A DNA stretch of 64,000 bases from Cyanophora paradoxa CCMP329 (lineage: Eukaryota > Plantae > Glaucophyta): assembly GCA_004431415.1 (NCBI GenBank), contig QPMI01000416.1, forward strand, positions 744,001 through 808,000, read 5' to 3'. A program made the translations under genes and the position numbers. Of this stretch, positions 1-64,000 are shown piece after piece. The notes beneath the pieces are model-generated. The model did no database searches and was not told the origin of the DNA. It saw only the letters and a list, made by a program, of their open reading frames with translations. The number at the start of each line of letters is the position of its first letter. Position 1 is the stretch's first letter.

Positions 1-643
1 CTGAGCCTCTGTACGCCCCAATTTGATCTAACCCCCACGACTGGGCCAAGCTTAGCTGGTGCGCACGGTGCATCCGGCCTGTCGGGCACTCGAAAGATTT
101 GAGCGATCATCCAACTAACACTGCACTCCCGATGCCATCGCCTGCCCCCTTTGTCCGATGCTCAAATGTTTCGAAGGCAGCGGGCGGAAACGTGGAGGCC
201 TCCAGGTCAGCGGCCGGAGAAGGAAAAGAAGGTTGGAGGAGCGAGCAGGAGGCGGACGATGAGAATGCTGTGAGCCATTCTTACAAGAGAATCGGGGACA
301 AGGGGGTTGGGAAGAAAGGCCGTGGCACAGCCGACGGAACAACGCGATCGGAAGGGGTGGGAGGGAACGAATGGAAGGCAAGTTGACGTGGAGACTCTAA
401 CGAGAGCGGGAGAAGACCAAGAGGCAGGAAGCGGAGGAGTAGGCGGTGGTAGCCAGTGGCAGGGGTTCGCACAGTCAAAGCCTACGGTATCTACGCGGAT
501 GACAAGCTCCGGCTGCAGAAAGAGCCAGTCCGCGCCAAAGAAAGGCTGGACGAGACGTAGCACCCGCCGCGCGCCGGAGTTGGGCCGGGCTGCACCGCGG
601 CCCACACGCTGCACGGTCCTCGGCAGCCGCTGGCCACAAGCTT

Positions 644-1200
644 CTACTTCCCGGATATCATCATAAGCGAGATATTGTCTCCTTTCAGCAAGATGCGGCC
701 TGCGGGAGGCGGGGGCGGGGCATCAGCGGAGCACAATGGGCGCGATGGGCGGGAGCGTCTCGCACCCAGGGGTTTCCGGACGGACTTCTTGACGCTAATC
801 TCCTCCGCGTCGTCAAGCACGAGGTTCATGTACTCGTCGAAGCCCTGCCGTGCGAGCCGGAGGCGGTCAGGGCGCGGGCTTCGCGATGGGCGGCTGACGG
901 TCTCGCGCACGATGATCTGGCCTTCGACGCGAATGTCTGTGTTCTCGTACAGCCAGATCTGTATCCTGGATTTCTGTTCGAGCGGGGGAGTCGTAAGTAC
1001 GGGACTCGGCCATCGACGCACAAACCGCCCCGCTAGGCGTGCGAGGGAGCTTCACGATACGCACGTTTTGCAGAAACCTGAAAATCAGGTTCTGCGGGGC
1101 GGATCGGAGGCCGTCAGCGAGGGCGCGGGGACCGCGGCACGCGGGCGAAGCGCGGGCTCACGATGGGCTGTGTCATAATCTTCTGGAGCTTGGCCGCCAT
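644..1200 (-). CDS. SmE: Small nuclear ribonucleoprotein E (Sm E), 5 exons
   Basis: Splicing four GT-AG introns gives [87 protein letters not shown], the characteristic SmE sequence. Confidence 0.96.
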
Positions 1201-1535
1201 CTTGCCTGCCTGTCGCTGAACTGCTCTGGTTGCTGGTTAGGGGGGGAGTGTCGGATCGGGGGTACACGCAAAGAAAGGCTTGAGTGGGCTCGAAGTGGAT
1301 GTTAGTAGAAGTCGCAAGCATGCAAATTGCAGCTTCGGCCGTTGGGAACGGGCTGCACGGATCGATCAACGCGCAGATCGCGTGACGCTGATCAACATCG
1401 CGTGTCGACGTTGTCCCCTTCTCTCCCCGCGACGTCGGGGACGTAACGCTAGGAGGTGTGTCAATCAACCCGCCCCTGCAGGGGGGCTGCGTCCGGGCAT
1501 CAATCTAATGTCTTCTCGGCGCAGGACGTCTACCG

Positions 1536-3469
1536 ATGTCGTCGCTGATGCGAGCGCTGAAGCGCGCGCGGACTTCCCTCGAAGGTGAGCTGCGGCGGGG
1601 TCTTAGGACGCGCGGCTCGAGCCCTTGTCTCCGCATCCGAACGCTTTGGATCGTATTGAACAACGTGCCGCGCACGCAGGCGCGCTTAACGGGTTCGCGG
1701 CTTCGGCGGAGTCCTACGACGAGCTTGACGCGGTTGACTTGCGGCGCTCGGAGGAGCTCCGCGGGGCACCCCGATCTCTAAAAGGCAGCGAGAGCACCGA
1801 AGGAGCCTTGGTGGCGCGCGCGCCGGCGGCCGAGGCCCTGCTGGATTCGCTGCCCGACGGGGTCCTCTCGCGCATCCTCTTCTTCCTCTGCAGCGATGGC
1901 GCGCCCGGCCCGCCGCCGCCGCCGCCCGACGCGCGCTGATTCTACGAGCTCGTCACGCAGACGCGCCGGAGGAAACGCGGCCCGCCTCGATGGCGCAGTG
2001 CGTCCTGGAGCTCGTTCTGGGGGAGCAGGAGCAGCCGCCGCCGCCGGACTTGCGGCCCGAGCCGCTGCTTCGCCTTCGCGGAGTCTGCCGGCGGTGGCGC
2101 AAGCTCTCCGAGCACGAGTCGCTGTGGGGCGGCATCCACATCGCGAGCCCGTCGGACGCGTGCGCACCCGCCGGCGCCGGCGCCGGCCGCGGCCCGCCGC
2201 CTGACGCGCCCGTCCCCTCCCAGGGCGTGCGAGGGCGTCTGCGCGCTCCCGAGGCGGCTGCGGCGCGCGGCGCGGTCGCTGCGGCTGACGCGCTACACGG
2301 CGAGCGACGCGCCGGAGGCCCTCTCGACTCTGGCGCGGGACGAGCACCTCTCGCGCGTGCGGCGGCTGCGTGTCTCCTGCGCCGAGGGCTCCGAAGGCTC
2401 CGACCTCTCCCGCCTCTTCGAGGTCCTGCCCGTCTTCGCCCACTTCTCCGAGCTCGAGCTGCTCGAGATCGCGACGCCCAAGGAGCTCGTCTGGCCCGGG
2501 GACGTGCGTCCGCCCGTCCGCCCCGCCCCGCCGCCCCGCCCTTCGCTCAGCGCGGCGCAGGTGGGGCTCTGCGTGCAGTCCTCGCTCTCCCTTCTGGGCG
2601 GGCTGCCCCGTCTCGTCTCTCTGCAGATCGCGTCCGTGCCCGTGACGCTCCCCACGCTCAAGGCGCTGGCGCCGCTGGCGCCCACGCTGCGCGACCTCTC
2701 CGTCACCGCGCTGGTCTCCGGCGACGACCCCGCGGGGCCCGTCATCTCCGCCTGCGCCGCCCTGGCGGGCCTGACCTCCCTCCGCCTCGACATAACGTGC
2801 ACGAGCCCCGCCCCGACGGCGCCCTTCGCGCCCCGCGCCGTCGCCTCCGATCTCGTACCCCTCTCCTCCCTCCTCTCCCTCCGCGCCCTGGCGGTCCCGT
2901 ACTGCACCGAGTCCCTCGCGTTCCTCGTACCCCTCTCCAACCTGGAGGCCCTGTACCTCCAGGCCTCCCCCGGCGCCATCTGTACCCCCCTGGCGTCCCT
3001 CCCCCGCCTTCGCTCCCTGGGCCTCAGCCTCCTGGACGCGTCGCCCGAGGCGGCGGCGGCCGCCGCGGCGGTGATCCCGCGGCTGTCGGGCCTGGAGCTG
3101 CTGGGCCTGACCCTCGACCCGGCGACCATGGAGCACGTGGCGGCGCAGCGCCCCGCCTGGCCCCGCCTCCACACCGCCGAGCTCAACTGCGTCCGGTGCG
3201 AGCGGGCGGCGGGGGCGCCCCCGCTCCTCCTCTCTGGCGTCCTCCCCTCCGGCATCCTCCAGCGCGTCTCCGGCGACGCGCCCCTCCTCCGCGTCCTCCG
3301 CACGCGCTGCCCCCTGCCCCTCTTTGACCGCATGGAGGCGCTGCTGCCCCTCAAGCGCCTGCACCGCCTCGTGCTGGCCGGCGCCGCCGCCCGCGCCGCC
3401 GACCACCCCTCCCTCCGCCGCCTCCTCCGCAACCTCCTCCCCGGCGTCCAGCTCGTCCTGTACCCCTAG
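1536..3469 (+). CDS. F-box/LRR-like protein (multi-exon)
   Basis: Split F-box LLDSLPDGVLSRILFFL...LRLRGVCRRWRKLSEHESLW, followed by LxxLxxLxL repeats (LSNLEALYL, LPRLRSLGL) up to the stop at 3469. The first intron splices in frame (LE-G-ALNG). Confidence 0.8.
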
Positions 3470-3559
3470 CGCCGTCCCGCCCCGCCCCGCCCCGCCCGGG
3501 GGGCCGCCCCGCCCCGCCCGGGCCCGGGGAGGCCGCGCGTGCCGGCGCCGCGCCATGCC

Positions 3560-5060
3560 CTCTAAGATAAGGACTCTTAGATCTGCGTATACGTATGCAT
3601 ATGCTCGCTTCGATCTTCGATCTGCACTTCGATATGGCGCTGAGCTATGCGCATGTATGATGTAAATAGCGCGCGCTCGCGAATCGTACTCGTAATTAAT
3701 ATTATATATAATTATATAATCAGTCCGCACTCGCGATCGAAAGCCGCTGAGCAGCATGCCATGATGCGCCGGCGCAGCAGCAGCAATTGCAAAGCAGTCA
3801 ATGCCATCATTGCCGACGATTTGCATTAGCACACAACAACAACTACTAGGAGTTTCACATCGCCCAATTTATCTCTCCGACTAGATAACACTGAGGACCG
3901 TCGAGTGCTGTGCTCTGTCTAAATGGTAGGTTTGGTGATGGACTATCTGTATATCTAGCTACACTGGAGGTCTGAAATAGGTTTGTAGCTAGCTTTAGCT
4001 ATAGGTAGCTATTTATCTGTCGCTAGCGCCGCGGCGCTAAGTCTGATCTGCAGCTATTTTGATTTGTATACTAGGGTCCCTGAAAGTGATAAGGAAAGGA
4101 AAGTAGCTAGGGATCCCGGCTCCCGTCTGCTGGTGTATACACCCCGATCGATTTTCGCTGCTCCTCGCCAGCCCCAGCCGGGTGGGCTACTGGCTCGCCT
4201 CCGCCTCCGCTGTCTTGGTGTTGCCTCCCCTCAATGCCATCATTGCCATGATGCAGCCGCTGAGCAGCTAGCGCTTGCCTGCAATCATGATCATTGAATT
4301 CCACCAGGCTGCAACGCGGGTGACCAGCTCGTGGCAGCCTGGCAGCTCCTCCGAGGCCTACGGCTCGCTCAGCGGCTGCCGCGCGCTGACTAGTACTCAT
4401 GATCATGATCGTGATCATGATCAGGCTAGCGAGCCTCGGAGCTGTAGTGATGCATGCCTGACTCAGTGATGCACAGCCGCTGAGCTGCCAGTGCGCGCGG
4501 CACTGCGAGCTCGAGTGGCGTTCAACGGTTACCAAGTAACCGCCCATAAGCCTTTTGAAGTCCAGGCCGCCCGGCCGCCCATATGGCACTGCGCGCGGGA
4601 TGGCCAGGCCAGCCCCGCGGCCGGCCGGGCCGGCGCCGCGGCGGCGCCGGGCCCGAGTACTAGTTAACGTTCACTGACGTACGACGAGGAGCTGACTCAG
4701 TGAGAACGAGCTCGAGGAGCTGTTAAACGTTATGGAATATTAACGTTAACGTTAACGTTAAGTTACGCGAGCAGCGCACCCGGGCCGAACCGAGCGCGGC
4801 CGCCGGCCGGGCGCCGCAGGCGCATGCGCAGGTGATAAAGCTTAAGCTGCAACATGTACATGTACAGTAATCATCGAATGCCTGAGCTCGAGTCAGATTC
4901 CAGCGCACCTCTTGAACCGAGCGCGAGGCGCCGGCGTTCATGGTCGCATTTGGACACGTACTAAAGACGCAGGTCCGGGCTACAAGTGTGGGAATGTACA
5001 CTGCGGCCGCCGCGGCCGCGGGCCCAGCCCACCGAGCTCACGCTCGGCCAGCCGGGCCCT
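3560..5060. repeat. Palindrome-saturated intergenic block 1
   Basis: Chains of overlapping palindromes: cgtatacgtatgcatatgc (~3586), tcatgatcatgatc (4397), agtactagttaacgtt (4656), ttaacgttaacgttaacgttaa (4740-4761), acatgtacatgtaca (4852). Confidence 0.85.
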
Positions 5061-5115
5061 GCGTGGCCCCCTAAGGAGAGTAATGCGCCTCCCCGCGGAC
5101 ACCCTGGCTAGCTAA

Positions 5116-8100
5116 ATGGCCGACTTTCTTGGTTGGGGGGTACAGCTCGCTAAGAGTCGGGCGGCGATGCCTGCGCCGTGAAGCCGGCTTCAGATCGCGT
5201 TTAGGCTCGCCGTGACTTCGTTCTTCCGGCCATGGAGGGCGAGTTGGACCCTGATTGCGTATCCGCTCGCCGGCCGCGCCGGCTGACATGTAGGCACGTC
5301 GACAGGGCTCAGCGAGAGGCAGGCGAGCATCCTGGAGGGATCCATTGGCAAGATTGCCGAGGTATGGCCTTTCCCCTCGAGAGTCGACTTGATCCAGCCT
5401 CCGCCGATCCTCTCGCAGGTTCTGGACAACCCTGCCGGCAACGGTGCGGGTGACTGCCTGAGCGTGCACGACTTACGGGCCTGCCGGACTCGGGCGGCCG
5501 CGAATCCGCGGCTCTGACCTCCGCCTCAGGCTGGTCTCTGGTCGAAAAGTACGGAACGACGGAGCTCCTGATCAAGCCCGTCGGCAACTTGCGTCTTACG
5601 TGCTTTAAAGACACGCTGCCGTGCAACGCTCCGATCGCCGCCGCGTACGAGTTCCTTCGGGATGTCCGGTCCATACCGATCGTCTGTGCGCCCGCTAATG
5701 ATCCCGCGCGCCGTGGCCTGGCTCCACTGACGCGCTCGCAGCGCCCGTGAGCGAGTCCATCGAAGTCGTTGCGAAGGCCGGGTGCGGGGGTGACGTTTCG
5801 CCTGCACGCTGCGCCCGCCCACCGCGCCCCCCGCCCGCGCAGCGTGAGGACGCGTTTCATTCACATGGTCCTGAAGGCGTTCTTGTAGGCTCCGGCGCCT
5901 TACGCCCTCTCCCCGGACCCGCTAACGGATGCCGGCAGCCCGTACCCGCGTCGGAAAGCCTGCTTCCTGTGCAGGAACTTTGTTCAGGACGGGAACGTGC
6001 CGTTCGTCGGCCTCTCGATGATCTCCAACGGGTGCGATTACCCCCCGCGCCCCGCCCGCCCGCCCGCTCGCCGGCGATTGACGGCCCGGCCCGTGGCCAG
6101 GCCGTGCGACTACGAGAGGGGGGGGGATCACCTGCCTAGCTTCGAGGACGGACGGGAAACGATGAACGTCGGTGCGGGCGGGCGCGGCGCGGCGCGGCGC
6201 GGGAGCCGCCGGCAGGCGCGGTCCCTGGCCTGACCGCTTGGGGGCCCGGGCGTGCGGGCGGCGGGGCGCAGCATTCATCGCGACGGTGCTGAACGGGCGG
6301 ACGCAGCTCGTCGCGATCCTCCAGAAGACGACTCTGATGGCCGGCTGCGGCTCTTCGCTCGCCCAGGTCCGCCACGCCCGCCCGCCCGCCCGCCCGCCCG
6401 CCCGCCCGCCCGCCGGGCGCCGACGGGCCCGGTCCGGCGGGGCGGGCAGATCCTGCCGAGGGAGCTAGCGGACAAGCTCGACTTCAGGTTCCGGCTGTGG
6501 CTCATCGCCTCCATCGTGGGGCGCATGCGCCGCGGCATCGAGCTCTTCCAGCGGGGCGAGATCTGGTGGCAGAAGTGCGTTCCCCCCCAAACCTACCCTA
6601 CCCTACCCTACCCACCCATCCCGCCCATCCCACCCATCCCGCCGATCCCGCCGCGTCCACCAGGGACGACGTGCTCATGCCAGGGCTCCACGAGCTCTAC
6701 ACGCTGGGCGAGCGCATCGCGGACCTGCCCGTGCAGAACCTCGGGCCCGTCGCCCAGATCGTGCGCCCCCCGGCCGAGCCGAGCCGAGCTGAGAGTTCAG
6801 ATCTGAGCTTAGGGCTTAGAGCCTGGCTTCTCTTAGATTACGCAGAGTATTAGCTTAGCTTAGCTTAGCTTAGCTTAGTATTAGTCTCTTAGCTTCTCTT
6901 AGCTTAGCTTCTCTTATCTTAGCCTCGCCTCGCCCGCTCTGACGTGCGGGCGGGCGGCCCGTTCTCTCAGGAGCCGCCCCGGGACGAGGCGATGGCCAAG
7001 GCCGACGAGATGGAGGCGCTGGCCCGGGACCTCGAGGACAAGGTCCGCCCCGGGCGTACCCCCCTAGCTACCCAGCGGCCTCCGCCGGTCTTAGCTGAGC
7101 CGAGCGCAGCTGAGCCTCTTCGCGTTCGCGGCGGCGGGCGTGCCGGGCCAGCAGGCGGCCCTCGGGCAGCAGTACAGCGCGCTGCACGAGAAGTGCCTCC
7201 GCATCTCGGCGACGACGATCGCTCGGCTGGAGGAGCAGCTGGCGCGCATCGTGGTGCTGCAGCAGAGCCCGCTGGACCTCGTGCAGGAGATCGAGCCCCG
7301 CGAGACGCTGGCGCAGCGCCAGGCGGCCGTCGCCGCCGGCATCGTCAGCGCGCACGGCACGCCGCCCTCCACCTCCGCCAACTCGCCCATGCTGCCCGAG
7401 GACGATCGGCTTGCGGCGCTCCTCTCGCCGGGGCCGCCCCCGCACGACGCGGGCGGGGCGGGGCCCGGGCCCGGGCCCGACGTGCCCGTCCACGACGCGC
7501 TGGCGATGGAGACGGCCCGGGTACAGGGCGAGATCGAGATGCTGAAGCGGCGGCACAGCATCCTCCAGCAGATGCGGCTCACGGCCTTCGAGGGGCCGAC
7601 GGCCCTCTCCGGCGGCCCCGACGACACTTTTACGAAGCGGCCCCGCTGGGCCGCGCAGCCCCTCTCCGCCGACCCGGGGCAGCCCTGGGCACAGCCGCAC
7701 TCGCCGGCGCCGGCGCCGGCGCCGGCGCCGGCGTGGCCGGGCAGGCGGCGCAGCGGGCCGCCGAGGCCGCGGCGTGGGGCCCGCCCGACCCGGGCGGGGC
7801 CTTGGACCTGGGGCTCGGCGGCCTGGGCAGGCCCCTGCCGCCCATCAGCGGCGGCGCCTCGCGGGCGGGGCGGGGCGCCCCCTCGGCGCCGCCCGCGCCG
7901 GCCGTACACCCGCAGGGCTTCCCCTTCTCGGATCCCGAGCCGACCCTCTTCCCTGCCCCCATGGCGTGCGCGCCGACCCCACCCCAGCCGCCGGGAAGCC
8001 CCGCCGCGCCCATGGAGTGCTCCACCTCCACCCCGACCCTCTCCCTGCCGCCCCTCTCCCCGGCGCTGCCGCCCCTGCCCGTCGACTCGGACGGCAACCC

Positions 8101-10233
8101 CGCGCTGGGGCCCCTGGACCCCTACGCCCTCCTCGCGGCCTTCGGGGCCCCCGGCGAGGCCCCCGAGCTCTACGAGGCGCTCTCGCCCGACCCCAGCGTC
8201 AGCTTCCTCGACCTCTTCGCGGGCGCCGAGGAGGTCCCCGGCTCCGCCTCGGCCTTCTCCGGCTCCGCCTGCACCCCGCGGGACGCCGGCATGCACCTGC
8301 CCCCGGCCTCGACCTCAGCGTTCGGCGACCCCGAGGCCTCCCAGCAACTCCACCCCCTCTCGCTCCCGGGTACCCCCCTGGGCCTCCCGCACCCCGGCCA
8401 GCTCATCTTCCCCCCCATGCCCCCCATCGACCCGCTGCCGCCGGCCGCCGCCGAGCCGCCCGAGGACCGCTTCTCCGCCCTCCCCCCCAGCCTCCTCATC
8501 CGCATCTTGGCCTCGCTGAGCCTCGCGGACCGGGCCGCGTGCGCGCGGGTCTGCCGCTCGCTCCGCGCGGCGGCGGCCTCAGACGCCCTGTGGCTCCCCA
8601 CGCTACACGTCCTCTTCGGCCCCGATGCCGACAAGCGCTGCGGGCGCAAGATCGCGCCCGGCACGCCCGCCATCGCCCTCTTCGCCGCGCGCCGGCGCGC
8701 CGAGCTCAACTGGCGGGCCGGCCGCCTCGCCCTCTCCTCGCCCTGCGTCTGCTCCAAGACGGCGGGCAAGCCCGTGCGGGTCGTGACGATGCTGGACCCC
8801 GCCGACTTCCGGGAATCCATCCTGCTCTCGGGCGGCGGGGACGGCGTGGTGCGCGTACACGTCGGGCCGCACCTCCGCCCCATCCAGAACTTCAAGGCCC
8901 GCTCGGGCGTCGGCGTCGCCGCCATGCGCGTCGCCCCGCCGCACCACGGCCCCAGCGCCGGCGCGGGGATCATCACCATCGCGTACCGGGACGGCACCAT
9001 CGCGCACTGGGACATGGTCGCTGGTACCCTCCACTGGCGCTTCACCGCCGGCGAGCTCTCCCGCTCCGGCTCGCTCGACGGCATCACCCTGGGCGCCCGC
9101 CTCGTCGCCGCCTGGGGCTCCACCGCCCTGCGCGCCCCCGTGCCCATCCCGCCCGCCCTCACCCCGCCCCTCGGCGTCTCCACCCCCTCGTCCGCCGGCA
9201 GCAGCCCGCCCCTCCCGGGCTCCCTCGGCTCCCCCTCCCTCCCCCAGCCCGCGCCCACCGTCCTCGCGGGGGGCAGCCCGCAAGTCCCCGTAGCCCTCCC
9301 CGCCTCCGTCCCCGAGTACGTCGTCCGGGTACACGATCTCGTGGACCGGGGGCGGAGCGGGCCCCCGCCCCTCGTCGCCACCCTCGGGCGCGTGCCGTAT
9401 CCCCCCTTACCCCCCCCCCCCACCCCCCGCCTCCCGCCACCCGCCGCGCGGCGTCGCCTGACGCGCGCCCGCGCAGGGGCCACCCCCGCCGCATCACGTG
9501 CGCGTCCCTGTGCGAGAGCCGCTGCGGCGACTCGCCCCTCGCCGTCACCGGTCCGCCCCCGTCCCCTCCGCCCGTACCCCCCCCCCCGGCCGACCGACCG
9601 CGCCCGCAGGCTCGGCGGACGGGTACGTGCGGGTGTGGGACCTGAACCGGTGCGGGTCGCCGGGCGGGAGCGGCATCGCGAGCCCGCAGGCGACGCTGCC
9701 CGGGCACACCGGCTCGATCATCCAGGCCGAGCTCTGCGGCGGCTTCATGCTGCTCTCCGCCGCCAAGGACCGATCCGTGCGGGTCTGGGACCTGAGGCAG
9801 CCCCCCGAGACCGCCGCCATCCGCCGCATCGTCCGCCTCCCGACCCGCCCCGCCCCGCCCCGCCCCGCCCCTCAGCCTCAGCTGACCGGCCGGCCCACCC
9901 CCGCTCCCCGCAGCCGCACCCCGACAAGCTGACGGCGGTCGCGGCGCGGCTGGACGTGCCCTCCGTCGTCGCCCCGCTCCTGGTCACCGCCACCGAGGAC
10001 GCCGCCATCCGCACCTTCGACCTCCGGTGAGTTAAAAACTGCACCCTCCTGCTCCGCTTCAATTCCCCTTCTTCTTCTCCGCTGACTGGGGGCGGGCCGC
10101 GGGCAGGGCCGGGACGCCGCTGGCGCACCTGGTGGGCGCCGTGCAGAGCCCCGCGACGGCGCTCGCGCTGGCGCCCTTCGACGCCGCCGTCGGCTGCAAG
10201 GACGGATCGATCCGCTGGCTCACCTTCGACTAG
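5116..10233 (+). CDS. Large multi-exon protein: possible START-like N-terminus, coiled coil, Pro-rich linker, F-box, WD40 repeats
   Basis: F-box DRFSALPPSLLIRILASLSLADRAACARVCRSLR (~8465-8570). WD40 motifs SADGYVRVWDL, LPGHTGSI...SAAKDRSVRVWDLR and TATEDAAIRTFDLR. Upstream short exons splice in frame back to at least ~5290. The start at 5116 is tentative. Confidence 0.75.
6851..6923 (+). repeat. Intronic (TAGCT)n pentamer microsatellite, degenerate
   Basis: tagcttagcttagcttagcttagcttagta...cttagcttagctt inside an enlarged intron. Confidence 0.85.
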
Positions 10234-10479
10234 CCTGGGAGGGCCCGGCCGTGGCTCTGCTCCCGACCCTGCGGCCGCGGCCACAGGCTCCCGCGGCCGC
10301 CTAGCCAGACCCCGCGGCCGCCAAGTTCTACACCCCCTTCTCCTCTCCTCTCCTCTTCGCATGTTCGAGGGCCCCGAGGCGTTCGCCGAGTCCGTAGCGT
10401 TATCGTTTTTATGTTAGCATCAGGGACCCTGCCGGCGCCAGTAATCGTAAGTTTACTCAGCTAGTTCTTAGAACCGCTT

Positions 10480-11000
10480 TGTAGTGTACATTAGCAGGCT
10501 CGTCTCTATCTCCACGAATATCGAAGCCTGGGTAAACATTATTTATACGAGAGTCCCCGCTGAATTAAACGTACGTATACGTAAACATTATAATTACGTA
10601 TACGAGGGGATACCTAGCGCTATCGGTACGGGGGCCGCGGCGCCGCTACGAATCGAAGACGAATTCGAATCGAAGATCTAGACTGTGCTGGCGCCGGCGC
10701 GTACCTCCCGATCGCGCGAGTCACTGAGTCCAGCGCGCGCGTACCATATCATAGTATATATAGCTAGCTCGACTTGGCGAGCTCGACCCAGCTAGTACTA
10801 GTACCGCCGGGCCGGCCCGGGACCCAGCTGCGCGTATACGTACTACGGTACGTTCATCGCGCGGCGCGCGCGCCGGCCGCGGCATGAGGCGCCGGCTGAC
10901 GCGTCGATTTCCGAGGGAGGTGCTCGGCAGCTGAGGATGTGCAGGCGCGCACCATCAGCCTGAGCGCGCTCGAGCGCGCAGCGGCTATAGCTAGCGCCGG
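10480..11000. repeat. Palindrome-saturated intergenic block 2
   Basis: cgtacgtatacgta (10570), gaattcgaa, agatctaga, tatatatagctagct, ctagtactagtac (10792), cgcgtatacgtac, ctatagctagcgc. Confidence 0.85.
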
Positions 11001-11069
11001 TTGTGCCACAAGTTGATAACCGTACCCGCAAGTTTGCCCCCCCCCACTAACTACACCCCCCACGTACAG

Positions 11070-12902
11070 CCAGCGGCACTCTCCCCTCTGCATCGTTGAG
11101 CCCTGTACTCAAGCACTGCAGTTTGGCAGTATCGCGCGGTGCCGCGCCCGGCGCCGGCCCGGCGCGGCGCCGCTCCTCGTCGCGCTGGCACTTCTCGCTT
11201 GGCTCGGCGCCACCGCCGACGCCGATGCCGGCGGGGAAAGTATGCTGGAGATCGTTTCCGCACGCTTCGGGCAGCGGGAACAGCACGGGCGCGACGTGGC
11301 CGGCGTGCTCCGCGGCCTCCAGACCTGCGGTGCGCCCCGCGAGCTCGGGCGCGCCTCCCTCGCGCGACGGCGGGCCGCGCGTGCGCAGCGGGATTGCTGC
11401 TGAAGGGCTCGGACGGATGGATGTACCGGCTGTTCGAGAACGTGACGGACTTTGAGGAGTCCGGGGTAGCGGCGGAGCTCGCGGGCAGCCTGTACGAGCT
11501 TCGCGTCGACTTCGCCTTTGGCGGCGCGCTCCGACGCATCGCGCTGCCAGCGTCGGCGCCCGTCCTCGGCATCGCGGCCGTGCGGGACCCGGCGGGCGCC
11601 GAGCTGCCGTGCGGCGGCGAGAACCTCGAGCTCGAGGCCGGCGGGGCGCTCGCGCGCCCTGAGGTCGCGATCATGACCTCCAAGCGCGAGCCGAGCTACG
11701 TCCACGAGACGGTTGCGAGCGTGCTCCTCAGCGGCCTGCTCGAGCCGGGGCCGGGCGGAGACCGCGGGCGGCGGCTGCACCTCGTCTGCGGCTCGCAGGA
11801 CTGCTCCTACCTCTCCCCCTACGCCGCCCACCGCCTCGCTCGCGTCGTACCCCTCTCCGACGAGGAGCTCGCATCTCTCCACGGCCGCTCCATCCGCAAG
11901 GCCCGCCCGCAACCCCCCCCCCCCCCCCCCCCCCCCTCTCCCCGAACTTTCGCGGCAGCGGTCGAACCTGAACTACATCCGATGCCTCTCGGTGCACCCG
12001 CTGGCCACGCGGGGCGAGCCGGAGGAGGAGGACCACGCGCACTACCGTCGCCCCGGCTCCGGCCTCCTAGTTCTCGAGGACGACGTCGTGCGTACCCCCC
12101 TCCCCGCGCGCTTCTTCCCTCCTGACCACTCGTTCTCGTACCCCCCCCAGGTCCTGGAGGATCGGTTCCTGGAGCACTTCTGGGCAGCCGTGCGCGCCGC
12201 CGAGGCCCGGTACCCCTGTTACATTCTCGTTCTCTACACGAAGGTCTACCCCTCCCCCGCTCTTTTCATCAGGTACCCCTCATCCCGCTTTCGGCGCAGG
12301 CGGACCGCGGGCCACGCCTGTACAGCTTCTCTCCCGGGGCCCGCAGCTGGGCACCCGTCGACCCTGTCTCCCACTGGGTCTCTGAGCCCTCTGACTACTT
12401 CTGGGGCACCCAGGCGCGTCCCCTCCCCCGCTCTCTCCTTTTTGTACCCCTTCCCTCCCCCGAAATCTCACTCCGTAGCTACCCCAGGCGATGTACTTTC
12501 CCCCCTGCGCGCTTCTGGGGGTAGCCGGATTCTACCGTTACTTCTTCGAAAAGCCGGACACAGAATGGGACTTCCCCTACGACGCTATGGCCGACTTTTA
12601 CTCCAAGGCGCGTACCCCCCTCCTTTTTTCCCCAAGGAAGAGCGAGCCGTACCCTTCGCAGACGCGGGGGTACCCCCTCGTCGTAGCGGCCAAGTCGAGC
12701 GTGCAGGCGAGCCCGGCCCCGCTCGATCGCGGCGGCCGCGCGCGGCCTCTGACCCGCGCGCGCACGCCCGCAGCACGTTGGGATGAAGTCGACGGGTCTG
12801 TCGAGGGGTGACCACTGGGCCGCCACATGGGACCCCACGTTCGAGGCCGACGGCGTCGTCTTCGCCGGCGACGTACCCCCCCTCCAAGGACCGCAGCCCT
12901 AG
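11070..12902 (+). CDS. GT-A fold glycosyltransferase, GT54/MGAT4 (GnT-IV)-like
   Basis: Hydrophobic N-segment PLLVALALLAWLG, then VAIMTSKREPSYVHETVASVL, NLNYIRCL, LLVLEDDV (DxD-type) and SSVQHVGMKST, matching the GT54 motif order. The start codon is not resolved. Confidence 0.65.
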
Positions 12903-13092
12903 CTATCGCAGCGCCCCGCCCCCTTCGGGAGGGGAAGAGATATGATTGCCCTGGCTGGCGAGCACCGAGGGGCGAGTTTCCGAGCCGGTGTGCATTTGAA
13001 GAGGGACACAGGCGGGCACGGGCTGAGGGATGAGGGGGCGGGCCTAGGGGATCCGCCCGCCCGGGCCGGGGCTGCCGGAGCGGATCTAGCGC

Positions 13093-14294
13093 CTACTTGG
13101 TCTGAATGACGGCGTCGATGATGCCGTACTCCTTCGACTCCTGGGCCGACATGAAGTAGTCGCGCTCCAGGTCCGCGGCGAGCTTCTCGTACGTCTGCAC
13201 GGGACGGCGGCGTCGGCGCTGGAGCGGGCGGGACGGCCGGCGCGGGCGAGCGGGCCCGTCGCACCTGGCCGGTGGCCTCGGCGTAGAGCTGCGTGAGCCG
13301 GTCGCGCACGCGCAGGATCTGCATCGTCTCGATCTCGATGTCGGTCGCCTGCGGCAGGGTCAGCGCAGCGGCGGGGCGCAGCGGGGACGGGGCGAGCTGC
13401 AGCGCACCTGGCCGCGGGCGCCGCCCGAGGGCTGATGGATCATAATGCGCGAGTGGGGCAGCGCGAAGCGCTTGCCTTGGCTGCCGCCGGCGAGCAGGAA
13501 GGAACCCATCGACGCGGCGAGGCCAACGCAGACCGTGACGACGCCAGCCTTGATGTGGCACATGGTATCGTACATGGCGAGGCCGGACGTGACGACACCT
13601 GCGCACGACTGAGCTGCCACGCCGCTGGAAAAGGAACGCGAACAGCCGCCGCACCGCCGGGGGAGTTGATGTACAGGTAGATGTCCTTGTTGGGGTCATC
13701 GGAGTCGAGGTAAAGGAACACGGCGATGATCTGGTTCGAGATCTCATCGTCAACCTCCTGGCCGAGGAAGATGATGCGCTCGCGGTACAGGCGGTTGTAG
13801 ATATCGATCCACTGCTCCTCAGTCTGACCAGGCATCTTGTACGGCACCTGCGGGAGCGCTCAGAAGGGCCCCGGCGGCGCGGGTAGACCGGCGGCCAAAC
13901 GCGCTGCGGCCCATAACCAGGTGCACGCGGCGGACCTTGGGCACGCCGATGGGCATCATGATCCAGCGGCCGCCGTTCTGGTACTGCTCCTCAACGCTCG
14001 ACTCGTCCCCCGACGCCGCCGGCACGAAAAATCCCAGCTGCCGACCACCATTGAAGAACGCCTTCTCCGGCGTGCTGCGGCCCAACAAAGCTAAGCGACG
14101 GCATCGCAAACGAAGCCGCGCGAGGGCGAGACTGACCGGACTTCGAACTTCGCTGGGGTCAGCGCGGCAGGCGACGCCGAAAAGACTGTGGAGCTGCTGG
14201 CAACGGGGCGGCGCTCCGAGGAGCACGTCGCCGATGTGCGGGAGACGCCCCGGGACCGCAGGGGCGCGGGGAGAGACGCGACGAACGAGGCCAT
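13093..14294 (-). CDS. clpP: Plastid-targeted ATP-dependent Clp protease proteolytic subunit
   Basis: Presequence [12 protein letters not shown]..., then [37 protein letters not shown]...YINSPGG...[11 protein letters not shown]...RIMIHQP...GQATDI...[18 protein letters not shown]. The Ser-His-Asp triad is present. Confidence 0.96.
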
Positions 14295-14592
14295 GTTTTC
14301 TGGGGGTACAGCTCTCGCCGGCGAGTCGGCGTCGGCGCTTCGTACGCGTCGGGCAGCCCTCGGAATACCGCCGTTGCGTTCAGAAGCGCGCGTATTGTGA
14401 TCTGGAGCTCGTCTACCGCTGGCCCGTCCCTGCCGCCTTTCCGCCCTCTCCCCGGCGAGAGGCCGGCACAGCCCGGCAGCCGCTTCGCGTTGCAGCCAAT
14501 GCCACTTTTCTAGCGCTGCGCACTAGCGTACGGAGATTCGCGACGTCCGCGGGACCACATTCTCGGCTCGGGCGACCTGCCCGCTACAGTAG

Positions 14593-17543
14593 ATGCTGAA
14601 GAAGCTGCGGCGTAAGCTCCACCTCAGCCGAGGCAGCCGAGACGGACACGGCGCTCTGCAACTCCTCGACCAAGATGCGGACGACGTATGTCTCGCGGCG
14701 ATCAAGATCCAGCGCTTCTGGCGCGCGTATCGAGAGCGTCGCGACTCGCGGAAGTCCAGCACCCTCGCCTGGGCTCGATGGCGCCTTTTGATCGACCTCG
14801 TAGATGAGAGGTCCGCCCCGCAAGCTTGCATTCCGCCGTCCCCCGCACCGTTTCCGATCGTGCGTGCTCGCGGCAGATGGCTATCGAACCAGCGGCGGCC
14901 GGGCACCGTCCCCGCGGGGTCGTCCGCGCGGTTGCTGCTGGCGCCGCCGGCCCCTACTCGGAGCTGCCGCTCCCTGAGCCCGCTGCCGCGCTCCTCCTCG
15001 GATCAGCCCAGTCCGCGAAGGAAAGCGTCCAGGGACGACCTGGTCGCCGTCCTGGAGCGGTGCCTGGGGCGCGGCGCCGTCCCCGCCCCGGCGCCGCTGA
15101 CCCGCCGCTCCGGATCCGCTCCGCAGGGGGATGCGGAACCTCTTCGGCTCGGCGCCGCCGGCGGAGCGCCCGTTCGGGACACCCCCGGCGGGGCCGTCGT
15201 CCTCGGCGGCGGCGCGGCGGGCCATACAGGGGGAGGACCTCGAGATCCTGGAGCAGCTGGGAGACGGCGACACGGGCAAGGTCTTCCTCGTACGCCTGCG
15301 CGGCACCAGCCAGCTGTACGCCCTCAAGACCGTCAGCAAGAAGAAGGCCCAGGACGAGAGCAAGGTCCCCGCCGCCGCCCCGGATACGATGTACCCCGCC
15401 GACCCGCCTTCCCCCCCCCCCCCCCCCCACCCCAGGTGACCCGCATCCTGATCGAGAGGGAGATTCTCGAGCTCGCCGATCACCCCTTCGTCATCCGCCT
15501 CGAGGCCGGTGCGCTGGACACGTAACCCCCGCCCCAGTGGAGCCCCCTGCCGGCACCACTGAACCGGGGCGCTTGTACCCCGGCAGCCTTCCAAAACGAG
15601 GAGTACCTGTTCCTCGTTCTAGAGTACTGCAGCGGCGGCGACCTCTTCACCCGCCTCCAGTCTCTCCCCTTCAAGTTCCTTCCTGGTACCCCCCCTTTGT
15701 TTCCTTTTCCTTCCTTTTCCTTCCTCTCCTCCTGATCCCTGACACCCCACGTCAGAGAAAGACGCGCAGTTCTACGCCGCTGAGATCCTGCTCGCCCTCG
15801 AGTACCTCCACATGCGCGTACCCGTCGGCCTTTTCCCGTGCCCACATACCTTCCCTCTGTGACCCAGACGGCGCAGGATGGGATACGTGTACCGGGGTCC
15901 GACCGCTACACAGATCCGATCTCCAGTACCCCCTGAGCCGAGCTGATCCTCAGCCCCGCAGATTTGAAGCCGGAGAACATCCTCTTGTCCCACGCCGGCC
16001 ACATCAAGTGAGCCCTCGCATTGGTCCCATCCACTCCTTCCGTCGCCAGCTGAACGCTCTTCTAGGCTAGCCGACTTCGATCTTGCGGCGCGGTCATCGA
16101 TACCCCAGGCCCAACTCGTCCGCCGCCGCCGCCGCTTAAAGAAGGTACCCCGCGTACCGCGTACCCCCCTCCGCCGCGTGGACGCCGATACCCCCCCCCC
16201 CCCCAGAAGGCGGCCGGGGGTATCGTGGACATCCAACCGCGGGACCGCTTCAACTCGCGGGTGGGGACGGTGGGGTACGCGGCCCCCGAGGTCCTGAAGG
16301 AGGCGGGCCACACCTCCGCAGTCGACTGGTGGACCTTCGGCGTCCTCCTCCACGAGATGCTGGTATCCCCCTCCGCTGATCTCCGTACCCCGGATTCGAT
16401 CCGATCCGAGCGCCTCCCAGTTCGGACGGCTGCCCTTCACGGGTTCGGCCCAACAACAGCTCCTCCAAATCATGTCCGGCTCCGTCTCCTTCCCCGAATT
16501 CCCCCAGGCCCGTCCCGTACCCCCCTGGCCCACTCAGTGTACCCCTGACCGACTTTGGGCGGACGCGCGCAGGTCTCGTCTGCGGCCAAGCACCTCATCA
16601 AAAAGCTCCTCTCCCCAAACCCTAAGAAGCGCCTCGGCAGCAAGGCGCGCGCGTACCCCCCTAGTCTATCGTTCTCCCTACCCTGAGTAACCTGTACCCG
16701 TAGCACGGGGCGGCCGATATCCGGCAGCACCCGTTCTTCGGCGGCGTCAACTGGGCCCGTGCGCCTACCCCCGGGCCCCATGAGCCGTACCCTCGTTGAT
16801 TGACCCCGCCGCAGTCATTCGGAACCAGAATCCACCCTGGCAGCCCCCCGAGAAACCCCTACCCCGCGCCCCAATGGTACGGCACCACCCAACGGCCGCC
16901 CCGCGCCGCCGTCCTCCGACCCCTCGTAGCCCGGGCAGGCTCTTGCCCTCTTCGGTCCCTCGCGGCGCCCCTCGGGTCTACCCCCCACCGCCTCGTACCC
17001 CGCAGCCTCCGCCTCTGCCCGCATCCGCGCCACCGACCTCCGCCGCCCCCCCGACCCCTGCGGGTGCGTACCCCCGTCGCGCCTCGCCTCCCCCATGCCC
17101 CCTGCGAGCGGCGCGGCGCGGCGCAGGGGCACCCGCCGCCTGAACCCCTTTCTGGACGAGCACATGGCGGGGCTCACGCTGCAGGCCCCCGGGCCGCCCG
17201 GGCCGGGGCCGGGGCCGGGGCCGGGTACGGGCGTCAGCACCTCGGGCAGCTCCGAGGAGGGCGAGGAGGAGGACGAGGGCGCCTCATCTGAGAGCGCCTC
17301 GGAGGCGACCGAGACGCCCCCGCCCCCCGCCCCCGCGTGCGTACCCGCCCCCCCGCCCCCCCTCCAGAACGCGGCGCTTTCCTTCTAATGCGGTGCAGGG
17401 CGGCTGGGGCGGCGGTGCGGGGCCGGCCGGTGGACCCCCGTAACCCTTTCGCCGGCTTCGAGCTGGTTCGGGCGCTGTCGCCCCCGAGCGCGTACCCCGA
17501 CGTGCCCCCCACCCACCACTCCCGCCTCTTCACCTCCTTCTGA
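14593..17543 (+). CDS. AGC-family Ser/Thr kinase (AGCVIII/phototropin/KIN82-like kinase domain) with N-terminal IQ motif
   Basis: [42 protein letters not shown] (DFD signature), [23 protein letters not shown] and C-terminal FTSF* (FxxF). IQ motif [16 protein letters not shown] near the start. Confidence 0.9.
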
Positions 17544-17815
17544 GCCTGAGCCGCCCTCCCCCTGTCCCTAGCCCCTCGTCTCCCGCTGCCCTCCCCGTTG
17601 TCCGTAGTCTCTCGTCCCCCGCGCCTGCCGTCTTCTTCAGCCCGCCTGCTGGTAGTGTCCGCTCTAGTGAAAGCGCTCTAGATCTAGTACTAGCTAGTGT
17701 CCCTGCTTCGGCGATGTGTACAGCTGAGGTTCCGGTTCAAGGTTCTGCAAACTGCTAGCTATTGTGGGTGCTGGGCGGGGCGTCGCCGAGGGCCGCGCGC
17801 TTCGACAGACCGGCG

Positions 17816-20407
17816 CTACAGGCCGGGCTCGACGGCCCAAGCGGAGAGCTCCGCGCCGGGGAACCTGCCCCTCCCCGCGTGACTCACGCCGGCGCGCGAG
17901 GGTCGCTGCGCGGGGCAGGGGTACGCGCGCGCACCAGCCGGAGAGGACCGAGCGCGCGTAGGCGGCCAGGCCCGCGCTCGCGGCCCCAATGTTGATCTGC
18001 GGGGAGGGACCTCGGGAGGCGGCGGGGGCCGCTGAGGAGAGGAGGGGTACCTTGAGGTTCAGGGAGGGGGGCAGCTTCGACGCGAACGGCGCGTACCCCA
18101 CCAGGTCGCCCTCCCCCTCCATCCCGTGGCTGCCGACGGTAGGCTTCAGATCTCTGCGGGCCGCGGCGCTGAGGGCCACCGGCCGGCTGGCTTCCGGGTC
18201 ACCTGAACGTGACGCGACCGAGGCTGGGGCAGGCCGCACACGCCGCGAGCTCCCGCGCCCCCGGCGGCCGCCGCGCGTACACGTCGTACCTGCCGCCCGC
18301 GCGCCCTCAGCGAGCGGCGCCGAGCGCGGGGTGGCGGGGGTAGGCGCGCCGGAGCTCGGAGAGTGTACCCCCGGCCACCTGGATCAAGTCCGCGAGGGCC
18401 TCCGACGCGACGTCCGCCTCCACGCCCCCCGAGTCGCTGGCGGGCGGGGGGGGGGGGGGGGGGGGGGACGTGATTCGAGGGGTGGGGGTACGGGCTCGTA
18501 GCCGCGGGCGCACCTCGTGCCGAGGCGTCCGGCCAGGACGATGGCAACGAAGCGCAGCTTGGGATCCGGGCGGGCGAGCATCTAATGGGGGGTACGTCGG
18601 CGGCCGCCGGGCGGGCGCTCGGGGACGCGCGTACCCCCTCGATCGCGAAGGAGAGGGCCCGAAAGACGGACGCGCCGCCGTCCGACTCCGGGCGCACCTG
18701 GGGCGGGGCGGGGGTGAGGACACGGGGGGGAGAATGCGAGGGGCGGGGGGGGGGGGGGAGAGGCAGGGGTGCCTGGACGAAGGCGAGGAGGGAGCAGAGG
18801 CGGGGTACGCGTGCAAAGGCGGCGGCGCGGCGGGCGTCGAGCTCGACGAGCGGCAGCGAGAGCTGCGCCAGGCGCGGCAGCGAGGCGATGGCCTCCAGCC
18901 CGACCAGCGAGATGCGCCCGAAGCCTGCCGCGGCCGTGAGGCGCGGGGGGGGGGGGGGGGGGGGGGGGGGGGGTGCGCGCACAGGCGGCGGAGATGCAAG
19001 CGATGGAGCGGCCGGCGGGCCCCGCGGCGAGCGCGGCGAATCCAGGGCCCGTCTCCTCCACCACTGCCTCCGCCTCCTCCCCTGGGCTGCGGGGGGTAAG
19101 CGAAAGAAAGGGGTGGACGGGTACGGGTGCGGCGGGGGCGGACAGGGAGCCGATGGCGAGGTCCTCGAGGTGGGCGAGCTGACCGATGGCCGCGAGGGTC
19201 GCCCCGCAGCCGCGCGCCGCCAGCGTCGCGCCCAGGGCGGCCAGGCGGGGTACAGCGCCCGCGAGCCCCCGCGCCTGCTCCGGCCCCAGCGCCATGGTGC
19301 GCGGGGGGTACAGCTCCCGAAGCGAGGGCCCGAGCGCTTCTGCGGCCGACTCGGGCGGGGGCGGGGGTGTGGAGGGCGGGCGGGGGGGTACAGGGCACCG
19401 AAGGCGGCGGACCAACGCGCCTCGGGGCGGGCGGCGGAGACGAACTGGTCGCCGTCCGTCCCGTACACGAGCGAGGCGTCGATGCTCTCCAGACGCTGCG
19501 GGCCGCTCGTTCAGCACAGCCCGCGGCGGGCGGTGGAGGGGCGGGGCGGGCGGGGCGGGCCTGGCACGGGGCGAGGGCGATGGCGGCCCGAAGGAAGATG
19601 TCCTCCGTCGTCGTCCCCGCGTCCCGAAAGGCGTCGGGATTCAGTACCCCCAGGGTGTTCTGTCCCCGCGCGTCGACGTCAGCGGGGCGCGGGGCGAAGC
19701 GGAGTGAACGGGGCGGGCCAGGAAGGTGGCCGCGGGCCAGGCGTTGCTGACGGCGAGGCGGACGGAGACGAGGGAGGCGGCGGAGGCGCGGGCGGCGGAG
19801 GCGAGGAGGCCGACGAGGCCGTGCGCGGCGAGCAGGAGCTCCCGGCCGTGCGCGAGGACGACCTGCAGGCCCATGCCCGGGCCGCCGTCCGCCTCCTCCT
19901 CCGGCGGGCCGCGGAGCTCGACGGCGAGGGAGGCCTGCGGGCCGATGAGCCCGCGGTCGATCGCCCGCCGCCAGAACTGCATGCTCCGCCGCCAGGGGCG
20001 CTGCCGAGCCGCGTCGGCTAAGCCCAGCGCGTGGCTGCGGTGCGTCGCGCTCGCACCCGCGGCGCGTCCTCGTCGTCCGTCGGCATACGCAGCAGAGGGC
20101 CGGCCAGGTTGAGCGGGCCCTCGCCCGTGTCAAATACCAGCGAGATCTGGTCCCACTGCACGCCAGGGACGAGGTCGCTGCTCCGCGTTCAGGAAGCGCC
20201 GGTGCCCAGTGATCCGCCGCGGACGCACCGAAAGCGACCGCAAACGGCGGGCAGGTGTCTGAGCGCCTCGAAGGGGTCGACGAAGGCGAAGACTCGCCGA
20301 ACGACGTCGTCGGGCATCGCATCGAACGGATTGCAGGCTGCCGCTGCAGCACTCGCGGCGCCGGCGGCGGCGGCGGATTCGCGCCGCTGACGCTTCTGCC
20401 CCCCCAT
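17816..20407 (-). CDS. F-box/LRR-like protein (multi-exon)
   Basis: NPFDAMPDDVVRRVFAFVDPFEALRHLPAVCGRFR, followed by LRR-like exons (LAHLEDLAIGSL, IASLPRLAQLSL). The last exon ends ...WAVEPGL* at 17816. Confidence 0.8.
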
Positions 20408-20622
20408 TAATTATGTTCTCGCTGCAGTACTAACGTTGACTCCGGTTCTTGGTCCAGCCGGCGCCCGCTGCCCGCAGCAGAGACGGGTACCCGGCTCTGC
20501 AGCGCCTTCGTTTTGCCGAAGCTGCGCCTGCCCGTTGTTCTGCTGCCAGCAATATTGGAAGGATCGCCCTGAGCGCACTGCAGGCACCCGGTTGCGCGTT
20601 CGCCAGGCCGGCCTCGAGCAGG

Positions 20623-21351
20623 ATGGCGCGTTGCGCCGGCAAGCAGCAGGTGTCGAGGTTGAGGTTGATGCTGGCGGCGCTCCTGTGCGTGCAGCTGCAG
20701 GCGGCGTCCGCGCGGTTCTTGGAGAAGAGCGGTGGCCCGCGGCGCCCGCAGCTGGACCCAGCGCTTCGCGGCCCGCACCCCGCCATCGAGCCCGACGAGC
20801 TCGTGCGCCCCCTCCCGCGCACGCAGTTCGCCGGCCGCGGCGCGTATCCGACGGGCTCGCCCCGCAGGAGCGCCTGATCGGCCAGGAGGCGCTCGCGAAG
20901 TTCGTCCTGGACGACGGGGAGTGGACGCGCGCCGCGCGGCAGCTCGCCGGCGAGGAGGCCGGCCTCCTCTACATCGTCGTCTTCTCGCACGCGTCGTACT
21001 CCTACCTGGACTCGCGCTGGGCCGGCGCCGAGGGCGTGCGCCCCGCGCCTCTCCCGCCCCGCGCTCCTTCCCGCGAATCGAATCGATCGAATCCGAACGC
21101 GCGCGGGCGCGCATGCGCAGGTGCGGGACGGCTCGCTGGTCTCGAAGGCGTACGCGGAGCTGCTCCTGAACCTGCTCGCCTCGCTCCGCGCCGCCGGCGT
21201 CGACCGGTACCTCGTGGTCGTCCCCGACGCCGCCTCCCGGGCCGCCCTGGAGGCCGCCGCCCCGGACTCGGCCCCAGGGCACGTCGCCGTCGAGCCCTCC
21301 TTCACCTCCAACGCACTCGACTTCAACTCCCAGTGCGGCTCCTTAAGCTCG

Positions 21352-21383
<32 letters not shown>

Positions 21384-23225
21384 CCTCCGCCTTCGCCCCG
21401 AGCGTCCAGAGCGCCACTGACCGGCCCCCGCGCCCCGCGCCCAAGGCTCTTCCTCAAGCCGCTCTTCGCGATGAACGCGGCGGCGCGGGGGTACCACGCC
21501 GTCCTCGTCGACGCCGACGTCGCATTCCTCTCGGACCCGACGCCCGCGCTCCTCGCCGCCGCCGCCGCCGGGCCCTTCGACTTCCAGGCCATGACCGACT
21601 CCTCCGTCCAGGCTCGTTTGACGTACCCCCAAGCCCGCGGTTTCACTGTACCCCCTGACGCCCTCCTCCCAGGAGCTCTGGCACAGCTCCGAGCTCAACA
21701 CGGGCTTCCTCCACGTATCCCCCACCCCCGCCGCCGTCACATTCCTCGCCTCCGTGCGCGTACCCCTTTTTGGATCCCCCTCTCGAGTTCACGCTTCAAC
21801 CCACACAGCTCCTCATCGAGGCCGAGCGCCGCGCGGTCCCGTACCCCGGCGGCCCCGAGTTCTCCGACCAGATGCTCTTCAATGAGGTACCCTCCGGTAC
21901 CCCTTTCCTTCACTTCCCGGCCCGATGGCCCCGCGCCAGATGCTTTCTGCGGTACCCCCCGTGGTCTCCTACGCCGGGGGCGCCCCCCCGCGCCCCCCCG
22001 TCGCGGCTAACGTCCTCGATTTCGACCTCTTCGCCAACGGTGCCCCTTCCCGCCCACGTCCCGTGCCCCCTCCCCCGCCTCGCCTTAGCGGACGGGGCAG
22101 GGGCTGGATTCTTCCTGCGGCGGGCGGGTGAGAAGCGGGGCGCGCGGGCGCTGGTCGTGCACTGCAACTGGGTCTCCTTCGGCGCCAAGGTCCGTGCCAC
22201 GGTCCTTGTCCAGGGCGCCGAGGCCAGAGGGGCCTCCGCCCGCTCGCCCGCCTCCGCCTCCGCGGGCGCTTCTAGCGATGCGCTCTCTGCCGCCTCCGCC
22301 GGAGGGCTCACCGCCCGCCCGCCGCCCGGCCTCCGCGGGCGCGACCTCCGCTGCGCTCTCCGCCGCCGTTCTCACCGTCTTCCGCAGGCCCTGGCCCTGC
22401 AGGAGCGGGGTCTCTGGCGGCGGCCCCTCCCCGCGGCCCGCTGGCTCTCCTTCGAGCCGCCCCCGCCCGGCTCGCCCCTCTCCGCCCTCCTCGCCGCCAT
22501 CCGCGCCGCCGCCGCCCTCGCCAAGGTCACGAGGCTCACGAGGGATCGCCGCCCCGCTGACTTGGGCGCGCGCAGGCCTCGGGGCGGGGCCTGGCGCTGC
22601 CGGAGGTGCCGTGCGAGCACAACCCGCTGGCGGGGCCCCTCGGCCTCGGGGAGGGCGGCCTCTGCCCCCTCGCTGCCGTCCTCGAGCCCGAGTTCGTGCC
22701 GGGCCACCTGTACCCCGCCCTGCCCGTCGCCGCCGCCGCCGCCGCGCCGGCCCCGCCCGCCGTCCTCCGCCTCCAGCGCGCCATGGCCCACGCCGAGCTG
22801 GACGAAGCCCTCCGCGCCCTCGAGGCCGCCCCGCACGTCCTCGTGAGGGGCCTCCACGAGTACCCCCCCGAGCCGGGGCAGGGGTACGCCGGCGACGCCG
22901 ACCTGGGCGCCCGCCTCTCCCGGGCGCTCCAGTGCGCCCCGGGCAACTGGGCCGCCGAGCTCCGGTCCGCCCGCGCGACTGCGGGCGGCGCACCCCTGTA
23001 CCCCGGCTTGAACGCGTACCCCGCAGGAAGCTGACGGGGGCGGCGCGCCCCGCGGAGCACTGGCCCTGGGCGCCCGATTGCGCGCCGCGGCCGCACGCGC
23101 CGCCGCCGCCCCTGGCGACGCCGGCGGCCCCCTACTGGTGCCGCCCCGTGTGCGACCCGGGGGCACTGGGCCCCTCGGGAGGCGGCATCCACGCCGTCGA
23201 CCAGCGGCCAGACCTCTGGTGGTAG
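20623..23225 (+). CDS. Nucleotide-diphospho-sugar transferase (GT77-like) with signal peptide
   Basis: Signal/anchor LRLMLAALLCVQLQAASA, then YAELLLNLLASLRAAGVDRYLVV, KPLFAMNAAARGYHAVLVDADVAFLSDP, ELNTGFLHV, SDQMLFNE and LVVHCNWV. Confidence 0.85.
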
Positions 23226-23860
23226 CAGCCCCCCCGGGGCAACTCAGTATGCAGTCTACCCCAAGCTTTGCTTGCGCCGAGCTTGGTATTTCCTGCACTC
23301 GAATTCGATTTCTCAGTCTAGCTATAGCTCGACGACACAACACGCGCGCTCGCTACGAGCGCGCCACAGCAACTCACGAATCGCGAAATCGATCGCAACG
23401 ACAGCGTTCTTCTTTTTCCGAACCCTATCCTGTAAAACGCAATGGGACGCTCATCTAAGCCGATTCTACGAAGCGGAAATCTACAGCCCAACGCCCTACA
23501 GACTCAAACATAGCGAACTCAACATGATCCCATGTCGACCCTTGCATACGAAGCTCCTACGAAAATTCTTCGATGTACATCATCGGATGCACAGGCGAGC
23601 CGACAGCACGTAACAGCTGCCCCCAAAATCAGCCCTGGCCCCCAAAACACGGGCAGAATGCTGATACTATGACACAAGAGAGAAGCCGAGAGGGGCCAGG
23701 GGAGACGAGCCCCGGAGAGCCTCGGAGGCTCGAAAATGGAAAGTAAAGTAAAGTAAATTCGAAAGTCCCCGATCATACAGATCCCTAGAAAGGATGCATA
23801 CCAGTACGTACTAGATAATACGGATGAATAAATGCTAGCGAAAATACGGACGAATGCCGA

Positions 23861-24008
23861 CTAGTTATCGCCGCCGAGGGCGTGGCGGGCGGCGGCGGCG
23901 CCGGCGGCGGCGGCGGCGCGGCGGAGGCCGAAGCGATTGGCGGCGGCGCGGCGCTGGAGGGAGGAGGATGGGCAGAGCTCGTAGCGATCCCTCTGCTCCT
24001 CCGCCGCC

Positions 24009-24056
<48 letters not shown>

Positions 24057-25535
24057 TCGGAGCCGGAGTCAGAGCCGGAGCTGGCGGCCGGGCTGGCGCT
24101 TGCCGGCCGCGGTGCCGGCGCCGGGGAGGGGTACGAGCTCGGCGACCCCGAGAAGGAGGCGGCGGGGCGGGCGGAGAAGGAGATGGGGCACGCGGCGGCG
24201 GCGCTGCCGAGCGCCATCACGGACTCTTCGGTGACCTCTGCGGGGCGGGCGTCAGAGGCCGGCTCCACGGCTCCGCGCGCGCGGCCCGCGGCGGCGGACC
24301 GTGGGAGGAGCAGAGGCGGCGCCCGTTGAGGACCGGGTCGAAGACGGTGATCGCGTCCATGAGACGCCAGAGAAAGTCGAGAGCGCGGAAGGACTGGCGC
24401 TGGACCTGGACCTCCAGCTCCTGCCGCGAGGCCGGGATGGGGCTGCCCCCCGCCAGCACTTGCGCCACGCAGATCTGCGCATGCCGCCCGGGACCGTCAG
24501 CCGCGCCAGGAAAAAAAGCCGAAATGAAAGAACGCGCCTGCACGAGGCTGTCGGCGAATCGGCGCCGGGCCACGTGCGACTTGCCCTCGCGATCAAATTC
24601 CCAGTCGCGCTTAGCCTTCTCCGCCGCGGCCACAGCGTCGAAGGGCGCCGGGAGGAGGACGCGCTGGATCAGCAGGTGGGACCTGCACCGAGAAAATCGA
24701 ATTCCCGTCGGAACCGAAGCTGTGCGCGCGGGATGGCCCGGCAGGCCGAGGGGGGAGGGCCCGGCAGGCCGAGGGCGAACCTGGTATATCGGTCGAAGCA
24801 CAAGTATTCCGGCTCCGGTCCCGCGTTGGCGGCGCGGGGCGCGTGGATCGCGTTCCAAATCTACGGACGGGCGGCCCCGCGTGAGGCCCGCGGGTGGGGT
24901 GGCCGAGCGGCCGTGGGGCGACGGACCAGGCCCACGACTTTGGTCACGGACGGGGTGGCGGCGAAGCGGCGGCGGAGATAGCGGGCGTAGGTCGCGGCCG
25001 ACGACGGCAGGGACGGCGACTCCGGTCGCGGGGAGGCTCCGGCCGATTGGACGTGCGAGTGAAGCGGCGGGAGCCGCGCGAGGGCGGCGGCCGAGGGCGC
25101 GAGCGGCCGGCCGGACGGTGAGGTGCCGGGTGAGGAAGAGGAGGAGGAGGAGAAGGTGCCTATCGAAGTCCAACTGGAGCGCGGGGTGGAGGATTGGGAG
25201 AGGGGCCCCGGGCTCGCGCTGCCCGACCCAGCGGAATCCTCGTCCTCGGTCGTCTCCAGTCCAATGCTCCCGAATGACTGCATCCGCAGCCGGGCGATCT
25301 GGGGCGCCAGCTCGGCAATCCGCGCCGCTGCCTCCCCGAGCGCGGCATTCTCCTCGGGCCGCCAAACTTTGCTGCGCGGCCGGGACGGCGGAGGCGACGG
25401 GAGGTATTGTGAATCCTGTTCCCGCGGAGGCGGGCCAGGGGCGTCCGCCGCGGCGACCGCTGTCTCCGACGCCGGCTCCAGGGGCTCGGGCGACACCCGC
25501 TTTGGCCGCAGGCCAAGCCGTTGAAAGATTCCCAT
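23861..25535 (-). CDS. Hypothetical Ser/Pro-rich protein with a short globular core
   Basis: Starts MGIFQRLG. Spliced core HLLIQRVLLPAPFDAVAAAEKAKRDWEFDREGKSHVARRRFADSLVQICVAQ...ALDFLWRLMDAIT. (GS)n tail encoded by (cccgag)n at ~24015-24055. Confidence 0.6.
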
Positions 25536-25549
25536 AGTTTCTGCTGCTG

Positions 25550-25900
25550 CGCAAGCCGCTGAGCTCGCAGACAGCTGCGTTACGGTTGCTGTCGCGCCAC
25601 GGTTACGCGTATACGTACGGCGCCGCCGGGCCGCTGCAGCTGATGATTGCGAGCGACGACGTCGACCTGCGCTAATGCGCTAGCCTAAAGCTGCTTCCGC
25701 TGATCGTGACTAGTACACGTATATACTATGATACTGCTTCGAATTCTGGTCGCCCCGGCCCCGGCCGCGGGCCCCGCGCGCGCGCGCGCGCCGCGGGCAG
25801 CGCCGGCGCGGGCACGCCGGGCACGGCCAGCGGCGCCAGCGCTATAGCTAGCCGGCCCGGCGCCATGCGCCAGCGCGGCGTTTAAACGTTTCAAGCCGCG
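25550..25900. repeat. Palindrome-saturated intergenic block 3
   Basis: tacgcgtatacgtacg (25604), ctgcagctg, gacgtcgac, actagtac, ttcgaattc, (cg)n, agcgctatagctagccggc, cgtttaaacgttt. Confidence 0.85.
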
Positions 25901-26058
25901 TTTGACTCCTAAAAATTGGCATGGTCACGTGGAGTGCTTACAATGCTATCGATCATTGTGACGTTGACTCTGGGATTGCTAGCCGGAGGGTTCCAGCCTC
26001 TGCGGAGCATGAATCCTTCTTTTTGCACTGCCATTGTTTGCAGAGGCCCGCTAGCGCT

Positions 26059-26095
26059 TTTTTTTTTTTGGTGAATTACCGGCCACAGCCTCTAG
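26059..26095 (-). mobile_element. 26-nt poly(A)-tailed insertion, copy 1 (CTAGAGGCTGTGGCCGGTAATTCACC-A11), 9-bp TSD
   Basis: Flanked by the direct repeat gctagcgct (26050-26058 and 26096-26104). The core is identical to the copy at 38614. Confidence 0.8.
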
Positions 26096-26370
26096 GCTAG
26101 CGCTACCGGTAACGCTGGTTTAAAATTCGGGCCGTTTCGCTCTTTGCAAAAATTGCGACTCGGCGAGTCGACGTCGACCCGGCTCGACCGGGCGCGGTGA
26201 CACCGGTGACCGGGAACTTCGCTCTTCTGCGTTTCGCTCTTCAGCAGGCCCCTGCGGAGTCCGGAGTCCGGACCACCCGTCCAGGCTCCGGTGAACTCGG
26301 AACGCGTGCGACGAACGGCACCAGTCCAGCAACGCCGGCGGCACCGCAAATCGATCCCGAAGTTCGCCCA

Positions 26371-26508
26371 TCACTTCTTGGGCTTCTTTGGCTTGCCGGG
26401 CTTGCCCGCCGCGCTCTTCTTGGAGCCCTGCGCGCGGCGCCTGCCTCGTTGGCTGCAAGTGCACGTACGCGTGGCGCCCCCGCCGGGCGCGCGCGCGATA
26501 TCGATCAT

Positions 26509-26546
<38 letters not shown>

Positions 26547-28680
26547 TGGCCGGGCGATCGCGGGGGGCGCGCCTTCGGCTTGGACTTGGGCTTCCCTTGC
26601 CGCTGGCGCGGGCGCCCTTGAGCATCGTACCCTCCCCCCAGTGCTCTTCTTCCGCTTCTTCGCCACCTTCCCGTCCTCGCCCTCCTCCTCCCCCTTCCGC
26701 TTCTTCCTCCCCTTCTTGTTCTTGCCCTTGCCCCTGCGCCGCCCCTCGCTGAGCGTCGCCCCGCCCTCCGCCCCCCGCGTGCCCGCCGGCGGGCGGCGCG
26801 GCGAGCACCCCTCCTCCTCCTCCTCGTTCACGTTGGCCTCGTCGTCGTACTCGAACGCGTCGTCCTCCAGCGTCCCTGCGCCGCGCCGCGCCCGCCCGCC
26901 CGCCCGCTCGCTCGCTCGCCCGCGCCCGAGCCGCCGCTGCCCGCGCCCGCCTCACAGCGCGCGAGCGCGCACCCTCGGTGACGGCCTCGTGGTCGTAGAT
27001 GTTGCGCTCCTCGTGCAGCTGGAGGTACGCGTCCGCGAGCGACTCGACCTGCGCAAGCGCGTCGCCTGGAGCCGCCGCGGGCGGGGGCGCGGGGGCGGGG
27101 CGGCGCCACCTTCGCCTCGGTCCCCGTGACGTTCACGAGGGCGACGGTCCGGCACGGCACCAGCTCGCACGAGTAGAGGTACCCTGCGCGCGGCTCGGGG
27201 TCCGCTTGGACGCGGCGGGGGCGCCGCACGCGCCCTTCAGGTCCAGCAGGACGCGGTCGCCCTCGACCTTGACGCGGCCCACGACCCCCGAGTCGCCCGA
27301 CGTGTCCAGCTTGTCGCCCTCGCACTGCGCCGGCACCGGCGCCTCAGCGGCGCGCGCGGCCGCCGCCGTGCCGGGCCCCGCGCGCCTGCACGAGCAGCGT
27401 GTTGCGGTCGACCTTTGCTGGCATGACCAGCGGCAGACTCGCCGGCGGCGGCTGCGCTCCCCCAGCGGGTATCAGAGCGGGCAGCCCGGGAGAGGAGCCC
27501 GGGGGCAGACCCCCTTCGGGACCTTCGGCCCGCCCTTCTTCTTCCCCGCCGCCGCCGCCGCCGCCTCGACGCCCGCGCCCGCCGCGCCGGAGGGCCCCGC
27601 CTCTGCCGGCTCGGTCGCGTCGGGGCCCTCGGGCTTGGCCCTGGCCTTCGGCGACTTGGCGGGCGACTTGGCGGGCGTCTTGGGCTTCGCCGGGCTCTTC
27701 TCTGCCTTCGCCCCTTTCGCTTTGGGCGTCCCGCTCCCCTTTGTCTTCTTCGCCGGCGCCTCCTCCTCGTCGTCGCCCCCATTCTCCTCGGACCCACTCT
27801 CGCTCGCGCTCGATTCCCCGTCGCTTCCACCGTACTCGCTCCCCTCGCTCTCTGTCACTCACCGCGAGCTCGTCAGCTGCAGGCGCCGAGAGACATTATG
27901 CGCTCGCACCATCCTTTGCTTTGCCCTTCGCGCCGGGCTTCGCGCTTGCCTTCCGTGCCGCGGGCGCCGCGCGCTTCTTCTTCGGCTTGGCGTCCTCGTC
28001 CTCCTCGTAGTCCGAGCCGCCATCCTCCTCGCCGCTGCCGCCGCCAGACGAGCTCTCCGCTTGGTCGGCGTCGCTCGCTTCGCCGCTCTCGGACCCTGGC
28101 CCCGCCCGGCGCGTCGGCCGGCTGCGGAGCGAGCTGCGCTCGGGCCACGCGCACCCTCGTCGCCGCTGTCGAAGACGGTGTCTAGGTCCACGTCGGTGTC
28201 GAGCTTCTTCGCCCTTCCGCGCTTCGCCGCTGGCTTCTTCGGCCTCTCCTCCTCGCCCGAACCCTCCTCGTCCTCGTCCGCCTTCCCGCTTTTTCGGTTC
28301 TTGGGCGCCGGCTTCTTCTTGCGAGGCGCCGGCTCGTCATCGGAGTCCTCATCACCGTCCTCATCGTGGCTGCGAATCCGTCGTACGTTGGCGACGGCAG
28401 CCCCGGGCGTGGGGGGAGGCGGGCGAATTTGATCCTACGGGGCCATGCTATTCTTCCAGCGCAGCGGGTCGAGCTCGCACCTCTGCTTGGACTTTGGCGT
28501 CGCTTTGCTCTTTGCCTTGGGCTCTGTGGGCGAGGTGCGCGTTCGCTTCGCAGGTTTGGCTGCTGCCTTCTTCCCGCGCTCGTCGCCCGAGGCGCTGCCC
28601 TCGCTGGCGGAACTCTCGCTGGCGTCCTCCTCGCTCCCATCGCTCTCCGCGTACGAGACGCGGCTCTTGCGCTCCCGCAT
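26371..28680 (-). CDS. BIN4: BIN4-like DNA-binding protein (topoisomerase VI accessory subunit)
   Basis: Acidic/Lys-rich N-half, then LPLVMPAKVDRNTLLVQCEGDKLDTSGDSGVVGRVKVEGDRVLLDLKGYLYSCELVPCRTVALVNVTGTEAKVESLADAYLQL...NIYDHEAVTEGTLE, which parallels the conserved plant BIN4 C-terminal domain. Confidence 0.85.
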
Positions 28681-28840
28681 CACTGATCAGCGTGGCGCGC
28701 TCCGCTGGTCGATGGCGAGGCTCAAGGAATCCCGCGGCGTGAATCGAGGCCTGTTTGACCGCTGGGATCGCTGCAATTTATGAAACCCAGCGACCGCTGA
28801 CCCGCCCTGACCGCGAACGAGGGGTACACGGTTCGTTATC

Positions 28841-31345
28841 ATGGCGGCGTTCATCGTTGGCGTTCCTGTTGCGGGGCGCAGCCCCGTGAGCAACCAGACG
28901 GTGTCGTTGAAGGCTGTCACAGCCGGGTCGTTCGTGGCCAAGGCTGGCAACTCGGCCGTGCCGTCGTTCACTGGTGCGGCGGCCTGCGCTAACCAGCCCA
29001 GAAGCCATGCAGAGGCCTCTAGAAACTTTGGCTCCTCGCCGGGGCTTGCGCGCGGATTCTTCAATGATTCCCATCGCAGGCCTCCGCCGCCAGACCTCGT
29101 TCGCGCCTGCGACGGAGGCTCGCCGGTCGGTCCGCCGCAGCGGTACGCCTTCTGAGCCCTTTCGCTGGCGCCCCTCGCCCTGGACCGTCGCCCTCGATTC
29201 TATCTAGCTGATTCTGCGCCGCAGCGCCGGTCGTGTTCTCGCCCGTCGCCCACCAGGAGAACAGTAATGGCGCCGCGAAGAAGCGCCAGAACCCGACGAG
29301 CGGCTCCTCGGCCAAGAAGGAGTCCAGCGCTGTGCGCTCGCGCGGCCGGGCGCGGGGCTTTGGCCCCTGAGCTCTTACCGGCGCCCCGCAGCCCGTCATT
29401 GTGACTGAGGGCGTGGAGGCGAACCTTACCGCGTCGGAGATGGCGACCCGCATCAACCGGCGGAAGACCCGCAGCGTGCGCGTCGGCAACATCTACATCG
29501 GCAGCGAGCACCCGGTGGTCGTGCAGTCGATGATCAACGAGGACACTCTCGACGTCTACGCCGCCGCCGATGCCATCCGCCGCCTCCACGAGGCCGGCTG
29601 CGAGATCGTCCGCGTTACGACCCCCAGGTCCGCCCGCTCGCTCGCCCGCAGCGCCGCTGCGCCGGCGCCGGCGGCGCGGCTGCTCACGCGGCGCGCGCGG
29701 CAGCCTGGCGCACGCCAAGGCGGTGCGACTCATCAAGGAGCGCCTGCGCGAGACGTACATGGACGTGCCCCTCGTCGCCGACGTCCACCACAACGGTCCG
29801 CGCCGCGCCCCCTCGGGGCCCGTCCCTCGGCCCGGGGCCCACGGGGCGGCACGCGCGCGCAGGCATGAACATCGCGCTGGAGGTTGCGAAGCACGTGGAC
29901 AAGGTCCGCATCAACCCCGGCCTCTACGTCTACGAGAAGCCCAGCTCGGACCGGTCCGCCCGGCCCCGCCCCGCGCCGCGCAGCGCCGCGCCTCTGCGGG
30001 CCGACGCGCGAGCAGCACGGAGTTCACGCCCGAGGAGTTCGAGAAGATCGCGGTGGAGATCCGGCAGCAGCTGGAGCCCCTCGTGACCTCGCTCCGCGAG
30101 CAGGACAAGGCCCTCCGCATCGGCGTGCGCCCGGGGCGATCCCCAGCCGGCCCGCGCGCGCCGGCCGACGCGGGGCGGGGCGGGGCCGGGCGGGGCCGGC
30201 GCAGGTGAACCACGGCTCGCTGGCGGAGCGCATGCTCTTCACGTACGGTGACACCCCCGAGGGCATGGTCGAGTCGGCCATCGAGGCGCGCCGCCCCGCG
30301 CCGCCCGTCCCGTCCCTTTCCTTCTCAATTCCCCCGCAGTTCATCAAGATCTGCGAGTCCCTCGACTTCTACAACATCATCATCTCCATGAAGGTCCTTT
30401 CCTCTCTTTCCTCTCCTTTTTTATTTCCGTTGCGAGCGGGCGGCAGGCGTCGCGCGTGCCGGTGATGCTCTCGGCGTACCGCCTGATGGCGAAGCGGATG
30501 GACGAGCTGGGCATGAACTACCCCCTGCACCTTGGCGTGACCGAGGCCGGCGACGGCGACTACGGCCGCATCAAGTCCTCCATCGGCATCGGCTCCCTGC
30601 TCGCCGACGGCCTCGGCGACACCGTGCCCGCTTGCTCTACCCTCTCTTTCGCCTTCTCGACCCGTCCGACGCCCGCCGGCGGGGCCGCAGATCCGCGTGT
30701 CGTTGACGGAGGACCCGATCAAGGAGATCCCGGTCTGCTACGCCATCCTCCAGGGCCTGGGCCTCCGGCGCACCATGGTCGAGTACATCGCCTGCCCCTC
30801 GTGCGGCCGCACCCTCTTCAACCTCGAGGACGTCCTCGCCGAGGTCCGTACCCCCCTCCCTTCTCGCCCCCCCTGCTCTGCCAGGCCGGCGCGAGCGAGC
30901 GAGCGGGCGCCGCGCAGGTCCGCAACGCGACGGCGCACCTGGTCGGCCTGAACATCGCCGTCATGGGCTGCATCGTCAACGGGCCCGGTCCGCCCCGCCC
31001 GCCCGCCCGCCCGCTCGCCGGCCGCGCCTGCGCCGGCCTCACGCGGGGCCGCAGGCGAGATGGCGGACGCGGACTACGGGTACGTGGGCAAGACGCCGGG
31101 CGTCATCTCGCTGTACCGCGGCCACGACGAGATCAAGAAGGTCCCCGAGGCGGAGGGCGTGCAGGCCCTCATCGACCTCATCAAGGCCGACGGCAAGTGG
31201 GTGCGCGCCGCCCCCGCCCTCCGCCCCGCCCCCTTCCTTCCGTCCGGGGGCCCGCTTCCCTGACGCGGCACCGGCCGGCGCGCATGGGCAGGTCGACCCG
31301 CCCGCCAAGTCCGAGGAGAAGGAGCCGGCCGCCGCCTCGGCATGA
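28841..31345 (+). CDS. ispG: Plastid-targeted 4-hydroxy-3-methylbut-2-en-1-yl diphosphate synthase (MEP pathway)
   Basis: MAAF presequence, then [70 protein letters not shown] and [23 protein letters not shown]. Confidence 0.97.
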
Positions 31346-31503
31346 GGCCCCCCGCCCCGCCCCGCGCGAGCCCCGCCCGCGCTCGCTCCCTGTACTACAG
31401 AGTATTTACACCGCCAGCACCATTTCCGCGCTCGGACGGGAGGGATTGCATGCGCGCCGGCGCGATTGGGATACATTGGATGTAAAGAAGCGCATCCTGC
31501 AGC

Positions 31504-31718
31504 TGGCCTTATGAAAGTATCTACGGTTCTTAAAATAGGACTCGCAAGCTACAGCGCGAGAAAAAATAAGCACACAGGGGGCGCAGCAGGGCGGTGGCGG
31601 GGGCCGGCTGCTCATGCGGCGGCGTCGGGCTAGACGAGCGGACAGGTGGCCTTATGAAAGTATCTACGGTTCTTAAAATAAGACTCGCAAGCTACAGCGG
31701 GCGAAAAATGAAGCACAC
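31504..31718. repeat. Direct duplication of a ~70-bp AT-rich unit (31504-31575, 31647-31718) between convergent genes
   Basis: tggccttatgaaagtatctacggttcttaaaata(g/a)gactcgcaagctacagcg occurs twice, 143 bp apart, with one mismatch in the core. Confidence 0.9.
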
Positions 31719-31763
31719 GGGAGGAGATGGGGCGGGGGGGACGGGGGGGCGAGGGCCGGCCGC

Positions 31764-33640
31764 TCAGGCGGCGGCGCCGGGCCAGACGAGGGAATCGTGC
31801 TCGGCGAGGGAGAAGGTGGGGACGTGGGAGAAGACCTGCGTCAGCTCGCCGCGCAGCTCCGGGTCCGAGAGCGGCAGCTGCCGGCCGCGTCGGAGGGCGC
31901 CGCGCGCGGGGCCGGCTGCGCGGGGCGGGGCGCACCGACTGGGCGGCGCTGGCGGAGTCGCGGGGCCAGGAGAGGGTGACCTCCTGGAGGGCCCGGCACG
32001 ACGAGGCGATCATCTCGAGGGCCGACACCAGCGAGCGCCCCTGCGCCGCGCCGTCAGCGGCGCCGCGCGGCTCGGCCACTGGGGCTCCGCGGCGGGGCCG
32101 GGCGCGCCTCCTCCAGGGACGTCGTGGCACTGAGGAACGAGAAGGAGAGGCGCTCGGCCCGCCGCATGTGCGTCCCGATCTGCGGCCGCGCGTCGGCGCG
32201 GGGCGGCGGAAGGCGGGGTTGGATGGGGGCGGGACCTGGCCGATGAGGCGGGCGGCGGAGGACTCGCTGAGCTGGATGGCGTTGATGCAGGTGAGGCGGG
32301 GGAAGCAGGCCTCCACGAATCGGCCCCAGGCCGGGTGGTCCACTAGCTCGCCGTCCAGGCTTCCCCCGCCGCGTCAGCTGCCGGCCGGCGCGCGCGGCGG
32401 GCCACGGCGCACTCGATACTGGTCGCCCCCCGCGTGATGATGCCGATCAGCCCGTCGGCGGTCATCCCGAACGTGTCCAGAGGCAGACCCGTGAGAATGA
32501 GCCCGCTGGGCCCGCAGCGCGTGAGACCGGCCGCGCAGGCGGCGGGGAAGGAAGCGAAAAGGAAAGCACCGGACGATCAGGTTCGTCGCCTCCGCGACAC
32601 CGTTGATGGTCTCCGGCGCGACCGGCTGCGGGTCTGACCGCGCGGCGAGCAGTTCAGCGCACAAAAACTACGCGCACGCGAGCGATAGCGACACCTGTGT
32701 CGTTCGTGTCGATGAATTTAAAGAAGTAGATGGAGGCCTCGTAAACGAACTTGAGGCGCGGCCGCTTAGTGAGCCTGAGGCCCTAGTCAGCAAGAAATGC
32801 ACTCCCGAGCGTCGAGACCGCCCGAACCTCGGCAGCAATGCGTAGCGGTCGGTGAAACCCAGGTACTTCTCCTCCCCCTGCACCATCTATCAGATGCGGC
32901 TGGACGCGGTTCTGGGATGCGCTGGGGCAAGCGCGCACCCCGGTCTTTAGCTTCGTGATGAAGCTTCCGTCCTGGAGAAAGAGAGGATTCGCGTCGAAAG
33001 CGGCATCGAGTGCGTCGTACAGATGCACGACGACATCGGTGTGAACCTTGCGGGGCGCGTCACGCTACAGAGTTGCACGCATCTGAGAGGGCGCACTGTA
33101 ACAGTCTTGAGTTCGTTGCAGTGCTTAGCAACAGTTACGAGCATCTTCTCGTCGCAGTCGTCGCGGAAGCAGAGAGAGGTGAGTCGGGGGCAGAGCTCAA
33201 CCACGCGCTCAAGCGATTTCCTTTTGGGACGACCCTGCATTTCGCATAAGAAAGCAATGACAGCCCAGATGGGGCAACCGACGGACCGAGATCGTTAAGC
33301 GAGTGCAGTGGAACCTGTCCCGCAAGAGGGGCGAGAGTTCTCGCCAGCGCGCCGCGAGGGTCCCATCAGGAAAGTCTAGCTGGAGGTCTATGCCGCCCGC
33401 CGAGTCGCTGTACGCGAGTCCGCGCCACCGCTGGGGGTGCACGTCATCGGGCGGACACACGGTGCGGATCGCGGGGCCGTCTCACCGTGCAGACTGCGGC
33501 TGCCCTCGCCTTGTCGGGTGTCGAGAGGAACGAGAAGACTGAGCAGAGGACTGCGTCAGGGAGCCTCTCCAGCAGCTCCGCCGCCGTGGGCGTCGAGCCA
33601 TGAGTGGGTTGCCAGGGGGCGTGATGTGTGCAGACAACGG
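31764..33640 (-). CDS. F-box/LRR-like protein (multi-exon; start uncertain)
   Basis: LLERLPDAVLCSVFSFLSTPDKARAAAVCT, VVELCPRLTSLCF...VAKHCNELKTV and IASSCRALQEVTL. Ends VWPGAAA* at 31764. Confidence 0.75.
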
Positions 33641-33859
33641 GGGTGTTCCTGCGGGGAGGATGTCTCACATCAGAGCCAAACGACAGGATCAGGCGGAGCC
33701 AATCGATCGAAGGCACCTCGGGCGCTTCGGAACGTGTTCGTTTACAAGGGGGCTGAACGCGTGCTTCTGCGGCATCGCACGCCGTCCTTCTGCGCTCGCC
33801 GCGCCGTACCCAAGTGTACCCCCTGGTCTGTTTTTTTCAAGACGGCTGCAGCTTGCAAC

Positions 33860-34520
33860 GTGAATGTTAACGCAGATATCGATCTAGAGACGGCCGAGAA
33901 GGATCGCGCACCGTGCATGCAATTGCACAGCGCTAGTAGCAGTTCATGCGCGCATGCAGCGGCCGCGGCGCCGGGCGCCCGGGCCCGGCTCTCGCGCGCG
34001 CGCCGCCCGCCGGCCGCGGCCGGCGCCGCCGGGCCGGCCGCGGGCCGGCCGCGGCCAATTGCAACCGCGCCGCGGCGCGCGCGCGCGCCCCCGGCCGGCC
34101 GCGCACGCGCACGGCGGCCGCGCCGATCGCGAGCTCAAGCCGTACGCGTGCCGCAGTGCATCTATAGCTATCGCTAAAATGAAGAATTAATCGTCTGTCT
34201 GATCATGAACTTCGGAAGCATGTCACTGAGTCGCGGCGTGGCATGCGCATCATGGCATGCCGCAGTGCGCATGCTACGTGTCTATAGCGCTAGCTGGATC
34301 TACGTATACTGTATACGTATACGTTTCAGTTGCACACTCAGTGATAATACGCAACTAGCTGTATAGCACTAAAACTCAACCGACAATCAGAGACATGATA
34401 GAACTGCATGCTGATCATGAAATTAGCGCGACTGCGCATGCGCAGCTCAGATGATCACTAGTACTATAGCCACCGAACACGATATCCGATCGCGAGATAT
34501 ATGTAGTGGCTGTCACTGAC
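33860..34520. repeat. Palindrome-saturated intergenic block 4
   Basis: gatatcgatctaga (33875), tgcatgcaattgca, catgcgcgcatg, long gcggccgcggcgccgggcgcccgggcccgg chains, gtatacgtatacgt (34311), tgatcactagtactatag. Confidence 0.88.
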
Positions 34521-34893
34521 TCGAAGTAAAACGCAAAAGTGCACCGTGGCACGCGTCCGAGGTCCGTCAATGCCGCGTGCGCTGCGGCCGCCGCGGCCGG
34601 GCACTAATGTGATCAAACGCCGGATCCTCCCGAGTCCGGGCGAGGGTGAAATGCAAATGATTGTGGGGGAAAGCTTTAAGAAGCTGCAGCTGATGATAAG
34701 CTGCCTAGGAATGAAACTCCGAACGGCGATGGTTCAGAGACTCTACTAGTCTAGATATGTGATGTCGACACACTGTGACAGTGCAAGAATGCAAAAGAGA
34801 AAAAGAGGATGCGAAAGAGAAATTAGAAAAGTTTATTGCCTAGGCTTTGCGCGGCCGATGACGCCGTAGAAGTGAGCGGCATCTTAGTTCAGC

Positions 34894-37089
34894 TTACTGC
34901 GCATGGCGGTCTGGGGCTGAGCTGGCGTTGTGCCCGTTGTTGCCGGCGCCGTTGCCGTTGCCGTTGTGGCCGTTGCTGCCGTGAAGGCGATGCGGGGAGG
35001 GCTGAGCGAGGCACGGGCACGCGGGCCGATGGGGAAGGCCTGCAAGGACCCGGGAGAGCAGGATTGCGTTGGGGACGGGCTGCGCGCGCGCGTCGTCGCA
35101 GCGCATTTCAGCACTAGCCGAAGCGACAAAGTTGGGGCGAAATATATATATATATATATTGAGCATAATCAACGAGCAAGGGGCGGACCTTGGCGAGGGC
35201 CTCGTCGAAGCCAACGCTGACGGCGCGCGCGCGCACCGCGCACGAGCCGAGCGCCGCGCTCCACGCCACCATCCGCGTCCTGCCCCACCCCTGCGCCTCC
35301 TCCGCCGCCCGGATCTCCTCGGCGGCGGCGAGGCCGCCGAGCCTCGGCCTGCGCGTGCAGAAGACCGAGGTCGAGGTCGCCCCCCCGGCCCCCGGACCCG
35401 TTCAACGATCGCGATTTGATTTTAAGAGCGTCACACGTGCTCATGATTAGGATATAAAGATTTAAAGCTATAAAACCCCACGCGAGCGTTAATTGTAGCG
35501 CTAGCGGGAAGACGGCTGCAGGGACGCATGCGCACATGTCGAGGTCGAGAATGATGACGTCGTAGGGGCGGCCGGAGCGCGCCGCCCGACAGAACGCCTC
35601 GACCGCAGCGCGACCGTCGGGCACGGCGTCGGTCAGCGAGTTCTCTCCGAGTGCCGCACGGGAGAAGAGGCGCGATCCGATCAGCCGGTTCACGGGCTGG
35701 CCACAGAAAACAAATCTCAAACAAACGGCGCGCGCCCCGCGGCGAGGGGGGCCGTTACCTCGTCGTCTGCCAGCAGTACGGCGAATCCACAAATGCAGGG
35801 CGGGTGCATCGCCTGCGGTCGCGCCGGCACCGCCGGGGCGGACGTGCGCCGGCCGGCCATCGACAGCGACGGCGACGGCGACGAGCGCGGTCCCGCCGGC
35901 TCCCCGAGCTTGAGAGGCTGCAGGGCGGCGTCGGTGTCCGCGGCGGCAAGAGACGCCTGCAGGGCCGCGGTGAGAGAGCTCGCGCGGTCCCGCCCGGGAG
36001 ACGTCGAGGAAATCGATCCGAGGGCTTGGAGCGACGTCGACGTTGGCGAGGGCTCCGGGTCGGGCGACGGGACGGGCGAGGGGTGCGAGGCGGGCGGGGC
36101 CGGACGGAGGGGCCGCGGGGACACGGGAGGCCCGGCGGCTGCGGCAGCGAGCTCGAGTGCGAGGGGCGGGGTTTGGGAGGAGGGGGCCGCCGGGCTGGGG
36201 CAGCCGGCGGCGGGCGAGTCGGGCGGAGCAACTGCGATGGAGAGCGCAGGCGCAGGCGGGGCCGTGGCTCCTAACGAGTCGGAGGCGGGGTGGGCGCGGG
36301 CGAGGGCGCTGCGGAGGAGGGGGCCGGCGCCTGCGCCGGGGGCAGAGGCGGCGTAGGCGGGGGAGGAGGCGGCGGAGCGGGGGACGGTGGGGGGCGAGGG
36401 GGCGGCGATGGAGTCGGAGGAGCGGACGCGGGCGAGGCCGGAGAGGAAGAGGGCGCCAAGGGAGGAGACGACCTGGCGGCGGCTCGAGGGCGAGCTCGCC
36501 TCGTCGCCGTCCCCGAAGAACGAGGGGGCCCCCACCGCCTCGCTCGGCGACATCGGCAGCGGCAGCGGCGGCAGCGCCGACGGCCGCGGCCGCAGCCGCG
36601 GCTCGCTCCCCGTCCGCCGGCGGACGCGCTGGCGGGCCCGCGGGCAGCCGGCGCCGGCGCCGGCCTCGAACTCGAGGAGCTCCTGCGTCGCTGTGGCCAG
36701 GCGCCTGGCCGCCGGCGCCAGCTCGTCTGCGCCCCGGTTGGCGGCACGCGGCGGCGCCCATCGGAGGCGGCGGACCGTCCGAGTAAGACGTGGGAATGGG
36801 GCGGGCGGACGAGTCGCTGCTGCTGTCGCACGCCACTGCGGCCGCCTCCAGCGCGCCCAGCTCTGGTGCAGCAACCTCGCCGCGTCAGATGCCAAACGCA
36901 ACGAGACAAAGAACGCATATTCAGAAAATTGCAGAATTGCGGAATTCATCGAATCGAGCGAGAAGTTTAAAGAGTACCTAGGAGGAGCGTGCTGGACAAA
37001 CCGCCCGCCTCCCCGGGGGCGAACTCCAGGAAGCTCCACTGCAAGCCGGCGAGGGGAGGCGGCCTAGGCCTGTCCGTTTGCGCGGTCAT
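34894..37089 (-). CDS. Response regulator (C-terminal receiver domain) with long Pro/Ser/Ala-rich N-terminus
   Basis: Spliced receiver domain VLLADDE-PVNRLIGSRLF...DGRAAVEAF...YDVIILDLDM-PRLGGLAAAEEIR...MVAWSA...GFDEALAK-PV. Acidic pocket, phospho-Asp, Ser and Lys-Pro are retained. The start is tentative. Confidence 0.8.
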
Positions 37090-37099
37090 GGGCTGCACG

Positions 37100-38470
37100 C
37101 GGGCGCTCCCTGCATCCAGATCATGATCAGCCGCTTCGCCTGCTGCGGGAGATGCGCATGCGCATGACCATGATCAGGCGATCGCGAAGTAGAAATTTGA
37201 AGAAAAATCGAGGGCGACGGTCAACTTGAAAGCCTTTCTAGTACTAGTGTATGGAAACTCTAAATATCATAGCTATAGTATGGTGTGCGCACCGCGAGGT
37301 TTGTCACCGTCGTCGTCACCGTACACGCTACAGCTTGCCGCTTCCGGTATCAAAATGGGCGCGTAGCTTGATCGTGAGCCCGTGCTGGGCTGATCCGTAT
37401 CCATTGCAATTGCGACTGTATGACTTTAATGCACGTCCGATTGCTGGCCAAATGCCTCGGGGGCCAGGGCCTAGCCGGGCGCGCGGCTCACTGTTTGTAG
37501 TCAATCTTTCCAATTGCAAGACCGAACTGCAGCTGTCGGCTCAGAAGCTTGGCGGCCGCGGCAACTGCTGCGGGTCAAATTCAATGAAAAAGATTAGCAC
37601 ATGCAATGATACGACAGCCGCCGGGCGCAGAGTGAGCGTTTGACCATCGTATTCATGATCACGCTTTAAATTTAGATTGCATTTGCTCCGGCTGCTGGCG
37701 ATCCACAACGCACCTAGGCCTGGCGCACTTTCGCAGATGGCCAAGCTGCAACGGGTCGACGTCTCGGCCACGGCCGCGGCCGGCGCGGAAATGGCCGGGC
37801 GCGCGGATATCCGAATCGAGGAAATCCAGTCGCGTCGCATACGCAGCAGCTGAGCTGGTCACCAGTCGCTGCAGCTGCAACTCGTCGAGCGCTCTGCATA
37901 TTTCTGCCGCGGCGCGGCGATGCAATTGACGCTGCAGCTCATCATCGACGGCTGTTTCTTGCAGTTAACGATAACTTTCGCGAGTCAGCTGCTCATGGTC
38001 ATGATCGCTGAAGCTTCAGGCCCTGAAGCGCGCCTCGGCGGATGCGCGGCGCATGCTTTGCGCTACTAAAAGCTGAGATACGTATCGAACGATATGCCGC
38101 AGTGCCTTTAAAGGAAGGGCGTGACTCGAGAGACGACAGCAGTCGATCCGACGTCGACGTCGACGGCCTACTAGTACTTAAGCTTGTACTGCAGCAGGTT
38201 GCGCATGCGATCGTCGGCCGGCCTTCGCGGGTCCCAGAGCATGGCCTGCTCTTTCGAAGGCGCGTACGGGTACGGGGATCGGAACGTGTGTAGCACTTCC
38301 CAAAAGCTCTGTAGCACCTACACGAATTTTCCAACTCCGTTACCGTTGTTGTTTTTCAGTTTTTGTGCGCATTTGCAATATATTCCATGTATATTTACTT
38401 AATTTCGATGTATATGTATAATTAAAAAATTAAATGCTCATGATCATGCATCATGATCATGATTAAACAA
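37100..38470. repeat. Palindrome-saturated intergenic block 5 (possible decayed TE/coding remnant)
   Basis: tctagtactagt (~37237), ccgacgtcgacgtcgacgg (38148), tactagtacttaagctt (38169), tcatgatcatgcatcatgatcatga (38438). Confidence 0.8.
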
Positions 38471-38613
38471 GCCGCTTTACAAAAAATCATTTCAAAAATG
38501 ACCGAAATAAAAAGTCACCTGATCCGGATCCGGGTCGGCCCGGCCGGAGAGTCGGAGTCATCCGGGACTCATCCCTTCGCGATCATCGGATCGAAGCCCT
38601 TTGAAGCAAATCA

Positions 38614-38646
38614 CTAGAGGCTGTGGCCGGTAATTCACCAAAAAAA
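38614..38646 (+). mobile_element. 26-nt poly(A)-tailed insertion, copy 2, 6-bp TSD
   Basis: aaatca|ctagaggctgtggccggtaattcacc-aaaaaaa|aaatca (TSD at 38608-38613 and 38647-38652). Confidence 0.75.
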
Positions 38647-38689
38647 AAATCATTAAATTATAAAAATTAAAAGTTCAGTGTTAACGTTA

Positions 38690-38864
38690 TTTTTTTTTTA
38701 AGATCTACGGTGGGCGTGCCCACTCGTAGTACACAACGAGGATACAAGTCACGGTATCGGGAATCACAGGGATTCGAAGTACAACGTAGCGGAAACAGCA
38801 GGAACCGAACCCGGGAATCCGGGAGGTCGTAGCACGACCTTATACCACTGCGCTGTCCGGCCGC
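38690..38864 (-). mobile_element. Candidate tRNA-derived SINE
   Basis: Minus strand shows an A-box-like CAGCGCAGTGG, a perfect hairpin AGGTCGT-GCT-ACGACCT, a B-box-like GGGTTCGGTTCC, a ~100-nt tail ending in hairpin CTACG(A)GTGGGC-AC-GCCCAC-CGTAG, then A10. No TSD was found. Confidence 0.55.
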
Positions 38865-39307
38865 CGGGCGGTCATGCTCAGGTGCATGCATATGCATTAT
38901 ATAATGCATATCATAGTATTTCACAGTGGAGTGTCCTTGGAGTGTGAGCTGGGTGCGAAGTACTGTACTAGGTATCAAAAACTGGACAAAAATTAAAGCA
39001 TCCGATGATCCCCCCAACGTTAACTTGGCAACTTGGGCCCGGCAGGCTCCGGGAAGCCTTCGAGGAGGAGCACTTGACTCAGTGAAGCGCCAACCTGGGC
39101 GGTTGGGCCCCAAGTACTGCTCTGAAGGAACTGCTCTGAAGGGCGTGCGGCGTGCCGCCGGGCCGCGTGGGGCGGGGGCGCGGGGGTGGGGAAGGCTCAC
39201 AGGATGCATACGAGAGGAGGGGGCCGGGGCGTGGGGCGTCGAGAAGTCGACTCGGGCCCCGGGGAATCGGCGAAGGCGGCGGTACTACGGTATACATAGC
39301 GGTTGCA

Positions 39308-41918
39308 CTAGCCCTCCTCGGCGAGGGCGAGGGCTGAGAACGGGTTGGAGGGTCCCGCAGCGCGCCCCGCCTGCCCCCGGGCCGCCCTCTTCTCTCCTGC
39401 CGCGCCCTGCGCCGGCCCTTCGGGGGGCGGGGCGGGCCGCGTCGGCTTGCCGGGGAGCGTCACTCCTGCGAGGAGGGCCGAGCGCAGGGCCCCCCCGCAC
39501 GCCTCCCGCGCCCGCTGCGCCCCCTCCGCCGAGCCCCGCGCCTCCTCGTACCTGTACCCCCGGCTTCGGGACGCGGGCAGGCGGGGGCGGATGCACGGGG
39601 CCGGCGGGGCACGGTACCACGCAAAGGCGGCGGGGCCGTCGAAGGGGAGGACCTCCGGGGAGGGGGTACCGACGGGGAACCCCAGGCACTCGTTGAGGAG
39701 GAGGACGTGCTGTACCCCCGCCTGCAGCAGGGCGGCGGCGTGCAGGAAGGCCCGCCGCGCGGCCTGGCGCCCCGGGCCGGATCCGGCGGGCGGGGGCGGG
39801 GCGGCGGGGCGGCCCCCGCGGCGGCGCAGAGGAGGGCGTCCACCTCGTGGAGGCGGAGGGGCGGCTCCGGGCCCGAGAGGGCGAGCCGCAGCGCCACGGC
39901 CGACGCGAAGAGCGGGCACCAGCGCGCCGGGCGGGGCGCTAGCTCGGCCAGGCCGCCGGCGGCGAAGGCGGCGAGCAGGGCCCGCAGGCGCTCCGGCGCC
40001 GGGCGCGCGAGAAGCGCCGCGGCGGTCTCCCCGGGCGGCGCCGCCTCGTCGGCGGGGGCCCACTGCGGCGCGTACTCGCCGCCGGCGCGGGCGTACTCGG
40101 CGACGCGGCGGGGGGCCGGGGCGGGAGGAGCCAGGCGTAGAGGCGGCGGCGGGCGGGGAGGTACGCCCTGTGCGCCGAGGGCCGCGAGCCGTCCTCCAGC
40201 AGCACGCTCTGCCGCCGCCCCGCGCGCCCCGTAAGGAGCCCGCGGGGCCCGCGAGGGGGGGCGGGCACCAGCCAGAGCTCGCGGCGGCAGGCGACGGAGA
40301 TGAGGTCGGCGCTGTGGAGGCCCCGCCTACGCCGGCGCGATGCGCTCAGGGGCCCCCGCGGGGGCGGAACGGGGCGGCGCGGGGCGGCGCGGGGCGGCGG
40401 GGGCACCGGTACTCGTCGACGAAGCGGGGCCCGAGGGCGGCCGCCGCCCCCGCCTCCAGCTCCTCCGCCTCCCCTGCCCCGCCCGCCCCCCGTGGGCGCG
40501 CGCGAGGCGGCGCGGCCGGCGGGGCGCGCACGGTCGACGCAGGCGGCGCAGGCGTACTTGCCGAGGGCCCCCTCGAACGCCGCCCGCTCCCCTGCGCCCC
40601 GCGGAGCTCAGCCGCGCCGTCTGCTGCGTTTTCACGGGAGAGGGGCACCGGGGTCGGAGCCGAGGCGGGTGGCGAAGACCTCGGCGAGGGCGGCGGCGCG
40701 GGCGGCGGGGCCCTCCCCGCGCGAGTGGCGGGCGGCCCAGCGGGCGAGGGCCTCCAGGAGGCCCCAGCCCGTGCGGCCGGCCTCGGCGGCCGGCAGCAGG
40801 CCAGCGTGGGCGCGCCGCAGGACGGACTCCTCCAGGAAGTCGTTCCCCGCCAGGCACGCGAGCACTGGGAGCAGCGCCGCATCCACCCCCAGGCTCGCCG
40901 CCGTCCGCGCCGGACGGTACACCGCCATCTTTAGCACCCCCGTCTCCGAGTCGTGCGAGAGCGTCTCCAGGGGGGCGTACCTGAGCCCAACCCGCCGACC
41001 TCGGAAGGGGAGGGCGGGGGGGAGGAGGGGGAGGGGGTACAGGGCACCCCGGGAGGTCGGGAAACACGTAGAAATCGCTGTCGTTGCTCCAGACCATCGC
41101 GGAGCCTGCGGGGCCGTCGGCGGAAATGGGGTGGGAAGGGCAAGGGGGTACGGCACCGGTGGCGGGGTCGCAGGCGTAGCGGGCGATGGCAAGGTCGGCC
41201 TCCCCCGCGGTCTGGCGGAGGGGTACGCCCTCCGCGAGGAGGCAGTACCGGAAGACGTCGAGGGCGAGCAGCGGGAGGACCGAGCCGCTCGGCGAGTCCG
41301 CCCCAGCCCCGTCCAACAACTGCGGATCCGGAGCGGGGGTACGAGTGACGCGGGGCGGCGGGGGCGGCGGGGGCGGCGGGGGCGCGCGTGCGCACGCGGT
41401 TGGCGCGGCGGATGGACTCTGCGCCTCGCCGCACGACCGTCGCGCGCTTGATCTCCTCGACGGTCCCGTCCATGAACACCACCTGCGCCCCCCCCCGGCG
41501 TCGGCACCGCCCGCGGGCGCCCCCGGGGCGCAGGCGCGCACCGGGTCGACGCCGCACTCGATGACCGTGCGGAAGAAGTGCTGCACCGCCTGCCGCCCCC
41601 GCGGGAGGAGAGTCAAGAGGGCGAGCTCGAGGCGTAGGGCGGCAGGCGGGGGCGCGCGCGCGCCTGCGCAAATGCAGGGTAGGAACCCGCCAGCCCGACA
41701 TCGAGGTCTGGCGTGTTGTAGTACAGGTGGAAGCAGAGCGAGCTGCGGAGGTCGAGCGGCGGTGTGAGCTGGGCGGCGGCGGCGGATCGCGCTGGCAAAT
41801 CAGCGAACTTTCCGTCGATGACAACGTGAAGACGTTTGCTGGTGCCGCTCCGAAGGCGCAGCTCCTCGCCGGCGTCCTTGCGGTTCCGCAGCCAAGTGTG
41901 CAGACCGCGGACCCCCAT
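39308..41918 (-). CDS. Asteroid (ASTE1)-like XPG/PIN-family nuclease
   Basis: MGVRGLHTWL...LHVVIDG, VVFMDG, KRAT, GEADLAIARYA, VWSNDSDFYVF and LACLAGNDF are the conserved acidic motifs of the Asteroid/XPG group. Confidence 0.85.
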
Positions 41919-42170
41919 CCGCCTAGCGCTTGCGCCGCCGTCGGCCAGTACCGCTTCTAGTGCTCCTCGCCGGCCTCCCGCAGCAGCGATCGAAAGCCGA
42001 GCGCTCGGGCCGGGCGCGAGCCCGCTTAGATGCCGCGCGGCGGGCGTGCGGACTCGGCTCGCTACGTGCGTCTGCGCATATCCTAAATCCGGGAGCGTGA
42101 GAGGGACGCGCCAGCGAGGTCCGCCACGCCGTAATGACGCGGTATCCCCCCGTCAAGCGCTTCAAAGCTG

Positions 42171-42240
42171 CGCTTGTCTGAGCTTGACAGAGCTTGTCAG
42201 AGCTTGAGGCTGCTTCACAGAGCTTGTCTGCGCTTGAGCT
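42171..42240 (+). repeat. Degenerate 10-bp tandem repeat (agcttgtcag-like x7) upstream of an F-box ATG
   Basis: cgcttgtctg agcttgacag agcttgtcag agcttgaggc tgcttcacag agcttgtctg cgcttgagct. Confidence 0.8.
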
Positions 42241-42296
42241 CGAGCCGGCGGTAGCTGCAGCCCCGCAGGCGCGTTTCTGCGGCGATCGAGCGCGGC

Positions 42297-44008
42297 ATGG
42301 AGCAGGATCAGGCGGCGGCGGCGGGCGCGTCGCTGTTGGACCTGCCCGACGACATCCTCGTTCACACCCTGCAGCTCGTCGGCTTCGCGTCTGCGTGGGC
42401 CGCGCGGCGCGCTTGCCGCCGCCTCCGCGACGCCGTGGAGCGCGGCGTGCGTGCTGGCGAGCTGCGGGCAGCGGCGGACGACCCGGCCGCGCTGGAGCTG
42501 CTGGCGGCGCTGGTGCGGGCGGGGCGCGTGCGGGCGGACGCGGTGAGCATCACGTTGGAGCAGGGACGGCGCCGGGCGACGCGCGACGCGCTGCTGCGGC
42601 TGTTCCGCGCGGCGGCGGCGGTGGTGGAGGCCTGCGCGGCCTCCGCAACCGCGGCGGAGAGCTTCGAGGCGACGCTGACGCTCAAGGACAACGTGCTGAC
42701 GGTGGACCTGTTCGAGGAGGCGCTGCGCGGCTCGCCGGAGTTCGGGCGGCTGACCGGCCTGCACCTCCCCTTGAAGCTGGAAGTCCACGAGGGGACGGCG
42801 GAGGACATCGCCGCGCGCTGCCCGCGGCTGCGGCGGCTCGGCTTCGCGCTCTCGTGGCGGTGGAGCTCGTGGTTCGGGGGCCGCATCTTCGGGCAGCTGG
42901 CGGCGCTGCCGCTCGAGGAGCTCGCCGTCGCGTGCCGCACGGACCGGCAGGCCGGCCACCTCCAGGCCCTCGTCGGCACGCCCGCCGGCGCCTCCCTCCG
43001 CCTCCTCGACCTCGGGCGAGCCGCCGGCCCCGCGCCCCGCGCCCCGCGCCCCGCCGCCTCTGCCTCCTGATCATGACGCCCGCGCGCCGCAGGGACGAGG
43101 TGTGGCTGGACGACGAGACGCGGGGCGCCCTGCTCTCCTTCCCCTGCCTCGAGCGCGTCGCCTCCAAGCTCGTCGTCCCGTGCGCCGCGCCCGCGCGCCG
43201 GCGCGCCGGCGCGCCCCGCGCTCAGACGCTCGGGCGTGGACGCACGCAGGCCGCACACAGTGGAGGCGCTGCTGGAGGGAATCGCGGGGCACGGGGCGCT
43301 GCGGGAGGTGCGCCTCGTGCTCCGAAGCCCCGACCCGAGCTTCGTGCAGTTCTTCGGGGAGGCCCTGCCCCGCTCCCGCCTCACCGACCTCCACCTCGAG
43401 CTCGACCTGACCCTCCTCCTCCACCTCGCCATCGGCGACATTCGTGCGCGCCGACTTCGACGTCGGTCGCTCGCCTGCGCCGCCCCTCTCACCGCCGGGG
43501 CCCGGCAGACTACCGCCTGTGCTCGCTGGTGCCCCTCTTCGAGGGCGCGAGGGCCGCCCTCCGCAGCCTCCGCCTCGCCCTGGGCAGGCCCCTCTCCCCC
43601 GCGGAGCTCGCGGCGCTCGCCGCCTGCGGGCCCCGCCTCGAGGCGGTCTGCCTCTCCGTTCCCCCCGAGGAGGAGGGGGACGAGGGGGGGGAAGCCGGGG
43701 AGGAAGGGGGCGACGGGGAGGCGCGCAAGGCCCGCCCCCGCCCGCCCCCGCCCGCCCCGCCCCGCCCCGCCCCGCCGCGCCCGGTCCTGACGCTGGGCTC
43801 CGCGCAGGCGACTCGCCCGCTCGCGCCGCCCGGGCGGGGGTCCCATCGACGGGGTCCCCCGCGGCGGCCCGCGCTCTCCCCCCTCGAGGAGCTCCAGCGC
43901 GCCCTCCCCGCCGCCCGCCTCGAGCTGCTCAGAGCCAAACCCCGAGCTGCACGCTTCTGCCAGCTGCTGCTGCCTGCCGATGCCTTCGAAGATCCATTCG
44001 TGCAATAA
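42297..44008 (+). CDS. F-box/LRR-like protein
   Basis: SLLDLPDDILVHTLQLVGFASAWAARRACRRLR, IAARCPRLRRLGF and LAALPLEELAV. Ends DPFVQ*. Confidence 0.8.
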
Positions 44009-44151
44009 AGCTCTCGCCATCGAGCAACGCGAATCGAAGCTCAAGCTTAAGCTCTCTGCGCGTGCCCGCGGCCCGTGCATGCAGGAGCCAGGCCCGAGAG
44101 GCGGAAGGGCTCGAAATTTCCAAGGCCGGGCGCGGCTTGCGTGCTGCCAAG

Positions 44152-45238
44152 TCATGGCCAAAGCTGCTGTTCAACGGTTGTCTGCGACACGTCACTGGTC
44201 CGAGTGGAAGGCGACGGAGCAGGGGGCCGGGAGGGCGCGGCGGGCGGCGGCGGCGGCGGCGGGGCCCCGGGGCCGGCGACGCGGAGGGCCTGGAGGCGGC
44301 GGAGGGGAGCGAGGGCGGGCGCCCCGGCCTCGTCGAGCCCCGCCAGCCGCAGCGCCCGCAGCCCCGGCAGCGCCCCCGCCGCCCCCACCAGCGCCGCAGC
44401 CGGGGCTGGGCCGGCGGGGCCCGGCGGGCCGAGGCGCAGGGCGCGGAGGGAGGGGGCGAAGGGGGCGAGGAGGGCGCACCAGCGGGGGGCGTCCCAGGCG
44501 GGGGTACGAGGCCGACCTCGAGGGACTCGAGGGGCGCCCCCGCGAGGGCCCCAGCAGCGCCGCGAGGGCCTCCGCCTCGTCGGCCGCCCCCGCCAGCTCC
44601 GGGCCCAGCGCCCGCAGCTCCCCCGCGTCCGGCCAGGCCAGGAACGACGGCCGCGAGAGGCGCGCCGCCCGCAGGCCCGGCGCGAGCCGCGCGGCGAGGG
44701 CGGCGGCGGCGCGGGGCGCGTCGACGGCGGCGGCGCGGGCGAGGGCGCGGCTGCCGGCCCAGTCGAGGGGCAGCTCGGGCTCCCCGCGGCTGTCCACGGA
44801 GTACGCGCCGTAGAGGAGGAAGCCAGGGACGTTGTACCCCAGGTGGAGGGAGAGGGCGGGGGTTGGAGGCAGGAGGCCGGCGCCGTGGAGGCGCGCGAGG
44901 GCGCGGCAGGCGGCGGCGAGGCGGGCGGGGTCGGAGGAGAGGGGCCGCAGGTCGAGGTGCGGCCAGGGGACGCCCCCGAGCAGCGCGCGCGTGCGGCGGT
45001 CGAGGGCGAAGAGGCGGGAATCGAGGAGCGCGTCCACCGGGTCGAGCAGTGCGAGGATCGCCTGCAGCACAGCGTCCGGCAGCAGCTCCAGCGGGTTCTT
45101 CTCAGAGGTCGCCGCCTCGCTGACCGCCGCCTGCAGTCGCACGGGGCGTCGGCGCGCGGGAGCGGCGGGAGCGACCGCGCGGACCTCGTCTGCGGCCTCG
45201 AGGCCCCCGGGCTCGGGCTGCGAGAACCAGGCGCCCAT
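44152..45238 (-). CDS. F-box/LRR-like protein with N-myristoylation-type start; apparent 1-nt indels in C/G runs near 44550 and 44500
   Basis: Starts MGAWFS. F-box NPLELLPDAVLQAILALLDP. The LRR-like text (LESLEVGL, PSLRALRL, LPGLRALRL) continues only after frame shifts in homopolymer runs, which could be sequence error or pseudogenisation. Confidence 0.7.
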
Positions 45239-45240
45239 CC

Positions 45241-45477
45241 TCAGTCGCTCCTGCGGCGCGTCGTTGTCTGGTCGGGCTCGGTCGCCATGCGCCACATCCA
45301 GAAGCCCAAGGCGAGGAGATCTGCAGAATCGTGGCTTCAGGCGGCGCGGAAGCATCGATCGAGCTCTGACGCAGTAGATGCGGGCGCACGCAAGACGACA
45401 ATGGTGCCGACGACCGCGTACAGCGTTGAGTGCTCGCGCACGGCCTTTCGGACAGCCTCGTCCACAGCGCTCGCCAT
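45241..45477 (-). CDS. 55-aa single-pass membrane microprotein (2 exons)
   Basis: Removing a GTGCGC...CTGCAG intron that contains an in-frame stop gives MASAVDEAVRKAVREHSTLYAVVGTIVVLHLLALGFWMWRMATEPDQTTTRRRSD*, with one continuous TM helix across the junction. Confidence 0.7.
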
Positions 45478-45596
45478 TCGATGCTCGCGCGGGGCGCTCG
45501 GCGAGCGATGCTCGGATGCCAGACGGATGCCGTCGGATGGCGCTCGAGGGGTACTGATCAACTTCGGAGCTCAGCGCCGCTGTGCGCATGCATGCG

Positions 45597-46752
45597 ATGG
45601 CGTCGGTTAGTTTAGCGGTCGCGTTTACAGTCTTTCCAACGGTGCGCGGAGCCCGACGACGGCAGACGCCGACGAGCCGCGCGCGTATGCGTGCGCGCCT
45701 CTGTTGAAACGCCTCCTGCCCCGCGCGCAGGCGCGGCCCGACACGCTGCTCAGACGAGCGCCGCAAGTGCCGCTGCAGCTCAGCGTGGGTCGCCGTCGTC
45801 CTCGCACGCTACGATGCTCCGCACATGCTGATCAGCAGCCGAGCGCCGCGGGCCCCGCCGAGCAGCCAGACTCAGCGCCGGCACAGCGTGCGGCGCGCAA
45901 GCTAGCGGACATTCCGAGGCGGCCGGTGCTCGACGAAGGCACCGGCGCCGTCTCGTGGGAGTTTGACGGCGCGGTGCGGGCGTCGGTGCTCGCCGTCTCG
46001 GACGCGGCGGGGCGCGTTCAGCACGTGTCGTTCAGCCGCAACGGCTTCGAGGCGCTCCGCCGCGCCGTCTTCCGCGGCCTCGGCCGCGCCCGCTTCTACC
46101 AGGTGCACGTGCTTAACATTTCTGTTTCTTTGAACGACGTTTCCTGTTTGACCCGGTGACCGGCGCGCAGGTTGAACACTACTACGAAAAGCCCACGAAC
46201 TTCGTTCTCGACGCTATCCAGCGCCAGGCGCACGGGTCCCGCCCCGGCCCCCCGGACCCTTTCGAAAAACCAACGTACCCGCTGCAGTGGCTCGACGAGC
46301 TCGGCGAGGTACCCCCCGGCAACGGCCCCGAGCGCGCCACTTGGGAGGAGCCCATACCCATCCGCGAGCGCCTGACTCCCTCCGAGCGCGCCGCCTTCAT
46401 GGACGCCGAGTGCGCTGTACCCCCCGCCCCGCCTTGCACGCACCCCGCCGACGGCCCGCCAGGGAGGAGGAGGAGTGGCGGGCCGTGCTCACCGCGGCGG
46501 GGGAGCGGCTCCTGCTGGAGCGCCTGCAGGCCCGCCCCCACCCGTACCCGGCCCCCTCCCACGCCCTCACCCCTCCCCCCCTCACTTTCGGCGCAGGAGC
46601 TGGAGGCGCTGGGGTGCCGGGAGCCCTTCGAGGCGGACGAGGGGCTCCTCCGGAGGGGCCTGCTGGACCCCGCCCCCCGCACCGCCACCCGCTGCGGGCC
46701 GCCCCGCCTCGCCCGGCCCGCCCAGGCCCCTGCGCCTGCCCCCGGGCCTTGA
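45597..46752 (+). CDS. Probably plastid-targeted GIY-YIG-like protein (cyanobacterial/GrxS16 N-domain type), catalytic motif degenerate
   Basis: MASVSLAVAF presequence, then SVLAVSDAAGRVQHVSFSRN, WLDELGEVPPGNGPERATWEEPI, LTPSERAAF and LEALGCREPF...LLRRGLLD, which parallel the cyanobacterial family. The 3' end is uncertain. Confidence 0.7.
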
Positions 46753-46795
46753 GAATGCGGTGTACTGTACAGGGACGGGCTCGAGCGGGGCGGGG

Positions 46796-48544
46796 CTAGT
46801 GCGTCTCGGCGGCGGCGAGCTCGGGGTCCACTTCCCGGAACCTGCGCGGGCACCGGCGCTCAGCGGGCGGCGGGGCCGGGGGCGGGGAGACGGACGCGCC
46901 CGTGTACGGCCGCCTGCACGCGGCTCGCGGCCTCCTCGACCCTCGCCGCGTCGATCCCCTCGAAGCTCTGGCCCCGCCGCCGGCCCTCAGCCGCGGCGCG
47001 CCGGAGGCGCCGGGGAGGGCCGCACCACTTTGACGCGGTAGGCGCCACCGCCGCGGAAGTTCTTGCCCTGCGGGGGGCCGGTGGGCGGCGGGCCCCCGAG
47101 GGGCGGGGCGGGGCGGACCGGGTAGGAGCCGATGGCGACGTCGGGGAAGGCTCTGGCGGTCTCGGTGAGGGCGTCGGCGATCTCGCCCTCGGGCTGGTGC
47201 GTGTAGACGAGCACGCGGGCGCGCGGCAGGCCCCCCTTGAAGTCCTCCAGGTTGGCGTGCAGCATTTGCGCCGTCAGCGACGGGATCCCTGCCGCCCGCC
47301 CCGCGCCCCTCCTTCAGAGCGCGGCGAGGAGGGCGGGTGCGGGTCGGGGCGGGTACCGGGGAAGATGTAGACGTTGCGGACGACGGCGAGGGGCACCCAG
47401 AGGCCTGCCGCCGGCCCGGGGCGCTCGCTCGAGCGCGGCGGCGGGGCACCACAGGCTCCGATGGGAGCGCACCCGGGGTCCAGAGGACGCGGCAGCCGGC
47501 AGGGAGCTGCGCCATCCGAAGGCGTGCGGCGTTGAGCTCCATGGGCGGGTCCTGCCTGCGGGGCGGGGGCGGGTGAGGGGGCCCGCCCACCCTCCGACCC
47601 CGCCGGGTCCCCCCGGCCGCGCTCACTTGGCGTAGTGCACGGCCATCCTCTCCCTCGTCGGCTCGTGGATCTGCGCCCCGGTCCGCGCGCTCGGAGGGGG
47701 GCGGGCGGGGGCCGGGCGAGAGGCGGGCGGGCGCCGACCTCGACGCTAACGCCGAACGCAGCTGCGATCGAATCGTACGTAATGTCGTCGTGCGTGGGCT
47801 GGGGCCCGCGTGAGGAAGGAGGCGACATGCGCAAGGGCGGCGCGGCGCACGCCGATGCCGCCGCTCGTGACGACGTAGTCGCAGGACGCGGAGAGGCGGC
47901 GGACCGCCTGCGGGGCGCGCGGGGGCTCGGGGACGGAGCAGGGGCGTGGCGGGCGGCGCACGCGCCTCGACGATGACTTCCTGATCGTCCGGAACGACCT
48001 CCACGCGCTTCAGCACGATGCCCTTGTCGAAGAACTGGGCGAGCGGTCGGCGCGCTGCGCCGCTGCTGCCGCGGCGGGTGGGTGTGCGCACGGCTTCCGC
48101 AAACGTCTTGATGTTCTTGTCCTGCGTCTGCGACGACAGGCGTCGGCGGGGCGCGTACGGACCAGATCGCGCGTACGGCGGCGTCGGCGGGGCGCGCGGA
48201 CCTTGCCGGTCAATATCTCATCTCCTATGATGAGAGCTGGTTCGCAGAGGCCCCCGGGCCCAGTCAGCGCCGGTCCCGTCCCCGCGCCCCCGCCGCGGCG
48301 CACCTGCCGCTGTTGCAGCCTTCGCCGCCTGCATCGAACCAGCTACAGCGTGTCGGTTCTGTACTCTGCTCGCCGAGACAGATGATGCCACGAATGCTCC
48401 AACCGTGCACGTGAATCGCTTGGGAGGCCCGCCAGATCTAGAGCGGACCTGCCTGAGCGCTGGAGGGAGCTCTCGGCAAGCGAGCGATCGGCGTATGTTG
48501 CTGGTGCTGATCCTAGGCACTGCCAGCGCGGCTAGAACGAACAT
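46796..48544 (-). CDS. Molybdopterin-binding (MoCF_biosynth)/CinA N-terminal domain protein, FAD hydrolase-like
   Basis: [74 protein letters not shown] and VAIGSYP. Confidence 0.88.
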
Positions 48545-48627
48545 CGGCCGCAAACCGATGAGCAGGGGCAGGGGTATACCGCGCCGCCGTTGGCCTTGGC
48601 TCGCTGGCTCCCGTCGGCTCTCACGCG

Positions 48628-51006
48628 ATGGGGAGCGACGACCACGTGAAGAGCGTTCGGCTGGGCGTCAGGCATCGGCCGCAGACCGCGCGAGTCCGGC
48701 CGCGCACGGTCATCTTCCTCATCTGCGCCGCCGCGGTCCTGTACACGGCGCACCTGGCGCTCTCGCGCAGCGCTCCGAGCACCGCTCCCCAAGAGGAGGT
48801 GAGCATGCGTGCCGGGGGCCCGCGTCCAGCTGATTTCCGCCGCGCACAGCCCGAGGCCGGGGATGCGGGCAAGCCTGCGCGGCCCGCGGAGAAGGGAGAG
48901 CTTGCAGCGACACACGGGGTTAGCGAGCGGCCGGCGACGCAGCAGCCGCCGCAGCAGCGAGCGACGGACCACGAGCCCGGCAAGGCCGCGAAGCCGGCGC
49001 AGGGCGGTGCGGCAGCGGCCGGCGGGGCGAAGCCGAGGCCGGCCGCGGCATCGGGCGACACGGGAAAAGGCACGGCGGTGGTCGTCATCGCGTACAATCG
49101 CCCGGACTACCTCACGCGGGCGCTCGAGAGCATCCTGAGGCGAGCCCCGCCGCGCGCCCCGGGCCGCCGCCCCCTCTGAGCTGCCGCGCCCCGCGCAGGC
49201 CGCTTCCGAAGTCGGGCTTCACGGTCTTCATTTCGCAGGCGCGCCGCCCGTCCCGCGGCCGCCGCCCCTCCCCGCGCGGCCAGCCAACGCGCGCCGCAGG
49301 ACGGGAACATCGCCTCCGTTGCGGACGTCGCAGCGCGGTTCGCCCCGCGGGGCGTGCAGCACATGCAGGCGCGTCCACCGCCGCGCCTCCGGCCCCCCGC
49401 GCCCCGCCCCGCGGCCGAGCGCGACCGTAGCACATCGACACGAGCCCTATCGACTACGAGAAGCCAAGCCACGAGCAGTTCCGGGGGTACTATCTCGTGC
49501 GCACATTCTTCTCCCACCTCTTGTGGACTCCGAGGCTCGAGCCGGCCCGCAGATCGCGCGGCACTACAAGTGGGCCCTCACACAGGTACCCCCGCTCTTT
49601 GGAGGGGGGGGGGGGTTGGGGGGGGGGGGGCGGGGGGCGTACCCCCAGCGACCTTTTCCCCTCAACAGCTCTTTGATGTGCGGGACTACGATCGCGTCAT
49701 CATCCTTGAGGGTGGCGTACCCGTCCCCGCATCCCCCCCTCGCCGCCCTCCCTTTGGAAACCCGTACCCCAGACGACATCGAGGTCTCGTCGGATTTCTA
49801 CGAGTTCTTTATGGCCACGTGGCCCCTCCTCGAGAAGGCGCGGCCCTGTACGCCGCAGCCGTGTCGCCCCCCCCCTGAGGCCGGGCGGCGCAGGACCCGA
49901 CGCTGTGGGCGGTGTCGGCGTTCAACGACAACGGGAAGCCGCAGCACGTGCGGGACGCGAAGCAGCTCTACCGCTCGGACTTCTTCCCGGGCCTCGGCTG
50001 GCTCATGACCCGCAAGCTTTGGCGCGAGCTCGGGCCCATCTGGCCCCGCGGGTCCGCCCCCGCCCCGGCCCTCCCCGCCGCCGCCCGCCGGAAGCGAGCG
50101 GGGGCAGGTTCTGGGACGACTGGATGCGGCGCGGGGATATCCGGAAGGGCCGCGTCACCATCCGCCCCGAGGTTTCCCGCTCGTACACCTTTGGCCAGGT
50201 CCCGTGGCCCCCGCGGGCTCTGCCCCCTTGCTGCCCGCCCCCCGACGCCCCCGCAGGAGGGCGCCAGCCACGGCGAGTTCTTCGACACGCACCTGCGCCC
50301 CATCCTCCTCAACAGCGCGCCCCTGTGCCCCGCACTCGCCCGATCCCGCCCGAGCCGCGCGCCCCCGCAGAGGAGCACGTGCCCTTCACGGAGATGGACG
50401 TCTCGTACCTGCTCAAGGTGCGCCGGCGCGCCCCTCCGCGCGGCGCCGGCGAGCGCCGACGCGGGGCGCGCCGCAGGGCTCGTTCGACGGGCAGTGGGTG
50501 GCGTGGGTGACCGGCGCCAAGCGCGCCCGCGACATCCAAGAGGTGCGGGGGCCCCGGGCCCGGGCCGGGCCGGGGCCGCCGCTGAGCCGGGCGGCGGGGC
50601 GGGGGCAGCTGCGGGCGATGCCGGGGGGCGACGTGCGGCTGGAGTACGGGGAGCACCAGACGAGCTACGCGCCCCTCGCCCGCTCCTTCGGGCTCATGGT
50701 GCGCGCCCCGCGCCCGGGGCCCCGGGGGCCTACCGCCCCGCCACCCGCGACGCGGGGGGCGCAGGAGGACGAGAAGGACGGGGTGCCGCGGACGGCCTAC
50801 ATGGGGGTAGTCTGCTTCCGCGACGGGCCCCGCCGCGTTTTCCTCACCCCCCGCAACTGGGAGCAGGTCCGGACCTCGCCCCTCTCGCCCCGCGGGACCC
50901 TCACGCCGCGCCCCCGCGGCCCCTGCAGAAGTTCTTGGCGCCCAGCGAACAGCTTGGCGGCGGCGGCGGCGGCGGCGGCGGCCGACGTAGCCACGCTACA
51001 GTATGA
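48628..51006 (+). CDS. MGAT1: Alpha-1,3-mannosyl-glycoprotein 2-beta-N-acetylglucosaminyltransferase (GnT-I, GT13)
   Basis: Type II TM, then [79 protein letters not shown] and [11 protein letters not shown]. Confidence 0.95.
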
Positions 51007-52055
51007 TAGCAAGTAGTTCGAATTCGTATACGTAGGTGCTGAGAAATTCAGCGTTGTCGCAGCGTCTTAGTCGTCACGGCTTGAAGACAAGCCGGGCTTG
51101 AGGGGGTACATGCTGCGGCTTGATCGGGAGTGATGATGCTGGCGGGCCGGGGCGCCCTGACTGCAGCTGCGCATGTAGCTGCAGCAGCAGTGCGGATTTG
51201 CTTCGTATCGATATCGCGATCGGGCCTTCTGGCGCGTCTCCGGCTTCATCGAGATTCAAAGGGATTCAAGTTGCCGCGCTGGCAGCTCTGCTGGCGCGGA
51301 CACATCGGCTGCCCTTCACTCTGGCACCTCCTCGCCTTCACAAGAGGTATACCGTTGACCTTACACAAGCCTAGGACCTCCGCGCAGCACAGGAGCTGCC
51401 AGCCTGCCACCGGAGACACGTAGAGCTCTTGCAAGAGACCGGCCGATCGATCTAGCCTAGTGGAGCGATCGCAGCATCTCTCTGCTGCGCGGGATAACAC
51501 AGAGCTGCTTAGCTTGCATAGCTATAACGGCGTAGAGAGCGGCGCAGCTGCATCGAATTGTGCTACGTACACGACGCGCAGCTACGTGCGCCATCCGGAG
51601 TGAGAGAGCAAGGAGAGCGCGAGATGGGTCGTTGGACGGCAGCGACCGACGACGGCTTGTTCTCGGATTCGAACTTTAGGGCGGTGCTCGATCATGGGAT
51701 TCCGCGGGGGACCGGCCAGAGGAGGCGGGCGCCGGCACAGTCACAGGCGAGCCATGCGGTTACGCCGCCGACTTGAGCGGTCTCTAACAGCTTTTGCCCG
51801 CAGGCCGCGGGCGATCAGTCGCTCCGCAGGCCCGGCACGAGTGGACCGCGCGGCGCCGGCGGACCCGAGCTCATCGCGCGCCTCGCCGCGATCCAGCGCG
51901 AGCGGGACGCCCTCAGCTGCGAGGTGGGCTTGCTCGCGGCGCGTGTCGAAGGTCGTGCGATGCGCTGACGACCGGGGCGGCAGAACCGGCGGGCAGCGGA
52001 GGAGTCGGCGGCGCTGCGGCGGGCGCTGGTCGAGGCCCGGGGCCGCCTGCTCGCC

Positions 52056-55000
52056 ATGGAGAGCTTCAAGGGGCTCAAGGACAAGGCTCGCGCGGGCCGG
52101 CTCGCTCCCGGTCCCCGAGAAAGCCCTGAACCGCCGCCGCAGGATGGGGCGGAGGCCCCAGGCGACGAGGAGGAAGGCGCCGGCTCGCCCCGGGCCGCCT
52201 CCGACGCCGGTGCGCGTCCCCGTGCCCCCTGCGGCGCACTTTCGGGTTCCTGAACGGGCAGGGCAGGAGCCGAGGGCGCAGTAGACAGCGTACTTCGCGC
52301 CGGGGCGTGCGGCGAGGTCGAGCCGGAGTGGGGGCCGGACGGCGTGGTCCTCGTGCGCGCCCCCCGGCGCGGCCCCGAAACCTTCTGCGCGAGCTGAGCG
52401 CGCGGGCGCCTAGAAGACGGGGCGGGAGGCAGAAGGGAACAAGGCCGCGGGAAGCGGCCCGATCGCGAGGGCCAGCTTCCGCGCCCTCGCCGCGGACGAC
52501 GTGCGCGCCTGGCCTCCTCTCAGCGGGCCAGCCGCACCGCGCGCGCCAGCGCCGTCTGACGCGGGGCGGGCGGCGTGGGGCGCAGGAGGGGCGGGGCCGG
52601 GCGCGGCGGGTCTCGTTCCGGGCGGCCTCCGCCACGGGCGCCCTCCGCGTCTCCTTCAGCTGCGCCCAGCCGGTCCCCAGCGCCGGGCCCGAGGGGACGC
52701 CCAGGCCCAGGCCGGGGCCGGGGACGCCCTCCCCGCCCCCGAGGCCGCCCCGTGCGCCCTCCGGTCCTCCTCGCCCGCGCCTGCGCAGGATGACCCCGCG
52801 CGGCAGGCGCTCGGCGTGCCAGCACCGGCGGCGCCCGACGTTTGGCCGGGCGAGCTTCAGGGTGCGCCGACTCGAGACGGCCGCCGCGCCGTGGCGCGCG
52901 GGCTGACCCTCGGCGCAGTCGAGGTCCCTCCAGGAGCCGGCGCTCCGGCCCGGCGACGCCGTCTCCGCGTTCCGAGCGGGGGCGACGGAGGACGCCGCGT
53001 CGCCCCCGCAGCCGACCCCTTTCCAAGACCCGGCCCCTCCGCTGAAGTCGGACCTGGTCGCGGCGCCGGTCGGGCCGCCGGCGCATCAGTCGTCGCTGGA
53101 GGCGCCAACAATCGCGGCAGCTCAGCCGGACGCCAACGCCTGCACGCGAGCGGCGGACGACCTGCCAGAGGAGGCGGCGGCGGCGGTTTCACGGGCGGAG
53201 AAGCTGGCTTCAAAGCTGGAAACAGCGTTGGCCGAAGCGGCGGCGCAGTTGGCGTCGCTCGAGGCCTTTGCGGCCGCTGCAGCTGAGCAGGCGGATGCGG
53301 CCGAGACGCGGGCAGCGGCTGCAACTGCCACTGCAAACGAAGCAACGGCGAAGGCGGCGGAGCTGCGAGAGGCGTCGGCGGCGGCAATTTTACGAGTAAC
53401 TGAGCTGGCGTCGGAGCTGGAGGCGGCGCGGAACGAGGCGGCGGCGCAGCGGGCGTCGCTGGAGGCGTCGGCAGCCGCTGCAGCTGAAAAGGCAAGCGAA
53501 GCAGAGGCTTCCGCAGCGTCGGCGGCAGCTGTTGCAGCCAAAGCCATAGCAGAGGCGGCGGTGCTGCGAAAAGCATCAAGAGCGGCAATTGAGCGAGCCA
53601 CAGAGACAAAACAAAAGCTGCAGCTGGCGTGGGCTGAGATGATCAAGCTAACTCCATCGCTGGACGCGCTGTCGCTGGACGCGTCGGCGGCGGCGGTTTC
53701 GCGGGCCGAGGCGCTGGCGTCGGAGCTGGAGGCGGCGCGGGCCGAGGCGGCGGCGCAGCGGGCGTCGCTAGAGGCGTCGGCAGCCGCTTCAGCTGAGCAA
53801 ACAGAAGAGGCCGAGGCCCGGGCAGCGGCCGCTGTAGCCAACGCGGCCTCGGAGGCGGCGGAGCTGCGGGAGGCGTCGGCGGCGGCGGTTTCGCGGGCCG
53901 AGGCGCTGGCGTCGGAGCTGGAGGCGGCGCGGGCCGAGGCGGCGGCGCAGCGGGCGTCGCTGGAGGCGTCGGCAGCCGCTTCAGCTGAGCAAGCGGAAGA
54001 GGCCGAGGCCCGGGCTGCGGCCGCTGTAGCCAACGCGGCCTCGGAGGCGGCGGAGCTGCGGGAGGCGTCGGCGGCGGCGGTTTCGCGGGCCGAGGCGCTG
54101 GCGTCGGAGCTGGAGGCGGCGCGGGCCGAGGCGGCGGCGCAGCGGGCGTCGCTGGAGGCGTCGGCAGCCGCTTCAGCTGAGCAAGCGGAAGAGGCCGATG
54201 CCCGGGCTGCGGCCGCTGTAGCCAAGGCGGCCGCGGAGGCGGCGGAGCTGCGGGAGGCGTCGGCGGCGGCGGTTTCGCGGGCCGAGGCGCTGGCGTCGGA
54301 GCTGGAGGCGGCGCGGGCCGAGGCGGCGGCGCAGCGGGCGTCGCTAGAGGCGTCGGCAGCCGCTTCCGCTGAGCAAGCAGAAGAGGCCGAGGCCCGGGCA
54401 GCGGCCGCTGTAGTCAAGGCGGCCGCGGAGGCGGCGGAGCTGCGGGAGGCGTCGGCGGCGGCGGTTTCGCGGGCCGAGGCGCTGGCGTCGGAGCTGGAGG
54501 CGGCGCGGGCCGAGGCGGCGGCGCAGCGGGCGTCGCTGGAAGCGTCGGCAGCCGCTTCAGCGGAAGAGGCCGAGGCCCGGGCAGCGGCCGCTGTAGCCAA
54601 GGCGGCCGCGGAGGCGGCGGAGCTGCGGGAGGCGTCGGCGGCGGCGGTTTCGCGGGCCGAGGCGCTGGCGTCGGAGCTGGAGGCGGCGCGGGCCGAGGCG
54701 GCGGCGCAGCGGGCGTCGCTGGAAGCTTCGGCAGCCGCTTCAGCGGAAGAGGCCGAGGCCCGGGCAGCGGCCGCTGTAGCCAAGGCGACGGCGGAGGCGG
54801 CGGAGCTGCGGGAGGCGGCGGCGGCGGCGGTTTCGCGGGCCGAGGCGCTGGCGTCGGAGCTGGAGGCGGCGCGGGCCGAGGCGGCGGCGCAGCGGGCGTC
54901 GCTGGAGGCGTCGGCAGCCGCTTCAGCGGGAGAGGCCGAGGCGCGGGCTGCGGCCGCTGTAGCCAAGGCGGCCGCGGAGGCGGCGGAGCTGCGGGAGGCG

Positions 55001-58000
55001 TCGGCGGCGGCGGTTTCGCGGGCCGAGGCGCTGGCGTCGGAGCTGGAGGCGGCGCGGGCCGAGGCGGCGGCGCAGCGGGCGTCGCTGGAGGCGTCGGCAG
55101 CCGCTTCAGCGGAAGAGGCCGAGGCCCGGGCTGCGGCCGCTGTAGCCAAGGCGGCCGCGGAGGCGGCGGAGCTGCGGGAGGCGTCGGCGGCGGCGGTTTC
55201 GCGGGCCGAGGCGCTGGCGTCGGAGCTGGAGGCGGCGCGGGCCGAGGCGGCGGCGCAGCGGGCGTCGCTGGAAGCGTCGGCAGCCGCTTCCGCTGAGCAA
55301 GCAGAAGAGGCCGAGGCCCGGGCAGCGGCCGCTGTAGCCAAGGCGGCCGCGGAGGCGGCGGAGCTGCGGGAGGCGTCGGCGGCGGCGGTTTCGCGGGCCG
55401 AGGCGCTGGCGTCGGAGCTGGAGGCGGCGCGGGCCGAGGCGGCGGCGCAGCGGGCGTCGCTGGAAGCGTCGGCAGCCGCTTCAGCGGAAGAGGCCGAGGC
55501 CCGGGCTGCGGCCGCTGTAGCCAAGGCGGCCGCGGAGGCGGCGGAGCTGCGGGAGGCGTCGGCGGCGGCGGTTTCGCGGGCCGAGGCGCTGGCGTCGGAG
55601 CTGGAGGCGGCGCGGGCCGAGGCGGCGGCGCAGCGGGCGTCGCTGGAAGCTTCGGCAGCCGCTTCAGCGGAAGAGGCCGATGCGCGGGCAGCGGCCGCTG
55701 TAGCCAAGGCGACGGCGGAGGCGGCGGAGCTGCGGGAGGCGGCGGCGGCGGCGGTTTCGCGGGCCGAGGCGCTGGCGTCGGAGCTGGAGGCGGCGCGGGC
55801 CGAGGCGGCGGCGCAGCGGGCGTCGCTGGAGGCGTCGGCAGCCGCTTCCGCTGAGCAAGCAGAAGAGGCCGAGGCCCGGGCAGCGGCCGCTGTAGTCAAG
55901 GCGGCCGCGGAGGCGGCGGAGCTGCGGGAGGCGTCGGCGGCGGCGGTTTCGCGGGCCGAGGCGCTGGCGTCGGAGCTGGAGGCGGCGCGGGCCGAGGCGG
56001 CGGCGCAGCGGGCGTCGCTGGAAGCGTCGGCAGCCGCTTCAGCGGAAGAGGCCGAGGCCCGGGCAGCGGCCGCTGTAGCCAAGGCGGCCGCGGAGGCGGC
56101 GGAGCTGCGGGAGGCGTCGGCGGCGGCGGTTTCGCGGGCCGAGGCGCTGGCGTCGGAGCTGGAGGCGGCGCGGGCCGAGGCGGCGGCGCAGCGGGCGTCG
56201 CTGGAAGCTTCGGCAGCCGCTTCAGCGGAAGAGGCCGAGGCCCGGGCAGCGGCCGCTGTAGCCAAGGCGACGGCGGAGGCGGCGGAGCTGCGGGAGGCGG
56301 CGGCGGCGGCGGTTTCGCGGGCCGAGGCGCTGGCGTCGGAGCTGGAGGCGGCGCGGGCCGAGGCGGCGGCGCAGCGGGCGTCGCTGGAGGCGTCGGCAGC
56401 CGCTTCAGCGGGAGAGGCCGAGGCGCGGGCTGCGGCCGCTGTAGCCAAGGCGGCCGCGGAGGCGGCGGAGCTGCGGGAGGCGTCGGCGGCGGCGGTTTCG
56501 CGGGCCGAGGCGCTGGCGTCGGAGCTGGAGGCGGCGCGGGCCGAGGCGGCGGCGCAGCGGGCGTCGCTGGAGGCGTCGGCAGCCGCTTCAGCGGAAGAGG
56601 CCGAAGCCCGGGCTGCGGCCGCTGTAGCCAAGGCGGCCGCGGAGGCGGCGGAGCTGCGGGAGGCGGCGGCGGCGGCGGTTTCGCGGGCCGAGGCGCTGGC
56701 GTCGGAGCTGGAGGCGGCGCGGGCCGAGGCGGCGGCGCAGCGGGCGTCGCTGGAGGCGTCGGCAGCCGCTTCCGCTGAGCAAGCAGAAGAGGCCGAGGCC
56801 CGGGCAGCGGCCGCTGTAGCCAAGGCGGCCGCGGAGGCGGCGGAGCTGCGGGAGGCGTCGGCGGCGGCGGTTTCGCGGGCCGAGGCGCTGGCGTCGGAGC
56901 TGGAGGCGGCGCGGGCCGAGGCGGCGGCGCAGCGGGCGTCGCTAGAGGCGTCGGCAGCCGCTTCAGCGGAAGAGGCCGAGGCGCGGGCTGCGGCCGCTGT
57001 AGCCAAGGCGGCCGCGGAGGCGGCGGAGCTGCGGGAGGCGGCGGCGGCGGCGGTTTCGCGGGCCGAGGCGCTGGCGTCGGAGCTGGAGGCGGCGCGGGCC
57101 GAGGCGGCGGCGCAGCGGGCGTCGCTGGAGGCGTCGGCAGCCGCTTCAGCGGAAGAGGCCGAGGCGCGGGCTGCGGCCGCTGTAGCCAAGGCGGCCGCGG
57201 AGGCGGCGGAGCTGCGGGAGGCGTCGGCGGCGGCGGTTTCGCGGGCCGAGGCGCTGGCGTCGGAGCTGGAGGCGGCGCGGGCCGAGGCGGCGGCGCAGCG
57301 GGCGTCGCTGGAGGCGTCGGCAGCCGCTTCAGCGGGAGAGGCCGAGGCCCGGGCTGCGGCCGCTGTAGCCAAGGCGGCCGCGGAGGCGGCGGAGCTGCGG
57401 GAGGCGTCGGCGGCGGCGGTTTCGCGGGCCGAGGCGCTGGCGTCGGAGCTGGAGGCGGCGCGGAACGAGGCGGCGGCGCAGCGGGCGTCGCTGGAGGCGT
57501 CGGCAGCCGCTTCAGCGGAAGAGGCCGAGGCGCGGGCTGCGGCCGCTGTAGCCAAGGCGACGGCGGAGGCGGCGGAGCTGCGGGAGGCGGCGGCGGCGGC
57601 GGTTTTGCGGGCCGAGGCGCTGGCGTCGGAGCTGGAGGCGGCGCGGAACGAGGCGGCGGCGCAGCGGGCGTCGCTGGAGGCGTCGGCGGCCGCTTCAGCG
57701 GAAGAGGCCGAGGCGCGGGCAGCGGCCGCTGTAGCCAAGGCGGCCGCGGAGGCGGCGGAGCTGCGGGAGGCGTCGGCGGCGGCGGTTTCGCGGGCCGAGG
57801 CGCTGGCGTCGGAGCTGGAGGCGGCGCGGGCCGAGGCGGCGGCGCAGCGGGCGTCGCTGGAGGCGTCGGCAGCCGCTTCCGCTGAGCAAGCGGAAGAGGC
57901 CGATGCCCGGGCAGCGGCCGCTGTAGCCAAGGCGACGGCGGAGGCGGCGGAGCTGCGGGAGGCGTCGGCGGCGGCGGTTTCGCGGGCCGAGGCGCTGGCG

Positions 58001-60862
58001 TCGGAGCTGGAGGCGGCGCGGGCCGAGGCGGCGGCGCAGCGGGCGTCGCTGGAGGCGTCGGCAGCCGCTTCAGCGGAAGAGGCCGATGCCCGGGCAGCGG
58101 CCGCTGTAGCAAAGGCGACGGCGGAGGCGGCGGAGCTGCGGGAGGCGTCGGCGGCGGCGGTTTCGCGGGCCGAGGCGCTGGCGTCGGAGCTGGAGGCGGC
58201 GCGGGCCGAGGCGGCGGCGCAGCGGGCGTCGCTGGAGGCGTCGGCAGCCGCTTCAGCGGAAGAGGCCGAGGCCCGGGCAGCGGCCGCTGTAGCCAAGGCG
58301 ACGGCGGAGGCGGCGGAGCTGCGGGAGGCGTCGGCGGCGGCGGTTTCGCGGGCCGAGGCGCTGGCGTTGGAGCTGGAGGCGGCGCGGGCCGAGGCGGCGG
58401 CGCAGCGGGCGTCGCTGGAGGCGTCGGCAGCCGCTTCCGCTGAGCAAGCGGAAGAGGCCGATGCCCGGGCAGCGGCCGCTGTAGCCAAGGCGACGGCGGA
58501 GGCGGCGGAGCTGCGGGAGGCGTCGGCGGCGGCGGTTTCGCGGGCCGAGGCGCTGGCGTCGGAGCTGGAGGCGGCGCGGGCCGAGGCGGCGGCGCAGCGG
58601 GCGTCGCTGGAGGCGTCGGCAGCCGCTTCCGCTGAGCAAGCGGAAGAGGCCGATGCCCGGGCAGCGGCCGCTGTAGCCAAGGCGGCCGCGGAGGCGGCGG
58701 AGCTGCGGGAGGCGTCGGCGGCGGCGGTTTCGCGGGCCGAGGCGCTGGCGTCGGAGCTGGAGGCGGCGCGGGCCGAGGCGGCGGCGCAGCGGGCGTCGCT
58801 GGAGGCGTCGGCAGCCGCTTCAGCGGAAGAGGCCGAAGCCCGGGCTGCGGCCGCTGTAGCCAAGGCGACGGCGGAGGCGGCGGAGCTGCGGGAGGCGTCG
58901 GCGGCGGCGGTTTCGCGGGCCGAGGCGCTGGCGTCGGAGCTGGAGGCGGCGCGGGCCGAGGCGGCGGCGCAGCGGGCGTCGCTGGAGGCGTCGGCGGCCG
59001 CTTCAGCGGAAGAGGCCGAGGCGCGGGCAGCGGCCGCTGTAGCCAAGGCGGCCGCGGAGGCGGCGGAGCTGCGGGAGGCGTCGGCGGCGGCGGTTTCGCG
59101 GGCCGAGGCGCTGGCGTCGGAGCTGGAGGCGGCGCGGGCCGAGGCGGCGGCGCAGCGGGCGGCGCTGGAGGCGTCGGCAGCCGCTTCCGCTGAGCAAGCG
59201 GAAGAGGCCGATGCCCGGGCAGCGGCCGCTGTAGCCAAGGCGACGGTGGAGGCGGCGGAGCTGCGGGAGGCGTCGGCGGCGGCGGTTTCGCGGGCCGAGG
59301 CGCTGGCGTCGGAGCTGGAGGCGGCGCGGGCCGAGGCGGCGGCGCAGCGGGCGTCGCTGGAGGCGTCGGCAGCCGCCTCCGCTGAGCAAGCGGAAGAGGC
59401 CGAGGCCCGGGCAGCGGCCGCTGTAGCCAAGGCGACGGCGGAGGCGGCGGAGCTGCGGGAGGCGTCGGCGGCGGCGGTTTCGCGGGCCGAGGCGCTGGCG
59501 TCGGAGCTGGAGGCGGCGCGGGTCGAGGCGGCGGCGCAGCGGGCGTCGCTGGAGGCGTCGGCAGCCGCTTCAGCGGAAGAGGCCGAGGCGCGGGCAGCGG
59601 CCGCTGTAGCCAAGGCGGCCGCGGAGGCGGCGGAGCTGCGGGAGGCGTCGGCGGCGGCGGTTTCGCGGGCCGAGGCGCTGGCGTCGGAGCTGGAGGCGGC
59701 GCGGGCCGAGGCGGCGGCGCAGCGTCCCGCGATGCGGACGGAAGCAACGCAGACGGAGCTCGATGACGCTCGGCGATTGCAAGCGTCTGACGAGGGACGT
59801 CTGCTTGCGGTCCTTCGACTTGAGATCGCGAGCCTCAGGGCCGATCTCGCGACGCTTTGGGGGCCGCCCCGCGAGGCGGCCGGTGCGGGGTGCGAGTGCG
59901 GGTGCGGGGCAGTGCGGGGCGCGGCGGACGGCGTGCTCCGCTCGCTCGCCCTCCTCGAGTCCCGCCTCTCGAGCCTCGCCCCCGTGGCCGAGGTCGACGC
60001 GGCGCCGTGTTCCGCCGGCGCAGGCCGCGAGGCGGCGCGCCGGCGTGGGAAGCGTCGAGGGCATGCGCGGGACACCGCCCCGCCGCCCCCGCCGGATTTG
60101 GAGATCGCCGCCGAGTTCGTCGTCGACCACCCTGAGACGGAAGTCGGCCCAGCGTGCATCGCACACCGGCCGGCGGCGGCGGAAGCGGAGCTGGCGGCGG
60201 CCACGGCGCCCGCCGGCAGCCCGCTGCCGAGCCGGCGCGAGGCGTTCGCGGGAGCAGAACTGACAGGCTCGGTGGAGTCTCAGCACGAGTCGGCCCACTC
60301 GACGGAGCCGGCCGCGGAGTGTGTGCACGCAGAGGCTGCGCATGCGGCGACTGCGGAGGCGGGGGTCGCCCGGCCGGTCGCCGGCGCGCTGGAGATGCTG
60401 GAGGCCGAGGGGCCGCGCGGCCCCCGAGTCGCCGGCCTCCTCGTCGCGGCCGGCGGACCGCAAGAGGCGGAGGCGGCGGGAGAGCTCGAGGGCAAATTCG
60501 AGCCGGTCTCAGAGGAGGAAGGGTGGCCCCTCGGCGTGGACGGGGCGGACAAGATGGCGGAGGCAGCGGCTGGGGAGGAGGGCGCGCGGCGCTTCGCGGC
60601 GGGGGTTCTGGGGCGGGCGGCGGCGCCGCGCTTCCCCGCGGGGGCGGGCGGCCGGCTCGCCCTCTTCGACTCCTGGTGGCTCACCGACCTTGAGTTCCGG
60701 CCCCGCTCGCGGCCCCCGCGGGGGCCGGCCCCCGAGGCGGACCCGTGGTGGATGGCGGAGGGCCCCTTCCGCCCCGCGGCGGCGGCAGGCGGGGCGGGGG
60801 GGCGGGGCGAGGGCCTCGCCGGCCTCCGCTCCCTCCTCGCCTGGTCCGCCCTCGCCCTCTAG
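52056..60862 (+). CDS. Giant Ala/Glu-rich tandem-repeat alpha-helical (coiled-coil-like) protein; 5' exons uncertain
   Basis: A long final exon runs from ~52919 and is open to the stop at 60862. It carries 61/64-aa repeats (ASAAAVSRAEALASELEAARAEAAAQRASLEASAAASAE(QAE)EAEARAAAAVAKAAAEAAELRE), with variation mainly at synonymous positions. Confidence 0.8.
53680..59725 (+). repeat. Coding minisatellite, 183/192-bp units, about 32-33 copies
   Basis: Near-identical units that differ by a 9-bp indel (QAE) and a few SNPs. Confidence 0.95.
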
Positions 60863-60997
60863 CCGCCCACGCAGCGGGCGGCAGCCCGAGGGGCCTTGCA
60901 ACTAGCGCACTAGCACTGTATTTGTAATTAGCGCACTGTACCTATTAATTAGCGCACTGATACTGTAAACTACTTGAGACGCTTCTAGCATGCAAGC

Positions 60998-62999
60998 TCA
61001 GCTGCTTGCGGGGGGCGGGGCGGGGGGGGCGGCGGAGCCAGCGGGTTGCGGGGCCTGTGCCTCGCGGTGGAGGGGGACGGCGCGGCGGAGGAGCGCCTGC
61101 AGCTGGGGGGAGGAGGCGTAGCGGTCCACCTGCCCGCCGCGTCGGCAGGGGGTACAGGCGCTGCAGGGGGGGGGGAGGAGGCACCTCGCGGGCGCGGAGG
61201 ACCGGGATGGGGTGTGTGGTGACGGAGGTCTGGGCGTCCTGGGGTGCGGGTGAGGGCGGGGGCGAGGGGCGGGGCGCGGGGGCGGGCCTTGAGAAAGTCG
61301 CCCATGCGGCCGGGGAGCGCGCTCTCGTAGGCCCGCGCCTGCGCAAGGAAGGCCTCCACGCTGCGCAGGGCGTGAGAGGGGGCGGGGGGTGCGGGGGGCG
61401 CGAAGGCGGGGGCGGGGCGGGCCTGAGGTGGGGGGCGAGGGACGGGGAGCCGCCGGTGAGCTTCATGAGGGCGGAGATGACGCGCCGCGCGTCCCCGCCG
61501 GCCACCAGCAGCGCCGCCCGGTCGCACGTCAGCTCCGCGCACCGCGCCCACCGCAGCAGCATCCGCTCCTGCCCCGCCCCGTCAGCCGCCGGCGGCGAGG
61601 GCGGCGGGGGCGCCGGCCAGGGTGAACCATGGGCGCGGCGAGCCAGCGGGACCTTCGAGGGAGGGGGTGAGAGGGGGGCCCAGGCGGGCGGGGGCGCGGG
61701 GGCGGGGACCAGAAGGGGGCGGAGACGGCGGCGACGACGATGTTGGCGGCGGTGAGGTAGACGCCGTGGTCGCACTTGAGGTGCCCTGCGCCCCCGGCCC
61801 CGCCTCGCCGGGCGCGCGGGGCGCGGAAGGGGAAGGGGAGCGGGGCGGGGCACCGAGCTCGTGGGCGATGACGGCCTGGAGCTCCTCCTCCGTGAGCAGC
61901 TCCACCTGCGCCGCCCCCCGCCCCGCCTCGGAGCCCGCAGCGCCGGCGCGCGCGGGGCCCGCACGAGCGACGTCGTCACGACGATGAACGGCTTCCGCCC
62001 CGAGATCGCCAGCGTGTACGCGTTCGGCTCCGCCGCCTGCCGCACGTACAGCTGCCTGCCCCCGCCGCCGCCTCGGAGGCCGCGGCGGAGGCGGGGGCGA
62101 GGCGGGGCGGGGCGGCGGGGCGCACGGGGGCGGCATGTCCAGGATGGTGCACGCCTCGATCAGCAGCCTGCGCCGGCCGCCGCGGGGCGCGCGTTGGGCG
62201 CGGCGGGTGGGGAGCGGGGGGAAAGCGGGGCCGACCTGTGCAGGTTGGGGAGCTGCTGCTCGCTGACGAGCAGCCCTGAGCCGATGTTGTCTACCCCCCG
62301 CCGCATCGGTCAGCTGCAGGCGGCCCCGGCGGCCGGCGGGCGGGCACACCCAGGTACATGATCTGAGAGGTCATGTTGCCCAGCACGTCCCTCACGAACT
62401 GCGGCGACGCGTCGGCGCTCAACGAAGGGATCGGAACGGCAGGCAGCGGCCGCGGCCGGACTCGGTCGTTCAGCGCCCGCGTACACGTATGTTTGCTCAA
62501 TTCGCATCTATATGCTCTCCTTCGTCTATACTCGAGCCGGGGAACGACGCGGCGCAGGCGGTGCCGTGCATGCGCGGCGCGTGCCGCATGATGGGACGAG
62601 AGCCCGAGCGCTGTTTCGTGGAGGGCGGGAAGCTCGCACCTCTTTGATGCCCGGGAGCGCTTCTAGCACACGGGTGGCTTCCAGATCGAGCGGGTGCCGG
62701 ATCTCTTCGGCGCGAAGCCTTTCCCAGCGCAGGCGGGGGGGCTTGTGCTGTTGAGGCTTGCTGGAGGCCGGCACGGGCTGGATGGGCGGCGACGTCGACT
62801 CCGAGCTCTCGCAGCTGACATAAAAGCGGACAGGGCGGACAGGCCGAGGGGACAGACTGGACGGCGCGAACCGAGCCGACGGGCACGGCGCGCCCCGAGC
62901 CCGAGCTTTTTGCGGACATATCGACGTCGGCTGCGCGAGTACATATGCTCGCGCCGAGAGGGCCGCCGGGGGCGCGCTGCAGAACGCTGGCGGTGCCAT
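60998..62999 (-). CDS. Plastid-targeted M48 zinc metallopeptidase (cyanobacterial HtpX/Ste24-like)
   Basis: MAPPAF presequence, then IRHPLDLEAT, QLPNLHRLLIEACTILD, PNAYTLAISGRKPFIVV, ELQAVIAHELGHLKCDH (HEXXH), WARCAELTCDRAALLV and THPIPVLRARE. Confidence 0.92.
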
Positions 63000-63262
63000 T
63001 AATCTCTCTTCTGGATTCGAACCGGTGTCCGAAGGGACCAAGCAGAACTTCGAACAGCAGCAGCAGCCCCGGAACATCTGCGAAACGCGTACTGAAGCGG
63101 CTCCGGAGCTTCGCGTCGCAGCTGCCCGCTTGGCGCTCAACCCGCTGTCCGCTCGGCGCCCCGCTAGGACAGCCGCTCTCGCGGCGATGCAGAGTGGCCG
63201 GTAGCGCTTGGGAGGGCAGCAGTTGCCCTTTTTAGCCGCGGAACGCTCTGCTAGGCCGCACG

Positions 63263-64000
63263 ATGGAGTTCAAGATTGTGTCGACGGGGCTTGTCATGCT
63301 GGCGGCGGCAGTGTTCATAACCATCCCATACGCTCTCCCAGCGTGGAGTGTCTTCCAGCAGCGCGTGCAGGTCAATCGGGACTAGCCGCGCAGGACGCTT
63401 AGCTATAGATCGCTCGGGGGTGGCAAGCTTCGGTGCTCCATTCAACGTAGAAGCGGGGCGGCTGACGCGCTGCGGGACAGGTGAACGTGGCGTTCTACGT
63501 GGGGGACCCGGGCGCGCCGCCCGGGAGCATCGCGTGCGGGGACACGTACTTCGGGAAGGCGCGCGCCCCCGCCGCCCCCGCCGCCCTGCCCGGCGCGGGC
63601 CGAGGCGGGGCGGGGGCGGCGCAGGCGTGCGTGAACGGGACGCTGGAGGTGCTGGGGACGGTGGCCTTCGAGTACGCCCCGCGGGGCTTCTCGGCGCTCC
63701 TCCGCGGCGACTCGACCCGCCTCCGCACCTTCGACGCCGCCGGCGCCCCCCGCAACGAGACCCGAGCCAAAGTCGAGATCTCGGCGGGGTCCGCGCGCCC
63801 CCGACGCGCCTTTCCGGCGGGCGGCGGCCGGCCTGACGGCGGGGGCAGGGACTGGAACTACTACAGCGTGTGCCGGGAGTACCCTGCGCAGCACGCGCCG
63901 GCGGGGATGCGGGTGGAGCTGGAGAGGCTGGTGTGCCGGGCCTGGTTCGACGTCGGCCTCACCGTCCAGCTCTTCCTCGGCGTCTCCCTCGCCCTCCTCT
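63263..64000 (+). CDS. Membrane protein, 5' part (TM1 - Cys-containing loop - TM2; claudin/tetraspan-like layout), runs off the window
   Basis: Spliced MEFKIVSTGLVMLAAAVFITIPYALPAWSVFQQRVQ-VNVAFYV...C...C...DWNYYSVC...LVCRAWFDVGLTVQLFLGVSLALL. It is absent from the ORF track because of introns. Confidence 0.65.

Follow-up and report, generated by a model that had tools for sequence, protein, structure and literature searches.

Two identical 26-nt poly(A)-tailed inserts in Cyanophora paradoxa, candidate retroposed 3′ ends of a longer RNA

Introduction

The closest described systems to the inserts reported here are the 5′-truncated copies left by LINEs, the SINEs and other non-autonomous retroposons, and the cellular RNAs that are mobilised in trans. 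The last of these include processed pseudogenes, U6/L1 chimeras and orphan 3′ transductions, and they arise since the LINE enzyme copies any A-tailed RNA. For LINE insertions, three types of 5′ junction have been described, of which direct joining is one (PMC4245944). Among SINEs, one report describes Platy-1, at ~100 bp, as the shortest known in primates (PMC4864456).

Here we analyze two copies of a much shorter poly(A)-tailed unit found in DNA of Cyanophora paradoxa CCMP329. All coordinates refer to the window, by which we mean the whole 64,000-nt stretch of DNA that was analyzed. A first-pass annotation of the same DNA had proposed that both copies were made by target-primed reverse transcription (TPRT) from a defined, tiny RNA template.

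Results

The 26-nt unit, CTAGAGGCTGTGGCCGGTAATTCACC, is present in exactly two copies with 0 mismatches when both strands of the 64-kb window are searched, and no further copies were found in the window at ≤3 mismatches. As a control, 100 dinucleotide-preserving shuffles gave 0 matches to the 26-mer with ≤3 mismatches. The two copies are in opposite orientation. At site 1, where the unit is on the minus strand, the plus-strand order is a left target-site duplication (TSD) copy gctagcgct (26050-26058), a T-run (26058-26069), the reverse complement of the 26-mer (26070-26095, 0 mismatches) and a right TSD copy gctagcgct (26096-26104). The last t of the left copy is common to the T-run, which counts 12 T when position 26058 is included, and the minus-strand poly(A) tail proper occupies 26059-26069. 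Read in element sense, site 1 is ...accggt AGCGCTAGC 26-mer A11 AGCGCTAGC gggcc..., and one base is ambiguous with the tail, such that the site can be described either by a 9-bp TSD with A11 or by an 8-bp TSD with A12. At site 2, where the unit is on the plus strand, the 5′ TSD copy aaatca (38608-38613) is followed by a unit identical to that of site 1 (38614-38639, 0 mismatches), an A10 tail (38640-38649) and the 3′ TSD copy aaatca (38647-38652), which overlaps the tail. In element sense this reads ...gaagc AAATCA 26-mer A7 AAATCA ttaaa.... The last three A of the tail are common to the 3′ copy, and with these three bases of the 6-bp TSD ambiguous, its independent evidence is tca only. The TSD copies themselves are unstranded.

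These coordinates, and the TSDs of 9 and 6 bp, are those given by the first-pass annotation, with the qualification at each site that bases are shared with the tail. Its statement that both copies begin at exactly the same base also held upon inspection. The start base of both copies is the same C, referred to as C1 herein, and there are no extra bases at either 5′ junction. The base immediately upstream of the junction differs between the copies (c versus a).

The tails and duplications are rarely matched by chance. Runs of ≥8 A or T number only three in the window, and two of them are the tails of the 26-mer. The A-run after each unit is pure, with 11-12 A at site 1 and 10 A at site 2, and in both cases the tail abuts a TSD copy. 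For the TSDs we used a null of 200,000 random 30-40-nt “inserts” placed in this repeat-rich window, which makes it a generous one. Flanking repeats of ≥9 bp were observed for 0.18% of the random inserts and of ≥6 bp for 2.6%, giving a joint probability of ~5e-5 for the pair of 9-bp and 6-bp TSDs; their lengths are therefore variable and above chance. In the sense orientation the first base of the TSD is A at both sites, directly after T or C. Lastly, a comparison within the window found the flanks of the two sites to be unique and mutually unrelated, and no paralogous empty (pre-insertion) site was found in the 64 kb.

The variable TSD length, the A-tail and the A-initial TSDs fit endonuclease-dependent TPRT. 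Together with the unrelated, unique flanks, they support the earlier reading of these features as a TPRT signature, and it is well supported that both inserts were retroposed via RNA. A DNA transposase is disfavored, as the TSDs differ in length and no terminal inverted repeats are present. Since the units are identical and the tails pure, we consider the copies to be young. A T-tailed reading of the element was rejected, as its T-run would fall at the 5′ end.

The window has a GC content of 71.7%, with 2-kb stretches reaching about 80%, and both inserts are located in rare AT-rich islands, where GC within 50 nt falls to 48% around site 1 and to 33% around site 2. Judged from the sequence, both inserts appear to be non-coding. 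Each copy is crossed by an antisense-frame ORF reading FFLVNYRPQPL; a protein word search with the 59-aa ORF across copy 1 returned no candidate from a collection that probably contains no such ORFs. Pfam analysis of ten ORFs near the sites yielded only GcpE and F-box, both distant from the inserts. The former belongs to a GcpE/IspG (HMB-PP synthase) gene on the plus strand at 29570-31514, whose exons are split by introns and of which one ORF piece matched PF04551 at E = 3.8e-23. The latter is an apparently intronless plus-strand ORF of 257 aa at 42297-43070, with an N-terminal PF00646 match (E = 7.5e-5) and a GC3 of 95%, which is typical for coding sequence.

Other features of the window were noted along the way. 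The 64 kb contains eleven pure homopolymers of G or C (12-33 nt long), for instance at 11913-11936, 18945-18973, 21352-21382 and 26513-26545; the one made of 33 G is 420 bp away from site 1. Long G/C homopolymers are easily assembled at the wrong length and can fold into G-quadruplexes. A tandem array at 53677-59724 comprises 32.5 copies of a 183-bp unit (61 codons) with 95% matches; at about 80% GC and with a strong skew of G over C, it is probably a coding repeat. In the intergenic stretch near site 1, GCTAGC-type palindromes are recurrent. One plus-strand sequence there, gcgctagcCTAaAG... at 25678-25705, resembles the site 1 junction (agcgctagcCTAGAG...) on the opposite strand. We considered its gcgctagcCTA portion (25678-25690) as a relative of the junction and set it aside, since the resemblance extends no further and is probably due to chance.

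Close to site 2 we found a SINE-like element of about 180 nt on the minus strand (38690-38880). Its A10 tail (38690-38699) is the third of the A or T runs of ≥8 in the window and lies 40 bp from site 2, on the other strand. The element has an A-box-like cAGCGCAGTGG and a B-box-like GGTTCGgTTCC, and its strong 3′ hairpin, CTACGaGTGGGCacGCCCACCGTAG, which stops 5 nt short of the tail, has a folding energy of -15 kcal/mol (z -2.3). No clear TSD was found for it, neither ARAGORN nor Rfam called a tRNA, and it has no second copy in the window. Kinship of the 26-mer with this element was rejected, the alignment being no better than that of shuffles. Two A-tailed inserts within 50 bp of one another at an AT-rich spot fit an endonuclease that favors AT-rich targets, and the neighbor, with its A10 tail and hairpin, is an instance at this locus of A-tail retroposition and of a hairpin-bearing tail.

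The 26-nt unit itself is featureless by the measures we applied. Its fold is no better than that of shuffles, with z of -0.26 when the tail is included and +0.36 when it is not. The unit has no pol III A or B box and no match by ARAGORN or Rfam. More broadly, no Rfam family reached its gathering score anywhere in the window, and around site 2 none was found up to E 10. No self-cleaving motif (hammerhead, HDV-like or other) was detected at or beside the unit by Rfam or by the fold test. A ribozyme-cleaved or Penelope-like origin, which had been raised as one source of the unit, thus finds no support in the window; a ribozyme may lie in a parent beyond it. Two further identities were rejected: a tRNA 3′ end with CCA, for which the T-arm positions do not fit, and a self-sustaining SINE, for which the 26-nt unit is too short, unstructured and promoter-less.

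Searches for a source were likewise negative. The window contains no relatives, source gene, or truncated or decayed copies of the unit, with no recurring k-mer ≥11 and no diverged copy at ≤9 mismatches in 32 nt. It also contains no longer element ending in the 26-mer, no LINE RT motif in any of six frames, and no SL RNA gene in which the unit is followed by a splice donor. As to trans-splicing, nine papers mention Cyanophora together with “spliced leader”, and as far as their titles and abstract openings show, none is about trans-splicing in Cyanophora. A 21-nt core of the unit gave 0 matches to metagenome, prokaryote-genome and viral contigs, a set without eukaryote genomes that is uninformative on copy number. 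The 26-mer was also absent from the 8.4 million literature texts searched and from plasmids (best E = 2), and the adapter or primer origin that the annotation had named as a way for its reading to fail is therefore negative as far as these searches reach.

We next turn to the shared 5′ end. The first-pass annotation had argued that identical 5′ ends speak against random truncation. The inference is sound, and its limit is the sample, as 2/2 copies share one end and two copies are too few to judge scatter. For a second insertion to end at the same base, the chance is ~1e-4 to 1e-2, whatever smooth distribution the truncation points follow. Given 2/2 identical ends and the lack of longer copies in 64 kb, the fraction of the family's insertions expected to end at C1 is at least about 22% (one-sided 95%). 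Because the upstream junction bases differ (c, a), microhomology at one truncation point cannot explain both ends. Resting on two copies as it does, a fixed 5′ end is likely, and it is very probable that either the template or the copying reaction sets the 5′ limit. The copy density, 2 per 64 kb, has a Poisson 95% range of 0.24-7.2 per 64 kb, and the high copy number previously suggested only extrapolates this figure.

Discussion

Our best explanation, to which we give about an even chance of being correct, is that the inserts are two independent, recent TPRT insertions of the 3′-terminal piece of a longer poly(A)+ transcript, with a fixed 5′ limit. Given the A-initial TSDs in element sense, a LINE endonuclease would have nicked the bottom strand and left a 3′ T, and this T would have served as primer on the A-tail of an RNA that has the unit as its final 26 nt. 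Synthesis of the cDNA would then have stopped both times at the base that the two copies are seen to share. Cutting of the second strand 9 and 6 bp away would account for the observed TSDs, and joining of the cDNA end would have been direct, as the junctions without extra bases attest. We infer that the template was most likely the tail of a resident LINE or of an RT-less retroposon, the last ~30 nt of which would be recognized by the enzyme. Mobilization, in cis or in trans, would have fallen to a LINE of this genome that uses A-tails. As for what fixed the 5′ limit, the RNA may have been cleaved or processed, or the enzyme may have been halted each time at the same obstacle. A stable hairpin immediately 5′ of C1 would be one such obstacle, although its presence in the parent is pure conjecture.

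Several observations count against the tail of a longer parent. The copies number only two, the window has no longer element that ends in the 26-mer, and an RT motif is likewise missing from it. Moreover, if a LINE tail were copied with an occasional stop, a mix with longer copies would be expected, yet 2/2 copies have the 26-nt form. The evidence in the window does not separate the parent-tail explanation from its main rival, a discrete tiny RNA.

This rival, the preferred reading of the first-pass annotation, is that the copies are “nano-retroposons”, in which a 26-nt polyadenylated RNA, discrete, abundant and with a fixed 5′ end of its own, serves LINE machinery time and again as a template in trans, giving many identical copies. 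Candidates for such an RNA would be a host small RNA, a 3′ product of Dicer, RNase Z or a ribozyme, or a TSS-proximal polyadenylated transcript of a master locus. The shared start base, the direct joins and the differing upstream bases (c, a) are all as a complete small template would leave them, as are the presence of two copies with no longer one in 64 kb, and the identical units and pure tails that mark the copies as young. However, no source gene, promoter or structure is visible in the window, and a 26-nt unit cannot carry its own promoter, so its copies would be dead on arrival. The protein word search with the 59-aa ORF, which found no other carrier of the peptide, weighs weakly on the same side. 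On balance we regard a discrete tiny RNA as possible but rather unlikely.

A third explanation holds that a LINE or SINE tail was 5′-truncated at random in the ordinary way and that the two copies share an endpoint by coincidence. LINE copies most commonly end up severely 5′-truncated, and direct 5′ joining is a known pathway (PMC4245944). Against this, a second endpoint at the same base has a chance of only ~1e-4 to 1e-2, and no family member with a different end is found in the window, which makes coincidence a distinctly improbable account. Lastly, an artefact (adapter, primer or vector) or a non-retro insertion (DNA transposon or MITE, or filler DNA at breaks), which the short, identical sequence in opposite orientations might suggest, is very improbable given that each copy has its own TSD within unique contiguous sequence where an adapter would carry none, that an oligo(dT)-adapter would be in the wrong orientation (the T-run is 5′ of the complement, not 3′ of the adapter), that no match was found in literature text, plasmids (best E = 2) or viral, metagenome and prokaryote contigs, and that the unequal TSD lengths and absent terminal inverted repeats do not suit a transposon or MITE.

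What the inserts mean depends on how the rest of the family ends. If the tiny-RNA reading were true, identical copies of 26 nt + A(n) with one start base would number in the hundreds to thousands across the genome, and these would constitute the shortest retroposon family known. They would also provide a natural read-out of the minimal template for a LINE RT and of the RNA processing that makes it. If most genomic copies start at C1, it would follow that a template of 26 nt is enough for a LINE enzyme to carry integration through, and the shared end would point to a mappable RNA cleavage event or to an enzyme block. If instead a ladder of 5′ ends leads into a LINE, the inserts would reflect routine truncation and hold little interest. 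In both cases they attest, as clean and young markers, to ongoing A-tail retroposition into the rare AT-rich islands of a very GC-rich genome.

Compared with 5′-truncated LINE copies made by L1-type TPRT, the inserts are alike in their A-tail, their variable and A-initial TSDs, their AT-rich targets and their direct 5′ joining (PMC4245944). The endpoints of L1-type truncated copies normally scatter, whereas here 2/2 stop at one base, only 26 nt away from the tail. In length, the 26-nt unit is ~1/4 of Platy-1 (~100 bp; PMC4864456). Like SINEs and other non-autonomous retroposons, it is dispersed, has a tail and TSDs and would borrow LINE machinery; unlike SINEs, it has no pol III head or any other promoter. 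Set beside the cellular RNAs mobilized in trans, a 26-nt poly(A)+ RNA would be far shorter than any described template known to us; the likeness is that an RNA which the LINE enzyme copies all the way through leaves a fixed 5′ end.
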